From a virus (Duplodnaviria; Caudoviricetes), in IMG/VR virus record IMGVR_UViG_2687453119_000006, positions 1 to 64,000 of that record: a stretch of DNA of 64,000 nt; one strand, written 5' to 3'. The position numbers were made by a program, and so were the translations under genes. This document shows, piece by piece, positions 1 through 64,000 of the stretch. The stretch's first letter is position 1, and every line of letters starts with the position of its first letter. The notes under the pieces were generated by a model that searched no databases, was not told where the DNA came from, and was given only the letters and a program-made list of their open reading frames with translations.

Positions 1-486
1 ATGAATCTTGATCGAAAGGCTGTCTGGTCCGTTGCGAAGGGCTGGCTTGCCGCCATCCTGCTCATCGCCGGCGTTGTCGTGGCGGGCGGACCTGTCCGAG
101 CCGCGAGCTTCCAGCCGCTCGAGATCGTCACCAAAAGCGGCGTGCAGGTGTTCTCGGTGGAGATGGCAACGACCGAGGAGGAGAAGCAGACCGGCCTGAT
201 GTACCGCAAGGAGCTGGCCGACGGCAAAGGCATGCTGTTCGACTTCAATCCCGAGCAGGAAGTGTCGATGTGGATGAAGAATACCTATGTCCCGCTCGAC
301 ATGATCTTCATCCGCGCCGACGGCCGCATCCTGCGCATTGCCGAGAACACCGAGCCGCTGTCGACCAAGATCATCTCGTCCAAGGGCCCCGCGCGGGCCG
401 TTCTGGAGGTGGTGGCGGGAACGGCGCAGAAATACGGCATCCGCCCCGGCGACCGCGTCGGCCACCCGCTGTTCGGCAGCAAATAG
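1..486 (+). CDS. DUF192 family exported protein (host gene)
   Basis: Signal peptide; GLMYR, GMLFDF, MWMKNTYVPLDMIF and VLEV..G motifs typical of DUF192; commonly next to tRNA-Pro. Confidence 0.9.
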   Translation: MNLDRKAVWSVAKGWLAAILLIAGVVVAGGPVRAASFQPLEIVTKSGVQVFSVEMATTEEEKQTGLMYRKELADGKGMLFDFNPEQEVSMWMKNTYVPLDMIFIRADGRILRIAENTEPLSTKIISSKGPARAVLEVVAGTAQKYGIRPGDRVGHPLFGSK

Positions 487-580
487 AGCCGTCCGGTAGG
501 GCCTTCCCGGCCTTGCCGGCGCCTTTAGGACGCTTGCTGGCGCTTTGGGAAGCGTGTATCGACAGGGCTCGCTGGACATT

Positions 581-657
581 CGGGGTATAGCGCAGCCTGG
601 TAGCGCGGCAGTTTTGGGTACTGCAGGTCCGCGGTTCGAATCCGCGTGCCCCGACCA
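581..657 (+). tRNA. tRNA-Pro(TGG), probable prophage attachment site (attL)
   Basis: Cloverleaf: acceptor CGGGGTA/TGCCCCG, anticodon arm GCAGT-TTTGGGT-ACTGC, T arm CGCGG-TTCGAAT-CCGCG, encoded CCA. Confidence 0.97.
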
Positions 658-722
658 AATCCCTCAACAAAATCAGGCGCTTCTGACGCTGGCCAAAAAC
701 AGCGTGGAAGCAAATATAGCCT

Positions 723-743
723 GGGGTCCGCACGGGGTCCGCA
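723..743. repeat. Tandem 10-bp repeat GGGGTCCGCA x2, probable integrase arm-type sites
   Basis: Copies at 723-732 and 734-743, ~65 bp inside the tRNA att. Confidence 0.55.
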
Positions 744-765
744 ATTTTCTTGAGTCGAATCCACA

Positions 766-795
766 AAAGAAAAAGGCCGGGGATCACCCGGCCTC
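766..795 (-). terminator. Intrinsic terminator of the leftward operon
   Basis: Minus strand AGGCCGGG-TGATC-CCCGGCCT followed by TTTTCTTTT. Confidence 0.8.
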
Positions 796-799
796 TTGC

Positions 800-1036
800 T
801 CACGCTGCCTTTGCAGCCGCTTTCTCGACTAGCTGCTTCTGCCATTCGACGATCTCGTCGAGGAAGAAGCCAACGCGCATTGGCGCGATCGGGTAGGACT
901 GAGGGAAGGTGCCTTCCTTCACCTTCCGCTCGATCGTCGATCGGCTCAACGGGATCCGCTTGAGGACCTGGGACATCGAGATCATCGGTCTGATCCCGTC
1001 CTCGTTGTCCTGCGTCACTTCGGTCGTCTGGGTCAT
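800..1036 (-). CDS. AlpA-family excisionase/regulator
   Basis: VLKRIPLSRSTIERKVKEGTFP...VGFFLDEIVEW pattern; next to att. Confidence 0.85.
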   Translation of the reverse strand: MTQTTEVTQDNEDGIRPMISMSQVLKRIPLSRSTIERKVKEGTFPQSYPIAPMRVGFFLDEIVEWQKQLVEKAAAKAA

Positions 1037-1040
1037 GGTC

Positions 1041-1223
1041 TCAGTCTTTCTTCGCGTAGGGGCCGCTCGGCGGTCGCCCGGGTATCCAGTCTGTGGTGAT
1101 GCCGCTGAAGCTGATCGGCCGGTGTCGCCATGCTCCGCGGGAGGAGGGGTCTCGATAGGCGTCCATCTCGACCTCCCATTGGTCGTCGATAGTGGTCACG
1201 TTCATCCAGTGCTCACCGCTCAT
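1041..1223 (-). CDS. Hypothetical phage protein
   Basis: Coupled to neighbours (ATGA overlap). Confidence 0.55.
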   Translation of the reverse strand: MSGEHWMNVTTIDDQWEVEMDAYRDPSSRGAWRHRPISFSGITTDWIPGRPPSGPYAKKD

Positions 1224-1540
1224 GGCTTCCTCCCGAACACCGACTCGACCGTGTGCTTCTGCTCAGGGTCGGAGGAGCGGAAGACCTTGATGCCGCCCCT
1301 TCGCTTGAAGCCGTTCCTGGTGTGGAAGCTCTGGACGTCGCGAGCCCGGTTGAGCTTCGCGACCATCACCTTGAAGCCTGCCAGTTCCGCCTCGTCGGGT
1401 CGCTTGAAGATCTTCTGCTTCCCGTCCGTATCCAGGACCCACGCCGGGGCATCACCTGGGATCGCGAATGTCGCCAGGTAGCACCCTGGCATCTCCTTGT
1501 GCTCGACCGCGGTCGAGTAATAGGCCTGCGCGACCTTCAT
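1220..1540 (-). CDS. Hypothetical phage protein
   Basis: ATGA overlap with thyX stop; GC3-rich codons. Confidence 0.7.
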   Translation of the reverse strand: MKVAQAYYSTAVEHKEMPGCYLATFAIPGDAPAWVLDTDGKQKIFKRPDEAELAGFKVMVAKLNRARDVQSFHTRNGFKRRGGIKVFRSSDPEQKHTVESVFGRKP

Positions 1541-2391
1541 GCGATCACCTTCTCGATGATCTTCCGGTTCTGGATGAAGCCGACCAGGTTGCCGTGCAGC
1601 TCGGGCTGAGCCCAGCGGAACTCACCCGCGTAGTCGGGATCGCTCAAGACGTCCGGTGTGGCCTGATGCTCTGCCGGCGAAGCGTGAAGCGGACGGGCGC
1701 CGACCAGGTCGTGGTAGAGCTCCAGGTCCTTGTGGACCAGCGGCTGCTTTCCTTCATGCGTTAGGTACGAGGTGCGGGCACAGCGGGCGACGGAGACCTT
1801 CTTCTGGGTCTCCAGCGACAGCCATTCCTTCTCGTATTCGGTCACGAAGGGGAGGTGCCATTCACCGGGCCGAAGCGTTTCCGGAACGCTGCCCTCGAAC
1901 GCACCCTTGATCGCCTTCGCCAGCGCCTCGATCTCCGGCTGGGCATCCTTGTGGTCGCGCAGCTCGAAGAAGTTGTCCCACTCTGTAGCGGTGACGACGC
2001 CATGAGCATACAGATATGGCTCAAGGCCGCGGTTCGCCCACTGTTTATGCACGCCAGACTTTGCTAGTCGCTCCGCCGTGTCGGCAGCCGAAAGGGCGCC
2101 AACCTGCCAAGCTTTCCGAGCTACTAAAATCTCTTCTGGAGACATTGGTTCACCACCCTGCATTCCAGACTTGTTCCGGAGCCAGACGTACGGCTCATAT
2201 GGAGAGGTTCGAACCTCTTCGAGTAATCTGACCACAGGCACTGCGCGGCTCGACCGAAAATTCCTAGAGAAGACGCGATGAGTGTTGAACTCCGGAAGCA
2301 GCATGCGAGGGAATACCACCTTGACAGTAGTCAGGCGGATACCCAGAGGGCTGATGCTGTCGCTGATGATCTCAGCTGATGTTTTCTTCAT
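1537..2391 (-). CDS. thyX: FAD-dependent thymidylate synthase
   Basis: EFNTHRVFSRNFRSSRAVP motif, HKQWANR, FFELR..AQPEI, HASPAEHQA. Confidence 0.9.
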   Translation of the reverse strand: MKKTSAEIISDSISPLGIRLTTVKVVFPRMLLPEFNTHRVFSRNFRSSRAVPVVRLLEEVRTSPYEPYVWLRNKSGMQGGEPMSPEEILVARKAWQVGALSAADTAERLAKSGVHKQWANRGLEPYLYAHGVVTATEWDNFFELRDHKDAQPEIEALAKAIKGAFEGSVPETLRPGEWHLPFVTEYEKEWLSLETQKKVSVARCARTSYLTHEGKQPLVHKDLELYHDLVGARPLHASPAEHQATPDVLSDPDYAGEFRWAQPELHGNLVGFIQNRKIIEKVIA

Positions 2392-2869
2392 AGTAGGCAA
2401 CTACCTTTTTGAGTTGGTCGAGAGTCGAGTTGTTTTTGATCCTGTTCGCCAGGTAGGAAATGACGTTCACATTCCCCTTGACGTACCCCAGTTCGTTTTT
2501 CACGCGATCGAGCGATGGCCTGCTGTCAGGATGACCGCTTCGGATCAGAGGAATGCCAAGAACTGGGCAGGTCTCAGGGATCACGATGTCATCAATGGTT
2601 AGGTCGAACGGAAAGCCCATCGAACGAGCGCGCCCTCGCGCACGCTGCAGCATCGCCTTCTCAGGATTGTCTGCGTCCCACTTCCTCCTGGAAACCAGCA
2701 GCTTTTTCGGGTTTCGCTTCCGGTATGCGTCAGCCTGCACCTTGTTGCAGTGGATACAGGTGCCGTTGGTGGTCCACCTGATCGTCTCACCGTGATGCTT
2801 GCATGTGCTACGATATCGTTTGATGCCATCGCGCTTCGCCACCTCCCAAGATGGGGCAATGTCGTTCAT
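2372..2869 (-). CDS. HNH homing endonuclease
   Basis: CPVLG...SLDRVKNELGYVKGNVNVISYLANRIK; N-terminal Cys/His cluster; lower GC. Confidence 0.85.
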   Translation of the reverse strand: MNDIAPSWEVAKRDGIKRYRSTCKHHGETIRWTTNGTCIHCNKVQADAYRKRNPKKLLVSRRKWDADNPEKAMLQRARGRARSMGFPFDLTIDDIVIPETCPVLGIPLIRSGHPDSRPSLDRVKNELGYVKGNVNVISYLANRIKNNSTLDQLKKVVAYYEENIS

Positions 2870-3348
2870 GCCGCCTCCACGCCTGGGATCTGTTTCAGCA
2901 GCCAGTCGATCTTCGCCTGCTGCTGACGGATGACATCGCGCTGAGCGCGGTTCTCCATGAGCTGCTCAGAGTTGTGGGTGATCAGCTCGGTGACTCGGGC
3001 GGAGTACGTCCGCTTCAGATCGATCAGATCTTCGAGCGCATCGAGCAGGAACGGCATGGTGTTGATGAAGCCGACCAGCGCCTTCGCGCGATCGCCGGCA
3101 TTCGGTGTATTGCCTGTGACGGCGTAGACGATATCGCCCGGCCCCATGACAGCGTGCATCGCCGTCTCTTCTGCCAAGCCGAGATCAGTCCGGCCTTTGG
3201 CAAGCGTCTCGCAATAGTCAGCGAGATGCATCTCGTCGGTCTGCTCGCGGGTCGCGCCCCAGAACGGTTCATTGAACAGGGCCAGCAGCTGTCTGGCCTG
3301 CGTCGCGAACTCGAGCCTCTTCTCGTCGGTCACTGCTTCGTCGGTCAC
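2866..3348 (-). CDS. Hypothetical phage protein with C-terminal coiled coil
   Basis: SD AGGAGAG; coupled stop. Confidence 0.7.
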   Translation of the reverse strand: MTDEAVTDEKRLEFATQARQLLALFNEPFWGATREQTDEMHLADYCETLAKGRTDLGLAEETAMHAVMGPGDIVYAVTGNTPNAGDRAKALVGFINTMPFLLDALEDLIDLKRTYSARVTELITHNSEQLMENRAQRDVIRQQQAKIDWLLKQIPGVEAA

Positions 3349-3375
3349 TTCTCTCTCCTGGAAAATTGCCTAATG

Positions 3376-3410
3376 AAAAAGGAAACGGCCGCCCCCGGAG
3401 GGGCGACCGT
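3376..3410 (-). terminator. Intrinsic terminator downstream of TAXI gene
   Basis: Minus strand ACGGTCGCCCC-TCCG-GGGGCGGCCGT then TTCCTTTTT. Confidence 0.75.
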
Positions 3411-3423
3411 CGTGGCTCACCGC

Positions 3424-4308
3424 TTACTGCGGCTGAGCGAGCTTCGCGATTTCGGGCTTCGCGTTGGCGAAGGCGCGGAGGAGGGCGTCGTACTCACGAT
3501 CGTGAGCATCGATCCAGGCGTTGTTGGTGACGAACACAGCGTCGAGCTGGATCGTGCCGATCGCCTTGGTGCCGTAGACCGTGCCGGACGGCTGGATCGC
3601 CGGGTAGGTGCCGGCCGGGATCTCACCGTAGGTGTAGACGTACTGGCCGCGCGCATCCTTCGCGCCCTTGGTCATGTCGCGGTCATCGGTGCCGACGAGC
3701 ACAACGCGGTCACCCAGCTTCTGAGCGTCGACCTTCATGAACGGGCTGTTCAGTGCGGTGACGATCAGGGCGCACTGGACCTGCGAACCATCGGCGACTG
3801 CCGAGAGAGCGCGGAGTCCCGAGCGGGTGTCGGTGTTCACCTTGCCGTAGCGGGCCTTGTCGGCCATCACGAACGCAGCCCAGGTGGTGTTGGCGCCCGA
3901 TCCATCCGGACCGATCGCAACTGTGTGGGACTGGTTCAGGTCGACCATGCGGCCGAAGTTGACGTTGCGGTTGCAGATCATGTGAGCCTGCTCCTGATAG
4001 AGGATGCCGGCGCGCTCCAGCGACGAGATCGCCTTGGCGTTGCGAGCCGAGTAGACGAGCAGGGCGTCGGACTGCACGAACGCGCCGTCGCATTCGCCGC
4101 TGGTGACCTTGTCCAGGTTGTCGATCGAGCCCTTGGTCTCCACGACCTCGACCTGGGCCGCAGACGACTTGGACTTCAGGATGTGGCCAGCCTTGAAGTA
4201 GTTGAGCTGGCTGTTGCCCGTGCAGAGACGGAACTTCGCGGGCTCCGCTTGGGCTGCGACCGACATCGCCAGGATGGCTGCTGCTGCTGCCAGGATGAGT
4301 TTCTTCAT
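3424..4308 (-). CDS. TAXI-family periplasmic solute-binding protein
   Basis: Signal peptide; TKGSIDNL, AFVQSD, LYQEQAH, VAIGPDGSG motifs. Confidence 0.8.
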   Translation of the reverse strand: MKKLILAAAAAILAMSVAAQAEPAKFRLCTGNSQLNYFKAGHILKSKSSAAQVEVVETKGSIDNLDKVTSGECDGAFVQSDALLVYSARNAKAISSLERAGILYQEQAHMICNRNVNFGRMVDLNQSHTVAIGPDGSGANTTWAAFVMADKARYGKVNTDTRSGLRALSAVADGSQVQCALIVTALNSPFMKVDAQKLGDRVVLVGTDDRDMTKGAKDARGQYVYTYGEIPAGTYPAIQPSGTVYGTKAIGTIQLDAVFVTNNAWIDAHDREYDALLRAFANAKPEIAKLAQPQ

Positions 4309-4367
4309 GTAGTTCTCCTTAGGTGCTCCAATCAATTGGAACGGGTTGAATTCGTGCAAATACTGGA

Positions 4368-4481
4368 TCAGAAGAACCAGCGTCGAACCGGGTAGCCCCG
4401 GGCTCCTTTGAACACGGCGGAGCAGAGGAGATAGATCCCCAGCCCGTCGAGTAGGTGGTTGGCCAAAAAGACTCCGACCAT
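4368..4481 (-). CDS. 37-aa hydrophobic microprotein (not in ORF track)
   Basis: SD AAGGAG then MVGVFLANHLLDGLGIYLLCSAVFKGARGYPVRRWFF*. Confidence 0.55.
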   Translation of the reverse strand: MVGVFLANHLLDGLGIYLLCSAVFKGARGYPVRRWFF

Positions 4482-4545
4482 GGATTGGCGCTCCTTATTT
4501 GCTGCGCACGATTTGCATTCGAGCAAATCAAAAGTCAAGAAGTTG

Positions 4546-4965
4546 TCAGTACTTTTTGCCGCCCTTCTTCACCCGGTTCTCGGGCTTATGGTCCGCCCGG
4601 GTTGCGTTGTAGATCAGCTTGGCCTTGGCCGCGGCGCCGACATCCCACTCCTTGGCGCCAGCCAGGTCGCCGGCACGTATGAACAAGTCAGCCATCTCGG
4701 TCCAGATCGAGGGGAACTGCGGCAGGTGATCGTCCATCGCGTCGGTGCGATCGCCTTCCATGCCCTCGCAGATCTCGCCGACCATCAGCAGCAGCTTCGT
4801 GGGGACGATCAGCGGGTTGTTGCGGAGGTTCTCGCCGGTCTTCGGATCGGTCCACCACTTCTGCGCCAAGGCATGCGAGACCTTGATGATGTGGTTGATC
4901 GACTCTTCGAACTTGTCGAGGTCAGCGAGGGTGACGCCGTTGGGGAGGTTCACAGCCGCGTTCAT
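4546..4965 (-). CDS. MazG-like nucleotide pyrophosphohydrolase
   Basis: MVGEICEGMEG..EMADLFIR..K..YN..R pattern. Confidence 0.75.
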   Translation of the reverse strand: MNAAVNLPNGVTLADLDKFEESINHIIKVSHALAQKWWTDPKTGENLRNNPLIVPTKLLLMVGEICEGMEGDRTDAMDDHLPQFPSIWTEMADLFIRAGDLAGAKEWDVGAAAKAKLIYNATRADHKPENRVKKGGKKY

Positions 4966-5180
4966 GCGATCACCTCACCCTTCCATCGCAGAACGCAGCC
5001 CTGCTCGCCGGGAGCGGGGACGCAGTGCGCGATGCCCTCAGCGTCGATGACGCGGTGGGTGGTGCCGCCGGCACGGAACATTACCTTCTGCGGATTGGTG
5101 ATCCGATAGACGCGGCCGGCAAAGTCGTATTCCCGCCATTCCTCGATGCCTCTCAGATTGTATTCTTTCAGGTCGCTCAC
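4962..5180 (-). CDS. Hypothetical phage protein
   Basis: SD GGAGA, coupled at both ends. Confidence 0.65.
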   Translation of the reverse strand: MSDLKEYNLRGIEEWREYDFAGRVYRITNPQKVMFRAGGTTHRVIDAEGIAHCVPAPGEQGCVLRWKGEVIA

Positions 5181-5506
5181 TCAGGTCTCCTAAATCGAAA
5201 TTCGTCGGCGAGGTCTTCGAACATCCGGACAACCTCCTTTTGGCTACGACCCGACACGTCGTTCCAGTCGAACGGATGCTTCTGCACTTGCCCCTTGATC
5301 AGGGGCACGAAGCGCGTGTACGCGCTCCGATCCTCTTCGCCAGCAGCTCGGCGGATGGCTCCCTCGATGTCAAAGGATCGCGCCTCCTTGCTGAACACGG
5401 GGACCGGCTTACCCTGCCGATCCCGCGCGCATGTCTTTTGCGTCCACCTTCCGGGCTTGGAGAACAGCAGAAGGCAACGCTCCACGATCTCCAGCTCGGT
5501 AAACAA
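5177..5506 (-). CDS. Hypothetical phage protein (WTQ..ARD..G family)
   Basis: Abuts nrdA stop; resembles 45442-45834. Confidence 0.6.
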   Translation of the reverse strand: MFTELEIVERCLLLFSKPGRWTQKTCARDRQGKPVPVFSKEARSFDIEGAIRRAAGEEDRSAYTRFVPLIKGQVQKHPFDWNDVSGRSQKEVVRMFEDLADEFRFRRPE

Positions 5507-7147
5507 CTACGCCTCGCAGGAGACGCAGGAGAGCAGGTTGCGGACGTATTCCTGCGCCGGGTTTGTCGAGCGCTGGTAGTAGAGCGTCTTCACGCCCAGC
5601 TCCCACGCGCTGATCATCAGCTGGTTCACGTCGCGCAACGGCGTATCCGGATGGATCTTCAGGTTCAGAGACTGGCTCTGATCGATGAAGTTCTGCCGGC
5701 CCGCGGCCTGGACGATGATCTCGTGCTGCGAGATTTCGCCGAAGGTCTTGAACACAGCCCGCTCGTTATCGGTCAGGAAGTCCAGGTGCTGAACCGACCC
5801 GCCCTTGAGCAGGATGCTGCGCCAAGTCTCCTCGTCATCCTTGCCGTGACCGGCGAGGGTGGCTTGCAGGTAGGGGTTCCGATAGGTGAACTTGCCCTTC
5901 TGCAGGTCCTTGACGAAGTAGTTGCTGTCGAGCGGCTCGATCGACGGCGACACCTGACCCAGGATGAACGACGACGACGTGGTCGGCGCGATCGACATCA
6001 GCGTGACGTGACGCCGGCCGTAGCCCTTCAGCAGTTCGGGCTCACCGTACTCCTTCGCCATGCGCTGGCTGGCTTCCAGCGTCTCGCCCTGCATGAACGA
6101 GTGGATGCTGGTGTTCAGCAGCTTGGCCTGCATGGACTCGAACGGGATCATGTTCGACTGCAGGTAGGAGTGCCAGCCGAGCGAACCGATGCCGATGGCG
6201 CGCTGCCGGATAGCGAAGTTGCGCGCCGTCTGCATCAGCGGGACGCCTTCGGTCTTCTCGATGTACTCGCTCATGACCGCGTCGAGGAAATAAACCAGCG
6301 TCTGGGCGACGTCGGTCTTCTTCCACTCGTCGAACCAGAGCAGGTTCATCGAGGCGAGGTTGCAGACGAAGGACTCCTCCGCCGAGGAGGCGAGGGCGAT
6401 CTCCGAGCAGAGGTTGCTCGAATGGATCTTCATCCCGTAGTTCCGATAGACCTCGGGCGCACCGTTGTTCACGGTGTCGGTCCAGAAGATGTACGGGTAG
6501 CCCGTCTCGAAGCGCTTCTGGAGGATGCGCATCCAGAGCTTCCGCTTCTCCTGGTCGCCGGCCACCATGGCCTTCATCCAGGCGTCGGAGATGCAGACGC
6601 CCAGAGACAGGCGCTGGATCGGGGAGCCTTCCTCGCGGCAGTCGAGGAACTCACCGATGTCCTTGTGCTCGACCGGCAGATACACAGCGCAGGAGCCGCG
6701 GCGAACCGTGGACTGGCTGATGATGTTGGTCGTGGTCTCCAGCATCTCCATGAAGTGGATCGGGCCGAACGAGGCCCCGCCACCGCGGATCGGAGCGCCA
6801 CGGGGACGCAGCGCGCCCAGGAACGCGCTGGTGCCGGCGCCGAACTTGGTCTGCATCCCGATCTCGGCCGTCTTGAGCAGGATGCTCTCGGTCGTGTCCT
6901 CGAAGTAGGAGTTGTTGCAGGAGATCGGCAGGCCGCGATCGGTGCCGAAGTTCGACCAGACCGGACTCGACAGGGAGATGTACCCCGCGTGCATGTAGTC
7001 CTCGAACTTCTTGGCGAAGCCGGTCATGCCGAGGATGGTCTCTGCGGTGTCGGCGATTTCACGGATGCGCTGCTCGGCCGACTGACCGGGTTGCAGGTAT
7101 CCGCGCTCCAGGAAGGTCCTGGAGTCGTCGTTGAGCCATCTGTGCAT
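5507..7147 (-). CDS. nrdA: Ribonucleotide reductase class I large subunit (no ATP cone)
   Basis: PISC, SNLCSEI, FVCNL, IAPTTSSS, KTLYY, C-terminal CVSC. Confidence 0.95.
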   Translation of the reverse strand: MHRWLNDDSRTFLERGYLQPGQSAEQRIREIADTAETILGMTGFAKKFEDYMHAGYISLSSPVWSNFGTDRGLPISCNNSYFEDTTESILLKTAEIGMQTKFGAGTSAFLGALRPRGAPIRGGGASFGPIHFMEMLETTTNIISQSTVRRGSCAVYLPVEHKDIGEFLDCREEGSPIQRLSLGVCISDAWMKAMVAGDQEKRKLWMRILQKRFETGYPYIFWTDTVNNGAPEVYRNYGMKIHSSNLCSEIALASSAEESFVCNLASMNLLWFDEWKKTDVAQTLVYFLDAVMSEYIEKTEGVPLMQTARNFAIRQRAIGIGSLGWHSYLQSNMIPFESMQAKLLNTSIHSFMQGETLEASQRMAKEYGEPELLKGYGRRHVTLMSIAPTTSSSFILGQVSPSIEPLDSNYFVKDLQKGKFTYRNPYLQATLAGHGKDDEETWRSILLKGGSVQHLDFLTDNERAVFKTFGEISQHEIIVQAAGRQNFIDQSQSLNLKIHPDTPLRDVNQLMISAWELGVKTLYYQRSTNPAQEYVRNLLSCVSCEA

Positions 7148-8118
7148 CAGAAAAGGTCCTCGGTGGTGTAGACCCGGTTCTTCTTGGCGTAATCGACCGG
7201 GCGCTTGTGGAAGAAGTCGACGATGTTGTTCCCGTAGGACTCTTCATCCATCCACCGGGTGGTCTCGGCGATGGACTTGTCGACGACGAAGGGGACTGCA
7301 AAGCCGATGGCATGCAGCGAGTCGTTCAGGCGGTTCTGGACGAAGCCGTGCAGGATCTCGGCGGAGATCTTGCTGTCGTTGTAGTCGCCGATCATCCAGG
7401 TGATCAGGTCCTTCTCGGCCTGATAGGCGACCTTGGACTCTTCGAGGACGCGGGCTTCGAGATCGGCGTCGAACAGCTCCGGATACTCCTCGCGCAGAGT
7501 GTGGATCAGCTTGATGCCAACCTGGGCATGAAGCATCTCCTCGTTGCGGGTGTATTGGACCTGCTGGGCGGTGTCCTTTAGGACGTTCTTGAAGCGGTTG
7601 AACCAGAGCACGACGTAGAACTGGCTGAACAGCGACACGTTCTCCACGAAGAGCGTGAAGAGGATGATCGCGTAGACGAACTGCTTCTTGTCGTCGGTGT
7701 AGACCCGATCGAGATACTTCCGCAGATAGTCGACGCGGTTGCGAACCACCGGCTCCTTGAGGTTCTGCTCGAACACGTCGCCGAGGCGCAGCGTCTCCAG
7801 AAGCTTCTCGTACGCGAGGTTGTGAGTGACCTCGGTCGCCGCCATCCAGTATCCGAGATCGGACATGGACGGATGGGGGAAGTTGTTGCCGAGCTGCGCC
7901 CAGAAGCGCTTCACGGCGATCTCGACCTGACCGATGGCGGAGAGGGTGCGAACGATGACCTGCCGCTCCTGGTCGGTCAGCTCTGTCTTGAACTGGCCGT
8001 AGTCGGCTTTGAAGTCGAACTCGTTTGGCGTCCAGAAGCCGGCCCAGATCCTGTCAATGAACTCCTGGGTCCAGGGATACAGGTTCGGCTTTCTGGCGAT
8101 CTGCTCTTCGAACAGCAT
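7147..8118 (-). CDS. nrdB: Ribonucleotide reductase small subunit, class Id-like
   Basis: QVEIAVK, EVTHNLAY, ENVSLFSQF, EEMLH, DFFHKRPVDY. Confidence 0.93.
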   Translation of the reverse strand: MLFEEQIARKPNLYPWTQEFIDRIWAGFWTPNEFDFKADYGQFKTELTDQERQVIVRTLSAIGQVEIAVKRFWAQLGNNFPHPSMSDLGYWMAATEVTHNLAYEKLLETLRLGDVFEQNLKEPVVRNRVDYLRKYLDRVYTDDKKQFVYAIILFTLFVENVSLFSQFYVVLWFNRFKNVLKDTAQQVQYTRNEEMLHAQVGIKLIHTLREEYPELFDADLEARVLEESKVAYQAEKDLITWMIGDYNDSKISAEILHGFVQNRLNDSLHAIGFAVPFVVDKSIAETTRWMDEESYGNNIVDFFHKRPVDYAKKNRVYTTEDLF

Positions 8119-8194
8119 TATTATTGGGCCTCTTACATTTTGGGTGAGCAGGGGACGCCACGGAGATCGGAGCTTCCGTGGGTCCAGGGCGGTC

Positions 8195-8533
8195 TCAGCC
8201 GCCGCGCTTCTTGGAGCGGTAGGGGTAGGTCTTCGAAGTCGAGATCGGCGTCTCGCGCTTGACCGGAACGAACTTCACGGGCTGCGCGCCGAGCTGCTTC
8301 AGGATGTCCTTGATCTGATCGCCATCGGTGTGGGGATCGAGAACCGCGAGCTGCGCGACGAGGCCAGCCACCTTCGAGCGCTCAGCAGGGAGCAGGCGGC
8401 GCGAGGCATGCACGACGGTCCCGGCGGTCTCGTAGGTGTGCTTGCGCTTCGGCGGGGGCGGATTGTTGCGGCGGGCGAGTAGGAAGTGGAACGCCTTCAG
8501 CATTCCCATGTGGGTGTCGTCGATTGATCTCAT
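8195..8533 (-). CDS. Hypothetical basic phage protein
   Basis: SD GAGGAGAG; operator upstream. Confidence 0.65.
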   Translation of the reverse strand: MRSIDDTHMGMLKAFHFLLARRNNPPPPKRKHTYETAGTVVHASRRLLPAERSKVAGLVAQLAVLDPHTDGDQIKDILKQLGAQPVKFVPVKRETPISTSKTYPYRSKKRGG

Positions 8534-8564
8534 TTAGTCTCTCCTCTTTGAATTCATGCAAACA

Positions 8565-8786
8565 TCAGGGCAAGGATCGAATGACTCTTCGGATCTGTTG
8601 CCGAGTGAAGTTGTTGGCGTATGGGGTTCTCGGGGACGCTGCGAAGGGCACGGAAAACCACTTGCCCTTCACCAGGAAGCGAACCCTGTGGTGTCTCTTG
8701 TCATGGGCGAGTTCGAACGCTTCGATCTCCCCACTATCCTTCAGCTTCTGGACCTCCTTCTTCACCTCTCGAACGTGGGCTTCCAT
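8565..8786 (-). CDS. Small protein, possible HicA-like fold
   Basis: KRHHRVRF...FAASPRT pattern; SD GAGGGG. Confidence 0.5.
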   Translation of the reverse strand: MEAHVREVKKEVQKLKDSGEIEAFELAHDKRHHRVRFLVKGKWFSVPFAASPRTPYANNFTRQQIRRVIRSLP

Positions 8787-9240
8787 TCTTCCCCCTCTTC
8801 GGAAATGGCCGTGACGGCCACTTCTTCTTCGGGCGCTTCGGCTGCGCAGACTCCGGTGCATCCGGATCGACCTTCGCCAGCATCTTGCGCCGGAATTCCT
8901 CAGTTGATTTCGCGATGCGCTTCGTCCGCGCGATCTCAGTGACGTCACCGCGCGTCAGCTCGTCCTTCGAGCCGAAGGTTTTCTGCGCATGACAGTCGGC
9001 GTGTTTTGCCTGGATGAACTCGGGATCGTTCGCCCTCGGAGTCGTGTCCTTGGCTTCAGCGTCCCAGCAGCGCAGCTGCAGCGCGGGGACGTGGTCGAAT
9101 TGCGTGTCGTCGAGCTTGCCCAGCCGCTTGCCGCATTTGGTGCAGAGGCTGTGCTGTCTAATGACCACCTCCAGCTTCACGGTGACCGGGATGGCCTTCC
9201 GGAACCCTGGAGGTGGGGCGAGATCGAGGACTGTTTGCAT
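8734..9240 (-). CDS. HNH endonuclease-like protein (probably leaderless mRNA)
   Basis: CTKCG..FDHVPAL..HADCHAQKT; TTGACT-17-TAGACA promoter ends 6 nt before ATG. Confidence 0.8.
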   Translation of the reverse strand: MQTVLDLAPPPGFRKAIPVTVKLEVVIRQHSLCTKCGKRLGKLDDTQFDHVPALQLRCWDAEAKDTTPRANDPEFIQAKHADCHAQKTFGSKDELTRGDVTEIARTKRIAKSTEEFRRKMLAKVDPDAPESAQPKRPKKKWPSRPFPKRGKNGSPRSRGEEGGPEAEG

Positions 9241-9284
9241 GCCGGTTGTCTATTTGCATTCAAGCAAACAGTCAAGAAAAGGTG

Positions 9285-9467
9285 CTACGGTTCGGGGAGC
9301 GGAAGCGGCACTCTCCCGAGGGCGCCGTCAGGCGTCGGAAGGCCTGGCTTCCACCCGTCATCGCGGGCGCAGCCGTAGCTCTTCGGGCATCCCTCCGGAG
9401 GGCAGAACTTGGTGCTGTCGTGGATGCAACGCCAGCTCGCCCATTCGTCAAGGCCGACCTCAGCCAT
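9285..9467 (-). CDS. Cys-rich hypothetical protein
   Basis: TGATG coupling with upstream gene. Confidence 0.5.
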   Translation of the reverse strand: MAEVGLDEWASWRCIHDSTKFCPPEGCPKSYGCARDDGWKPGLPTPDGALGRVPLPLPEP

Positions 9468-9904
9468 CAGTCCAGCTCAGGGTCGACGTAGAACCGCCAT
9501 TCGAGGCCTTCGCGGTGCCACTGGCCGGCGCATACAGCGATTGCCTTGTGCTCGGCGTTGAAGTCGTTGTCGTTGTCGTGATCCTCGTCGCCGATCAGGT
9601 CGCGCAGCTCCCGCGTGGTGATCAGGGTGCTGGTCCAGTGCAGCTCGTGCTTCTGGTCACCATGGAGGAGAACGATCTTGGCGTGATCGGTCAGGTTCTG
9701 TTCGGCCGCCGAGATGGCGTGGCGCAGGTCAGCCAGCTCCGAGAGGAGGTGAGCGGCATTGTTCTGCCCGCCGGCGGGGTGATAGCTCTGGATGCCAAAT
9801 CTCTCGACCTTGCCGATCGCCTGGAGGGTCTCGCCAGCCTCCTCGACGATTCTGCTGATCTGGCCGGGGAGATCATCGTTGGCGGGAAGTAGCTTGGGGT
9901 TCAT
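9467..9904 (-). CDS. MazG-like domain protein
   Basis: EEAGETLQAIGK..RFG..ELADL motif. Confidence 0.65.
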   Translation of the reverse strand: MNPKLLPANDDLPGQISRIVEEAGETLQAIGKVERFGIQSYHPAGGQNNAAHLLSELADLRHAISAAEQNLTDHAKIVLLHGDQKHELHWTSTLITTRELRDLIGDEDHDNDNDFNAEHKAIAVCAGQWHREGLEWRFYVDPELD

Positions 9905-10122
9905 CGACGCTGTTTCCTTGGGTAGAGAAGTTCAAAAAGGTCCTGCAACCGGCGGACTTCGTTCTCGTCGATGAAGACGCCTTGCAGGGTGGAGCCGGAC
10001 TCGAGCCAGAGCGAGACGCCCTGGCGGTAGTGGTCGCCGCGGTTGTCGTAGGACACCCGCAGCTTCTCGCCGACCTCGCCGTCGAAGGTGACGGTCTGTT
10101 CGTATTTCAGGATGCGCTTCAC
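9901..10122 (-). CDS. Hypothetical phage protein
   Basis: GTG start overlapping upstream stop. Confidence 0.55.
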   Translation of the reverse strand: MKRILKYEQTVTFDGEVGEKLRVSYDNRGDHYRQGVSLWLESGSTLQGVFIDENEVRRLQDLFELLYPRKQRR

Positions 10123-10475
10123 GCCCGGATCTCGATCTTCAGCTTGTCGACCAGGATCTCGTCGACCTTCTTCTTGACGTAGGCGGACACGCACTTGCCG
10201 ACCTGGTCCTCGATCATCTTCCTGATGCGGTCGGCGCTGTACCGGCCGTAGACCACCTTGCTGATGGCCCGCAGGATGTAACCCTCGACCTCTTCCAGAT
10301 CGCGAAAGTGCCGGTTGGTGATGCCCGTGATCTCGGACTCAACCTGGCTGTGGATCGCCTCCCGGCTCAGCCCCATCTCGTTGAACAGGATGTTCCTGAC
10401 AGCCATGTGGATCGCTCGGTGGGAGGGGCGCTGTTCCGTCGTTGGTGTCGATTGCGAAGTCATTTCGATCCTCAT
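10119..10475 (-). CDS. Hypothetical phage protein
   Basis: GC3-rich ORF in operon. Confidence 0.6.
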   Translation of the reverse strand: MRIEMTSQSTPTTEQRPSHRAIHMAVRNILFNEMGLSREAIHSQVESEITGITNRHFRDLEEVEGYILRAISKVVYGRYSADRIRKMIEDQVGKCVSAYVKKKVDEILVDKLKIEIRA

Positions 10476-10731
10476 AGATGGCTTTGACGATGCCGGCTCC
10501 GACGAACCAGGCGATGAGCCTCAGGGCAGGGAGGCGGCGGATACGGGTGCCGTCAGGCTTGACCTGGAAGATCTCCCCGCGGGGAAACTTCGGAGGCGCC
10601 TTCCAGCCCTTCGGCGTGGTGATCAGCACGCCAGCGTCCTCAGCGGGCATGCCGTTCTGCTTGTAGAAGTTGATGCTCTCGACGCACTGTCTGACGACAT
10701 CGAGATACGGAGCATTGCTCTTACCCGGCAT
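10339..10731 (-). CDS. Hypothetical phage protein
   Basis: ATG at 10731 coupled to upstream small ORF; 3' end overlaps next gene. Confidence 0.5.
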   Translation of the reverse strand: MPGKSNAPYLDVVRQCVESINFYKQNGMPAEDAGVLITTPKGWKAPPKFPRGEIFQVKPDGTRIRRLPALRLIAWFVGAGIVKAIYEDRNDFAIDTNDGTAPLPPSDPHGCQEHPVQRDGAEPGGDPQPG

Positions 10732-10861
10732 CAGACGAACTCCGGGTCGTAATAGGTGCCGGGCACGATCCAATCGCTGTGCGACGGACATGCTTCCAGC
10801 CTGACGATGTAGGTGACGAAGCAGCCCTCCCAGTCGCCGATGCGCGGCCAGAAATACTGCA

Positions 10862-11263
10862 TCACGCAGCCTCCGGGACCAGCTTGCGCAGCTCGGCCTT
10901 GACGCGCTCGATGACGCGGAAGGAGAAGTTGTCCGGGTGACGGGGATCGGTGACGATGCCGTCCTCGATCTGGACGTCATCCTCGAGCCCGAAGGCGGTG
11001 TGCGGATTGTCCGCGTGCCAAAGGCCGTAGAAGTTCCGGATGCCCATCGCGGCGAACATCAGGCAGCCGGCGTGCTCGGGCAGGGCTTTGAGCGTGACGG
11101 AGCTGATGTGCAGCGGGAAGCCCCAGCTCTGGGGATCGAGCCAGCGCTCGATGGCCACCGGGTCGGCGGAGACACGCGCCAGGACGTCGGCAACCACCCC
11201 GTCCTCGTCGAGGTAGTGGCCGATGAATTTGATGTCGTTGGGTTCGTGGTCGATCAGGTCCAT
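10862..11263 (-). CDS. Hypothetical phage protein
   Basis: TAATG coupling; GMGIRNFYGLW-like motif (AMGIRNFYGLW). Confidence 0.7.
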   Translation of the reverse strand: MDLIDHEPNDIKFIGHYLDEDGVVADVLARVSADPVAIERWLDPQSWGFPLHISSVTLKALPEHAGCLMFAAMGIRNFYGLWHADNPHTAFGLEDDVQIEDGIVTDPRHPDNFSFRVIERVKAELRKLVPEAA

Positions 11264-11748
11264 TACGCAGCTTCCTTCCAGTTTGCTTCAGTCCTGGCCT
11301 CGTCGAGCAGCTCGTCGATGTCGACTCCCGGGATGATGTGGGTGCTGATGATGTTCACGGCCTCGTCGAAGTATGCCTTGAACACCTCCTCCTTCATCGC
11401 GTCGAACGCGGTGGACGAGGGGATCATGATGATCTCGCCGGCCGTGGTCATGATCGGCTCGGTCACGCCGCAGCCCAGGAGCAGCGTCTTGTGGAGGCTG
11501 TCCTCGCTGACGAACATGTCGGTATTCTTCACGACCTGCCGGAGCAGGACGCGGTACAGCCGATGACGCGGCTGGCTGCGCTGCTGGGCCACGTTGACCC
11601 GCAGCACCTTGTTGAAGGGCATCTGTTCGAACGCCTCGCGGTCATAGTTCGCGTAGGGTTGCAGAAGCCCGTCCTCGTTCTTGATGACGTAGATCCAAGG
11701 GTTGTTGGACTTGCTGTTGGCCTTGCTCATGCTCTGGTCATCGGTCAA
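11263..11748 (-). CDS. DUF1367/NinB-like recombination-region protein
   Basis: RSQPRHRLY, IPSSTAFDAMKEEVF..YFDEA. Confidence 0.7.
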   Translation of the reverse strand: MTDDQSMSKANSKSNNPWIYVIKNEDGLLQPYANYDREAFEQMPFNKVLRVNVAQQRSQPRHRLYRVLLRQVVKNTDMFVSEDSLHKTLLLGCGVTEPIMTTAGEIIMIPSSTAFDAMKEEVFKAYFDEAVNIISTHIIPGVDIDELLDEARTEANWKEAA

Positions 11749-12002
11749 ATAGCCGCTCGGCGACGTGACGCCCGCGCTCTTCTCTGTTTCGGTTGCGATT
11801 GAGGGTTATCGGTCGCGATCTCTTCCAAGATGGCGATCCGTTCCTTGCAGGCCTCGACGAGGAGATCGATTTGCTCTTGCGACAGCCCGTACTGCTCGCG
11901 ACGGACCCGCTCAGTCGCCCACCAGTCCCGAAGGCCTGATGGGCTCTGAGCCAGAGTGATCCCCCATGAGGCCAACTGGACGTAGGCCTCAGCCGGGGTC
12001 AT
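11745..12002 (-). CDS. Hypothetical phage protein
   Basis: ATGA coupling. Confidence 0.6.
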   Translation of the reverse strand: MTPAEAYVQLASWGITLAQSPSGLRDWWATERVRREQYGLSQEQIDLLVEACKERIAILEEIATDNPQSQPKQRRARASRRRAAI

Positions 12003-12772
12003 GCTGCGTCGGACTTGCTGTCCCTGTTAGCCTTCAGCTCCTTCGAGCGGTCGTTGGCCTTCTTGCGCAGGAACTTCTCGTCATCGATGTGGAGCTTGGC
12101 GAGATCGGTTTTGAACTCCTCCGATCCGACCAGGGTCAGCACGTCCTTGTTGGTCGCGCATTCCTTGATCGCCTTTTCCCACTTGTCGATCAGCCCATCC
12201 GCTTCCTCGGCGGTCAGGGCAGGGGCGGAGCCCTCGTCCTTCTGCGCCGGCCGGTCATCGCGACGATCGCCACCGCGCTTGTTGTCGTTGGCGAACTCGT
12301 CCTCGTCCCGGAAGTCGGCCTTCAGATCGCGGACGTAGCCGTTGTCGTCGTACATGCCGAGGTGGATGTCCGCCGCAAAGCCCAGGGTCGACAGGCTCTT
12401 GGAGAGCGCGTCGGTCAGCGACTTCTTGGGTGCCTCTTCGTCGGTGAAGTAACCGTTGCGGTTCTTGCCGACGAACTGGGTCTGACCGAAGTGCTCGATC
12501 TCGCCGCGCTTGCCGTTCCACTCGTACCAGAGCTTGATGCGCAGGACGTGGACGATGTCCTTGTCCTGGCCGGGCTGGTACGTCTCCTCGATGATGTTCC
12601 AACCCCAGCCGATGCCGATCGGGCCGAACATCTTGGTGGCCTTCTTGATCAGGTAGGTGGCGTTGGTCGCCGTGCCCTTGAAACCGCCGCCGCGGCTGAA
12701 CTGCTTGGTGTACTCGGGGTCGGTGCGCTCGACCTCGTTCCAGATTGCGAGATTGTCGTTGCTGTTGCTCAT
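11999..12772 (-). CDS. Rad52/Sak-like single-strand annealing protein
   Basis: FGPIGIGWGW, DEEAPKKSLTDALSK..LGFAADIHLG; next to YqaJ. Confidence 0.75.
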   Translation of the reverse strand: MSNSNDNLAIWNEVERTDPEYTKQFSRGGGFKGTATNATYLIKKATKMFGPIGIGWGWNIIEETYQPGQDKDIVHVLRIKLWYEWNGKRGEIEHFGQTQFVGKNRNGYFTDEEAPKKSLTDALSKSLSTLGFAADIHLGMYDDNGYVRDLKADFRDEDEFANDNKRGGDRRDDRPAQKDEGSAPALTAEEADGLIDKWEKAIKECATNKDVLTLVGSEEFKTDLAKLHIDDEKFLRKKANDRSKELKANRDSKSDAA

Positions 12773-12807
12773 CGCGCGTCCTCGTTGGTGATGGTGAAGG
12801 GAGGCGG

Positions 12808-13773
12808 TTAGGCCGCCTCCGCCGTGTCCTTGTTGTTGTCGTTGTCGCCCTTCTTCTTCCGGGGCTTCGCCGACGACGATTTCTTCGACGGAGGCGGGAA
12901 GATCCCCAGCTCCTCGTCGATCTTCTTGACCTGCTCCTTGTCGATATCGATCAGCAGCTTGCCGTCCTTCGACAGCTTCACCGTCACACCCTTGCCAGAC
13001 GCTTCCTTTGCGTCGGCCGGCATCAGGTTCTTGATCGCCTTCTTCGAGGACTCGTGTTTCTTGGCTGCCGTGGCCGTCTTCTTCAGCCACTCGGCGTGCT
13101 CGCCCCACTCGTTGCTCTGGTTCATGTCGACCACGCGGATGCGGTCGACGAGCGGCACAACGATCTCCGGCGTGCCCGGCATCTGCCCGGTCTCGACGCA
13201 CTTCCAGAAGTCCTGCTCAGCCTTGAGCAGCTCGGAGTGATAGAAGACGTCCGCCTCGATCTCGGCCTTGTACCACTGCGCAGCACCCGTCAGGATCGAC
13301 AGGTAGGCGACCGGCTGATCCGTCACCATCATGTTGTGCTGGCACTGCGGGTAGTACTTCTCGATCGCCTTCTCGATGTCGAAGCCGAACGGGAACATGA
13401 ACTTGAACTCGACAACCGCGAACGGGTCGGAGGTCGGAGTCTCGCGCACGAGGCCGTCAAGCGTGGTGTGCGCCTTATCCCACTCGGGATAGTGGACCTT
13501 GCGCTGCTCGTCGGTGACCCACCAGCCGGTCTCCTTCTCGAAGAGGTCGGCGTTGAGCGGCTCGGTCAGATTGCCGAGGTTGACGAGGATGACCTCACTC
13601 ATGTCGAGCGGCGGGATCTCGCCGCGCTTCTCGCGCCAGAGACGTTCGATCGCCTTCTGGTCGCCTGACATGATGATCTTGGCGTCCGATCCACCGATAG
13701 ACGACATGCGCGCCTTGCGGGCTTCTTCGGACATGCCGATGTGGCCGGTACGGCGATAGCTGGGCGGTTGCAT
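12808..13773 (-). CDS. YqaJ-like recombination exonuclease
   Basis: IGGSDA, LWREK, GNLTEP, TLDG, VEFK, YYPQCQH. Confidence 0.88.
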   Translation of the reverse strand: MQPPSYRRTGHIGMSEEARKARMSSIGGSDAKIIMSGDQKAIERLWREKRGEIPPLDMSEVILVNLGNLTEPLNADLFEKETGWWVTDEQRKVHYPEWDKAHTTLDGLVRETPTSDPFAVVEFKFMFPFGFDIEKAIEKYYPQCQHNMMVTDQPVAYLSILTGAAQWYKAEIEADVFYHSELLKAEQDFWKCVETGQMPGTPEIVVPLVDRIRVVDMNQSNEWGEHAEWLKKTATAAKKHESSKKAIKNLMPADAKEASGKGVTVKLSKDGKLLIDIDKEQVKKIDEELGIFPPPSKKSSSAKPRKKKGDNDNNKDTAEAA

Positions 13774-13803
13774 TTGCAAATCTCCTTGCATTCAAGCAAA
13801 CGA

Positions 13804-14493
13804 TTAGGCGCGGTAATCCAGCCAGATGGCCTTATCACCGAGGGTTTCGACGAATGCGGCGTGTGCCGCGCGGTCCTGGTCGGTCACTCTCGGCGCCAGC
13901 GGAATGGTGCGTGGCCGAATGAGAGGCCGGACAGTTTCAGGTTCTTCCTCAGTAGCGACGTTCAGCTCCATGCCGAACTGTCTGCCGCCGAGCATTTCGA
14001 CGTAGACCTCCGCGAGGAGTCCGGCGTCGAGTAGGGCGCCGTGCTCCTTACGCTTCGAATTGTCGACGTCGTAGGTGGAGCAAAGCGCATCGAGCGTGTG
14101 ACGAGCCCGCGGCTTGGCCTTCTTCGCCATCTCCAGGGTGTCGATCACTTCGTTCTTCAACGGAGCGTAGCCGAGCCGGTCCAGCTCCTCGTTCAGCATG
14201 CCGATGTCGAACGCGGCATTGTGCGCCACGAGCGGCGAGTCGCCGATGTATTCGAGGAACCGGTCCACGATCCGCTTGAAGGTGGGCTTCGTCGACAGGA
14301 AGACGTCGCCGATGCCGTGAACCTTGAAGGCCTGAGGATGAACCTTCTGACCCTGCGGATTGACGTACTTGTGGTAGTTTCGACCGGTGGGCATGAGGTC
14401 GATCAGCTCGACGCAGCCGATCTCGATCACGCGGTCGACCTTGCGGTCTAGCCCCGTGGTCTCGGTGTCGATGACGACCTCTCTTCTCTTCAA
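13804..14493 (-). CDS. dnaQ: DNA polymerase III epsilon-like 3'-5' exonuclease
   Basis: DTETTG, AHNAAFD, HGALLDA; TTG start with SD GAGGAG. Confidence 0.92.
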   Translation of the reverse strand: MKRREVVIDTETTGLDRKVDRVIEIGCVELIDLMPTGRNYHKYVNPQGQKVHPQAFKVHGIGDVFLSTKPTFKRIVDRFLEYIGDSPLVAHNAAFDIGMLNEELDRLGYAPLKNEVIDTLEMAKKAKPRARHTLDALCSTYDVDNSKRKEHGALLDAGLLAEVYVEMLGGRQFGMELNVATEEEPETVRPLIRPRTIPLAPRVTDQDRAAHAAFVETLGDKAIWLDYRA

Positions 14494-14729
14494 AACGATC
14501 TCCTCGTGCGGGGATCGATGCGGTCCTGCCGCATCTGCGCATCGAGCAGCTCCTGCGCTCGATCCATGACTGCTTGGTGGGCATCGAACGTGGCGCTGAG
14601 CGCCAGCTCGATCTCTCCGGTGTTGCCGGCGAGGTAGGAGCCTTCCCACCGCTTGATCGTGCCCTGGTACACACGATGGGCGGACTGGAGGCGCAGGTAC
14701 GCCTCCGTCTCTTCCTGGCTACGCGCCAT
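14490..14729 (-). CDS. Hypothetical phage protein
   Basis: SD GAGG; coupled. Confidence 0.6.
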   Translation of the reverse strand: MARSQEETEAYLRLQSAHRVYQGTIKRWEGSYLAGNTGEIELALSATFDAHQAVMDRAQELLDAQMRQDRIDPRTRRSF

Positions 14730-15309
14730 TGTGGACCTCACGGAACGTGAGACCTTCCGCCGGCACGATCTGCATCTCGTTCTTCAGCCCGGTCAGGATG
14801 AAGCCAACGGTCCGCGTTCGGATCTCGGTGATGTTCTGGCGGTTTGGCTTGCGGGTGGGACAGTATAGCCGGTGAACGCCTTCCTTATCCCCGCCGCGAG
14901 CCAGCGCGATAGCTGCCTTGGTAAGTCGATCTGCCAGGCGTGCAGCATTGCACCAACGCATCCAGCCAAGGACGCCAAGGGCTCGGTCGGCGTCGTTGCG
15001 CTGGGGTGATGTCTTTGTTGTTCCGTCATAGGGCTTCATCGCGCTCAACAAGCGGATACGTTCGATCTCTTGCAGATCGGCGCGGGTCATGCCGATCATG
15101 TTCCAGCCACCTGACCGGTTGCCGGACGTCAGCCAGCGCCGCTCATTGTCTGGAGTCTTGTCGATCACCGCGACAGCTTCCTCTAGGAGCTGCCAGATGA
15201 CGTCACTGTGTTTTGCGCGATCGCCCTTCAGGTCAACGGCCAGCTCACCACCATGGGCGAGCCAGCCGAGGGCCGTGATGCGATCCTCAAGCGAGGACGA
15301 GGTTGTCAT
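14719..15309 (-). CDS. Hypothetical protein, possible DUF6362-like regulator
   Basis: LEEAVAVI..P..ADRALGVLGWMRW pattern. Confidence 0.55.
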   Translation of the reverse strand: MTTSSSLEDRITALGWLAHGGELAVDLKGDRAKHSDVIWQLLEEAVAVIDKTPDNERRWLTSGNRSGGWNMIGMTRADLQEIERIRLLSAMKPYDGTTKTSPQRNDADRALGVLGWMRWCNAARLADRLTKAAIALARGGDKEGVHRLYCPTRKPNRQNITEIRTRTVGFILTGLKNEMQIVPAEGLTFREVHNGA

Positions 15310-15646
15310 GCGGGGTTTCCGAGACCTTCGATTGGCCGGGGTAGGACTGCCGGCGACGGGTGGCGCGGTACTCGTAGATGCTCTCGCCGATCCGGAACTG
15401 GGTCAGCGACAGCTCGCCGGCCTTGGCATCACGCATGATGCGGTCGGCGATGACGTTGAGCATGTTGATGCGCTGGCGATCGGCCGTGCGCAGAACATCG
15501 CTCTCGGGGATCACGACTTGGCGGTCGTACTGGAGGTCGCCCCGCCAGTAGACAAGGACGTCGCCGCTGGAGGCGGCCTGGAGCCAGTCGTAGTATTCGC
15601 CGAGGGCACCGGTATCGACTTCGAGGACGGTTCGGTTGCGAGCCAT
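15287..15646 (-). CDS. Hypothetical phage protein
   Basis: SD GGAGG; GD.LVY.RG.L..DR motif. Confidence 0.7.
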   Translation of the reverse strand: MARNRTVLEVDTGALGEYYDWLQAASSGDVLVYWRGDLQYDRQVVIPESDVLRTADRQRINMLNVIADRIMRDAKAGELSLTQFRIGESIYEYRATRRRQSYPGQSKVSETPHDNLVLA

Positions 15647-15647
15647 C

Positions 15648-15980
15648 TCAGTCCTCCAGGACCAGCGCCTTGACCAGATCGGCCTGGACGCTTGCGAGGA
15701 TCGAGATGCCCTCGATGATCCGCCCGAGCTGGGCGACGGCCTCGCGCTTGTGGGCGCGGTCGATCTGGGCTGCCAGCTCTTCGTCGGCCTCCAGCATCGC
15801 CTCGGCGATGATCTGGTCGAGGATGTCTTCAGTCGGACCGTCGAAGACCTCGTCGTTGTCGTTGTCGAACGGCGGCAGCTCAGAGCTGTCGACCAGGACG
15901 AAGCCCTGCTGACGGGCGGCTTCTTCCAGCGCTCGGGTGAAGTCGTTGAGCGTCACTCCGCCCATGGAATCGGTTCTCAT
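15648..15980 (-). CDS. Acidic hypothetical protein
   Basis: SD GGAG; own promoter and operator. Confidence 0.65.
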   Translation of the reverse strand: MRTDSMGGVTLNDFTRALEEAARQQGFVLVDSSELPPFDNDNDEVFDGPTEDILDQIIAEAMLEADEELAAQIDRAHKREAVAQLGRIIEGISILASVQADLVKALVLED

Positions 15981-16018
15981 TCTCGCTCCGGTGTTTGCAT
16001 GCATGCAAATGATAAGAC

Positions 16019-16062
16019 AAAGAAAGGGCGCCCCTTGCACGCCGAACCCAGAGGGGCGCCCC
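16019..16062 (-). terminator. Terminator after ssb
   Basis: GGGCGCCCCT...AGGGGCGCCC stem then TTTCTTT on minus strand. Confidence 0.65.
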
Positions 16063-16132
16063 TTCATATTCCCCACTAGGGGAAGCTCAGATGTAGCCGA
16101 ACCTCATTCGGTCCAGCACCGACAGCCGTTCG

Positions 16133-16771
16133 TTAAAACGGGATGTCATCATCCATGTCGTTGTTGTCGCGGCGGCTGTTGTTGCCACCGCGCGAACCGC
16201 GGTCATCGCCACCGCGATCGTCACGGTCGTCGCGACGCGAGCTGCGGCTCGAAGCGCGGCTGCCACCGCGGTCATCGTCGCGGCCACCGCGATCATCGTC
16301 GCGGGAGGAGCGGGACGAGCGGCTCGACGAGGAGCGGCTGTCGCCACCACGGTCATCGTCGCGATCGCGCGAGTTCGAGCGGCTGCTGCCACGCGAGTTG
16401 CCGCCGCCGTTGCTGTTGTCGTTGTCGTACGACAGCTTCATCAGCGCGTCGATCGGCGCGAACTTCGGGATCACGATCTCGAAGGCGGTACGCTCGTTGC
16501 CGTCCTTGTCATCGTATTTCCGCGACTGGATCTTGCCCTCCAGGCGAACCATGTCGCCCTTCTTCAGGTACTTGTCGACGAACTCGATCGTCTTCTCGTT
16601 CCAGACGGTGATGTTGTGCCACTCGGTGCGCTCCTGGCGCTCGCCGTCGCGGTCCTTCCAGGTCTCGGAGGTCGCGACGCTGAAGTTCGCCACCTGTCCG
16701 TTCTGAAGGTTTCGGACCTCGGGATCTTTCCCGAGGCGGCCGATCAGTTCAACTTTGTTCAGTGAAGCCAT
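16133..16771 (-). CDS. ssb: Single-stranded DNA-binding protein
   Basis: SLNKVELIGRLGKDPE, ATSETWKD, TEWH, C-terminal DDDIPF. Confidence 0.97.
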   Translation of the reverse strand: MASLNKVELIGRLGKDPEVRNLQNGQVANFSVATSETWKDRDGERQERTEWHNITVWNEKTIEFVDKYLKKGDMVRLEGKIQSRKYDDKDGNERTAFEIVIPKFAPIDALMKLSYDNDNSNGGGNSRGSSRSNSRDRDDDRGGDSRSSSSRSSRSSRDDDRGGRDDDRGGSRASSRSSRRDDRDDRGGDDRGSRGGNNSRRDNNDMDDDIPF

Positions 16772-16835
16772 TGTTGGTCTCTCTCCTTAGTTCGGTTCGC
16801 ATTACCACGCCGTTTGCATTCAAGCAAATAGTTCG

Positions 16836-18389
16836 TCAAAAGTCGTGCGGCCGGAAGAGGCCGGTAGACTCGTCGAACGACAGGTTCACGCAGCCGGTGT
16901 TGCCGGCGATGCGCTTCAGGCGGACCTTTTGGATCCAGACCTGTCTGGCGCTCGAATCCGGATCCTCCGCATGGACGACGATGCCGAGGTCGGCCTTGTT
17001 CGCCCAGTGCGCAGAGTCCGAGATGTCGTACAGCCCGGGGACTGTATCGGGTGCGATCTTCGTGGGGTGAGCCACGACGCAGACCGCGCAACCGAACATC
17101 TTCCCGAACCGCTTCAACTCCTTGATCGCTTTGCCGACGTATTCCGTCAGCGACATGTTGCCCGGCCGGTTGTGCTCCAGCTCGTTCCACGGGTCGATCA
17201 ACAGCAGCTTGACGCCATCGCGGAACACCGCGGTAGCAGCTCGATCGAGAACGAACTTGACGTCCATCGTGACATCCGCCGCCGTGTCATCGTAGTCGAT
17301 GAAGCGGAAGTATCTCTCGACGAACGCCTCGGCTCTCTTCCGATCCTCGAACGACCAGTTCTTGCGTTCCTTCTCCAGGAACGCGGTCATCAGTTCGTTG
17401 GCCAGGAACGGCTTGACCGCCTTCTCACCGGAGAAGATCGCGCACGGCCACTTGTGGATCTTGGCCAGGAGCACCGCCGCCTGGTTGATCAGCGTCGACT
17501 TACCGACGTTGGGCACGCCGGTCGCGACGATAAACTGGCCGGCGTAGAACTTCATCTTGTCGTCCAGCTCCTTCGAGATGCCGATCTCGGCCATCGTCGG
17601 GATCTCCATCTCCGGATAGTCCGAGAGACGGAAGAGGCCCTTCACCGGCCATGGCTTGGCATTGTCGATCACGTCGCGGACAGCTTGCTCTCCGAGGTGC
17701 TTTTTGACCTCGTTGAGGTCCTTGCAGGCGCGCAGGGCGCCCTTCTTCTTCTTGTCGGGCACCACGAGATCGGTGGGATACTCGACCCAGAAGCACTTCG
17801 CCGGACCGAGACGTCTGACCAGCTCCTTGGCCAGCCGGCCGCCGGGCTCGTCACCATCGGTCGCGATGATGTGCGTCTTCACCCGCATGATCCGTTCCAT
17901 CAGACGGGCCATGAACGCGAACTTGTCGTCGTCCTCGGGGTCGATATCCCGGTCGTCATCCGGAACGGCGATCAGCTTGCCGTTCTTGTCGCGGGCAGGG
18001 GGCGCACCATCCGGCACGGAGATGACCGTCAGGTAGCCGCATTCGAGAGCGGCGATGGTGTCGAATTCACCCTCCGTCCAGATGAGCGAGTCCAGACCCT
18101 CTTCGAGCCGGGCGAGGATCGCATCGTCGAGCAGGACGTTGGCATTGTAGACGGTCTTCACAGCGCCTTTGCGCTGCATGAACATCCGGATGCCGTCCTG
18201 CTGCCAGCGGTATTTGGTGTTGACCTCGACATCGCCCTCGAAGAAGGGGATGCAGAGGATGTTGCCGTCTGGGTCAGCTTCGATTGACCCATCGCGCAAG
18301 CGAAGCCCGCTGTAGAGCCCCATATCCGCCGCCTTCTCGACGCTCAGGCCGCGGTCCTCGATCCCCCGAGCGTGTTTTTCGTTCAGCAT
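16836..18389 (-). CDS. TOPRIM primase plus DnaB/Twinkle-like helicase lacking Zn-binding domain
   Basis: TEGEFD, SVPDGA, ATDGDEPG, KDLNE; Walker A GVPNVGKS; LLIDPW; VAHP; own SD GGAG. Confidence 0.88.
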   Translation of the reverse strand: MLNEKHARGIEDRGLSVEKAADMGLYSGLRLRDGSIEADPDGNILCIPFFEGDVEVNTKYRWQQDGIRMFMQRKGAVKTVYNANVLLDDAILARLEEGLDSLIWTEGEFDTIAALECGYLTVISVPDGAPPARDKNGKLIAVPDDDRDIDPEDDDKFAFMARLMERIMRVKTHIIATDGDEPGGRLAKELVRRLGPAKCFWVEYPTDLVVPDKKKKGALRACKDLNEVKKHLGEQAVRDVIDNAKPWPVKGLFRLSDYPEMEIPTMAEIGISKELDDKMKFYAGQFIVATGVPNVGKSTLINQAAVLLAKIHKWPCAIFSGEKAVKPFLANELMTAFLEKERKNWSFEDRKRAEAFVERYFRFIDYDDTAADVTMDVKFVLDRAATAVFRDGVKLLLIDPWNELEHNRPGNMSLTEYVGKAIKELKRFGKMFGCAVCVVAHPTKIAPDTVPGLYDISDSAHWANKADLGIVVHAEDPDSSARQVWIQKVRLKRIAGNTGCVNLSFDESTGLFRPHDF

Positions 18390-18594
18390 TCTCAGCTCCA
18401 ACCCATCCGCAGTTCTTGCAATTCCAGCAGACGCCACTGGCGTCGATCAGCACGCTTAGACATTTGAGCTTCTTGTGCGCTCCTTTCCGTTTGTGTGAGC
18501 ATTGCGGGCAGCGGGCGTACTGGTTGCCGAACTTGACCGATGGAACCTCGATGCCCTCTTCCTTGAGGACCTTCGCGACATCGACTCCGGCCAT
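18274..18594 (-). CDS. Stand-alone primase Zn-ribbon protein
   Basis: CPQCS..RK...CLSV...WNCKNCGWVG; TGATG-coupled to rep. Confidence 0.75.
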   Translation of the reverse strand: MAGVDVAKVLKEEGIEVPSVKFGNQYARCPQCSHKRKGAHKKLKCLSVLIDASGVCWNCKNCGWVGAENAERKTRSGDRGPRPERREGGGYGALQRASLARWVNRS

Positions 18595-19373
18595 CAGATC
18601 GCCACCCTTCGCTTCGGCTTCGCGACGCCGTCCTTCTTCTGGACCGGCGTGTCTTCCCATCGCTCCTGGTTGAGCCAGGTGATCGGCCAGCACCAGTCGC
18701 GGAAGTCGTCCTTGTTCACGTAGAGCCGGAGGCCATCCATGATCGTCTCGAAGGCAACGAGGCCTTCGTCGGCGATCTTCTGGAATTTCTTCCGGGCCGG
18801 ACCTTTGCCGTCCTTCCGGGGGAAGAGCTTCCAAAACTGGTCGAACGCATCAGCCGGAAATTCAGGAACGCGGCGACGCTTCGGAGCGCGCTGTGGTTCT
18901 TGTGACGGTTCAGGTGACGGTTCTAGTATACGGTTCAAGTTGTCGTCGTCGCCGACAACCTCTGTCGGGCTCGCCGACATACCCTGTCGGTCTGGCCGAC
19001 TCCCCTTGTCGTTGTCGTTGACATGGCGTGTCGGCCTATTTGACACGCGGCCATCGTCGTTATCCGCCGTGTCGTCGAATTTGACACGGCCAAACTCGGC
19101 GGGGATCATCAGGCGGTAGATGGACGAGCGGAAGGCGCCAGTGTTGTGCGTACGGCGCGTCATCTCGATCAGGCCCAGCTCCTGCAGCCGGCCGAGCGCT
19201 TCGTTCACCGTCTGGCGGGTGAGCTTTGTCTTCTTGGCGATCGTCGCTTGCCGGGGATAGGTCTCGTCATCCTCGCCGGCATAGTTCGCCAGCGTAATGA
19301 GGACGAACTTCAGGGTGGTATTAAGCTCCTCGACGTCGCAGTCGAAGGCCCAGGTCAGTGCTCTGAGGCTCAT
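18594..19373 (-). CDS. Phage replication initiator (wHTH, lambda O-like organisation)
   Basis: KFVLITLANYA..YPRQATIA HTH; central iterons; C-terminal FDQFWKLFPRK..TWLNQERWED. Confidence 0.85.
   Translation of the reverse strand: MSLRALTWAFDCDVEELNTTLKFVLITLANYAGEDDETYPRQATIAKKTKLTRQTVNEALGRLQELGLIEMTRRTHNTGAFRSSIYRLMIPAEFGRVKFDDTADNDDGRVSNRPTRHVNDNDKGSRPDRQGMSASPTEVVGDDDNLNRILEPSPEPSQEPQRAPKRRRVPEFPADAFDQFWKLFPRKDGKGPARKKFQKIADEGLVAFETIMDGLRLYVNKDDFRDWCWPITWLNQERWEDTPVQKKDGVAKPKRRVAI
18896..19086. repeat. Iteron array (phage ori) inside rep
   Basis: 17-bp TGTCG-N7-YGACA units at 18941, 18963, 18985, 19007, 19029 (22-bp period) and 19070; adjacent GAACC repeats. Confidence 0.8.
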
Positions 19374-19483
19374 GGGTGCGTCCAGTGGGTGGGGTTGACC
19401 CCAAATTCGGGGCGGGTTATTAGCTTGAATTCAAACAAACGGCAAGTGGCTGCTCGCAGATTTCTTCGACACAAGGGGTTCAG

Positions 19484-20092
19484 GTGGGTTCCATCCTCGT
19501 TGCCGGTCTCGATCCGGCGTTGGCAAACTTCGGTATCGCCAGGATGCGGCTGGATCTTGAGACCCTCGCGTTGACGCTGGACAGCATCACGACCATCTCC
19601 ACCGAGAAGCTCGCCGGCAAGAACAAGGTCGTCCGCCAGAACAGCGACGACCTCCGCCGCGCCCAGGAGCTGCGGGAGGGCATGGTGAGAGGCGTGCAGG
19701 ACTGCACCATTGCATTCGCCGAGATCCCGTCAGGCGCTCAGCACGCGCGATCTGCGCTGGGTTTCGGCATCGCCATCGGCGTGCTCGCCGGCTGCCCGGT
19801 CGAGATCATCCAGGTGATGCCGCTCGAAACCAAGATGGCCAGCGTCGGGATCAAGACGGCCGGCAAGCCGGAGATCATCCGGTGGGCCGCGGACCTCTAT
19901 CCGGAGGCCGGCTGGCAGACCTATGAAAAGGATGTGAAACACAAGGGCAAGTTGACCAGGCGGGCAGGGGATTTGCACGACGACAATGAGCACGCCGCGG
20001 ACGCTTGCGCTATCATCCACGCTGGCATTCGGACGCCGGAATTCAAGCAGCTGTTAGCTTTACTGCGCGCGACTGGGGTTAAATCGAGTTAA
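19484..20092 (+). CDS. RuvC-like Holliday junction resolvase
   Basis: GLDPALANFG, FAEIP, K..K, EHAADA. Confidence 0.82.
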   Translation: MGSILVAGLDPALANFGIARMRLDLETLALTLDSITTISTEKLAGKNKVVRQNSDDLRRAQELREGMVRGVQDCTIAFAEIPSGAQHARSALGFGIAIGVLAGCPVEIIQVMPLETKMASVGIKTAGKPEIIRWAADLYPEAGWQTYEKDVKHKGKLTRRAGDLHDDNEHAADACAIIHAGIRTPEFKQLLALLRATGVKSS

Positions 20093-20358
20093 TCTTCCAG
20101 CCGGTCAAGCCTTACAAGTTATTGATTGTTAAAGTTTTTTCTCGCCGGGCGTTTGGGTTTTAACGAATCCAGAACAAAAAATCGTTTGCAACCAGGCGAA
20201 ACCTATCGTAAGGGGTGGCGTTAGCATCCGCGCAAACGGATTGGAAGCGCCGCCTATGAGAAATCAACTTTTCACCGAGAGAATTTTCTAGTCCCCGTAC
20301 GAACACGGGAAGACATCAAAGTTTTGACCGAAAGATACATGCTATGGAGGTTGCACTC

Positions 20359-21075
20359 ATGGCGCAAACGGCAGAGAAAATGAAAACCCCGAAGGATATC
20401 GTGGTCGAGTGGATCGATCACATCCTCGATCGCAAAAAGTGGACTGGAACTGATCTGGCGCGAAACTCGAACCTTGCGCCATCGACAATTCTCCGAATGC
20501 TCAACGACCCTGAGCATCAGTTCGTACCCTCCCTCAAGACCCTCCAGAAAATCGCTGAAGGGTCTGGATATCCGATCCCCCGGAAAGTCCTGGACGCTCT
20601 TGGAGCACAGAAGGTCGAGCGTTCGGCTGCCTCTGAGGCTGAGGAAGCCAGCCTCGAAGGTCGGCGCCCCGCGCGCGCCGCGGCTCGAGTTTCGACCGTG
20701 GAGCTTCGCCATGTGTCGTCGCTGCCGGCCGCCCTGCAGTCGGCTGCGAGCCCGCGACGTGAGGCCTATGTGCCGGCGCCGCCCCAGCTCGAAGGGGATG
20801 AGACGGCCTTCGCTTTCCACATGCCGGACAATACGTTCGACCCGTGGCTGAAGTCTGGGAGCCTGATGTTCGCAACGAAGCGACGGGATCCTGTTGCCGG
20901 CGACACGCTGCTGATCACCGGCAAGGACGGCAAGAGCCGTGTCCGTCTTCTTGTCGATATTGATGAGACGGGGCTGAAGCTTTCGAAGTCGATCCCGGTG
21001 ACCGACGAAGAGCTGATGTCGTTCGAAGACATTACCGAACTCGCGATCGTCACGGTGTTCGTGAAGTCGGTTTGA
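20359..21075 (+). CDS. CI-like repressor (XRE HTH plus degenerate S24 domain)
   Basis: TDLARNSNLAPSTILR..PSLKTLQKIA; C-terminal S24-like fold; SD GGAGG. Confidence 0.8.
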   Translation: MAQTAEKMKTPKDIVVEWIDHILDRKKWTGTDLARNSNLAPSTILRMLNDPEHQFVPSLKTLQKIAEGSGYPIPRKVLDALGAQKVERSAASEAEEASLEGRRPARAAARVSTVELRHVSSLPAALQSAASPRREAYVPAPPQLEGDETAFAFHMPDNTFDPWLKSGSLMFATKRRDPVAGDTLLITGKDGKSRVRLLVDIDETGLKLSKSIPVTDEELMSFEDITELAIVTVFVKSV

Positions 21076-21088
21076 GAGTAGGGTCGCC

Positions 21089-21481
21089 TTAGTAGGCGAC
21101 CCTCATATCGAATGTGTCCTGCACTCGTACCACCATAGACCTGATGAAGGTGATGGATGACGTCATGCGCTCGACGTCGAAGTCCTTTTGCAGCTGCTCC
21201 ATCTTCGCCAGCCAGGCCTTGTCGGCCGCCACCTTGGTCTGATCGACCTTGGAGTCCCAGGCTGCGCGCTCCAGCTCCAGCTTGAGCTTGGCAATCTCGA
21301 ACGTCAGGTAGTCCTGGAACTCCCGCAGCGGGATTGACACGTCCTGGACTGCAGGCTCGATCACAGCCAGCCCCTTGCAGATCTCTTCGATGATCTGCGG
21401 GAGCCGGCTTTTGAACTTGGCATTGATCGAGGGCGGTGGGGTAGGCGGAGGCGACGCGGTCTTCTGCGCTGTCTTACTCAT
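21089..21481 (-). CDS. Hypothetical protein
   Basis: SD GGGGAG; coupled to HTH gene. Confidence 0.6.
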   Translation of the reverse strand: MSKTAQKTASPPPTPPPSINAKFKSRLPQIIEEICKGLAVIEPAVQDVSIPLREFQDYLTFEIAKLKLELERAAWDSKVDQTKVAADKAWLAKMEQLQKDFDVERMTSSITFIRSMVVRVQDTFDMRVAY

Positions 21482-21773
21482 TAAACTCCCCTTCTTTGGG
21501 TTTTCCTGTCGCCCGTTCGTCCGCCAGCTTGTAGTCCGATTTGGACAGCTTCACCGGCTTGAGTCCGCGATCGATCGCTGAGAAGGCGAGGGCCGTTGCT
21601 TTGGTGACGCCCACCACCTCGTAGCGGGCGACCGCCTGTGGAGTGAGCCCGAGCCATTTGCCCAGCTCGGGCTGCGTCAGGTTCCGGGACAATCTCCACA
21701 CCCGGACCTCCCTTCCAGTCAGAAACTTATCCGACGCCTTCCTACTGCGAAGCGACATTCCCAACCTCATCAA
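21474..21773 (-). CDS. XRE-family HTH protein
   Basis: WRLSRNLTQPELGKWLGLTPQAVARYE. Confidence 0.75.
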   Translation of the reverse strand: MMRLGMSLRSRKASDKFLTGREVRVWRLSRNLTQPELGKWLGLTPQAVARYEVVGVTKATALAFSAIDRGLKPVKLSKSDYKLADERATGKPKEGEFNE

Positions 21774-21835
21774 GTTAGCGTTTGCGCTCGCACGAATCGT
21801 AACGGACCCAGATGGCTGGGCACGGCAGCATAGGA

Positions 21836-22141
21836 CTATGCCTGGCTGACGATTTCGGTTTCAAATTTCGGTATCGGGCGCGCGTTTACCCCGCACGCCG
21901 GACACCACCTTCGGGCGCTCCCGCGGTTCTTCAGCTTTCTCTCGAAATTTCTGTCGGCTCCGGGAAAGAAGTGGGCGACCTGGACTGCGCAGCCCGAAGA
22001 CACCGCCGCTTTGATAAGCGGCGATCCTCTGCCCGCCAGGTGACGTTCCAACCTCCGTTGAGGATCGGTTTCTTCACAGAATCCGATGTAGTGCCCAGCA
22101 TGTTGATAGCCGGGCTCAATATGCAAGAGATAGACGCTCAT
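21836..22141 (-). CDS. GIY-YIG nuclease-like protein
   Basis: VYLLH..HYIG..RRLERH..G.G..ERKLK, CPAC. Confidence 0.75.
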   Translation of the reverse strand: MSVYLLHIEPGYQHAGHYIGFCEETDPQRRLERHLAGRGSPLIKAAVSSGCAVQVAHFFPGADRNFERKLKNRGSARRWCPACGVNARPIPKFETEIVSQA

Positions 22142-22163
22142 TTGAATTCGTGCAACCCCGTTG

Positions 22164-22349
22164 TCAAGACGCCTTTGATGACGCCGTTTTGATTGGAATG
22201 ATGCGCGCGAGGTGTTTAGCTCGCCACTCGGCCGCCAGAATTAGGACCGCCTTGGGTCGCTCTGTCGGCTCTCCGACCGGATGCCACTTCGGCCCGGGTG
22301 ACTTGAACGCGATCACCTGCACGAGGGCCGCTGCTGCTTTCTTCTTCAC
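22164..22349 (-). CDS. Hypothetical protein
   Basis: SD AAGGAG, GTG start. Confidence 0.5.
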   Translation of the reverse strand: MKKKAAAALVQVIAFKSPGPKWHPVGEPTERPKAVLILAAEWRAKHLARIIPIKTASSKAS

Positions 22350-22630
22350 GATGACTCCTTGGTTGATTTCGCGGCGAGGAATTTGGTGATGTCGCCGTCC
22401 AGCTCGTCGAACGCATTGACGATGCAGCTCTCGTTTGTCGCATCGACAGGGATCACGACCGTGAAGACGATGCCCTGGTCGTTGTCGTAGCGATCGATGC
22501 TGTCGATGATGCCGGAAGCTCCCGCCGGCACCGTGTGTTCGACGTCCTCGTGATCGGCGCCCTTGGTCTCGATCAGGACGGTCACCGGTTGGCCGACCTT
22601 GAACCCGGAGGCTTCAGCGAGCCTTTGCAT
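22346..22630 (-). CDS. Hypothetical phage protein
   Basis: SD AGGAG; coupled. Confidence 0.6.
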   Translation of the reverse strand: MQRLAEASGFKVGQPVTVLIETKGADHEDVEHTVPAGASGIIDSIDRYDNDQGIVFTVVIPVDATNESCIVNAFDELDGDITKFLAAKSTKESS

Positions 22631-22946
22631 AGAGCTGCTCCTGATACTCGTCGGAGAGCTTGTCAGCGCCCGTCATGATGGGTTCGAGGCTGGTGCTGTA
22701 GTCGGCGACCACGTCCCATCCCGTGTTGCCGTAGACGAACCAGACCGATCCCTTACGCCTGTCTCCCTCGTGGAAGATCAGCATGTCGCTGTCGGTCGAG
22801 AACATCGCAGCGATGATCGCTTCCGGATCGATGCTGCGTTTGAGGACGGTTTCCTCGCCGTCGTACACGTCGATCGTGTAGCCGGCAGCGATGCCGTCAT
22901 CGATAATCTGGCGCGCGATCTTGCGCTCCATCTCGTTCGTTTCCAT
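22614..22946 (-). CDS. Hypothetical phage protein
   Basis: V.DGEE...FVYGN.GWDVVADY motif; SD GGAG. Confidence 0.7.
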   Translation of the reverse strand: METNEMERKIARQIIDDGIAAGYTIDVYDGEETVLKRSIDPEAIIAAMFSTDSDMLIFHEGDRRKGSVWFVYGNTGWDVVADYSTSLEPIMTGADKLSDEYQEQLYAKAR

Positions 22947-22961
22947 TGTGATGCTCCGTTG

Positions 22962-23159
22962 TCAGGCGAAGTCGAGTTCGCCGTAGCCGTCTTCGTTGTT
23001 GGGGTTCTTCCGCCGGTATTCCCCGCGATGGCGGGAAGCGACTCTTCCCGCGCCGCGGTTGACGCGAAATGTCTCGTCGGCCTCGAAGTTATCGAACTCG
23101 TCTTCGAGGACAGAGACGTTCTGCCAGGAGTTGTCGCGCAGGTTCCTGGGAGCCATCAC
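22962..23159 (-). CDS. Small charged protein
   Basis: SD GGGAGAG; coupled. Confidence 0.6.
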   Translation of the reverse strand: MMAPRNLRDNSWQNVSVLEDEFDNFEADETFRVNRGAGRVASRHRGEYRRKNPNNEDGYGELDFA

Positions 23160-23914
23160 GCGCTCTCCCTTGAGCGCTCGAAGTTGCGCCGGCCGGGGCC
23201 GTGAGCTTCGATGGTGATGTCAGCCTTCGCCTTGGCGCGGTGACCGCCGCACAGCATGCACTGCGCGCACTGCACGGCCTTACCCATCTCGGCTGATGCC
23301 GGGCAGTGACCTTCGCCTTCCAGCTTCGGCTCGTTCTGACCGCGAACCCGATAGGTCCGGAAGCCGAGAGCCTTGGCCAGAACGCGATCGACCTCGCTGT
23401 CGCAGGAGGCCATGCAGAACTCCGCCAGAGCGGGGTACTCGCGCCAGAGGTGGGTGTAGCCATTGAGGGCTGAGACCTGGCTCAGCGCCACCTTCCAGAC
23501 GTTTATCGGGACGGCGCCCGGATCACCGTAGGTGCCGACCCGGACCACCTTGCGGGCGAGCAGCTTGCGCGCCTTGGGAAGCGGGATCTCCTGATAGATG
23601 CCGCGGGTGAAGGCGTCATAGACCACGCGCGGCCCTTGGAAGAGCACCACGTAGCAGGACCGCCCCACGTTCTTGCGGTTGCCCGTCAATGGGTCGAGGA
23701 TGATCTTGCCGCGGTGTCGGCAGCCGCCGCAGATCGACACGTCAGAGCCGTTCTGAACGGCCTGGAGCGGGTTCTGATCGGCGCGCATGATGTAGATCTG
23801 CACCATCGCGCCGGTCTTCGAGTTGGAACCTCCGTCATCGAGTCCGGTCGCAATGACGACGATCTCCTTGCCGTCGATCATGGACGGGCCGCGGTACAGA
23901 ATAAAACCGTTCAC
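23156..23914 (-). CDS. Cys-rich phage protein (gp88-like, possible Fe-S)
   Basis: NSKTG, ICGGC, CYV, R.GTYGDP, GYTH.W, CPA..CAQCMLC. Confidence 0.7.
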   Translation of the reverse strand: MNGFILYRGPSMIDGKEIVVIATGLDDGGSNSKTGAMVQIYIMRADQNPLQAVQNGSDVSICGGCRHRGKIILDPLTGNRKNVGRSCYVVLFQGPRVVYDAFTRGIYQEIPLPKARKLLARKVVRVGTYGDPGAVPINVWKVALSQVSALNGYTHLWREYPALAEFCMASCDSEVDRVLAKALGFRTYRVRGQNEPKLEGEGHCPASAEMGKAVQCAQCMLCGGHRAKAKADITIEAHGPGRRNFERSRESA

Positions 23915-23931
23915 AGGTCTCTCCTTTGAAT

Positions 23932-24291
23932 TCATGCAAACAGCTCGACATGGTTAGGCTCAGTCAGCGCGAGCTGGCGCTGGGCGTAGGCGAGCTGGGC
24001 AGTGAGGATGCCGATCTGCTTTCGCTTCCTGGCCTTGAAGGATTCGAGAGCCTGCTCTTCCGTCTCGCAGGCCCACTTTTTCGTGGCGGTCAGCAGCACG
24101 AACTTGCCGCAGACCCAGGCGCCCTTCGGAGTGCGGTGATCGACAAGCCACCACGTCATCTCAAGGCGGGGAGGCGTCACGCCATATCGGTCGGCATCGG
24201 GATCGATGATCACCGAGTAGCGCTTCGCCTCGCAGCGCCAGAGGACGTCTTTACCCTCTGGCGCTGGACCGAACGGATAGTGCAGCTTCAC
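23932..24291 (-). CDS. Hypothetical phage protein
   Basis: TPKGAWV..K+WA..T.E.AL.SF motif; GTG coupled. Confidence 0.7.
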   Translation of the reverse strand: MKLHYPFGPAPEGKDVLWRCEAKRYSVIIDPDADRYGVTPPRLEMTWWLVDHRTPKGAWVCGKFVLLTATKKWACETEEQALESFKARKRKQIGILTAQLAYAQRQLALTEPNHVELFA

Positions 24292-25859
24292 GCTGCTTTC
24301 TCCGCCGGCTGCTTGTTGTTGTCGTTCACCGGCTGCACCTTCGGGAGCGGCGGGAAGAGATCGATCAGCTCGCTCATGGCACGGGTCGCGGCCACGTATT
24401 GCAGATTGATCTCCTGTTCTTTCTCCCAAGGCATGGTCGCGTACTTCGACGGGCAGGTGTTGAACCGGTCGAGCCAGAACACGCGCTTCCATTCGCGGCC
24501 CTTCGATCGATGGATCGTCGAGAGCGTCAGGATGCCCTGCACGTTGTCGGAGAAGATGTTGTCGATGTAGCTGACGACCGCCTGGATGTCGTTCCGCTTG
24601 TCCTCGCGGCACGCATCCATGATTACCTTTAGCGTCTCGAACTTGTCCTCGGCCTCCTGAACCTTGGCCATCTTCTTCTTCGGCAGCCAGCGCTCCTTTT
24701 CCTTCTCCAGCCAGTCCTCCAGCTTGTCCTCCAGCGCCGGGATCGTCTTGATCGACTTCCAGCGGGTGGCCAGCTTCTTGAGGGCTTCGCCGATGTCCCG
24801 GCCTTCGATGCGACACGGGATCTTCTCGCGGATCAGGGCGAACGCAGCCGTGACCAGCGGGCGGGTGTTGCGGCACAGGATCGCCGCGTCACCGTTGAGC
24901 CGATCGCGCGTCTGGATCATCTGCTCGAAAGTCTCGAGCGAGATGGTGCCTTCGGGCGAGGAGGGGTGTGCCTGGATGTGGCTCACCCAGGTCTGGGCGA
25001 ACTTCACCACCGTCTTCGGGCAGCGGTAGGTCACCGTCAGCGGCATCTCCTTGCAGGCGAACTCCTGCTTGATGATGTCGAGGCTGTCGTTGTCGGCGCC
25101 CGTGAAGCCGAAGATGGCCTGGTGGGGATCGCCGACAGCCATCAGCCGGCCGTTGGGCTTCATCAGCGCTCGCGCCAGCAGCCGGCGGACCGTGTTGGTG
25201 TCCTGCGCCTCGTCGATCACGACGTTGTCGTACTGCCAGAACCTGATCTGGTAGAGCAGGGGCAGGTAGATCATGTCGTTGAAGTCGACGACGTCGGTGT
25301 TCTGGTTGGACTCCTTCAGCACCTCGATCGCCATCTCGATGAGGTCGTCGGCCTTCTTCTGGGTGGCCTCTTCGTCGAACAGGTCGAAGTGCTCGGCGAT
25401 GTCCTCCCAGATCGAGGTGTCATCGATGTGACCCTGACCGGGGATGCCGAGGCCGCTCTGCTTGGCGAGGCCGACGAGCTGGCAGATGATCGCGACGTGA
25501 GGCGACAGCGTCGCATCGATCCTGTTGCAATCGACCCACGAGGCGGTGATGCGGGCGACCTTCTCCTCGTCGACGCGGACGTTCGGGTAGGTCTTGCGGT
25601 AGTTGCGCAGGCCCATGGCGTGACAGGTCGAGGCTTCCGCTTTCTTCCAGTCGATGCCCATCTTCTTGAGCTTACCCTTGATCTCCTCGGCGATCTTCTT
25701 GCCGAAGGCGAGGATGACAGTGGAGCCGCGCATCTTGCCGACTGCCTGGAGGATGGTGGTGGTCTTGCCGGCGCCGGCCACGGCGATCAGGACGATCGAG
25801 CTGACGCCGGTCATCGCCTCGTCGATGAAGGCCGCCTGCTGCGGGGAAGGAACGAACAT
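24288..25859 (-). CDS. UvrD/Rep superfamily-1 helicase
   Basis: AVAGAGKTT, DEAQD, VGDPHQAIFGF, TYRCP, STIHRSKGRE, YVAATRA. Confidence 0.92.
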   Translation of the reverse strand: MFVPSPQQAAFIDEAMTGVSSIVLIAVAGAGKTTTILQAVGKMRGSTVILAFGKKIAEEIKGKLKKMGIDWKKAEASTCHAMGLRNYRKTYPNVRVDEEKVARITASWVDCNRIDATLSPHVAIICQLVGLAKQSGLGIPGQGHIDDTSIWEDIAEHFDLFDEEATQKKADDLIEMAIEVLKESNQNTDVVDFNDMIYLPLLYQIRFWQYDNVVIDEAQDTNTVRRLLARALMKPNGRLMAVGDPHQAIFGFTGADNDSLDIIKQEFACKEMPLTVTYRCPKTVVKFAQTWVSHIQAHPSSPEGTISLETFEQMIQTRDRLNGDAAILCRNTRPLVTAAFALIREKIPCRIEGRDIGEALKKLATRWKSIKTIPALEDKLEDWLEKEKERWLPKKKMAKVQEAEDKFETLKVIMDACREDKRNDIQAVVSYIDNIFSDNVQGILTLSTIHRSKGREWKRVFWLDRFNTCPSKYATMPWEKEQEINLQYVAATRAMSELIDLFPPLPKVQPVNDNNKQPAEKAA

Positions 25860-25943
25860 GGTGGATCTCTCGGTCATGGGTTGGCGTGAGACAGTTAGCA
25901 AGCTTTTGCATTCAAGCAAACGGATATTTGCAAAAAATGCAAA

Positions 25944-26306
25944 TTAGGCGGCGGTCGCCAGTTCCTGGTTCCGCAGCATCTTCAGCGCAGCGACGATCCG
26001 CTGGGCGTTGGCGTCGCTCCTGGGCTGCGCGATGACCTTGCGGTCCTCGAACACGATCCAGCAGTTGTCGTAGATGTCCTCGATCGCGAACACGTCGCCG
26101 TTCTCGATGAAGAACACCGTCTTGACCCGCTCGGTCAGGTGGTGGGTCTGGACCATCGAGTAGCAGTGCTCGTCGATGAATCCCTTGTCCTTCAGGTTAT
26201 TCAGCGAAGTGACGTGGCCCTCCCGGAGATACAGGGTTTGGGTGACGGGCATTGCCAGGACGCGCGCAACGATGCGCTCCTGCAGTTTTGTCAGAGTCTT
26301 CGGCAT
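25944..26306 (-). CDS. Hypothetical phage protein
   Basis: SD AAGGA; GC3-rich. Confidence 0.6.
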   Translation of the reverse strand: MPKTLTKLQERIVARVLAMPVTQTLYLREGHVTSLNNLKDKGFIDEHCYSMVQTHHLTERVKTVFFIENGDVFAIEDIYDNCWIVFEDRKVIAQPRSDANAQRIVAALKMLRNQELATAA

Positions 26307-26497
26307 TTCGTTGGTCCTTCTGTTTGGCCACCCGCCAGGGCAGCTGGGCCGCGATGTCGCGCAGCTCCTGTCGAATGGATTGGGCTGTGCAGATGATCGG
26401 CATCGGCTTGCGGTGCTTCCATCCGTCCAGCCGCCAGGCCAGACGGCAGCCCTCGCACTGCCGTTCCGCTTCTGCGATGAGGGGGTCGACCCGGGGA

Positions 26498-26974
26498 TCA
26501 CGCGGCATCGCGCATGATCTCCTTGATCGAGGTGTTCGCGACGTAGCCGAAGTAGCCTTCGCCTTGCTCGTCCTCGACCATGACCCGCTTGTTGATGTCG
26601 GTGTCGTCGAGGTCGCCGACGATGTAGATGCCGTCCGGCGCGTCGTCGTCGCCCTGGACCCGGACCTTGTCGCCAGTGTTGACGATAAGGACCTTGAGGC
26701 TGTCGGGCTGGCTGACAGCCTTCTTTCGCCATGCCACTGACAGCTCCTGACCGTCGAGGGTCAGGGTCTTGTCAGTCAGAACAGCACGACCCGCGGTCGC
26801 CGCCTCCACGGCAACCCGGACGTCCGTCATCTGCACGACCGTATCGATGTCGTCAGACCCGGATGCCAGGATTGCCTTCACGTCGTGGAACTTCGGGTGA
26901 TCCTCCGCCAAGGTCCATGCACGGCCCTTAGCAAAGAACATGATCGAAGTATCGGTGATGACCGCGGGGATCAT
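26498..26974 (-). CDS. rIIB-like protein (N-terminal part only)
   Basis: Directly after rIIA; MIP..IT..SI....DHPKF pattern. Confidence 0.55.
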   Translation of the reverse strand: MIPAVITDTSIMFFAKGRAWTLAEDHPKFHDVKAILASGSDDIDTVVQMTDVRVAVEAATAGRAVLTDKTLTLDGQELSVAWRKKAVSQPDSLKVLIVNTGDKVRVQGDDDAPDGIYIVGDLDDTDINKRVMVEDEQGEGYFGYVANTSIKEIMRDAA

Positions 26975-26988
26975 AGTGTGCTCCGTTC

Positions 26989-29094
26989 TTAAGCGGCTTG
27001 GTCGAGTTCGATGTGCTCCGAGCTGGCCGGCTCATCCACCAAGGGCGGACGGCAGAGCAGCTCGAAGTAGTGGTTGAGGTTGTCGCGGACATTCACGTTG
27101 TCGCCGTACTGGCTCAATCCGCCGATGATGTTGCGCATCAACGGATATTCGTCGCAGATGTCCGTCCACTTTTGGTCGATCACCCTGATAGGACAGACGA
27201 CAGCAGGCGTGTCGGTATGGACACCGAGGCTCGCCAGGGCATCGATCGCCTTGTCGGAGTCGGTCTCCTCCATCTTGTTCTGCTTCAGCACTTCGATCAG
27301 CGCGTCGAGGTCTGCCTTGAACTCCTTCAGATCCTCAGGAGCCCTTTCCCAGACGGCCAGCTTCGCGATACCCTTGAGGCGGTAGTCGAGATTGCTAAGC
27401 GTCTTGTCCTTCAGGCCGGTTTGCTCAGTCAGATCGACCTTGTCCTTCAGCTGATCGATCAGCTCGGGGCCGAGCATTGTCCAGTTGTCGGGCACTTCCT
27501 GACCCGGCTGCTTGACCAGGACGGTGGTGCCCGGGTCGATGAAGCCGAACTTGACGCACAGCTTGATCAGGGTGTCCATGTCGTAGAGACGGACGCCCGA
27601 ACCATGCGGCGTGAGGCGGAAGTACTCACCGCGCCGCCGCCGGCTGTAGGGTGCCGGCGCCTGCTCGACGAAGTAGCCGCCGTCTGCCAGGTCGATGTGC
27701 TGGGTGGTAGAACGCAACTGACCCTCTTCGAGGATCTCGATGGTCTTGCGTTTGCGGACCAACTTGCCGAGGACCTTCTCGACCGGCACCTTGAAGGCGT
27801 CGAGATCGATGACCTCGGGATTGCCGAGGTGATGAAGGACAGTCGCGCGATCGGCCCGCTTGCAGCGCACCCAGAGGATCTTCTCTCCGACCAGGTTGGC
27901 CATGGCGAACCGGCTGAGCGAATACCGCGGCGTGTGCTCCATCACGATCTTGGCGTCGCGCGGCCAGCTCGACCTGACTGATCCACCCTCGAACTTGTCG
28001 AAGTGGTGCCAGCCGTCCGGAAGCGTACAGAGCTTGGCGCCCGGCACGCTCAGGGTGGTCGACAGCCGGTGACCACGCCAGGTCACGGCGTTGCGCATCC
28101 GGGCTTCGCGGGTCTCGCCCAGTCCGACGCACATGTCGTGGCAGGCCTGATTGGCAGCGAACAGGTTCTCCGAGGCATCGACCTTGTCCTGGAGCTGGGT
28201 GATGAAGGCGCTTTCGTAGGCCTGCACCAGCTCGGTCAGCGTCGCCTTGGTCCCGTCGCTGTAGGCGATCTGCTCGCGGGACAGGGTGACCTTGAGAGAG
28301 CCGATCGGCGCCTCGAACAGGACGCAGTCGTTCTCGCTGAGGAAGCCCGAGCTGCGGATCTGACTGAGGTCGAACGGATAGATCGCGCAGCCCATGCGGA
28401 CGTGGGGACCGTAGAACGGAACCGAGGAGTGCTTGTAGGTGGTCCAGTATTCGCCCTGCGACTGGATGATCGGCTCGTCCCACTCGATCGCCGGGAAGAT
28501 CGTCGGTCGCGGGTTGAAGCCCCACAGCACGTCACGCGCTGCCTGGTGGAAGTCGTAGATGTCCTCGCGGCGAACCGCGAACGACACTTCGAGACCAGAC
28601 GGCTCGGTGGTCGGCATCTCGATCATGGTGTCCATGATCAGCTCGCCCTCATCGGAGAGCGACATCACGTAGGAGCGCATCCAGCCGTCGTGGTAGGATG
28701 TGACGTTGTAGGTGCCGGCGCCATTGTCGGTGATCAGGTAGGAGAACGGGCTCTTGGAGCCCAGGCCCCAGCCGCCGACTTTGCCATTGTCCGTCCGCTT
28801 GGTCGAAGCGTAGAGCTTGCCGTAAACCTGCTGCATGGTGTCGTCCGACATGCCCGGACCGTAGTCGCGCACCCGGAAGATCGGATTGAGTTCGGTCGGC
28901 AGGTGGACCTCGAAGTTGCCCTTGCACTCGTCCCAGGCATTGCTCGAAATCTCGCGCATCGGATAGCGGATCTTATCCTTCGCAAGACCCGTGACCTGAG
29001 CATAGAACGACACCGCGTTGGCCTCGAACTCGACCTTCGTCCGCTTCAGGGAGCCGGACGTGACGTTGGTGCGCTGCTGCATATCAAGTTTCAT
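26989..29094 (-). CDS. rIIA-like protein (GHKL ATPase N-terminus)
   Basis: REISSNAWD, VRDYGPGM, STK, GGWGLGSKSPFSY, LSREQI. Confidence 0.85.
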   Translation of the reverse strand: MKLDMQQRTNVTSGSLKRTKVEFEANAVSFYAQVTGLAKDKIRYPMREISSNAWDECKGNFEVHLPTELNPIFRVRDYGPGMSDDTMQQVYGKLYASTKRTDNGKVGGWGLGSKSPFSYLITDNGAGTYNVTSYHDGWMRSYVMSLSDEGELIMDTMIEMPTTEPSGLEVSFAVRREDIYDFHQAARDVLWGFNPRPTIFPAIEWDEPIIQSQGEYWTTYKHSSVPFYGPHVRMGCAIYPFDLSQIRSSGFLSENDCVLFEAPIGSLKVTLSREQIAYSDGTKATLTELVQAYESAFITQLQDKVDASENLFAANQACHDMCVGLGETREARMRNAVTWRGHRLSTTLSVPGAKLCTLPDGWHHFDKFEGGSVRSSWPRDAKIVMEHTPRYSLSRFAMANLVGEKILWVRCKRADRATVLHHLGNPEVIDLDAFKVPVEKVLGKLVRKRKTIEILEEGQLRSTTQHIDLADGGYFVEQAPAPYSRRRRGEYFRLTPHGSGVRLYDMDTLIKLCVKFGFIDPGTTVLVKQPGQEVPDNWTMLGPELIDQLKDKVDLTEQTGLKDKTLSNLDYRLKGIAKLAVWERAPEDLKEFKADLDALIEVLKQNKMEETDSDKAIDALASLGVHTDTPAVVCPIRVIDQKWTDICDEYPLMRNIIGGLSQYGDNVNVRDNLNHYFELLCRPPLVDEPASSEHIELDQAA

Positions 29095-29130
29095 TGATCT
29101 GTTCCTCGATCGTGATGTGATGGGTTGGGA

Positions 29131-30132
29131 TTAGGCGCGACGACGGACGGGCTCTTCGCCCTCGTCCTCGTCTTCGTTATCGAAGAGCAGGCCGGGCATT
29201 TCGCCGTGCTGGATGTAGTGCTCCAGCTCGTCGAATGAGACGCCCATCTCCTCTTCGAGGAATTGCGCAACCAGGCGCGGATAGGTCCACACCAAGTCGG
29301 CGATGTCGGTTGCCAGCAGGCTGCGGAATGCAGCGAGGCTGCTGAACGCGGGCCGGCGGCGGGGTGCCGGCGCAGACATCCGTTCGCTTCGCAGCGGCAC
29401 GATGGTCGGGTCTCGCTCGATGACCAGCTTGCCGGCGTCGAACTGGACCATGTGGTTGCGCAGCTCGATCAGATGCGCCACGTCCAGCCGCTCAGTCGGT
29501 TTGTGGTGATCGAAGTAGCCGACCGAGATGTTCGTGCATTCCGGCACGATCTCGCGGTACTGCTTCGTGTCGGTCACCAAGCCGGTCGGGTCCAGCTTGA
29601 ACCGCTTCGGCAGCTGAGCCATCAGCGACTCGCCGAAAGAGTCGGAGGCCGTCCGTGTCCCCTGATGGGTGATCACGGAGCCGACCCCGAAGCGGTCGAA
29701 GGCGACAGCCGCCTTGATGCCGTCCAGGAACTTCGGGTTCTGCTCGGCGATCGCCCGAGACCCGACGCACCCGATCTCCTCGGCGCAGTGGAAGACGTAG
29801 AGACCAGGCACATTGGCCTTGATCATCTCCGTCATCACCCAGATGCCTGCGGTGCAGTCGGCACCGAGGCAGCTCGACTTGGACTCTGCCGGCAGCTTCA
29901 GGTAGGTGCCGTCAAAGTCGATCTCCTGGATGCCGTCCCGGGTATGGACGGTGTCGGTGTGCGACGACCACAGCACGATCGGGTCATCGCCGATCTTGAT
30001 GAAGTGATTGCCGAACTGGTCCTTGGTCACACCCAACGGCTTGAGGAAGCGATCGATGAACCGCGCCTCCGCCGGAGAGTTTGCCGGACGGCAATAGGTA
30101 TGCATCAACGAGATGATCTCGAAGTCAGTCAT
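29131..30132 (-). CDS. M28/M20-family Zn peptidase
   Basis: SHTDTVH, LGADC, EEIGC.GS, FDR, TNISVGY..HH. Confidence 0.85.
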   Translation of the reverse strand: MTDFEIISLMHTYCRPANSPAEARFIDRFLKPLGVTKDQFGNHFIKIGDDPIVLWSSHTDTVHTRDGIQEIDFDGTYLKLPAESKSSCLGADCTAGIWVMTEMIKANVPGLYVFHCAEEIGCVGSRAIAEQNPKFLDGIKAAVAFDRFGVGSVITHQGTRTASDSFGESLMAQLPKRFKLDPTGLVTDTKQYREIVPECTNISVGYFDHHKPTERLDVAHLIELRNHMVQFDAGKLVIERDPTIVPLRSERMSAPAPRRRPAFSSLAAFRSLLATDIADLVWTYPRLVAQFLEEEMGVSFDELEHYIQHGEMPGLLFDNEDEDEGEEPVRRRA

Positions 30133-30147
30133 GTCTGTGCTTTCTGG

Positions 30148-31713
30148 TTAGGCTGCGCGGGTGTTGACGAGGCGGGTATCTCCGGTGAGGAGAGACCGCT
30201 CGATTTCTTGCTGGATCATCCGGTTGAACCGATCGAGGTACGCCGGATCGATCTGCTCGTTGGTGTTGGCCGCCTCAGGCTCGATGACGACCTGGTTGGT
30301 GACGGTGACCGTCGACGAGGTGAGCGCGAGGCTCATAGCGTCGATGAAGTCATCGCTCCTGACGGTGAACTCCGGGAGTGCTTCCACCGGCTTGTGCCAG
30401 GAGAAGTCCGGCGTCTCGAAGGCCTTGCCGCCATCGCAGAGGATGTCCTCGCCGTCGATGTGGGCACAGTAGAGCTTGTGAACCCGCATGCCGTTCGACA
30501 GCGTGACGATTTCCTCACGAGGGAAGTTGTCGCCGGAGTGCTGACACGTCTCACCGTGCAGGTGGAAGTGAACAGGGTTCCAGCTCTGGACCCGACCTTC
30601 GACGGTCACGTACTCCCGGTGCTCGACGGGCCATTCCTGACCGGTCGCAGAGCAGGTGAAGGCGTGCGTGTTGCGGGCGGCGCGAGACCAATACTCATCC
30701 TCGTGATGGACGTGGGCGAAGCCGCAATCCATCTCGAATGACCGGGCCTTCGGACACCAGCGCATCAGCACCGAGGTGCCGTCCGTCCCGCCGCTGGCCG
30801 CGTAGCGAACATCGGGCCCGGGTTCGGGCAGAGCCCTCGCGGTGACGAAGTGGTCGCCCTTGTCGTGGACGCAGTAGATGTCGTCGAAATAGGGGAGGAC
30901 GTACGACCCCTTGTCGTTCGACATCTCCACCTTCAGGATGCGGGCGCCTTCGAATTGCCCGACCTTCAGGTTGCCCTCGACCTTGTTGTCCTCGCGGATG
31001 TAGGTGTAGCCCTCGGCCTCCATCGCGGCTTTCATCCGCTGGAAGTCGCCGAACACCCGGCCGAACAGCTTCTTCTCGGGCCAGCAGAGGCAACGCGACT
31101 GGATGCGGTTGCGCTCGTTGAGCTGATACGCGATCACCAGGTCGCCAGCCGCGTAGACTGCGGTCGGCCACACCGGATACTGATCGAACCCGCGAGCCTT
31201 CCGGTTATCCATGCAGGACTCCGGGCCTTCCTTGTAGACCCAGGTGATCTCGTCCTGCGTGGTGGCGTACTTGATCTCGCTGCTCGGATCGATCGCGGCG
31301 ATCAGCTTCCGGCGCCTGTCGTCATCCACCTCCGGATAGAAGCGGCTGAGGTAGCGGCCGGGGGTCACGATCGTGACGCGATCGATAATTCCAAGATCTT
31401 CGCTCTCGGTGAACGCGATCTTGGTCTGGTCGCTGTTTGCGAGATGCGCGAAGTGATCAGCAATAGCCGGAAGATCCCAGGCGGCGGGGAGGGCGGTGAT
31501 GCTGCCATCGGCGAGACGCTTCGCCTGACGCTCACGCCAATCCGGCGCCTGATGCGAGCGACGCGGCTGAACCTTGTAGCCACGCTGATCGCTCAGCTGC
31601 TTCGCCATCTTCGCCGCTTCGCCACCCTTCTCGTAGGGGCCGTAGTCGGGTAGCGGCACATCGATCATGGCGCCGTTGCCATCAGGCTCGAGCCGGACCA
31701 GGTAGAACGACAT
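30148..31713 (-). CDS. Conserved phage protein (GPESCM / PYFD motifs, C-terminal Cys/His repeats)
   Basis: PGRYL, Y.EGPESCM, R.L.W, RVFG, PYFD; SD GGAG. Confidence 0.7.
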   Translation of the reverse strand: MSFYLVRLEPDGNGAMIDVPLPDYGPYEKGGEAAKMAKQLSDQRGYKVQPRRSHQAPDWRERQAKRLADGSITALPAAWDLPAIADHFAHLANSDQTKIAFTESEDLGIIDRVTIVTPGRYLSRFYPEVDDDRRRKLIAAIDPSSEIKYATTQDEITWVYKEGPESCMDNRKARGFDQYPVWPTAVYAAGDLVIAYQLNERNRIQSRCLCWPEKKLFGRVFGDFQRMKAAMEAEGYTYIREDNKVEGNLKVGQFEGARILKVEMSNDKGSYVLPYFDDIYCVHDKGDHFVTARALPEPGPDVRYAASGGTDGTSVLMRWCPKARSFEMDCGFAHVHHEDEYWSRAARNTHAFTCSATGQEWPVEHREYVTVEGRVQSWNPVHFHLHGETCQHSGDNFPREEIVTLSNGMRVHKLYCAHIDGEDILCDGGKAFETPDFSWHKPVEALPEFTVRSDDFIDAMSLALTSSTVTVTNQVVIEPEAANTNEQIDPAYLDRFNRMIQQEIERSLLTGDTRLVNTRAA

Positions 31714-31884
31714 CGCAGTCTCCGTTTGCTTCTTTCGTTTGTATTCATGCGCACAGCAAGGCACGCGAATTCCGTCGTTTGGCCGCAGGCTGGTCCCTAG
31801 TATGTGGGGCCAACGGCCTTTGGCTCGTGCGATGCAATCTATTTGCATTCAAGCAAGCGAGCGTGCAAGCTAAATCTACTAATT

Positions 31885-31950
31885 CTACTCAGAGATGGGC
31901 CGGGCCCCCGCGCGCGGTGGTCTGTCCCTGGCATTGTACATTCGTTTCAT
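31885..31950 (-). CDS. 21-aa micropeptide MKRMYNARDRPPRAGARPISE
   Basis: SD AAGGGA; shares RDRP(P)RAGA with upstream peptide. Confidence 0.5.
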   Translation of the reverse strand: MKRMYNARDRPPRAGARPISE

Positions 31951-31983
31951 GTGATCCCTTCGTCAGTTTCAGGTGGCGTCGTT

Positions 31984-32040
31984 TCAGGCGCCGGCCCGTG
32001 GTCTGTCTCGGGGGTAGTACCAGTGCGTGATGATCATCAT
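31984..32040 (-). CDS. 18-aa micropeptide MMIITHWYYPRDRPRAGA
   Basis: SD GAGGA 7 nt upstream of ATG. Confidence 0.5.
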   Translation of the reverse strand: MMIITHWYYPRDRPRAGA

Positions 32041-32054
32041 CTTCGATTCCTCTG

Positions 32055-32162
32055 TTATCGTTGTTGATGGTCTTGTTGGTTCCGCCAGTCCAACAATGTC
32101 TTCTCAAGTCCGTAGTCCTTTAGTGATGTTGTCCCGTTGAAGAATAGGAACTGAGCCTTCAT
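32055..32162 (-). CDS. 35-aa microprotein
   Basis: Starts 4 nt after upstream stop; MKAQFLFFNG...HQQR*. Confidence 0.35.
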   Translation of the reverse strand: MKAQFLFFNGTTSLKDYGLEKTLLDWRNQQDHQQR

Positions 32163-32166
32163 GCAC

Positions 32167-32748
32167 TCAGTCGCAAACCTCGTCGTAGTAGTGATCTCGC
32201 TGGATGCGCGTCAGGACCTCATCGAGCGTCCCTTCAAATCGATCCCAGCGATTGAGCGTGACCTTCGCGCGCTGCGAATCTTTGGTCACCCACAACATGT
32301 AGATGCCATTGGCGGATAGCGTGTGCTCGAAGATCGAGAACTTGACCATGCCGTCCTTTTCAGTCAGCAACGGCGCGATCAGTTCTACAGCTCGTTTGGT
32401 GATGTCAAAGCTCTCTAGCGATCCCTTCGTCATCGAGATCCGCAGGTTTCGGTCGTAGGTGTCGGACCAATATCCTTCACACCCAAGCCCGATGCTTGCG
32501 AATTGCGACTGGACGTACTCGTAATACGTTCGCCCGTCGTCTTCCTGCCGGACCAGAGTCTTCCAGTCCGGACCGTTCTTGCGCCCTTCCTCGTCCATGA
32601 TCTCGCCGATCAGCTCGTTGAAGTGCGCAATTCTCTTAGTCACATGTTCGATCTTCCGATCGATCGGAGCACGCTGAGCGAAGAGATCGTCGCGCTGGCG
32701 TTCCATGTCCACCAGCTCCGACGTCAGCTCTGCCATTGATCTCTTCAT
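32167..32748 (-). CDS. Hypothetical phage protein
   Basis: SD GAGGA; coiled-coil N-terminus. Confidence 0.7.
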   Translation of the reverse strand: MKRSMAELTSELVDMERQRDDLFAQRAPIDRKIEHVTKRIAHFNELIGEIMDEEGRKNGPDWKTLVRQEDDGRTYYEYVQSQFASIGLGCEGYWSDTYDRNLRISMTKGSLESFDITKRAVELIAPLLTEKDGMVKFSIFEHTLSANGIYMLWVTKDSQRAKVTLNRWDRFEGTLDEVLTRIQRDHYYDEVCD

Positions 32749-32936
32749 CAGTCTTCCTCGGTGACGTAGTCGATGACGAAGGAGGCGAGCCCATCATCGT
32801 GGGCAGCGTCGCAGACTTCGTCGATGTTCTTGTACTTGCCGTGCCAGCGTTTGCCGGGCCACTTGGCGCGAAGGGTGTCGCCGTTCAGCCTTGCGCAGAG
32901 CACAGGCTTTCCGGTCTGATCATCAGGTTCGGTCAT
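32748..32936 (-). CDS. Hypothetical protein
   Basis: Coupled. Confidence 0.5.
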   Translation of the reverse strand: MTEPDDQTGKPVLCARLNGDTLRAKWPGKRWHGKYKNIDEVCDAAHDDGLASFVIDYVTEED

Positions 32937-33168
32937 CGAGCCTCACCCAGATGTCGTTGTAATGCATCTTGGCCCTGAACTTGTGCCCCTCGACCTCGAA
33001 GTAGATCCAGGTCCGGCGGGGGAAGTCAGCATCCATCATCGCCTGCGCGGCCTTGGTGCGCAGAGTGTCGTAGTTGTTGCCTCGGACGTCGATGTCGTGA
33101 TCCAGCCTCAAGAATGGATTGTCGACACGTCCGATGAGGACCTCCTTGAAGCGGATCTCGGGCATCAC
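32923..33168 (-). CDS. Hypothetical protein
   Basis: Coupled. Confidence 0.6.
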   Translation of the reverse strand: MMPEIRFKEVLIGRVDNPFLRLDHDIDVRGNNYDTLRTKAAQAMMDADFPRRTWIYFEVEGHKFRAKMHYNDIWVRLDDRT

Positions 33169-33344
33169 AGCCCCCGGATGCCGTCGAACCCGAAGATCCG
33201 GGCCTGCTCACGGATGCCGGCGAGGACGATAGCCTCGTCGATCCGGGTGTCCTCGATCATCAGGAGTTGCGCTTCCTTGCGGCGACGCGACAGGTCAGCC
33301 CGTGATCCGCGGTGAGGGAAGATGGGTGTGCGAGTTGATGTCAT
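33165..33344 (-). CDS. 59-aa hypothetical protein
   Basis: Fills gap between coupled genes. Confidence 0.5.
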   Translation of the reverse strand: MTSTRTPIFPHRGSRADLSRRRKEAQLLMIEDTRIDEAIVLAGIREQARIFGFDGIRGL

Positions 33345-33345
33345 G

Positions 33346-34071
33346 TTATTCGTCCTTCCAGTCTATGGTGATGGTCCCATCGGGACCGGTTACAAGCTCG
33401 GCGTCGAAGAACTCGATCGCCTTGCGGATGTTCGGCATGTACGGGCCGTAGCCGCGCCTGACGCGAAGGGCCGCGCAGTTGGTGAAGTAGCCCCCGGTGT
33501 TCAGCTCGGCGTCGAGACCGCGCATCGAGAGTCCATCCTCTCTGGCGCGTTGCCGGATGGCATCCGCGAGCGGCTCGCCGACGATGGTGAGAGGCTTGTC
33601 GTGATAGTTGAACAGCTTGATGCCCAGCTCCTGGGCGCGCTTGTTGATCTCCCAGGGGGTCCGGTGCGGCAGGATGTGGGTGATCGCGGTCGCTCCCTTG
33701 GTCGGGGCAGCGCGCCTGATCTCCTCGTCCTCGCCCTGGGTGAACGGTGGCCGGCGGTAGGTGAAGCCGGTGGTCCCACGCTTCTTGGCAATCGACTGCC
33801 GGGACCGACCGGGCAGCAGCTTCTGCAGCTCGTGCGTTGTCAGGTGCCGATTGCGCTTGATGATTGTCAGCTCGGCGTTGGTGTATGCCTTGCCGCACCT
33901 GACCCAGAAGTCGCTACCAGACCTCTCGGCAGTAGAACTTCCGCTGGCAGGACGGGCACTCGATGACCTCGGAGGATTTGTCTCCTTCCTCACTGAAGTC
34001 GAATTCGCAATGAGGGCAGTCGAAGTGGGTGCGGAAATAGCCGCGGATGTGTTCCAGGTCACGGATGTCAC
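33346..34071 (-). CDS. Myb/SANT-like repeat plus HTH DNA-binding protein
   Basis: YT..E...LPGRS..I and FT..ED..LPHRT..I repeats. Confidence 0.65.
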   Translation of the reverse strand: MTSVTWNTSAAISAPTSTALIANSTSVRKETNPPRSSSARPASGSSTAERSGSDFWVRCGKAYTNAELTIIKRNRHLTTHELQKLLPGRSRQSIAKKRGTTGFTYRRPPFTQGEDEEIRRAAPTKGATAITHILPHRTPWEINKRAQELGIKLFNYHDKPLTIVGEPLADAIRQRAREDGLSMRGLDAELNTGGYFTNCAALRVRRGYGPYMPNIRKAIEFFDAELVTGPDGTITIDWKDE

Positions 34072-34225
34072 TCATACGAAGGCCCGTTTGCTCTCGATGA
34101 CGAAATGCTGCTCGGCCTTCCGCAAGCGACCTCGTCGTGATTTGCTGAACGGAGCGGGGTGGCGCTTCCAGGTGTGACTCTCCAGGAGGAAGCGGAACGC
34201 CGCACCGATCGCGCGTTGTGCCGGC

Positions 34226-34648
34226 TCACCCTTGCAGCATGGGTGTCGGTGCCGGCGCTGCCGGATGAAGGGCCTCAAATGCTTCATGACTCGAGCGGCT
34301 CCTCTCGTGCCGATAGCGCAGTGGCTTCGGCGCCTCGTACCAGAAGGCCACGCGGGGCGGCTCTTCGTAGACGGCGATGACGATGGGGTTGGCGTTGCGG
34401 TACCAGCGGGCTGCCTTGCGCAGCGTCCGACCGCTTTCGCGCGCGGTGTCGATGATCAGCGGCCTGAACTTCTCAGGGCAGAGCTGACCGTAGGGGATGA
34501 AGGGGATGCGCAGGATGTGGGAGGTGTAGACCGACGCAATCGCGCCGGATCTACCCGGGCCGGTGACGCAGCCGACGTCTTCCACGCGGTGCGCTCGAAG
34601 CACAACACGAAGACGCTCAGCAAAGTCGGCTTCAGAGATGATCCTCAC
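34226..34648 (-). CDS. Phosphoribosyltransferase-like protein
   Basis: GPGRSGAI..S..L.IP; LIIDTARESGRTL PRPP-loop variant. Confidence 0.65.
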   Translation of the reverse strand: MRIISEADFAERLRVVLRAHRVEDVGCVTGPGRSGAIASVYTSHILRIPFIPYGQLCPEKFRPLIIDTARESGRTLRKAARWYRNANPIVIAVYEEPPRVAFWYEAPKPLRYRHERSRSSHEAFEALHPAAPAPTPMLQG

Positions 34649-34902
34649 GCCACGGCCCTCCGCATGATGGTGTCAATGATGCAGTTGTGTTCGAGCGGAT
34701 TGTGCTCAGCGAGGAACTGCAGCGCTTTCGCGTGGTAGTCGCTGCCGGCGTTCGCGTAGTCGACGACCAGGCGCCAGGCCTCAAGGTCGTTGCGGAGGCG
34801 AGGGGACTCGTCGAGCTTTTGGAGTTGCCACGGGCCGTTCTGGCTGCCGTGGCATTCGAAGATGCCCCAGCCCTCGTCGAAGGCTCTGTTGTTGTCGAAC
34901 AT
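34645..34902 (-). CDS. Hypothetical phage protein
   Basis: A..EGWGIF...LQKLD...D.EAW motif. Confidence 0.7.
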   Translation of the reverse strand: MFDNNRAFDEGWGIFECHGSQNGPWQLQKLDESPRLRNDLEAWRLVVDYANAGSDYHAKALQFLAEHNPLEHNCIIDTIMRRAVA

Positions 34903-34958
34903 GTGTTATCCATGGAGGGAGAGCCCGTCCCCCCGAAGAGGACGGGCCGCCATCAGGC

Positions 34959-35975
34959 TCAGTAGTGACGGACGTTTTTGTTGCGGGCCCAGTAGGGCTC
35001 CTCGGTGCCGTTGTCGGCCTGGACGTACAGGCTCTTGAACGGATCGTTGCGCGTCTTGAGGATCGTGCAGCGACGCTCGCCCTTCTCGGTGCGGTAGGTG
35101 GTCACCTTGTCGCCCGGCTTGCGGACGATGCCGTTGACCCAGACCGCACCCTCAGGCAGAGCCTCGGCAGCGTCGTCGCCGTTCTCTTCCTGCTCGGTCT
35201 CGACCACGTCGAGTTCGTCATCGTCATGCTCGATGCCCTCGACGTCGTCGGTCGGCTCCTCGACGACCGGCTCCGGCTCGACAACCTCGGGCTTGGCGTA
35301 GTCGTTGATCGGCTTGAAGTCGTCGGCCGTGACGGTGATCGGCATGATCGCCACCAGGTCGCCGTCCAGATCATCCCCGCCTTCTCCGTTGGTGAGGTGC
35401 TCGACCGCTTCATCGTAGCTGTCGAAGAAGGCCCCGCCGTCGATCATGATCTTGCCGCTTTTGGTCAGGTCGACGAGGACGTAGATGGTGCGCGGATACA
35501 CCGGCAGCTCGACCTGGATGACCTGGGCGTATCCGTTCAGCTCGTCGCCATCGGTGTCGAACTGGTGGATGACCTCCTCGTCGTCGTGGTTCGAGACGAT
35601 GACCACCGGGTACGAATTGCCGGCGAGCACCGCGACGATCCGGGCGTCGGTGTGGACGTCGTCCTCGTCGTTCGCATCGACCACGATGAACGGCTTGTTG
35701 AAGTCGATCGCGCCGGCCGGATACTTCGGCTCCGCGGCGAGGATGACGGCTTCCGAAACGATCGGAGCTTCCTCGACGACTACCGCGAGGGCGACATCGA
35801 ACGTTTCCTGGGGCGCCAGGACTTCGCCTTCGATCACCGGCTCAGCAGCCGGCTCAGTCACAGCCTCGACCGGTTGCTGCGTCTCGACGTAGCCTCCTGC
35901 GAGTGTCTCGACCTCGGGCGCCGGCAGTGCCGCGGGACGACCGAAGAGGGGATTGTTAAAGCCAAACGGGTTCAT
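34959..35975 (-). CDS. Highly acidic multidomain early protein
   Basis: SD AAGGAGAG; D/E-rich tracts. Confidence 0.75.
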   Translation of the reverse strand: MNPFGFNNPLFGRPAALPAPEVETLAGGYVETQQPVEAVTEPAAEPVIEGEVLAPQETFDVALAVVVEEAPIVSEAVILAAEPKYPAGAIDFNKPFIVVDANDEDDVHTDARIVAVLAGNSYPVVIVSNHDDEEVIHQFDTDGDELNGYAQVIQVELPVYPRTIYVLVDLTKSGKIMIDGGAFFDSYDEAVEHLTNGEGGDDLDGDLVAIMPITVTADDFKPINDYAKPEVVEPEPVVEEPTDDVEGIEHDDDELDVVETEQEENGDDAAEALPEGAVWVNGIVRKPGDKVTTYRTEKGERRCTILKTRNDPFKSLYVQADNGTEEPYWARNKNVRHY

Positions 35976-36086
35976 GCAGTCTCTCCTTGTGCGGGCCGTT
36001 GTTGATCCCACCCCGTCAACAGGGGCGGCTCGCTGGGTTCTGATGACGGGGTGTTGCAAACGCTTTGAATTCAAGCGCGTGTCAGG

Positions 36087-36461
36087 TCACGGCTTCTCGC
36101 CCGGTCCATACCGGTGGATGATGCAGGGCTTGCCGTTGTGTTCGAGCAGGTCTTCGCCTTCGATCCCATCCACGTCGTAGTCGATGATGGTGACCTCGAC
36201 GTCGGTCGGGAGGCTGGCGACGTCGGCCATACCGCCTTCCACCGTGATGACGACTTCGCGCTTCACGGCGTAGACGATGTCCCACTGGCTGCTACCCTTC
36301 AGTGGGTAGGCGCCGTCCTCGCGCCGCCAGCCGAGCCGCTCGACGCCATCCTCATAGGTGACAGCGATGAGCAGCGGGCCGTTCTCGTTCTTGAAGTTGT
36401 AGCCGAGAAGGCGGACCGGGAGGCCGGACCTGGTCTGGAGCGGTCTGCTGAAATCAAGCAC
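36087..36461 (-). CDS. Hypothetical phage protein
   Basis: DFSRPLQTRSG.PVR domain plus V.I.VEGG..V.IIDYD. Confidence 0.65.
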   Translation of the reverse strand: MLDFSRPLQTRSGLPVRLLGYNFKNENGPLLIAVTYEDGVERLGWRREDGAYPLKGSSQWDIVYAVKREVVITVEGGMADVASLPTDVEVTIIDYDVDGIEGEDLLEHNGKPCIIHRYGPGEKP

Positions 36462-36939
36462 AGGCGACCTCGATGTCTTCCAGGTGCAGGACGCGCGGCC
36501 AGTTCGGATCACCGGTCGCGAGGAAGTTGTCCATCGCTTCCAGTGCCTGGGACGGCGCGATGTCGATGTATTCCGGACCGTCGTAGCTGCGGCCATTGGT
36601 GTCGACGATCCACTGACCGCCCATATCCTGTAGCGGGAAGAACAGCGGGATCAGCCTGGGGCTGGCGTGCCGAGTGACATAGCCCGCCGCGGTCGCGCAG
36701 GGAGCAGTGCGGTCGCGCTCCATGGCGCGGAACATCCAACCGCCGATGCAGCAGGTGGTGCCGCAATCCGTCTCGTTGTCGATGGTGTTCATGTTGAAGC
36801 CGTTCGTCTGATCGGCGTTAACTTCGCGATCGTGGGTGATCACGCCATTGGCGAACAGCTCGCGGATCTCCAGGGCGGCCTTCAGCTCTGCCTCCCGGAT
36901 GTTGAGTGCAGTGGCGGACAGGACTCTTCTATCGGTCAT
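36454..36939 (-). CDS. Hypothetical phage protein (CGT..CIGGW)
   Basis: SD AAGGAG; FNM..CGTTCCIGGW. Confidence 0.7.
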   Translation of the reverse strand: MTDRRVLSATALNIREAELKAALEIRELFANGVITHDREVNADQTNGFNMNTIDNETDCGTTCCIGGWMFRAMERDRTAPCATAAGYVTRHASPRLIPLFFPLQDMGGQWIVDTNGRSYDGPEYIDIAPSQALEAMDNFLATGDPNWPRVLHLEDIEVACA

Positions 36940-37031
36940 GATGGTCTCCTTTGGACTCGGGGATAATTTGCATTTGCATTGAGCGCAAGCACTAAATTTG
37001 CAGTCGTGCAAATTTCGTGATAGGCTTTGGC

Positions 37032-37475
37032 ATGCAGAAAACTGATGTGTTTGGCCTTCCCTGGCTTTCCTCAAAGCCAGAACGCGCAATCTTCGATGAG
37101 CTTCAGTACGCCTGCGTCTACGCGGTCGGTCCAACAGGGGGCCGGCCGCTCAGGATCGGCTGGGCACGCCAGCTCAAGGACCGGATGCAGGCCCTCCAGC
37201 TCGGGAGCTGGAAGGAACTGCGGATCCATCACATCGCCTGGGTCGCAGGCGACATGCTTGCCATCCGCCTGTTCAACGAGGCGACGGCCACCCTCGACAA
37301 GGCGAAGCGGAGGCTTGCGAACGACTGGTTCGACATCACGCCGGAGTTCGCTCAGCAGGCCATCCGCCTCGCCGCGGACAAGAGCGGGATCCAGACCATC
37401 ACGCACGGCGAGATGCTGCAGAAGGTGAGGAACATCCGGAAGAGCCGGATCGAGGACGTCATCAAGCGGGCCTAG
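37032..37475 (+). CDS. T5orf172/GIY-YIG-like protein
   Basis: VYAVG...RIGWA..RMQALQLGS...WF. Confidence 0.6.
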   Translation: MQKTDVFGLPWLSSKPERAIFDELQYACVYAVGPTGGRPLRIGWARQLKDRMQALQLGSWKELRIHHIAWVAGDMLAIRLFNEATATLDKAKRRLANDWFDITPEFAQQAIRLAADKSGIQTITHGEMLQKVRNIRKSRIEDVIKRA

Positions 37476-37799
37476 TCCGACTCGCTCCAGTACTTCCAGG
37501 TCGGCGACATGGCGTTCCAGCGGTCGAGCAGCTCCAGGAAGTGCATCCGGGACAGGAAGCGGGCAGAGCCTTCGGTCGTTGCCTCTTCGCCAGGTTGTGC
37601 CGGTAGAACTTGCCGACGTAGTCGCATCCAGGCTGGTCGTGTTCAATCGCCCGCAGGCTTGGTGACGATTCTCGGGCGTTCCGATCGTCATCCAGAAGTG
37701 GCGGCTCGACCGCGCCAACTAGATCGCGGTGCCGGTTGTTATGTCGGACGGTCGCGAAGGGCCGCCGCTGAAGCTGCGGTCGCGCCGTCGCAGGATCCA

Positions 37800-39458
37800 C
37801 TACATCTTGGTCGAAAGGATCTTGCACTTGCCCAAATTCTTGAAAAGGCTAGCTGGATAGGAGTCCGCATAATTGAGCTTTACGGCCGTGAGCAGCTTCG
37901 CAATGGTAGTATCGACTAGGCTTGGGATCTGGCCCTCTACCGAGACGAATGTCTTGCCTGAAGCCACCCCCAAAACGCTTAGGACGGCCCATTCGATGAA
38001 GCGATTTCCATGAACGCAGATGAGACCGTCACGCCCCGTGTACTTCTTCGATTCTGAGCTCAATGCCAGATCAACAGCCCGAAGTCCCTGCACTGCCTGC
38101 CAAACGTGGGGTCCAGTGACCCCGCCGTTGAAGAGCTGCTTGTAGGGCGCTTTTGACAGATCTTCCCAGAGCTTACCAATCTCGCGCTTCGCCTGGACGG
38201 CTAGCGATACGTCGGAGTTTGAGCATGCCAGCGCCACTGTTGCCTCCGTAAGGTCAAACCTCTTTGCGGCAGACCCGCTCGAAGCTCCCGACTTGTATGC
38301 ATACTCGACTCCCTCGATGTGGAGTTCTTGTCGAATTCTCTCCTGCTCGGGATCCAGAGCAACGAAATCACGCTTTTCAATCGCGTTCTGTGTGTTGGTG
38401 AACCTCGTAACCTCAGAGGCAAAGGCCGACGGGCTCTTTTCACTAGAGATTATTCGTAGCGGAACCATCGCTTTCTGAACTGACTCGGGATTTAGTGTCG
38501 CTGCCGCAAAGATCGAACCTACCGTTTGCGCGCCATTCACGACAGAGAAACCGGCGCATTCAAAGATGCCCGATTCGGTCGAGTTTCCGCCTATTGGCTT
38601 CTTCGCCACTCCGGATGCAACAACTGTGATACCGTTGTTGAAGTACCAGAAATCCTCCGGACGCTTCAATAGCGTGTCCACGATGTCCTGATTGACTTGG
38701 CTCGTCCCCAAGAACTGTCGAAGGTTCTTGTCGAACAATCGGCTACCGTTGACTTTCATCCAACTGGCAACGTCAGCGGCGCACACCTGGCCATAGACGC
38801 CGAAATGCGGTTCTTTTACTTGCCCCCATCCATATAGCTGAACTTCAGCCGATACCGGGGCTCCCGCCAACCCAGCCGCAACGGCTTTGTGCAGATCGCC
38901 CTGCTTCAGCACGCGCACGAACATGAGGTCAGACGTGTCATTTTGGGATGTCACGTAACTGTCGAGCGCAGCTTGGACCTCGACACTCAAGTCCTCTTGG
39001 CCGGTATGAGCTATGACGAGCACAAAATTCGCATTTGCGTCGAACAGAGCACTCTCAATGTCCGGCTTCTTAGCCTGTATTCGCGAATTTAGCGACGCGA
39101 TGTCGTTGTCGAGAAGTTTCTTCACGCCGTCGATAAACTTCAGGACCTCGCCGAGTTCAATGGACCCGTGTCCGTCCTCATGCCATTTTGTCTGGACCAG
39201 ATACAGAGTTCGATCGTTCGGACTGAAATGGACCAAATCGATACCGCCATCCTGCGCGCCGTCCGTCACTGACTTCGCCAGTTCTTCGATAGGCTCCTCA
39301 GTCATTTGCGAAACAGCCAGTGCGGCAAGCCCTCGCGTGAGAAAGGCCTTTTTGACCTGCTGCGGATCGGAATGATGAGCGTAGTCACTCATGTCGATCC
39401 GGCTGTCCAATTTGGACTTCAGATACCCCTCAGTTTGGGTAACGTGCAACTTGGACAT
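37800..39458 (-). CDS. AIPR-family (abortive infection phage resistance) protein
   Basis: DGGID..VQTKW nuclease-like N-terminus; NLRQFLG, FWYFNNGIT, VNGAQT, TNTQN; lower GC. Confidence 0.88.
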   Translation of the reverse strand: MSKLHVTQTEGYLKSKLDSRIDMSDYAHHSDPQQVKKAFLTRGLAALAVSQMTEEPIEELAKSVTDGAQDGGIDLVHFSPNDRTLYLVQTKWHEDGHGSIELGEVLKFIDGVKKLLDNDIASLNSRIQAKKPDIESALFDANANFVLVIAHTGQEDLSVEVQAALDSYVTSQNDTSDLMFVRVLKQGDLHKAVAAGLAGAPVSAEVQLYGWGQVKEPHFGVYGQVCAADVASWMKVNGSRLFDKNLRQFLGTSQVNQDIVDTLLKRPEDFWYFNNGITVVASGVAKKPIGGNSTESGIFECAGFSVVNGAQTVGSIFAAATLNPESVQKAMVPLRIISSEKSPSAFASEVTRFTNTQNAIEKRDFVALDPEQERIRQELHIEGVEYAYKSGASSGSAAKRFDLTEATVALACSNSDVSLAVQAKREIGKLWEDLSKAPYKQLFNGGVTGPHVWQAVQGLRAVDLALSSESKKYTGRDGLICVHGNRFIEWAVLSVLGVASGKTFVSVEGQIPSLVDTTIAKLLTAVKLNYADSYPASLFKNLGKCKILSTKM

Positions 39459-39927
39459 GGTTTCGCGCTTTCCATTTTGGTCGAGTTGAGTATGCCGATC
39501 AAGATTCGATGCTGCCACTGATTCTATCGGGTTTGTAGATCCATGCCAACGATCGCGGGGGAATAGCGATTTTTAGCCGGGCGGCCCGGTCGGAAAGCTG
39601 AACGCACCAGCGAAGTGACTCCGGATCGTCGGTCACCTCACTGGCATCCGCAGTCAGATCGGATATTCGTCGACCTCGCAACCGCGGCCAGCGTAATGGC
39701 GCGCTGCACTCACTGGCGCCGACCTCTCTCGCGCTGACCGAATCTGCTCCGCACTCGTCATGCCTTTCCTGGCATACACGGTGACGCGGTATCTCCTCTA
39801 GGGCAGTCGATATATGTTCGAGCAGCTCTACGTTGCTCATGATATTGATGTGGCCTCAACGTCCTCAACCTCCTTGAGGCGGGCGCTGTTGGCGAACCAG
39901 ACGTTCCACATGACATCTCTAGCAACG

Positions 39928-40476
39928 TCACGCCGCGCTCTCCTCGCGCTGGAGCGCCAGCTCTGCCGCTACGACCGAGTCGAAACATGCGTGCCAGAGC
40001 GAATATCTGTACTCCCGGACGCTGTGCAGCACCTCGATCAGTTTGCGCTTCTCGGGGACGTAGACCCGGGCGAAGCCGAGGTCGTGCTCCATGATGTCCC
40101 GGGTGTTGCTCAGCATGTCGGCGCATTTGATCATCTGGCCTTGCCAGGATGCGCCGGCCAGGTACTGCCGATCGAGGCGCTTGCGGAAGGCGCGATTGCC
40201 GTGCTCCTTGACGCTGACATCGGTCACCTGAAGCACCAGGTCAGTGATGATCGGGCCGAACGCCTCGATCAGCTGTGCCGGTTGCGTTGGCGTGTCCTCC
40301 AGGGTGTCGTGCAGCCAGCCGGCGGCGACGACCTCAGCCGATGCTGTGTAGCAGAGCAGGGTGCAGGCGACCTCTTCCAGGTGGTACCAGTATGGCACGC
40401 CCGTATACTTGCGCTTCTGGGTACCGTGGGCCTCGATAGCGAAGTCCTTGGCTCTTCTGATCAGATCGAAGTCCAT
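39928..40476 (-). CDS. HD-domain (p)ppGpp hydrolase (SAH/Mesh1-like)
   Basis: [30 protein letters not shown]. Confidence 0.88.
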
Positions 40477-40477
40477 C

Positions 40478-40675
40478 TCAGGCGGCCTTCTCATTGTCGT
40501 TGTTGGCGGGAACGATCGCATCAAGCCGGAATGCCAGGACGTGAATGTCCAGCGTCATCGGCTCCTTCCAGGTGAAGCCTGCGCGATCGCGGTGGGTATG
40601 GACGAAGTTGATCTGGTGGACGACCGCCGTGCCGAACGGCAGCGTCTCGCCGGGAGGGATGCCAATTGCGAACAT
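40478..40675 (-). CDS. Hypothetical protein with ssrA-like tail
   Basis: SD GAGGAG; ends ANNDNEKAA. Confidence 0.55.
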
Positions 40676-40938
40676 TACTCCTCTCCCCAGCATTCTTCGT
40701 CGTCGAGGTTCTTCAGCTCATCGGGGAGCGGCTGACCATCGGTGACGGGGAAGAACGGTGCGCCGAAGAAGCCGCAGTCGTACGTCACATCGCCGCAGTC
40801 GACTCCGATCTTGGCCGCGAGGCTCTTCGCCATCACAGTACCGAGCCGTTCGATCACCGCGGTGTAGTGGTTGACCTCGGGCATCTTGGCCCGCTGCATC
40901 GCCTCGACGATCTCGTCGATCTTCAGTTGATAGGACAT
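40675..40938 (-). CDS. Hypothetical phage protein
   Basis: Coupled; operator upstream. Confidence 0.65.
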   Translation of the reverse strand: MSYQLKIDEIVEAMQRAKMPEVNHYTAVIERLGTVMAKSLAAKIGVDCGDVTYDCGFFGAPFFPVTDGQPLPDELKNLDDEECWGEE

Positions 40939-41095
40939 GCTGTGTTTCCCGTTTTTGGGTCATTTGCACAACGTTTGCATTCAAGCAAGTATTAATTTGC
41001 GAGTTTGGCCAGGACGCCGACGAACGCAGCGGCCAGGAGCAGGGCGACCGTGAAGTTCCTGGGGTTCAGGAACTCACGGGCCGGAGCCTGCGGCG

Positions 41096-41503
41096 TCACT
41101 TGACCTTCCGCATGAAGCCGACGTTGACCATCACGGCGCCGTACTTGTTGCAGAACTGGCGGTTGCCCTTGTTGATGTCGTCCAGCAGGTAGTTCAGGTC
41201 GGCACGGACCTGCTGTGTCACCTCTGGGATCAGCTTCGTCCGGTCGTACTCGAAGTCCATGATCGCGAAGATCGCGTTCATCACGGCCGGCGCATAGGTG
41301 TCGTAGTCAGCGCCGACCTGGTCGGCAGCCTTCCGCATGGAGCCGTCGACGAACTCGTAGCTGGCGCCGCACTTCTGGCTGACGGCGTAGGCGATAACCC
41401 CCAGACTTATGAAGTCCTTGTTCACCTTGGTTGTTGCCTTGGCGGGAACGGCGAGAGCGAGCGTCAGCGCTACCGCCGACGCACACAGTGCGTGCAGTTT
41501 CAT
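41096..41503 (-). CDS. Exported protein
   Basis: Signal peptide (AKA), Cys pair. Confidence 0.7.
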   Translation of the reverse strand: MKLHALCASAVALTLALAVPAKATTKVNKDFISLGVIAYAVSQKCGASYEFVDGSMRKAADQVGADYDTYAPAVMNAIFAIMDFEYDRTKLIPEVTQQVRADLNYLLDDINKGNRQFCNKYGAVMVNVGFMRKVK

Positions 41504-41529
41504 TGTCGTAGTTCCTTATTTGGGGGCGA

Positions 41530-41874
41530 TTAGTGCTCGCTCGGGAGCAAGATGACGCCGCTCTCGACCCAAAGGGTTATTTCGTCGAGCGGGAAGTCGG
41601 TGAACGTAATGTGCTCGCTGTGCAGGATGACATCGTCATCCTTGCAGGTGAGGGTGGCTGTGTTGTTGGTCACGACCAGCTGCCAGGCTTGGAAGTCCGC
41701 AGCTCGAATTTTCTTTTCGAGCTGCAACGTGGCGATCTTGTCGATCAGCCAGTAGGCCTGCGCGTTCTTCGCGAGGAACTGCACACCATCGGTGTAGCGC
41801 ACGCTCCGCATCAGACGGTGCTGGTAGTGGTTGTCGGTACCGGTGAAGTGGGCGAGGTCGGTCTTGGTGATCAT
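41530..41874 (-). CDS. DUF6876-like early protein
   Basis: FTGT..Y.H, YTDGV, AYWLID, TDFPL, LLPSE. Confidence 0.75.
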   Translation of the reverse strand: MITKTDLAHFTGTDNHYQHRLMRSVRYTDGVQFLAKNAQAYWLIDKIATLQLEKKIRAADFQAWQLVVTNNTATLTCKDDDVILHSEHITFTDFPLDEITLWVESGVILLPSEH

Positions 41875-43324
41875 GTGCTCTCCGGCGTTGAGTCTTCGAT
41901 CTTGATCTTGAAGTTCTGTGAGACGATGCCGGAGGTCTGGCGAAGCACCAGATTGCCGCGGCTGCTGCTCACGATGGTTACGCCAAGCTCTCGCATGGCT
42001 TGCTGCGTGACCTTTGTCAGGTCGGTGACGGAATAGAGCTTCATTCGATCACCTCGTGTTCGCTGATGTCGACGTTGGGCGTGACGTATTCATCGTCGTG
42101 GCCCCGGACATCGTTGAGGACCTCTTGGGCCTCTTCGAGTTTGATGGGCCAATCGTCGGCCGTGGTATCCTCCGGAAGATCAGCGTCCTTGCGGATGATG
42201 TTGATCAGGTCGACGGCCTCGAGTTCGGCCAGCTCCTCGGTCGCGCACACCTTGACGATGCGGCCAGGCACGACGTGGTGAACGCCTTCGACAATCCAGA
42301 CCTTCACTGTTTCTGCTCCTCGACCCAGGCTGTCTGTGCCTTGAGCGGAACTGCATTCCACTCGACGTCATTGCAGTTGCGATCCGCCCATTCGACCGCC
42401 TCGGCGCCGGTCTTGAACGGGCCGACGATGTCGATCCCGTCGAACGGGCTGCCGATCGCGACGACATGCATTCCAGTCATTGTTGCTACTCCCATGTTGG
42501 GCACCCGTTCTCGTCGACAGCGTCATCGCTGTTGCGCTCAGGCATGTGGTCGATGCTGCCTGGCCGACCGAGATCGAGGGGAGGATGAACATGCTCGACC
42601 GCTTCCTCGCGTCGCACTTCGGCGTCACGGATCTTGAGGATCGCCTGGTCGAGCTGGTCGCGAAGGTTGCGAGCCTGGGTAGGATCGAGCACCTCGCGGC
42701 AGCGCGTCCCGCCTTTCGGTCCCGTCAGGTAGATGACGACGCAGTCGTTCTCGCCATTGTCGTAGGCGGGACCGCTGGAAAATCCGCTGATGAACTCACG
42801 CATTGGCTTTCTCCCGGCAGGCCTTGTAGGCCTCGGCGAAGTGATCGTTCCAGTTGCTGTGCGAGAGCGACTCGAACTTGTTGACGAAGAGGCGCACGGC
42901 CGGATCGGCCCATGTCGCCTCGGTGGATTGAGTTTCCTCGGCCGCCTGGTCGACGACCTTGACGAACTCGCGGGCCAAAGCGCGCAGGTTCACCGCGTCC
43001 TGCACATCGAGCGCAACCTTGTGGCGGTTGTATTCAGCAGCCGACATCGCCGTCGTCCTCCTCGTCGTCGCCTTCCTCGTCACCTTCCTCGCTGTCGTCA
43101 GCGGGCGTGAGCTGGTCGAACGTCCACTCGGCGCCGTTCTCGTCGAGGAAGATCATCTTGCCGTCCTGCGTGGCGGTGACCTGATCGTCGTAGAAGATCT
43201 CGGTGCCGCCCTGATAGACAGGCTCGCCGTTGTCCTCGATGCCGGTGATCTCGGCGCGGCCGGTTAATCGCTCCAGCGTGCCCAGAATGGGCGAGCCGGT
43301 CGGTGAAACGTATTCCCTTGCCAT
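41871..43324 (-). other. Run of six small coupled early genes (41871-42044, 42041-42307, 42304-42480, 42486-42803, 42796-43047, 43034-43324)
   Basis: Each has an SD and overlapping or adjacent start/stop codons; several are acidic. Confidence 0.6.
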
Positions 43325-43914
43325 TATGGCCTCTCAGGTTTGGTGATTTCGGTGTCGCGGGTGAGGTCGATCACGAACCGCTGTCCGTAGATCGCCTTAT
43401 CCACGAGAAACCATTTCTCGGTGTGATCGCTGGCGCGCTTGGCAACGACGCCGACCTTGCCTTCCGGCACCCAGTGAGCCCAATCGCCCCACGCCGCGGT
43501 GACCACGTAGTTGCCCCGGTTATCGCGATCGAAAATCTGCTGGTCGCGGACGATGGACTGGCCTGGTTCGATCCGGATGCCGCAGAACGTCTCGAACCAA
43601 TCCGGAAACCAGTTGCGGAGCGTCTCGTGGGCGATCTCCATCTCCGTGCGGTCAGGCTTACCCTCGATCTTGATCGTTCGGGTGAAGCCGATCGGATGGA
43701 CGACAGCAGCGATCGACCACTGACAGTCCTCCTCATACCAGCCGCCTTCGGCTCGCATGTAAGCCGGCACCGCGGCGTTGCGCTCGCGAGACAGCTTGAC
43801 GCCGCCGTGGCCGGCAGTTGAAACCGACCAGATGCCAGGCGCCAGCTCTCGCTTGTCCTGGATGGCGCCCCAAGGTGATGACTTGGGGCAAGGGCACGAC
43901 TTGTACGCGCTCAT
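43324..43914 (-). CDS. DUF7007-like protein
   Basis: SPWG..Q, STAGHGG..LS.ERN, WYEEDC.W. Confidence 0.75.
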   Translation of the reverse strand: MSAYKSCPCPKSSPWGAIQDKRELAPGIWSVSTAGHGGVKLSRERNAAVPAYMRAEGGWYEEDCQWSIAAVVHPIGFTRTIKIEGKPDRTEMEIAHETLRNWFPDWFETFCGIRIEPGQSIVRDQQIFDRDNRGNYVVTAAWGDWAHWVPEGKVGVVAKRASDHTEKWFLVDKAIYGQRFVIDLTRDTEITKPERP

Positions 43915-44189
43915 GCGGACCTCCGATAAGGCTGGTCCAGCCGTATCCCCAGTGGGAACGTGTGGCCGGTGGTGTAACAGTGCTTCTCCCGCTTCCCGAC
44001 GTGACCTTCGCCGGGAAACAGCGTGTTGTCGTACCACTCGCGGTCCGTGCGGAATTGCGGGGCGTAGAACCAGGTCTCGGTCCCGCCTTGATCGCATGGC
44101 CTCAACCGAGACCATGCCGGTACGTGCTCCATCGTGAACCGATGGATGTAGCGGGCCTTCGCCTGCTCGAAGCTGATGACGCGGGCCAT
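43911..44189 (-). CDS. Hypothetical phage protein
   Basis: HRFTMEHVP.W, YAPQF..D.EW..NT. Confidence 0.7.
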   Translation of the reverse strand: MARVISFEQAKARYIHRFTMEHVPAWSRLRPCDQGGTETWFYAPQFRTDREWYDNTLFPGEGHVGKREKHCYTTGHTFPLGIRLDQPYRRSA

Positions 44190-44191
44190 GG

Positions 44192-44806
44192 TCACTTCCA
44201 CGGCCCGAAGTCGATCAGCTCCAGTTCCTCGCCGAGCGCCTTGACGAACTCGGCCGGCTTCTCCTTCGCCTCGAAGGCGCGCTGTACCGAGTCGGGGTGA
44301 TCGCTGATCAGGTCGGCGTACTTCCACTGCTTCTCGGCCTCATCCCGGCAGTCCTGGAAAAACACGTCCCGCTCGTGGGTCGATGGCGGCAGCTCGCTCT
44401 TGAAGGCCTCGCAGGTCGCCCGGCCTTCGCGCCATTTCTTGATCAGTTCCTCGGTGTCGTCCGAAACGAACGAGAGATCCTCATCGTTCGGGTCGAAGTC
44501 CACGCAGTACAGCAGGAACTCCGGCACGAACTCCCAGTCCCAGGTGATAGCGCCGTCGCGCTCATCCTCGGTCATGCCGCGCCAGCACTCCTCGATCTTC
44601 GGAGCGATCTGCCAGGACTGGTCGCGGATCGTGGCTGAGCCGAAGTTGTCGCACCATGCGGGCATGGTCAGCTCACGCTGCTTGAGCGGATGATCGTCCG
44701 GCAGCGTGACGTTGGCATGCAGGCGGGTATCCTCCAGCACCTGATAGACCACCATCGCGGTCTCGATGATGAGGTAGTTGGTCTTGATGATCGGGGTCTT
44801 TTTCAT
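44192..44806 (-). CDS. Acidic hypothetical protein
   Basis: ATGA coupling; WDWEFVP. Confidence 0.65.
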   Translation of the reverse strand: MKKTPIIKTNYLIIETAMVVYQVLEDTRLHANVTLPDDHPLKQRELTMPAWCDNFGSATIRDQSWQIAPKIEECWRGMTEDERDGAITWDWEFVPEFLLYCVDFDPNDEDLSFVSDDTEELIKKWREGRATCEAFKSELPPSTHERDVFFQDCRDEAEKQWKYADLISDHPDSVQRAFEAKEKPAEFVKALGEELELIDFGPWK

Positions 44807-45268
44807 CGGCGTGCATTCCATTGTTCGCTGGCGACGTATTGGTCGTAGAAGGGCTTGAGGGAGGGGGCGATGCTGAGCTTCACCGTCTTGGTGGAGCCGC
44901 AGCACCAGCTGTCGTTCGGGTAGCAGGCGATGCACGCCAGCTTGCCGGTGTCGTTGCCGCGCTTGTCGAGGACTCCGTCCAGAAGGTGGATGTCCTCGGC
45001 GATGCCGCAGTAGGAGCAGGTGCAGCGATCAGCCGGATCGTGCTTCTCAAGATAGCCGGCCATCGATCTTGTCCTTGATCTCCTTGGCGACGCCGACCCA
45101 GGCCTCGCCACTGATCATCGGGGAGTCGACGGCCTGCGGCTCGACGCTCGAGATTTTGTCCGCCCACTTGCTCAGCGCGTCGATTACGAAGAGCTGGGTG
45201 AGGGCGCCGTACCGGCTGTGCGTCATCAAGTCCTTGACGAACGCGACGTTGTCTTTGCGATGTGCCAT
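44803..45268 (-). other. Two small early genes (44803-45063 Zn-finger-like; 45047-45268)
   Basis: CSYC/CIAC motifs; SD AAGGAG. Confidence 0.55.
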
Positions 45269-45441
45269 TGTCGGCTCCTTAGTCCTGCGGGAAGAAGAGG
45301 ACTGTCGCTTCGAGCTGCGAGCAGAGGGTGTGGTGGCCGACGAAATGTCCGCACTGCCACCACACCCACGGAAGGGTGAAGGGAAGATGCGGGCATGCAT
45401 CGTTCCCCTCGATGCCGGCGAGGTAACCGGCGTCGTAAAAC

Positions 45442-45834
45442 TCATACGGGTTCATCGAGAGCCTCGATCGGCGTCGCGCGCTTGATCGCCTCGGCGATGA
45501 TTTGGTTGGCTCGCTCGTAGCCGTCCGACCTGTCGTTCATCACGACGTAGTCCGGCTCGTCGAACAGGGTGTCGGATGCCTTGGACAGATAATCGGCTGT
45601 GGTGATGTAGGCGTCCGTCTGGTCGCTCTTGGTCTGCATCAGCAGCGCGCCGTCCAGACAGCAGCGGCTGATCCGGGTGTATTCGTCGAACCAGAGGCCC
45701 GTGAAGTTCTTGACCTGAAGCACGCCGCTCTCGTCGAGAACCTGAAAGTGGTTGTGGCGGCACCAGCGCGCTGGGTCGCTCAGTTGCTTCTGCATGCCTT
45801 CGAGGATGCAGCGGATCGTGCTTCTGTCAGTCAT
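45442..45834 (-). CDS. Hypothetical phage protein
   Basis: W...CCLDGAL...ND pattern, like 5177-5506. Confidence 0.6.
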   Translation of the reverse strand: MTDRSTIRCILEGMQKQLSDPARWCRHNHFQVLDESGVLQVKNFTGLWFDEYTRISRCCLDGALLMQTKSDQTDAYITTADYLSKASDTLFDEPDYVVMNDRSDGYERANQIIAEAIKRATPIEALDEPV

Positions 45835-45836
45835 TT

Positions 45837-46482
45837 TCAAGTCTCCGGACGTTGCTCGGTCAGCTCGTCGTCGCTGATCCAGATGAAGCGATAGGTCGCG
45901 TCGTGATCGAACAGCGCCTTCGTATTGCTCAGCAGCTCGACGTTGCGTGGATGCACCGCGTAGCTCGCGCCCCATCCGGTGCGCTGCCGCTCGGCCGCGG
46001 TGCCGCGCTTGATGGCCAGGGTGTGGATGTCCTGATAGGTGATGACGAGGTCACGGCTGACGTACTTCCACTGCGGAGGTGTCGGCATGATCAGAACTCC
46101 GTAATGTGCCGCTCGTAGTAGGCCTTGGTGGCCTCGGCAGCGTCGCAGATGGAGCGGGACGGGAAGCGGAGCGGGCCCTTGATCTGCTTGCGGTAGAGGG
46201 GGACCACGTTCAGATCGAAGTGCTGGTCCCACGCGACGATCGGATCGTGGTTGCGAGCCATCGCGAGGTGCTGCTGGTAGAACGGGCCGGTGTTGATCGC
46301 GAAGAGATGCAGGTCGTTGGCGCTGACGATGTGTGTCATCAGATCACCCCGAACACGAAGTGCAGGAGGATCCAGACGGGCAGGGCGAGGATCAGGCAGG
46401 CCCATGCGATGTTGATCGCCACCGCGAACAGCATCAGGCCGATGCCGACCAGAGTGCCTGCGATCATTCCGAGCGTTTTCAT
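45837..46482 (-). other. Three small genes (45837-46088, 46091-46339, 46339-46482 membrane peptide)
   Basis: Coupled ORFs; the 46339-46482 product is a 47-aa hydrophobic peptide. Confidence 0.55.
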
Positions 46483-46529
46483 TTGCGTTTGCCTTCAAGC
46501 AAGGCCCAAGGCGCACCTCGGGCGTGAAA

Positions 46530-47107
46530 TGGGTTGGTGGGCTGGACGTGCTTCACGGGCAGACGAACCGCCTCCACCGTTTCCAGCTCTCGCTACCACC
46601 ATCGCGACCACATCCGTGGTCCGGGCCTGAGTTTTGCCGAGAGCGCTCGGCTTCCCTTCATAGGGACGGCATCCCTACTAGCCCGGCGCGACCCAGGCTC
46701 GTCTCGCACATCCCCTCACAGCGTCCGCATGTGCGGCGTCCCGTGTGACGCAAGGCAGGCGCTACACTGTGAGGGGACGAAAGGCCCCAGCAGATGGTTT
46801 GTGGGCTGCTGGCCCCACTCTGCGTCCGGTCGCTCGCGGTTCACCGGGTAGTCGAATTGTTGCCGGGAAGCGCCGGCTCGCCACTGCGTTTGGGTCGCAG
46901 CAACCAAATACGCTGCCGATTTCTCCGGCTCGCGAACTTCATCATCATGTCCATGGTGGCCATCATCGCCAGGCGCGGACCGGCACCTATGTGGCTAGGC
47001 CGTTTGAAAGTGAGCGACAGCTAGAAAGATCGCTGCCCTCGGTGGTCCTGCCGTGTTTGCCCCTTGCCTCTGGATGACTGCGGCTTGTGACTCGCATCCG
47101 GGGCTCC
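46530..47107 (-). ncRNA. Candidate large structured ncRNA (~580 nt; GOLLD/ROOL-like size and context)
   Basis: Gap without a credible CDS in a dense operon; more than 12 nested helices, G-U pairs only on the minus strand. Confidence 0.7.
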
Positions 47108-47108
47108 A

Positions 47109-48154
47109 TCACGCCGCCTTCTTAGGTGCGGGTGAAAGCTCTTCCTCGAAACGCAGCCACCTCACGCGGTCGGCGTCTCGAATGATGTATTGGCCTTGGC
47201 TGTGGCCGATGACCTGCCCGACGAACTTCGGCGCATTGCCGACCCGGGCCGATTGGACCCATTCGCCCTTCGCGTACTTCATGCGGCCTCGCTCGGCAGC
47301 TTGAAGTGCTCGTAGAGCCAGGTCGGGCCGAACTCGTTGCGGATGGCGTGCAGCGCCGGGTGCTCCTTGCCGGACCGGTCACGCCAGATGCGGGCGTTGT
47401 ACCAGTAGGTCATGGAGAGGGTGTCGCGCCACTTCTTGCCATGCGCCGCGGCGAAGGCCGTGATGGACTCCATTTCATCGGCGAGGAGCCGTCGATACTG
47501 GCTCATGATGCTTGCCCCTCCTCGGCCGCAGCGGGCTGGTCGTCGAGACCTCGCAGCTGGGCGATCAACTCGCGGGTTAGGCGGGCTTCATCGGGGTGGC
47601 CAAGCTCCTCGTCGCTATCCTCCATCGCGATCAAGGCAGCGATGATGCGGTGGAGGCCGCCACGGAAGATCACGTCCCGATCGGCAGCGGTGACAATCGT
47701 CGGGCGCACGTATCCCGTGCCCTCGACGTAGTCGTACTTCTTCTCGATGATCTCATGGACCACCATCTCCGGCTGGTAGATGTTGGAGGTGATGACCGCA
47801 GCGCGGATCAGATCGGTCCAGTCGCTAGGCTTGTCGCCCCAGCCCTTGACCATGTCCAGATCGACCGAGAACGTCATGGTGATGGCGCAGCGCTTCTTCA
47901 TGTCAGGCTCTCCCGGGTTTAGCCCAGACGCCGGCCGCCACCTCGTACATGCGAGGGGTGCAGTAGCCGACGAACTTGGCGCCGCAGTCGAGCGCGAAGG
48001 CAGCGTCGCGGCGGTCGGTGGTGACGTAGGCGCGGCCGGCTTCGTCCTCGAAGGTGAAGGTCGGCAGGCCTTGGCGGAGGTAGTGGTCGGCCGCCTTGAG
48101 CGCGCGGACGCGGCTCTCGATGATGACGGGATCGGTGTGTGGCATCAGGTCCAT
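47109..48154 (-). other. Four small early genes (47109-47282, 47279-47506, 47503-47901, 47903-48154)
   Basis: Coupled ORFs with SD sequences. Confidence 0.6.
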
Positions 48155-48262
48155 GGCTTCCTCGTGGTCGCTATTTGCACGAAGGCGAACGCAAATGCAA
48201 GTGCAAATGCGCCCTAATTCGAGCAAATTTCTATGAGAGAAAAGAGAGTGCGGGAGGCCCGA

Positions 48263-48538
48263 TCAGGGCCTCGCGGGGGTCTCCAGACCACCCGGGATAA
48301 TTCGCAATTTCGGCCCCCGAAAATGTCCAAAGGCGGAATTATTCGCCACGAGGATTGAATTTTCGAAGGCCGCCTCCAGCTCCTCGACCGTGTTCCTGAT
48401 CACGGAGACGGGGATGCCACGAGAGCCCAGGACGCAGGCCGCCTCGGCCAGCAGAGCGCTCTGACTGGGGGTAATGCCGGACCGGAGAGAGTAGGTCTGG
48501 TAGGCACGCAACAGACGATCGCGCATCGGTTCCTCCAT
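48263..48538 (-). CDS. Hypothetical protein
   Basis: Intact ORF; C-terminal LRIIPGG motif common in alphaproteobacteria. Confidence 0.5.
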   Translation of the reverse strand: MEEPMRDRLLRAYQTYSLRSGITPSQSALLAEAACVLGSRGIPVSVIRNTVEELEAAFENSILVANNSAFGHFRGPKLRIIPGGLETPARP

Positions 48539-49010
48539 GCGTCGAGCAAGCCGGACCAGCCGGCGGTGATTTCAGGAAACCCCTTCAGATCCAGCGTATC
48601 GTGGGCCGTCCGCCAATCGCGGGCCGCCCGACCATCAGCACCTCAGGCTTAAGCAGCCATAGGAGGAGCAAGGGACATGAGAGATGCCAGTAGAGGGTTC
48701 AGGGATGGGGATGAGTCAGGCACGATTGCAGTGGTCGTGACCGGCAGCATCGCCAGTTTGAGGCTCATACGAAGCACAAACAGCCAGCGATTAGCCAACC
48801 TGAGACGGACCAGCCAATTTTTCGCCGCGCCGCCTCTTGCGCATCCCATAAAAGGAAATTGCATTTTCGCGTCCTTCAGGGCACGGATTTGCATCTGTGA
48901 GCACAAGATCTAGTGCCGGACAGGTGCAAATCGGTACTCAGATATGCAAATCACCGGGCTGGTATCGCCCGATGATCTACATCTTGTGCATTCATGCAAA
49001 CGACAGGGCG

Positions 49011-49990
49011 TCAGCGCATGGGTGCGAGGCGCTCGATCCAGTCGTCGACGTAGCGATGGGCCTGCACACCGCGCTCGTCCTTGAGGACAGCTTCGCGGAA
49101 CTGGCGCTTGATCGTGCCGGACTGGTCGAAGAGCTGCGGCCGGGTGTCGAGCAGCTGCTTGAGGCGGGTGTGTGCGCGCCGGATGCCGAACTGCTTAGCC
49201 ATGGAGGCCTCCCATCATGATGCCGGCGAAGGCGAACAGCATGAGGATGATGCAGCCGGTGGAGAACTCCACCTTGGCGTTGAGGATCTTGCTGATCATG
49301 TGCGTGCCTTCGTGGTCAGGCCGAAGCCGCCGATGGTGATGCGCTTCGAGAACGGGTTGATCTGGATGACACCCCGGGCCCGGCCGGATGCGTCCTCGAC
49401 GGTGATGGTGCGGTTCTGCCGGTAGTCGGGCAGCTCGCAGTCCTTGCCGGTCGCGTACGGGTCACGCGGACGCCGCTTACGGGGCTTCTCGAACGCGATA
49501 CGCGCACGCGGTGCCGGATCGTGGATGGACTTCGGCTCGGCGCGACGCGACACCGGGACGAGGCCAGGCGTGACCGCCTTGCAGTCGGGCAGGTCGAAGG
49601 TCTCGTACTCCGTGATGAAGTCGCTGAACCGCGCGTAGCTCTCCGCATCCTCGTCGACGTGTGCGACGGGGGCAGGGGCTTGGGTGTGCTTCCGCTTGAC
49701 GCGCTGGGCCTTGGCCAGCTCGACGGTGCGGAGGATGGCTGCGATGTTGCGGGACATGGCGCGGTACCTCATCACACGAGTTCAAGGGAGAGGTTGCGGG
49801 CGATGACTTGGCCCCAGTCGCCGAGCCGGCCGTATTCCTCGGTGAGGTAGCCGTGCATCTCGTCGCTATCCATGAACGAAAGCTCGTCCCGGAGGCTCAG
49901 GATGAGGTCGTCGGGGACGCTGCGAGGGATGGCGTGGGTACGCCGCAGATTGTCGGCGACGTTGCGCCGCACGGATGCTGTGCGAAACAT
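49011..49990 (-). other. Early genes 49011-49202, 49296-49775, 49772-49990 plus a small membrane ORF
   Basis: Coupled ORFs with SD sequences. Confidence 0.55.
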
Positions 49991-50194
49991 TGGGTAGGCT
50001 CCGGACTGGATAGGGGGTGGGGGTCGAGTGACCCGGCGTGGAAAATTGCCAAAATGAAATGGGACGTGTGCATTTCTGTCCGTCCGGAAGGCTCCGGACC
50101 CCCGGAGAAAATCCGGGTGCAAGGCAGCACCAAAACCCCACCCGATCGCTCGGGTGAGGCTAGGTCTACTCCGCGGGTTTTGTGGGGGCGGCGC

Positions 50195-50962
50195 TTAGGC
50201 CGCGATCAGTTCCGGCGTTGCGTCCGCGATCGCTTCCGCGTCGTCGCTGGCGAAAGCCTCCGTAACAGCGGCCTCCGTTGCGACCCGTTCGAGGTAGAGC
50301 GCCTGAATACGCTCCGCCAGAATGGCCAAGTCAGTCATGGTCATGTCGCCAGCGCGCTTAAGCATGGCGTCAATCGGGTTGACTTCCTGCTTTTGCTTTG
50401 GCGTCGGCGCCAAGGCGGACTCCAGCGCGGCATAGGTCGTGCCGTAGGTTTCCGCGACGAACGAATGGAAATGTTCCATCTGCCCGTTAGCGTCGGCGCC
50501 GGCCTCTTTCAGCGCGCGAAGGTTTCGCAGCGTGTCCGCGTGATTGGTGACGACGTCCGCCATCAAGCGCATGGATTGCGTCTTGAGCCGGGCGAGACCA
50601 TCGATAAGGCGCGACCCCTTGACCTTCTTATCGATATACTCCGCCGCCGCCTTGCGCCGCGTTTCCGGCTTCATTGCCGCGAAGGCGTCGACAATGTGCG
50701 CGGTATCGCGCCAAACCGGGTTGCCCTTGAAAGCGAACTCTTTCAGGAAGGCGCGGAACGTGGCCTTATTGGCCTTAATGGAAGCGTCCGACTCGAGCGT
50801 TTCGCCCGTTTCCATCCGTTCCAGCTGCTTAGCAGCCAGCACAAGGCCAAGGGCCACGGTTGCGTCATAGCAGGCGGAGTCGACGTTCCCGACGCTCTTA
50901 ACAGCGGCGTTAAGGGCAATCTGCCCCAGCGTCTTAGGGTTGTTTGCGGGCGAGTTGGTCAT
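50195..50962 (-). CDS. Ala-rich helical protein, first gene of the leftward arm
   Basis: SD AAGGA; distinct codon usage; ends LIAA. Confidence 0.75.
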   Translation of the reverse strand: MTNSPANNPKTLGQIALNAAVKSVGNVDSACYDATVALGLVLAAKQLERMETGETLESDASIKANKATFRAFLKEFAFKGNPVWRDTAHIVDAFAAMKPETRRKAAAEYIDKKVKGSRLIDGLARLKTQSMRLMADVVTNHADTLRNLRALKEAGADANGQMEHFHSFVAETYGTTYAALESALAPTPKQKQEVNPIDAMLKRAGDMTMTDLAILAERIQALYLERVATEAAVTEAFASDDAEAIADATPELIAA

Positions 50963-51019
50963 GGTCTCTAGTCCTTTGCGTTTGTCCGGAGGCCCGGAGG
51001 AAATTTGCCGTTTTGACAA

Positions 51020-51500
51020 ACCTCCCCCGTTCCAAGAAACGTATGTTTCTCAGTCGGTTGCGCGTCTTGCGCGGGAGGCCCGGGCGCCGCGTTGCGTCCG
51101 TAGATCAACCATAGGACTCAACTCGATTTGATCCAATGGAAAAAATCGCACCATCTAACATATTGAAAACACAACGTTATTTCAGCTTTCCATTTCGAAC
51201 AATGCAAATGAAAACCAATGATTTGCGCAAGAATTCTACAGTGATATCAGAGACTTATCGGCATGGTTTGCACGATTCGAAATAGCCTTTGCAATTCGAC
51301 GTCTTGACACTGTCAAGATTGAGCACAAAGAAAGAACATTTCGGAATTTCATATTAGACTTTGGTCTAGTCTCAACAAAGAAAGAAAATTCCACGGAGGC
51401 CCGGTCAAGTAGAAGGATTTTTTTATTTGAGCATGCCCCTGTGTGGAGCGTCACCCCGAAACTTTCGACCGCTAAAAGGCCATTTTCCAAGTCCACGCAG
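51020..51500. promoter_or_regulatory. AT-rich control region with LexA-like boxes and TTGACA palindrome
   Basis: TCTTGACA-C-TGTCAAGA at 51302-51318; GCAC-AAAGAAA-GAAC at 51323-51337; CAAC-AAAGAAA-GAAA at 51373-51387. Confidence 0.55.
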
Positions 51501-51768
51501 CATCTTCGCCAATCCCCCTCCAGGAGCATCAGCCGAGCCCGTCCATGAGCCTGGCGGCCCCGGTCCGATACTCTGGACCCCGAGCTGGAGCCACTCTGGG
51601 CGGCCCCCGCAGCGCGTCGCCGCGGCGACCCCCATTGGCGTTTGCATTAGCGCAAACGTCCGAGCAAATCAAGAGGGGGATGGCCTGAAAAAAGACCCCC
51701 TCGATCGGGAGGTTCACCCGCGCGCCGCCACCCCTAAAAGGCCATTTGCGCCTTGGGCTCACGGCGGG

Positions 51769-52458
51769 CGTGGGTAGCGAGCGCTTCGCGCTACCGGAAG
51801 GACGCATCAATGGCCGCGTGGCCCCTGGTGGAAGGGGACCACATCGCCGTCCGCTGCGCGGATCACGGCCCTGGCCATCGGCGTCGGGTCGAACCCGAGA
51901 TCTGCGACCGCCTCGGCCACGCCCTGGCGCTGCAGCTCGGCGACGATCGCCTCGGTCACCTTCATCAGCCTGGCCGTCTCGGCGGCGCTGTCGGTCATGG
52001 TCGTGCCCTCGGTAGAGCCGAGATCATAGCACCACGCCGGCCGTGGGTAGCGAGCGCTCCGCGCTACCGGAAAGACTCTCCCCGGAACGCGGCGGCGATC
52101 TCGTAACCCTCTCCGGGCGCACCTATATGGCCGGCACGTTTCACGGCAGGAGGAGAACGAGATGTCGCTGAGCAACGAGTGGACCGAATGGCACCTGACG
52201 CCTGAGGGGTGGGTTCGCGGGACCGAGAAGGAAGACTTCCGAACGATCAACCGCGAGCCTCCGCCCGATCGGGTGAAGACTGTCGTCTACAAGCAGCGCC
52301 TCGCCTCGGTCTATTCGAAGCTGGAAGAGGGCCACAGCGTCACCTGGACCGCCAACGACAGCGCCGCGACATCCCGCCTTGAGACCAAATTCGGCCCCCG
52401 CCGCGCAATCTGTAGACCGTCGTCGTCGTCGAGCGCTTCGCGCTACTGGAAGAGACTC
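51769..52458. repeat. Three ~30-35-bp hairpin repeats (GGTAGCGAGCGCTTCGCGCTACCGGAA)
   Basis: Copies at 51769-51803, 52042-52076 and 52430-52458 (partial). Confidence 0.8.
51807..51998 (-). CDS. 63-aa hypothetical protein
   Basis: SD GAGGG; lies between repeats 1 and 2. Confidence 0.55.
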   Translation of the reverse strand: MTDSAAETARLMKVTEAIVAELQRQGVAEAVADLGFDPTPMARAVIRAADGDVVPFHQGPRGH

Positions 52459-52506
52459 CCGGGCCGAGGCGGCCTCCGCGGAACCGAATCGGCTCTTTGG
52501 GCGTAA
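52162..52506 (+). CDS. Hypothetical protein (3' end may be aberrant)
   Basis: SD AGGAGGAG; EWHLTP.GW motif; reads through repeat 3. Confidence 0.55.
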   Translation: MSLSNEWTEWHLTPEGWVRGTEKEDFRTINREPPPDRVKTVVYKQRLASVYSKLEEGHSVTWTANDSAATSRLETKFGPRRAICRPSSSSSASRYWKRLPGRGGLRGTESALWA

Positions 52507-52540
52507 TGTGTTTCGCGGGGGCATCCATCGGGGGAGAGCA

Positions 52541-52729
52541 GTGCCGAGTAAGGACTATCTCATCAGGCAGGTGGCCACGCTTCTCAAGTTTGCGAGGCTG
52601 ACCAGCGACCCTAGCGTCGCCGCCGTGCTTCTCGACAAGGCTGCCGATCTTAACGAGAAGGTGGATGAGTTGCCGTCACTCCAGGCCGACATGAGCCCCA
52701 GTCCCCCAGACGTCCTGCCAACGGAATAG
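52541..52729 (+). CDS. Small Bradyrhizobium-type hypothetical protein
   Basis: SD GGGGAG, GTG start; YL.RQ.ATLLKFA. Confidence 0.6.
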   Translation: MPSKDYLIRQVATLLKFARLTSDPSVAAVLLDKAADLNEKVDELPSLQADMSPSPPDVLPTE

Positions 52730-52731
52730 CG

Positions 52732-52935
52732 ATGGCGCGTTTCTTCTTTAACCTTGAGGGTGGGCAAAATACGGAGGATCCAGGCGGGTTCGCATTCGAG
52801 ACCGAGATTGATGCTTTCCGTGCGGCGGAAAGATTCGCGACGGAGTTGGGCAGTAGGCGGCCCACCTTGCGGGGCAATACCTGCGTGGTGGTCACCCGCA
52901 ATGACCGGCGCGAGGTCTACTACGTCGGCGTGTGA
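52732..52935 (+). CDS. DUF6894-like protein
   Basis: MARFFFNL..D..G pattern. Confidence 0.65.
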   Translation: MARFFFNLEGGQNTEDPGGFAFETEIDAFRAAERFATELGSRRPTLRGNTCVVVTRNDRREVYYVGV

Positions 52936-53051
52936 GGGCAGCCACCGGTCGCTTGCGTTACAGAATCCTTCACGACGACTCCAGAATGACGCCCGACTTT
53001 CGAGAACGGGGTTCATTGATTTATTAGAGTTTGGGCTTAGTGAACTCGCTC

Positions 53052-53123
53052 ATGGAAAAGCGAGCTGCAGAGCGCAGGCGGGTGCTGAAGACCGGCGTGA
53101 TAGAATTTCCCGGCGGTGCGTTT
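53052..53123 (+). pseudogene. Truncated PilZ-domain gene (N-terminus only)
   Basis: MEKRAAERRRVLKTGVIEFPGG carries the RxxxR motif, then loses similarity. Confidence 0.5.
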
Positions 53124-53250
53124 CGGCAGGGGGTCAAGCGCCGATGGCCCGCTGTCATGAGCCACGAGTCAGCCGGCTCGATTGCGGGACGTGATGCCGC
53201 CACGTGATCGGCGAAGATGTGCCGATCACAGTCGCTGCAAGCAGCCGATC

Positions 53251-54291
53251 TTACCTTCGACGAGACCGACCTGAAGCTTTTGGAGCGGGCGTAGCGGTAG
53301 GAACAAGTGCCGCCGTCGGAGGAGGAACCGGTGTATACCGCTCTGTTGCGGCGACTCGACCACTAATGCGAATCTCAACGTCGCAATCGCCCGTCGCCGC
53401 CCAAACCTCAACGCATATTTCCTCAGGTGTATCTCTCGTTACACTCCAGCCGCTCCGGCCTCCTGTAGAAAGATCGACCAAATGACCGCTACCTGGCTCC
53501 AGATAAGCTTCAGGCTTGCTGGGATGTATACAACCTGAGCTCGTGCGCCGCTGACACCAACCGTCTTCTCTGCCACTTCCGCCCGACGATATCGCAATGG
53601 GCTTACTTTCCGAAATTGCCACCTTGCGAGGTTCGGGGACATCACCCAGCAGATAGAGCGTCTTTTCCTTTTTGCCGACTTCTAGCGTCACAACGGTGTC
53701 ATCATAGGGAGAGTTCTTCTTAACATCGATCGGTTGGGGGTCGCCTTTTGTCCAAGATCCGGGGTCTGGCTTTCTGATCAATGTGCCGCCCGTGATATTC
53801 CAGTAAGTCTCTCTCGCTTTCGCTTCTCCAGCATTATCGCCGATCCAGAAGGCATTGAGCGTGTAGAAGGTTTTCACGCGCTTCGCGACCCACATTCGAA
53901 GACCTGCGCCCTGCTTGTCTGCGTTCAGGCAATTCGAATACATTTCAGCAGCCTTCTCTGACAGCTGCTGTGAGCTGTATTGGAGATACTGAGATCGTTC
54001 GTAGTCAAGCTTGCGGGTCTGAGCTTCCTTCAATGCAGCCTGCTTCGCTTCGTCATAGTTGAGAGAGCCGTTATATAGCCCGTATCCGCCGGCCACTCCC
54101 CAAGACTTCCTCGCGGCTTCATATTGCTCCTTGGTGGCTGTCAGCAGGAAGGAGATCTTCAACTGCTCGCTCCAAGTGATGTTAGTGATGTCCTTGACCA
54201 TAAACTCTGCCGGGACGCACTCCGAGCGAGCGCCCGCAGTTGAAAGAAGAAGAAAACCGACGGCCGAAGCGGACTTAAATAGAGACCTCAT
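53251..54291 (-). CDS. Exported Cys-containing protein (moron)
   Basis: Signal peptide; lower GC. Confidence 0.75.
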   Translation of the reverse strand: MRSLFKSASAVGFLLLSTAGARSECVPAEFMVKDITNITWSEQLKISFLLTATKEQYEAARKSWGVAGGYGLYNGSLNYDEAKQAALKEAQTRKLDYERSQYLQYSSQQLSEKAAEMYSNCLNADKQGAGLRMWVAKRVKTFYTLNAFWIGDNAGEAKARETYWNITGGTLIRKPDPGSWTKGDPQPIDVKKNSPYDDTVVTLEVGKKEKTLYLLGDVPEPRKVAISESKPIAISSGGSGREDGWCQRRTSSGCIHPSKPEAYLEPGSGHLVDLSTGGRSGWSVTRDTPEEICVEVWAATGDCDVEIRISGRVAATERYTPVPPPTAALVPTATPAPKASGRSRRR

Positions 54292-54455
54292 TGCCAACCT
54301 CCATTTTGCAAATGCACAAGGTTACGCCGATAAGAGCGATCGTAGCACGTCGTGCATCCAGCAATAGACTGGTTGCAGAAAATAATTCGTACATCCATAT
54401 GGTGCGCTGCAAATGCAATCCATAGAGCTGCCGTCGTCCGTATCAAGGAGGACGG

Positions 54456-54569
54456 ATGGTCGATCACGTCATGAAGATGGAAGATGCCGTTGCGCTGATC
54501 GATGCCCGCGCTCCGGCTCAGGTTCGCGGCTCCTACAAGAAGCGCGAAGCGGTCGAAAATTCAAACTGA
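54456..54569 (+). pseudogene. C-terminal remnant of an IS1-family-like transposase with IS end
   Basis: DHV..MED.VALID...RGSYKK..NSN* followed by GACAC. Confidence 0.5.
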
Positions 54570-54597
54570 GACACCTGCGTCGAGCGTCTCAAGAAGC

Positions 54598-55194
54598 TCA
54601 GAATTGATCTTGGACGCGACTGAAGGCTGGGTGCTGGCGGTTCTTCACCTTGATCCACTCGCAGGTCCGCGGCCGGTAGCGCCGCTCACGGTGCTTGCTC
54701 ACCAAACCCTCGAGACCCATGCGGCAGGCCGCCCAGAATAGATCTGGCCCGATCTCACCCTGCTCGAACGGCGCCACGAAGATGCCCTCGGGTCGGCGGT
54801 GCAGGAGCTTTGCCAGCCGGCTCTTGCGCTCGAACAGCGGCAGGTCCCGCAGGTCGTCGCCATCGAGCACGACCAGGTCGAAGGCATAGAGCTGGGCGTC
54901 GTCGTTGTAGTGGCCGGAGTGCAGCCAGTCGAACTGCGAGATGCCGCGCACGTCGAGCACGCAGATCTCGCCATCAATGACGAAACGCTGCTGCTTCATC
55001 TTCAGAGCCGCCTCGACGATCATCGGATAGCGCCAGGTCCAGTCGAGGCCAGCCTTCGAGAGCACCTTCACATCCTTGCCATCGCGGACCACGCGCCCGC
55101 GGTAGCCGTCGTACTTCACCTCATGGATCCAATCGGGGCCGGCCGGGACCACCTTCTTGGCCGCCGGCCGGCAGAACTCGAACTTTGTGGGCAT
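54598..55194 (-). CDS. ATP-dependent DNA ligase (LigD-type ligase domain)
   Basis: HEVKYDGYR, IDGE, YAFD, EGLVSK, WIKVK. Confidence 0.9.
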   Translation of the reverse strand: MPTKFEFCRPAAKKVVPAGPDWIHEVKYDGYRGRVVRDGKDVKVLSKAGLDWTWRYPMIVEAALKMKQQRFVIDGEICVLDVRGISQFDWLHSGHYNDDAQLYAFDLVVLDGDDLRDLPLFERKSRLAKLLHRRPEGIFVAPFEQGEIGPDLFWAACRMGLEGLVSKHRERRYRPRTCEWIKVKNRQHPAFSRVQDQF

Positions 55195-55241
55195 GGCCGG
55201 TATCTATGCATTGAGCGGCAAGAAAAAAGCTATTCTCTGCA

Positions 55242-55952
55242 TTAGTCACGCGCCATCGGCTCCGTCTCCCCCCAGTCGTTTGGATCGTGTAGTTTGGGTT
55301 CGCATAATTCTCCACCAAAGCATGACTGATTGACCTCGGAGAGGTGCTTAATGTTCTCCCAACGTTGCAGTAGGCAATCAATCTGGAAGAGTTCGAATTT
55401 CGAGAAGGGTATCTCCATCACTCCCTTCTCCTCGGTTCTGATGGCCACTCTCACGATTTTCCAGCCTCCTTTTGGGTCAATACATTCGGTCCACCGCTCC
55501 GAAATCACACTCACAAGCCCGCTGAACGCCGCATCGAATGCTCTCTTCAGGGCCCACGAGGACGCTGCTGCGGTCACTACTGGATGATTTTGGGCCAAGT
55601 GCCGCGCGAAGTCCGCGTAGTAGTGGAGATCGGGAATGAACACCTCTAGTCCGGTCTCATGCGTCAGAAGCACGAACTTCAGGCCGATCTCTTTTCCCGC
55701 ATCATCCAGGCATGGCACTTGCAGGAAATAAGACCACGATGGCAGTGTACGATATTCATCCCAAAGCGTTATTTTCTCAGAAAGCTTTCTCATTTTTGCG
55801 CCGAGTTCTTGCTCTATTTCGGCAACAAGCTTTGCGTAGTTAGACTTCTCTACGACATGAAAATCGGGAATGAACTTAATTGCAATCTTGTAATCTTTGT
55901 AGATTTCTCGCTTCGAACTGTAGATCTTGGGTTCGGTCTGATCGGTCACCAT
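55242..55952 (-). CDS. Hypothetical protein (low-GC moron)
   Basis: SD GGGAGG; AT-richer ORF. Confidence 0.65.
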   Translation of the reverse strand: MVTDQTEPKIYSSKREIYKDYKIAIKFIPDFHVVEKSNYAKLVAEIEQELGAKMRKLSEKITLWDEYRTLPSWSYFLQVPCLDDAGKEIGLKFVLLTHETGLEVFIPDLHYYADFARHLAQNHPVVTAAASSWALKRAFDAAFSGLVSVISERWTECIDPKGGWKIVRVAIRTEEKGVMEIPFSKFELFQIDCLLQRWENIKHLSEVNQSCFGGELCEPKLHDPNDWGETEPMARD

Positions 55953-56020
55953 AGCAACCTCCCTAGGTTGAACCTTTGGCAAAACCTACCCGGAGCCGCG
56001 GTCCGGGTTGACCAACTGTA

Positions 56021-56368
56021 TCAGAACTCCCTCAGGGGCAGCAGCAGCTGCACGCCGATTGGCCGGCCGGTGAAGCGCTCGATGAACTCCCGCACCGTCT
56101 CTGTGACCTCATGCCCTTCGGCGACCCGCTGCTCCAGCTCCTTGGCGACATCTTCGGAGGCGTCGCGCGACCAGCCTTCAAGCGGATTGAACGCCACCAC
56201 GCGCAGCGGATGCTCGTATTGGCCGGTGAGGAGGTCGCTGATCAGGGTCCGGTAGTCAGTCCGGTCCTCGTCCGTCTCACGCCACGCCGGGCCGCTGCTG
56301 AAATCCTCCAGCACCAGGTACATGTCCCGGTCGAGCCGGTCTGCTGGGATGATCGAGGGCGAGGCCAT
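56021..56368 (-). CDS. Bradyrhizobium-type hypothetical protein
   Basis: YLVLEDF..G.AWRETDE, RVVAFN..EGWSRD. Confidence 0.75.
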   Translation of the reverse strand: MASPSIIPADRLDRDMYLVLEDFSSGPAWRETDEDRTDYRTLISDLLTGQYEHPLRVVAFNPLEGWSRDASEDVAKELEQRVAEGHEVTETVREFIERFTGRPIGVQLLLPLREF

Positions 56369-56408
56369 ACGCTGAACTCCACTGACCGGAGTCCAAGGTA
56401 TGGCGCTG

Positions 56409-56675
56409 TTAACCCAAATGCGAGCCGCTTCCGTCGAGAATCCTGACGTAGGTGCCGCTCTCGTGCAGGAACAGGATCTTGCGATCGACGAGGAGGTCGA
56501 GGCCGGCCTTGTACTCGGCCGCCGTGCCCTTGTCGCGGAAGAGGAATGGGTAGTTGATCTTCTCGATGTGCAGCCGGCCGTCCTGCACCGGCTCGACCTC
56601 CCGGCAAATCTCCAGGAGCCGCCTGGCAGCAGCCTCTGGCTTCGCATAAGGCCGTTCCTCGATCATCTTCTTCAT
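56409..56675 (-). CDS. Bradyrhizobium-type hypothetical protein
   Basis: PEAAAR.L.E, QDGR..IEKIN, HESGTY. Confidence 0.7.
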   Translation of the reverse strand: MKKMIEERPYAKPEAAARRLLEICREVEPVQDGRLHIEKINYPFLFRDKGTAAEYKAGLDLLVDRKILFLHESGTYVRILDGSGSHLG

Positions 56676-57115
56676 GCGCCAATTCCCCGGTGGTTGGTGC
56701 GGACGTGGTCCGGAATGCCGGCATCCGTGATTTCGGCGCCGCAGAAGCATCTCGACCGGCCTGAAGTCCGCTGCGTCGGCAGCTGCAGGTGCTCGTCGTG
56801 CATCCGGCCCTTCCAGGCTTGGAAGTCGCGGTTCTGCCGCCACAGCTCGTAGTGCGCCTCGGTACGGGTTGCTGACAGCTGCCGCCAGGCCTCCTCGAAG
56901 CCGGCGCGCGCGTCATCGAAGGTCTCGCCGGTTCCGTGGGTCTGCTGGCCGGGATCGCAGCCAGGATAGAACCCACAGCTCCAGCCCCATTGCGTGGCGT
57001 GCGTGGGCACGCCAGCTCTCCGGCCGATGTGGCCGACCCGGACGTCCCCGAAGTAGACGAACCAGCCACCCTGGTGGTGTGGATCATTGTCCGGCCGACG
57101 TGTGAGCTGAGGCAT
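56672..57115 (-). CDS. Bradyrhizobium-type hypothetical protein
   Basis: W.W.CGFYPG, AR..FE.AW, CFCG. Confidence 0.7.
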   Translation of the reverse strand: MPQLTRRPDNDPHHQGGWFVYFGDVRVGHIGRRAGVPTHATQWGWSCGFYPGCDPGQQTHGTGETFDDARAGFEEAWRQLSATRTEAHYELWRQNRDFQAWKGRMHDEHLQLPTQRTSGRSRCFCGAEITDAGIPDHVRTNHRGIGA

Positions 57116-57223
57116 AGTGCAGAGATCCGAAGATCCGATGATCCGATGGGGCGGGGGCGCTTCGCGCCCAGGACCGTACCGTAACAGGGCCGGCGCGCGC
57201 GGTGGTTTTCGTTCGATTGACCG

Positions 57224-57360
57224 TGTCGGCCTCGCCGACAGGGTATGTCGGTTATCCCGACACGCCGTGTCGGCCTCGCCGACATCTTGAACCGTGTATA
57301 TTACTATCCGTAGATATTAGACTCCTATGGTTCAGTAGACTCTACTTAAGAACCAAGAGT
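57224..57360. repeat. Second iteron array plus AT-rich tract (ori-like)
   Basis: TGTCGG-N5-CCGACA at 57224, 57246, 57268 (22-bp period) matching the rep iterons. Confidence 0.8.
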
Positions 57361-57445
57361 GTAATGCGCGCTGCGCGCGTTTGCATTTCCTCCTCTGTCA
57401 GAAAAAGCCGTAACCTTTTTGCAACAGTCGGCCTGGGTGCCCGCA

Positions 57446-57599
57446 TTTGCATGACTGCAAAGGTGCTCTTGACAAAACCGGGGGATGGCCGTAGGAAAGG
57501 GGCTACATTGGCATTCGTGCAAACGAGAATGGGACCAGCAGGTCGGCATCCATAACCCCCGGGCAGGGAACTCGTGTCCGGACGTTTGCACGAATGCAA
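57446..57599 (+). promoter_or_regulatory. Rightward sigma70-like promoter with three operator copies
   Basis: TTGACA(57469)-17-TAGGAA; operators at 57446, 57509, 57585. Confidence 0.55.
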
Positions 57600-57624
57600 G
57601 TATTTCGAAGGGAGCGCTCCGACC

Positions 57625-58714
57625 ATGATGACCGATCTCATGTTCGTAGCCGCACTAGGCCAACTGACGATCCAGCTTCTGACGCTGTGCTTCGGCGCGA
57701 TGCTGATCCTGGCCGGAGCGCTCCTGCTGACGAGATGGATGGCCTCGGCCTCCGCCGATCTCGAAGACTGAGTTTCACAGAGCCCGTAGCAATGCCCTCG
57801 GCAGCTCGGGTCACCATTTGGGGGCGTCATGGCCGACGACAAGGAACAGATCAGACTGCTCGACCTCGCGCTTGATGCGCTGGAGGACGAGCTGAAGAGC
57901 TGGACCCGTCTCGGCACTTGGAAGACCGGCGTCACCCGCCTTGTGCGCAATCCGCTGCGCGCCGCGCCGATCGGCGCACCGGTCGACAAGGACGCCGAGA
58001 TCTCGTTCATCGACGTGCCGGACAGCGAGGTCAACGGCATCCTGACCCGCGTCGCCATGGACAAGGTCGTCACTGTGCTCCGCAAGGAGCTGCTGGGATG
58101 AACGTCGGCGAGTTTCTGCTGATCGCCGGCTGCTCGATCATCATCGCGGCCGGCATCACTGCCTGGCGCTTCAGACCGAAGCCTCGGGTCTCGGGCTGGT
58201 CCGCCGAGGACGTCGAGCTGCTGACCATGCCGGCGCACGAGCGTGTCGCTCGCCAGCTCTGCTGCTTCCACGGCCAGCCCGAATGGCGCCGATACACGGC
58301 GCTCGCCGTCGCCACGATCTTGCAGAGGAAGCCATGACCCGTCGCCGCCAGTTGCAGTTCATCCGCGCGCAAATCCGCGCAGAGTTTCACGACCGCCTGA
58401 CCCGCACGGTGCTCATCGCCTTCAGCATCTGCGCCGCCGCCAACCTCCTGTTCGGCGGCATCCACTGATTACCAAGAGCCCGCTGACTGCCCCGAGCAGC
58501 GCGGGTCCACCCTTCACCAAGAGGTCTGACGATGGCGAGATCGACATACATCTACACCGTCATGACCAACGGCGCTCCTGAGGCGGCGTTCACCGTCAAG
58601 CACGAGCTGGTCACCTATCTGGGCAAGCGAGACCCAATCCGGCCGCCGTACGTCCTCTACCAGCTCCGAGACGGCGGCAAGCAACCCGAACTCACGAGGA
58701 TCATCGAGCTGTGA
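57625..58714 (+). other. Small rightward genes (57625-57771, 57829-58101, 58098-58337, 58334-58468, 58532-58714)
   Basis: SD sequences and ATGA coupling; three are hydrophobic. Confidence 0.55.
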
Positions 58715-58944
58715 CCAAGGCCGGTGCCGATCCGATCTCGACATCACCGCTCGCCGCGATCGCGCTGCAAGCCATCACCCAGCTCGACAAGCTCGTCGGG
58801 CCGGTCGAGGCGCAGTTCTGGATGCAGCGGTCCAACGACTTTCTCGGCGGTGTCACACCGATCACCGCCATCAAGGAACGACGCACCGCCGACGTCATGT
58901 CCGCGGTGCGCCTCGTCGCCCTCGAAAAGGGGCTCTTCGAGTAG
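58711..58944 (+). CDS. Orphan Xre/MbcA/ParS-like antitoxin domain
   Basis: A.FWM..N..LGG.TP......V pattern (DUF2384-like). Confidence 0.55.
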   Translation: MTKAGADPISTSPLAAIALQAITQLDKLVGPVEAQFWMQRSNDFLGGVTPITAIKERRTADVMSAVRLVALEKGLFE

Positions 58945-58958
58945 CCCCGCAAGGGGAG

Positions 58959-59356
58959 ATGAACTTGAAGGACCGCTACGCACTCGTCGCTGCGACCGAG
59001 CATACCGCCCGGCAATACCTCAGCGCCTTCGATCTCAAGGATTGGGAAGCCTACGGCTACACCGCCGCGGTGACCGGCGCCCGCTTCGAGCGCCTCGTCA
59101 TCATGCGCCCGCACTGGAACGCAACCGGCGCAGAGCTGGCGAAGTTCGAGACCGAGTTCGTGCCCAACTGGGCCACGCGCGTACCGCCCGAGGGCGTCTA
59201 CAGGGTGATCTGATGAACCAGAACATCGTCAGCATCGTCTGTGCTGCCGTCCTGGTCTTCGCGACCGCCATCAACATCTTCGCCGCGGTCAAGCTGACGC
59301 GCGCCGAGGACAAGGTCAGCAACATCTTCTGTGTCGAGGCGCCGCAAGGGCGCTGA
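58959..59356 (+). other. Two small genes (58959-59213; 59213-59356 membrane peptide)
   Basis: SD GGGGAG; TGATG coupling. Confidence 0.55.
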
Positions 59357-59598
59357 GGAGCGCTCATGCCGTTTCCGTTTTCCGTATTCCTTTTCAGCTA
59401 CGTCATCTGGCAGGCCTCGATCGAGCGGGCTTTCCTCTACACCCCCGTCGAGGTGCGCCAGTGAGATGCTTCAAGACATTTGACCGTCTTCTCCTCCTCG
59501 CGCCCCTAATGCTCGTCATTGCAGCCGTCGTGGCGCTGCACCTGATCTGCCTGTTGTTCGGCTAGAGCACCCCCGGCGCGCAACCGAGCCACGCCAAA

Positions 59599-60105
59599 AT
59601 GAAAGCTCTGATCAACGCCCTCGCGGGCGCGCTGATGCTGTGCGCCCTGACGCCAGCGTCGGCCAAAGACGTGCCTGTCCAGTTCACTTCTGGCCGGGCC
59701 GCGACGTTCATCACCGACGACCAAGGTGGCATCATCACCGAGTTCGTCAAGAAGTACTCCGACATGCGCGACGCCGGCACCAACGTGGTGATCGACGGCG
59801 ACTGCGCATCAGCCTGCACCATCGTGCTTGGCATTCTGCGCCCCGAGAAGGTCTGCGCAACGCCCGATGCCTCTCTCGGCTTCCACTCCGCCACGGCCAT
59901 CACCCGTGAGGACGGCAAGGCGCCAGTCTTCGAGCACGCCGCCGAGATCTCCAAGCTCATCTTCAACAGCTACCCGGGCAAGGTCCGGGCCTGGCTGACG
60001 AAGCAGGGCTGGAACGGCAACAACCCCCATCCGGAAGTCATCTGGGCGAGGGGAGGTCAGGTCCGGAAGTTCATCCGGCCTTGCACCGCGGCGGACCTGT
60101 CGTGA
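59599..60105 (+). CDS. Exported ClpP/crotonase-like protein
   Basis: Signal peptide; D.GG, IDG.CASACT, LGFH. Confidence 0.75.
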   Translation: MKALINALAGALMLCALTPASAKDVPVQFTSGRAATFITDDQGGIITEFVKKYSDMRDAGTNVVIDGDCASACTIVLGILRPEKVCATPDASLGFHSATAITREDGKAPVFEHAAEISKLIFNSYPGKVRAWLTKQGWNGNNPHPEVIWARGGQVRKFIRPCTAADLS

Positions 60106-60452
60106 GCCGCCGCCCTCTGCCTGATCGGCGCAAGCTCCCGAAGGTCATCAAGGTCGGGATCACGGAATTCGAGCTGATCCACTGGGATCCCGTCGAGGCG
60201 GAAGCCGAGGGATGCCGTGGGCTCTGCAACGTCTTCGAATACCACATCAAGGTCCGGACCGATCTTGCGGACTCACATTTCGCGGAAGTGCTTGAGCACG
60301 AGATCAACCACGCCTGCTGGGCGGCGGCGAAGCTCAAGTTAAGAGCCAGTGAGGAGACGGTCGTCAATCGCTTGACGCCGGTCCTGATCATGGCCCGCCG
60401 CGACAACCCCGAGATCTATGCCTGGATCGATCGGGCGATCGCGAAAGCCTGA
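60102..60452 (+). CDS. HExxH metallopeptidase-like phage protein
   Basis: LEHEINHA; EE.VV motif. Confidence 0.65.
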   Translation: MSRRPLPDRRKLPKVIKVGITEFELIHWDPVEAEAEGCRGLCNVFEYHIKVRTDLADSHFAEVLEHEINHACWAAAKLKLRASEETVVNRLTPVLIMARRDNPEIYAWIDRAIAKA

Positions 60453-60454
60453 CC

Positions 60455-60721
60455 ATGTACAAGAACGTGATGGTCGCCTCTTCCAAGAGGCAGGCCTCGG
60501 CGATGATCGCCTGGATGAAGCTCGACGCCGACGTGTGGGAGCCGCTCGCATATGGCGACCCCGTCACCAAGCTCTACGCGCACGCCAAGCTCGTGCGGCC
60601 GAGCGAGGGCGTCGACCAAGCCCATTCCGACTGGGTGTTCGAGAAGCTCGTCCCCAACCTGTGCCTGACGGCGACCACAGTTCCTCCGAACTGGAAGATC
60701 CCGCAGGAGCACGTCGAATAA
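60455..60721 (+). CDS. Hypothetical phage protein
   Basis: Intact GC3-rich ORF. Confidence 0.6.
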   Translation: MYKNVMVASSKRQASAMIAWMKLDADVWEPLAYGDPVTKLYAHAKLVRPSEGVDQAHSDWVFEKLVPNLCLTATTVPPNWKIPQEHVE

Positions 60722-60764
60722 GCCAGCCGGATCACGTCCGGCCAACAACAAGAACAACAAGCCT

Positions 60765-60938
60765 ATGGCAAAATCAGCGAAGGCGCATTGGACGCGACGT
60801 CGTCTCATCGCCTACCTCGAAAATCGTGACGACAAGAGAAAGCAGGCAACGCCGCCGAGCGGCGAAGTGTTTCTGACCGATGTCGACGGTGCGATCCTGG
60901 TCGATCCGGAAGGCTACTACCTTACGGAAAAGCAATGA
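60765..60938 (+). CDS. 57-aa protein with L.D.DG..L.D.EG..L motif
   Basis: ATGA-coupled to SGNH gene; CAA-rich leader. Confidence 0.55.
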   Translation: MAKSAKAHWTRRRLIAYLENRDDKRKQATPPSGEVFLTDVDGAILVDPEGYYLTEKQ

Positions 60939-62197
60939 CCGCAAAGACGCGCCTTCTTACTTCGAGCAAGCTCTACCGTCATCCCAACACTGTCGTTGCC
61001 CTTGGCGACTCTCGAGTTGCTCAGATCCATGCGGACGGCGCCTACCGCAATAAGTCCGCCAACAACCACTTCGGCGTCGGCAACGCTCTCGCCGGACAAC
61101 GCGCCATTCTCGTCCAGAACCTCGGCTGGAGTGGAGACCGAACCGACCAGGCGCTGGTGCGTCTACAGGCCGCGATCGATAGCGGCGCCTACGTCCTCTA
61201 CATCCACCTGGGCGTCAACGACATCGCGCAGGCGTATCCGACTGCGACGACCTCTGGCATCACCGCCTGGAACAACATCAAGACGATGATCGACGCCGGC
61301 ATCGCCAACGGCATGCTGCCGCTCGTCGTCCTCGATCCTGGCGCGAACAACTTCTCGGCTGCCCAGATCACGCAGCTCATCATCCTGAACGAGAACATCC
61401 GCGAATATGCGGAGAAGGTTCGGATGGTGCTCTTCGATCTGGCGGCGGCGATCTACAATCCGGCGGCGACGTCGACGACCGCGATCTCGATCCTCGGAGC
61501 GATCGACGGCGTCCACGAGGCCAACCTCGGCGGCTATCTCGGCGGCAAGGCGTTCGCCCAGGTGCTGACGGCAATCATGCCGCCCCGGGCGCACGGCGTT
61601 CGCGGCGCGTTCGAGGTGCCGAGCAACTCGCTGATCAACCTGCTGACCAACCCGATGTTCACGGGCGGCACCACTGGTACGGTTGGCGCCGGCCTCACCG
61701 GCCAGGTCGGAACCAGTTGGATCGGCTCTCGCGCGGGCGGCGCAACAGCGACCGCTTCTGTGGCCGATGCATCGGACGGATCTGGCCTCAAGGAACAGAT
61801 CCTGGCTTGTACATTCACGGCGCTCAACGACGAGGTCAATGTCCATCAGGACGTCGCCCTTGCCAACTGGTCTCCGGGAGACATCCTCCAGGCCAGCGCC
61901 GAAGTCGTCGTCGACAACGCATCGTCGAACCTGGCTGGCGTGTATCTCTACCTTCAGGCCAACGGCACCGGCAACGGCTTCGGCGCCGTTACCGCGATGG
62001 ATGGCTACTGCCAAGGCACCGGGTGGGGCGCAGGCCCGACCGAGGGGCGCAAGTATCTCTTCGAGACCGAGAAGCTGATCGTGCCGAACTACACCACCAA
62101 GAGCTGGGTTACTGCTCACGTCAAGGCGATCGGCGCAGGCGTCGGCTCTGCGACCATGCGCGTTCGTCGCTTCCAGGTCCGCAAGCGGCTCTACTGA
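60935..62197 (+). CDS. SGNH/GDSL hydrolase with C-terminal beta-sandwich
   Basis: GDSR, GWSGD, GVND, DGVH blocks. Confidence 0.85.
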   Translation: MTAKTRLLTSSKLYRHPNTVVALGDSRVAQIHADGAYRNKSANNHFGVGNALAGQRAILVQNLGWSGDRTDQALVRLQAAIDSGAYVLYIHLGVNDIAQAYPTATTSGITAWNNIKTMIDAGIANGMLPLVVLDPGANNFSAAQITQLIILNENIREYAEKVRMVLFDLAAAIYNPAATSTTAISILGAIDGVHEANLGGYLGGKAFAQVLTAIMPPRAHGVRGAFEVPSNSLINLLTNPMFTGGTTGTVGAGLTGQVGTSWIGSRAGGATATASVADASDGSGLKEQILACTFTALNDEVNVHQDVALANWSPGDILQASAEVVVDNASSNLAGVYLYLQANGTGNGFGAVTAMDGYCQGTGWGAGPTEGRKYLFETEKLIVPNYTTKSWVTAHVKAIGAGVGSATMRVRRFQVRKRLY

Positions 62198-62892
62198 GAC
62201 AACACCATCCCCGGAGCACAGAACAGGGAGTAGGGACATCGATCCCTGACCGACTGCTAAGACCCGGCCTGCGGCGGGGGTTTCCTCCTCCTTTACCCCG
62301 CCGCGCCCGATGACAAATCAGCTCTGCTGCAAAACATCGGGCACCCAACGTTTCAACTCTAACCAGATAGGTGGACTGCCGCCCCGGTAACGGGTGTCGC
62401 CTCTAACGGGTAAGCCAGTATTCCCGTAGCCCTCGTAATTCTTCAAAGCGGCCTCTGAGGAGGAACGGCTGATCCCCGTCAACGCGATGCAGTTGAGGCA
62501 CCAGGTCGGTCGACTTCTGGATTGGACCGCCCCCACCTAATGGCTCGTGATGTCGCGCGGCGGCGTCATAGCGCACAGCCAATCGGCGAAGAGGTCCATG
62601 GTAAGTCGCCGACGACCGTTGTTACTATTCTGCCAGAATGGTGACAGAAGATCAGCGTGATGCAGATCGAGGTCGAAAGGATCAGAGTCGTCGTCCTGCG
62701 GGGCGGTGACGGTCACGAGCCAACTATTACTCCCCAAGAGCGGTGACGCGACATGCGTCCAGCGCAGGAACTGCGCGATGGCGATGGTGCCCCACGAGCC
62801 CTGAGATCCGACACGAGGCGCTCCGCTCTTGCTATCTTTCCCTCGCGGATATTTGATGCTGGCCTGCTGGTCATTGAGAAAGCGAGACCGAA

Positions 62893-63531
62893 ATGGGTTG
62901 GGTCGAAGAGATGTTCAAAGCCGGACAGAGCCCATCCGTCTGGCTGTCAAGTGCCGAAAGCCTACAGGCTGCGGCCGAAACTATATTGGAGCGCGAAGAA
63001 GCGGGCGCGCCTGCCTATTTCAACGCGCTTGAGGCCGCGGGGCGTGAGGCGGTCGAGAAGTCCTATTCTTCAGAAGATAAAACGGGCGTGGCGGAGGTGC
63101 GCTGCGAACCTCCAAATTATTTGCCGGCGCAATTGCTTTACGCATTCGCGCTTGAGAACGTTTTCAAGGGGATGATGGTCGCCAACGATCCGACCCTAGC
63201 GAACGAGACGAAGCTCAATAGTGAGCTGAAGTCGCATGAGCTAGATGGACTAGCCGCCAAAGCTGGCTTCGCCCTGTCAAACGAGGAGCAGTCGTTACTA
63301 AGAACACTGAGTGAGATCGCAATTTGGGCCGGGAGATACCCAGTGGCATCGAGATTGCGCGATCACACGTCGCCCCCAATGAGCGATCCGCACGACCTTC
63401 TAAATTTTGGAAGACAGCACCCGACGCTGCGGTCGGTTTTCCAGAGAGCCAAGGAAACACTTGTTTCCAAAATACCCCATGAGATTGCGCGGTTTGGCGT
63501 AGTCGTGGCGCTACCCTCGGAACCGCAATGA
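62893..63531 (+). CDS. HEPN-like domain protein
   Basis: A.E..FKG, SHEL..LA, W.GRYP; lower GC. Confidence 0.6.
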   Translation: MGWVEEMFKAGQSPSVWLSSAESLQAAAETILEREEAGAPAYFNALEAAGREAVEKSYSSEDKTGVAEVRCEPPNYLPAQLLYAFALENVFKGMMVANDPTLANETKLNSELKSHELDGLAAKAGFALSNEEQSLLRTLSEIAIWAGRYPVASRLRDHTSPPMSDPHDLLNFGRQHPTLRSVFQRAKETLVSKIPHEIARFGVVVALPSEPQ

Positions 63532-63805
63532 AGTCACCCATTGGCGCGCGCAAACGACCGTCTTAGGATTCGCCATGTGTCAAGCCGAGCGTTCGCTGTT
63601 GCGAGCACAGCCCGTCACCGATTGAGTGACGGGCACCAATGGAGCCCCAGACGCGCCTCTCACGGCAAGCGCCGGCACAAGACCAGTGTCCGCGTGTGAT
63701 GCTTCTGGGCCACCCGGGCCGCGGCTGGTCTCGCGGTCACGCGAGAGGGTGGGCGCTGTTGAGGAGCAGCAGGCAAGGCCCTGAGAAGGTCGTCCTCACC
63801 CATTC

Positions 63806-63880
63806 GTCAGTGTAGCTCAATGGTAGAGCAGCGGCTTCATAAGCCGCAGGTCGTTGGTTCAACTCCTCCCGCTGGCACCA
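63806..63880 (+). tRNA. Phage tRNA with CAT anticodon (Met or Ile2), mismatched T-stem
   Basis: Acceptor GTCAGTG/CGCTGGC, D arm GCTC/GAGC, anticodon arm GCGGC-TTCATAA-GCCGC, CCA end. Confidence 0.8.
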
Positions 63881-64000
63881 ATTCGATCGAGGACGGAACG
63901 GCCTCCCGTCGCGCCATGATGACGATGGCAAAGTAGCTGACGCCGCCGCATTGCGGGTAGCGAAGAGATGCGGGACAGGGCACCCCGCCGATCGAACGAA

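What the first reader, a model, noticed from the sequence alone, without database searches (positions are those of the whole stretch)
46530..47107. ~580-nt ornate non-coding RNA embedded in the phage early operon
Seen: inside an operon of tightly coupled ORFs there is a ~600-bp gap, from the KKAA* stop at 47109 to a hairpin at 46505-46522, with no SD-supported ORF. The minus strand folds into many helices: a 14-bp UCCCCUCACAGUGU/ACGCUGUGAGGGGA stem (46764-46777 with 46711-46724) enclosing two hairpins; AGCCUGG/CCGGGCU; UAGGGAU/GUCCCUA; GCCGAG/CUCGGC; GACCAC/GUGGUC; CCAGCAG/CUGCUGG; CCGGU/ACCGG with a GCGA loop; and a 3' multibranch domain closed by UGGUGG/CCACCA and GCUGGA/UCCAGC. Several imperfect pairs are G-U on the minus strand but A-C on the plus strand, which points to selection on a minus-strand RNA. 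Purine-rich linkers (AUGAAGGGAA, AAAACUCA, GUAGCGAGA) join the helices. Known: GOLLD and ROOL are large ornate RNAs of phages and prophages. Inference: this is either a divergent alphaproteobacterial member of such a class or a new class, co-transcribed with early genes.
Basis: partly seen in the sequence, partly recalled or inferred. Interest (0 to 1): 0.9.

Follow-up and report, generated by a model that had tools for sequence, protein, structure and literature searches.

The report
Modular structured RNA in rhizobial prophage
A 600-base gene-free stretch in a virus of the soil bacterium Bradyrhizobium folds into a chain of conserved RNA structures that match no catalogued RNA family, but it is a mix-and-match string of modules, not one giant RNA, and its job is still unknown.

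Summary
The gap is real: 626 nt on the minus strand, from stop 47109 to ATG 46482. Folding energy alone is not exceptional. The case for structure rests on about 15 related sequences: Bradyrhizobium phage BDU-MI-1, IMG/VR proviruses and soil contigs. In these, five blocks keep their helices through compensatory changes: lead, A, B1 (an H-type pseudoknot), B2 and C. G-U outnumbers A-C 61 to 6, which places the structure on a minus-strand RNA. Indels are mostly not multiples of three, and no reading frame is conserved.

No Rfam 15 family matches, including GOLLD, ROOL, OLE, tmRNA, RNase P and introns. ARAGORN finds nothing there.

It is not one fixed 580-nt RNA. Only lead+A is always present, and B1 usually is. 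B2 and C are optional. B2 and C swap order in one relative. In seven loci, ORFs sit between A and B1. Four complete relatives lack the element.

Verdict: a genuine new family of modular structured RNA in the small-ORF block of BDU-MI-1-like phages. I think it most likely acts as autonomous RNA domains cut from the polycistronic transcript. A cis-acting role is nearly as likely. Distribution is narrow.

The parts
47109..47282 (-). Upstream 57-aa ORF (context). Its stop, UGA 47111-47109, lies 4 nt before the first conserved base of the RNA.
   Evidence: In 9 of 13 relatives an open frame of at least 35 codons ends 1-4 nt before the conserved 5' edge. In 3 of 13 it ends in the loop of the first hairpin.
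47013..47108 (-). Block 'lead', the 5' domain. It has helix CCCC (47103-47100) with GGGG (47063-47060), which encloses hairpin GGAUG/CAUCC (47099-47072). A third hairpin spans 47040-47012.
   Evidence: Conserved in 13 of 13 loci aligned. Of 14 RNAalifold pairs, 8 show compensatory changes. The third hairpin has unrelated sequence but stays a hairpin, and it is deleted in 2 of 13 (read by eye).
46851..47012 (-). Block A, the conserved core:
- long-range GGCC/GGCC (47001-46998 with 46961-46958)
- hairpin with loop GAGAAAU in the window (GGAGAAAU in some relatives) (46929-46915)
- hairpin GGUUGCUGCG...CGCAGUGGC (46905-46880)
- hairpin GCCGG...CCGGC (46877-46862)
   Evidence: Present in every related locus with the element. 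Of 25 pairs, 4 are compensatory. A diverged copy in G420 (43.9 bits) keeps the helices through further double changes. Only 10 of 72 indels are multiples of three.
46784..46850 (-). Block B1:
- CCGGU/ACCGG (46847-46826)
- H-type pseudoknot, S1 GUGGG/CCCAC (46818-46814 with 46805-46801)
- S2 CCAGCAG/CUGCUGG (46812-46806 with 46793-46787)
- L1 is 1 nt; L3 is AAACCAU
- 4-nt palindrome GGCC at 46786-46783
   Evidence: 12 sequences, 97.9% of cells paired, 5 pairs changed on both sides, and 0 of 500 shuffles reach the covariation score. S1 has 3 covarying pairs and S2 has 1.
46711..46783 (-). Block B2. A 14-bp outer stem (46777-46764 with 46724-46711) clamps a near-invariant core that holds hairpins GCGUC/GACGC (46751-46736) and CGC/GCG (46735-46726).
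   Evidence: 9 copies from 8 loci, 97.0% paired, 6 covarying pairs, 0 of 500 shuffles. It is duplicated in G003, absent in G001, L171 and L154, and lies after C in G005.
46533..46710 (-). Block C. It holds a three-way junction (46699-46621), hairpin GACCAC/GUGGUC (46621-46606), and a 3' domain closed by UGGUGG/CCACCA and GCUGGA/UCCAGC (46601-46535).
   Evidence: Found as a homologous block only in the window, G005/G114 and organism B. Window versus G005 shows 6 double compensatory changes, 3 one-sided changes and 0 broken pairs.
46483..46532 (-). Block D, the 3' border. It has hairpin GCCCGAGG/CCUUGGGC (46523-46504), then the phage's repeated motif TTGCTTGAAGGCAA (46502-46489), 6 nt before the ATG.
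   Evidence: The motif occurs 8 times in the window against 0.01 expected. D follows whichever block comes last in relatives.
46339..46482 (-). Downstream 47-aa hydrophobic ORF (context).
   Evidence: No family found.

Best explanation
The gap encodes a new family of structured non-coding RNA. It is read from the minus strand as part of the polycistronic transcript of a block of small phage ORFs. It is a chain of independently folding domains.

The domains are:
- A conserved core. This is lead+A, about 260 nt with at least 7 helices, usually followed by the B1 pseudoknot.
- Exchangeable accessory domains: B2, a clamped hairpin with an invariant core, and C, a 178-nt multi-junction fold.

Shown: the structures, the strand, the non-coding nature, the modularity, and the lack of any Rfam match.

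Inferred (about 45% of my weight): the domains work as RNA in their own right. They would be folded, stable pieces released from the long transcript. They would bind a host or phage factor as a decoy, sponge or scaffold. They would not regulate one particular neighbouring gene. I base this on three points. The neighbouring genes differ from phage to phage. The unpaired nucleotides are as conserved as the helices. The optional domains are swapped like cassettes.
For: Structure is conserved through change:
- lead: 8 of 14 pairs compensatory
- A: 4 of 25, plus further double changes in the diverged G420 copy
- B1: 5 of 20, with 0 of 500 shuffles as high
- B2: 6 of 22, with 0 of 500
- C: 6 double changes and 0 broken pairs between two sequences

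Strand: 61 G-U against 6 A-C among 811 paired cells.

Non-coding:
- Only 10 of 72 (A), 0 of 30 (B1) and 0 of 3 (B2) indels are multiples of three.
- Several sequences have stops in all three sense frames.
- The frame across the A start differs between relatives.
- There are no Pfam hits for 6 ORFs in the gap.

Modularity:
- window: A-B1-B2-C
- G005: A-B1-C-B2
- L171: A-B1-D
- BDU-MI-1: A-[3 ORFs]-B1-B2-D
- G001, G002, G004, G006, L034, L269: A-[46-aa basic ORF]-B1
- L154 and G420: A followed by unrelated ORF-free sequence

Not tied to one gene: the upstream and downstream ORFs differ. Two flanking proteins have no relative in 5 related records.

No known family.
Against: - No transcript has been shown.
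- No own promoter or terminator was found in 45800-47800: 0 sites of either kind. The RNA is therefore not an independent gene, and separate processed species are only an inference.
- Single-sequence stability of the blocks is ordinary.
- ORFs inserted between A and B1 make the blocks look like the 5' and 3' flanks of gene cassettes, which fits a cis role just as well.
- The conserved 5' edge abuts the upstream stop codon in 9 of 13 loci. This could mean coupling to translation.
- The element is dispensable. The A model finds nothing in 4 of 4 related records that are at least 90% complete.
- The alignments hold only 9-13 related sequences. Shuffles can therefore overstate covariation (see the tool's own caveat).
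Confidence: 0.5

Rival explanations
1. Cis-acting punctuation of the polycistronic mRNA. Under this reading the blocks are leaders and trailers of small gene cassettes. They would set mRNA processing, stability, Rho polarity or antitermination, or translation re-initiation for whatever lies next to them.
For: - The blocks flank inserted ORFs in 7 loci.
- The 5' edge contains or abuts the upstream stop codon in 9 of 13 loci, and in 3 more the stop lies in the first hairpin loop.
- The window has a UGAUG stop/start overlap.
- No own promoter or terminator was found.
- Block D joins a hairpin to a motif repeated 8 times before genes.
Against: - About 260 nt with at least 7 helices and invariant loops is far more than a stabiliser or processing site needs.
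- Four loci with no ORF between A and B1 (window, G005, L171, L261) still show compensatory changes among themselves.
- The genes next to A are not homologous between phages.
Confidence: 0.35
2. One large ornate RNA of about 580 nt that works as a single folded unit, possibly as an oligomer. This would be a new class comparable to GOLLD or ROOL.
For: - In the window the blocks are contiguous, with no promoter or terminator between them.
- The whole stretch folds better than shuffles on the minus strand only.
- A 4-nt palindrome after the pseudoknot stays a palindrome while changing (UGCA, AGCU, GGCC). This would suit self-pairing.
Against: - No inter-block helix is conserved.
- C is missing from most relatives.
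- B2 and C change order in G005.
- B2 is duplicated in G003.
- 221-600 nt of ORFs separate A from B1 in 7 loci.
- There is no Rfam match to any large RNA.
Confidence: 0.12
3. DNA-level element. Under this reading the conserved blocks are recombination linkers or an origin-like region of a hyperplastic genome segment, and the RNA structure is incidental.
For: Block boundaries coincide with breakpoints of gene shuffling between relatives.
Against: - Compensatory double changes keep the helices.
- The 61:6 excess of G-U over A-C is not expected for a duplex-DNA signal.
Confidence: 0.05
4. Decayed or unrecognised protein-coding sequence.
For: - A 40-aa ORF with a UGAUG overlap starts at 47109.
- Long antisense ORFs exist, as is usual in GC-rich DNA.
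Against: - Indels are mostly not multiples of three.
- Several homologues have stops in all frames.
- Three different frames cross the invariant ACGGCCUAGCC.
- There are no Pfam or PHROG hits.
Confidence: 0.02

Closest known systems
GOLLD, ROOL and OLE large ornate RNAs. (PMC12286853, abstract seen in the search listing. The association with prophages is recalled.)
   Same: Hundreds of nucleotides of non-coding, multi-helix RNA, carried by a (pro)phage, with unknown function.
   Different: - No covariance-model similarity.
- Not one fixed architecture but a conserved ~260-330-nt core plus optional blocks.
- Embedded in an ORF run, not next to tRNA genes.
- Seen so far only in BDU-MI-1-like Bradyrhizobium phages.
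- Oligomer formation was not tested.
Intercistronic structured RNA of phage early transcripts: T7 RNase III sites, and lambda nut / HK022 put antitermination RNAs (recalled, not tested here).
   Same: Structured RNA inside a polycistronic phage operon, without its own promoter, placed between small ORFs.
   Different: Those elements are single or double hairpins of about 60-70 nt. Here the core alone has at least 7 helices, a pseudoknot and long invariant single strands. No boxA-like or RNase III features were examined.
3'UTR-derived small RNAs of bacteria (recalled).
   Same: An RNA that begins at or just after a stop codon and could be released from the mRNA by processing.
   Different: Much larger. 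No terminator-type 3' end. No evidence of Hfq-type seed regions.
Promoter-stem-loop shuffling cassettes of T4-type phage hyperplastic regions (recalled).
   Same: Block D, a hairpin plus a repeated gene-proximal motif, and the shuffled small ORFs resemble such cassettes.
   Different: This applies to block D only. Blocks lead, A, B1, B2 and C are unique in the genome: one copy by BLAST and by model.

Membership tests
GOLLD / ROOL / OLE (Rfam large ornate RNAs) | Match to the family covariance model at or near its gathering score. | tested here: not met
   - Window at gathering threshold: 3 hits, none in the region.
- E<=10 on 46300-47300: 4 hits, and two sub-ranges gave 3 hits each. All were miRNA, snoRNA, sRNA or frameshift-element models far below threshold.
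- 9 homologous loci: 1 unrelated hit outside the element.
GOLLD / ROOL / OLE (Rfam large ornate RNAs) | One large architecture shared by all members. | tested here: not met
   Block content and order differ among relatives, and ORFs lie between blocks.
GOLLD / ROOL / OLE (Rfam large ornate RNAs) | Homo-oligomeric RNA-only assembly (PMC12286853, abstract). | not testable with these tools
   The only hint is a covarying 4-nt palindrome.
tmRNA (including the two-piece alphaproteobacterial form), tRNA | tRNA-like domain and tag reading frame detectable by ARAGORN or Rfam. | tested here: not met
   ARAGORN finds only tRNA-Pro at 581 and tRNA-Met at 63806. There is no Rfam tmRNA hit.
H-type RNA pseudoknot (structural class, block B1) | Two crossing helices, each kept by covariation, with loop lengths that can span them. 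| tested here: met
   - S1: 5 bp, 3 covarying pairs, 100% paired.
- S2: 7 bp, 1 covarying pair, 98.8% paired.
- L1 is 1 nt, L2 is 0 nt, and L3 is a 7-8-nt A-rich loop.
Protein-coding gene | A conserved reading frame, with indels in multiples of three. | tested here: not met
Independent small-RNA gene | Own promoter and intrinsic terminator. | tested here: not met
   0 sigma-70-like promoters and 0 terminator-like sites in 45800-47800. This was a consensus scan only, and phage-specific promoters are not covered.
Riboswitch-type cis-regulatory leader | Consistently upstream of one class of gene. | tested here: not met
   Depending on the phage, the element downstream of A is B1, a basic 46-aa ORF, three other ORFs, a membrane peptide ORF, or unrelated non-coding sequence.
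New structured-RNA family (usual comparative criteria) | Several distinct homologues with helices supported by compensatory changes and no coding signal. | tested here: met
   13 distinct sequences for lead and A, 12 for B1, 9 for B2, and 2 for C.

The most novel reading that the evidence does not exclude
The locus is an RNA-level cassette array. A conserved core RNA (lead+A+B1) would anchor a hypervariable string of swappable folded RNA domains and micro-ORFs. This would be a phage counter-defence or host-takeover island built largely of RNA. The core might self-associate through the covarying palindrome next to the pseudoknot. That would make it a new class of phage RNA with a modular, evolvable architecture unlike GOLLD or ROOL.
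Probability: 0.18. Interest if true: 0.85.

Novelty: new variant of a known kind. Interest (0 to 1): 0.6.

Why it matters
Large structured RNAs of phages are few, and their functions are open. This one adds a family with unusually clear comparative support: five blocks, about 20 helices and one pseudoknot. It comes from a cultivable system, since phage BDU-MI-1 grows on Bradyrhizobium diazoefficiens USDA110. It also has an unusual property. Folded RNA domains are gained, lost, duplicated and reordered like genes. Natural variants that lack single domains, or the whole element, already exist, so domain-by-domain function can be tested directly. Its narrow distribution limits its general importance until a function is found.

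Tried and rejected
Known RNA families. I ran Rfam at gathering threshold and at E<=10 on the window, on two sub-ranges and on 9 homologous loci. I also ran ARAGORN. Nothing relevant came up.

Thermodynamics. The blocks folded alone are not more stable than shuffles, so I do not use energy as evidence.

Two predicted helices are left out of the argument:
- RNAalifold's small helix CGCC/GGCG in A would leave a 1-nt loop in most sequences. I treat it as an artefact.
- The 3-bp helix GCG/CGC in B1 covaries (C-G to G-C in 4 of 12 sequences). With CCGGU/ACCGG it would leave a 1-nt connector across a 5-bp helix, so I leave it open.

The 46-aa basic ORF between A and B1 in relatives reminded me of ArfA (recalled). 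Pfam, NCBIfam and PHROGs give no support, so I dropped the idea.

Promoters and terminators: none found.

Sequence hunts:
- An exact-pattern scan of genome contigs with a B2 pattern found 0.
BLAST of all 275 loci then held kept only 11 of these as homologues: L154, L171, L208, L214, L238, L261, L264, L268, L269 and L274, plus L034 from the viral scan.
- L208, L214, L238, L261 and L264 gave identical BLAST rows over the region. I counted them once, as L261. L268 duplicates G006 and was dropped.
- G003 was left out of A2 and A5 because its A is partial.

Distribution:
- Genus search: 7 of 401 genomes matched, of which 4 are real and 3 are 31-56-nt chance-level matches.
- Model R1 found 3 of 27 related viral records and 1 of 151 family genomes, which was the query's own source G007. 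Only 19 candidates per genome were scored there.
- DNA of B1-C-D found 3 of 27, of which only 1 is real.
- Synteny search with two flanking proteins in 5 records found nothing.

Expression:
- No RNA holder is listed for the stretch.
- Three runs labelled metagenomic RNA-Seq, whose RNA status is only guessed, hold small parts.
- A 217-nt contig in X18 and X19 may be one data set filed twice. It covers 46531-46703, which is block C only, and ends at the C/D border.
- A 151-nt contig in X20 covers 46723-46855, which is B1+B2.
- I take this as a weak hint at most, not as evidence of transcription.

Paper supplements were not consulted. A literature search for BDU-MI-1 or Bradyrhizobium phage (listing only) showed no paper on an RNA of this phage.

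Full report
WHAT THE WINDOW IS. The window is the first 64 kb of a 114.5-kb IMG/VR provirus record. Its only relative among deposited phages is Bradyrhizobium phage BDU-MI-1 (KY940711, 121 kb, host B. diazoefficiens USDA110). That phage matches half of the query at 82% identity. The minus strand from 5 to 39 kb carries genes for ribonucleotide reductase, an exonuclease, a primase/helicase, a helicase, an RIIA-like protein and an Abi-alpha-like protein. From about 41 to 50 kb there is a run of small, mostly overlapping minus-strand ORFs without known families. Calling this an 'early operon' is therefore an inference from the neighbourhood.

THE OBSERVATION. The 57-aa ORF stops at 47111-47109, and the 47-aa hydrophobic ORF starts at 46482. 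Between them lie 626 nt.

The whole stretch folds somewhat better than shuffles on the minus strand (z -2.5, 0 of 20 shuffles as stable). It does not on the plus strand (z -0.5, 7 of 20). The three parts folded separately are unremarkable: z +0.41, -1.26 and -1.64. In DNA this GC-rich, the helices alone would not be convincing.

One ORF was overlooked. A 40-aa frame runs from 47109 to 46987, and its AUG overlaps the upstream UGA.

RELATIVES. Exact-pattern scans, BLAST and one covariance model brought in the following homologous loci:
- BDU-MI-1
- Seven IMG/VR records: G001-G006 and G433 (locus L034)
- One Bradyrhizobium isolate genome, G007 (locus L154)
- Soil and plant metagenome contigs L171, L261 (five contigs with identical BLAST matches, counted once), L269 and L274
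- A diverged copy in provirus G420

Most of the 239 genome and metagenome pattern hits were chance matches in GC-rich DNA. BLAST of all held loci removed them.

The distribution is narrow:
- 4 real matches in 401 genomes of the genus
- 1 of 151 in the family with the model, which is the source genome itself
- 3 of 27 viral records related by primase
- None of the 4 related records that are at least 90% complete

Near-identical DNA (79% or more of sampled words) is held by runs of 10 studies besides the possible source.

THE REGION IS MODULAR. Homology breaks the gap into six blocks:
- lead, 47108-47013
- A, 47012-46851
- B1, 46850-46784
- B2, 46783-46711
- C, 46710-46533
- D, 46532-46483

The arrangements found are:
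- Window and one locus of 'organism B': lead-A-B1-B2-C-D
- G005 (and G114): lead-A-B1-C-B2
- L171: lead-A-B1-D
- L261: lead-A-B1
- G001: A-[221 nt with a 46-aa basic ORF]-B1-[236 nt]-D
- G002, G004, G006, L269 and the second locus of organism B: A-[basic ORF]-B1-B2
- L034: A-[insert]-B1-[about 280 nt]-D, with no B2
- BDU-MI-1: A-[three ORFs, 600 nt]-B1-B2-D
- G003: partial A-[membrane-peptide ORF]-B2-[93 nt]-B1-B2-D
- L154 and G420: A followed by unrelated ORF-free sequence of 300 and about 200 nt

Lead and A are in every locus. B1 is in 12. B2 is in 8, with 9 copies. C is in the window type and G005 only. B and C never turned up without A. Each block is single-copy in the window's genome.

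EACH BLOCK IS A CONSERVED RNA STRUCTURE.

Lead. Of 14 consensus pairs, 8 show compensatory changes. These include the 4-bp helix CCCC/GGGG (UCCC/GGGA in others) and the 7-bp hairpin it encloses. A third hairpin has unrelated sequence in different phages yet always pairs. It is missing in two (read by eye).

A.
- The hairpin GGUUGCUGCG/CGCAGUGGC has three covarying pairs.
- The long-range GGCC/GGCC has one.
- The terminal GC hairpin is invariant.
- A further hairpin keeps the loop G(G)AGAAAU. Its stem reads GCCG/CGGC, CCC/GGG, CCGG/CCGG or CGCGGGG/CCCCGCG (read by eye because the alignment is ragged there).
- The diverged G420 copy changes both sides of the GGCC helix (GACC/GGUC), of the terminal hairpin (GACCGG/CCGGUC) and of the central hairpins.

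B1. This is a classical H-type pseudoknot. S1 is GUGGG/CCCAC, with three covarying pairs and up to three pair types. Seven of the eight loop nucleotides of S1, CCAGCAG, form S2 with CUGCUGG downstream, with one covarying pair. L1 is 1 nt, and L3 is an A-rich stretch of 7-8 nt. In total 97.9% of cells are paired, and no shuffle in 500 reaches the covariation score. Sliding the partners by 1-3 columns collapses pairing to 30-38%.

B2. A 14-bp clamp with five covarying pairs surrounds a 40-nt core that is almost invariant. The core's GCGUC/GACGC hairpin covaries once.

C. The window and G005 differ at 6 pairs by double compensatory changes, at 3 pairs on one side, and break none. One hairpin is remodelled from GGCGG-UUCGU-CUGCC to GGC-GAAA-GCC.

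Over all tested helices there are 61 G-U and 6 A-C cells. The constraint is therefore on the minus-strand transcript.

IT IS NOT CODING. Indels are rarely multiples of three: 10 of 72 in A, 0 of 30 in B1 and 0 of 3 in B2. Several homologues have stops in all three sense frames. Three different frames cross the invariant ACGGCCUAGCC. Six ORFs in the gap have no Pfam match.

IT MATCHES NO KNOWN FAMILY. Rfam 15 gives nothing at gathering score. At E<=10 it gives only miRNA, snoRNA, sRNA and frameshift-element noise. This holds for the window, for two sub-ranges and for nine homologous loci. ARAGORN finds no tRNA or tmRNA there.

BORDERS.
- At the 5' end, the conserved sequence starts at the upstream stop codon. 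An open frame ends 1-4 nt before it in 9 of 13 loci and in the first hairpin loop in 3 of 13, although the upstream ORFs are not all homologous.
- At the 3' end, block D is a hairpin followed by TTGCTTGAAGGCAA. This is one of eight copies of an oriented motif (expected 0.01) that precede minus-strand genes. One copy directly follows a strong terminator-like hairpin.
- No sigma-70-type promoter or intrinsic terminator lies inside the gap.

HOW IT MOST LIKELY WORKS. The following are shown: a string of independently folding, selectively maintained RNA domains on the transcript of the small-ORF block.

The rest is inferred. The neighbouring genes are not conserved. The single-stranded nucleotides are as conserved as the helices. 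The accessory domains behave like cassettes. For these reasons I favour domains that act as RNA in their own right after release from the long transcript, binding a host or phage factor. I give this about 45%.

A cis role in processing, stability, polarity or re-initiation is nearly as likely, at about 35%. It is favoured by the stop-codon junction, by the ORFs that sit between blocks, and by the lack of own transcription signals.

A single obligate 580-nt ornate RNA is unlikely, at about 12%. A DNA-level or coding explanation is very unlikely.

COMPARISON AND NOVELTY. It resembles GOLLD and ROOL in being a large, phage-borne, function-unknown structured RNA (PMC12286853, abstract in the listing). 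It fails the membership tests that could be run: the model match and the single shared architecture. In position it resembles the intercistronic RNA elements of T7, lambda and HK022 early transcripts (recalled), but it is far more complex. I rate it a new variant of a known kind: a new RNA family whose distinctive trait is domain-level modularity.

LIMITS.
- No expression data exist. The only RNA-labelled material is three soil or rhizosphere runs of uncertain nature that hold block C alone or B1+B2.
- The alignments are small, and their sequences are related.
- A model could be run only on held loci and 178 records or genomes.
- Supplements of papers were not seen.

Noticed in passing
window 9254, 13786, 15995, 16814, 25906, 31843, 40975, 46489 (14 nt each): An oriented motif, TTGCATTCAAGCAA on the + strand, occurs 8 times against 0.01 expected. 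All copies are intergenic and precede minus-strand genes. One copy sits right after a strong GC hairpin with a U run. It is a candidate phage promoter or operator.
   Followed up: partly
window 63806-63996: tRNA-Met is followed 5 nt later by a skipping-rope RNA (Rfam, 57.1 bits against a gathering score of 36.7). tRNA-Pro is at 581-657.
   Followed up: no
window 51760-52455: Three copies of a 44-nt repeat that contains the palindrome GGTAGCGAGCGCTTCGCGCTACC (family D5). They lie in a stretch without clear phage genes.
   Followed up: no
L010:1333-1473 (-) and the same place in G002, G004, G006, L034, L269: A 46-aa, very basic ORF (P0001) sits between RNA blocks A and B1 in six relatives. No Pfam, NCBIfam or PHROG family matches. 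A recalled likeness to ArfA was not supported.
   Followed up: partly
L372:1140-1866 (record G420): A gap of about 720 nt without a convincing ORF holds the diverged A copy. It is followed by an unrelated ~150-nt domain closed by CGCUGGAGCA/UGCUCCAGCG. This looks like another accessory RNA domain.
   Followed up: partly
window 46786-46783 and column 69-72 of alignment A3: The four bases after the B1 pseudoknot are always a palindrome but differ between phages (UGCA, AGCU, GGCC). Possible explanations are a self-pairing site or a DNA-level site.
   Followed up: no
window 47111-47098 and homologous places: The stop codon of the upstream ORF is part of, or within 4 nt of, the conserved 5' edge (UGAGGYCCC) in 9 of 13 loci. 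This holds although the upstream ORFs are not all homologous.
   Followed up: partly
run X10 (organism B): One isolate holds two related loci. One is 98.7% identical to the window over 1601 nt. The other has 245 nt between A and B1-B2. This suggests two related prophages in one genome.
   Followed up: no
window 26989-29094 and 37800-39518: The prophage carries an RIIA-like protein (PHROG 612, E 4e-82) and an Abi-alpha-like protein (PHROG 1841, E 4e-91).
   Followed up: no
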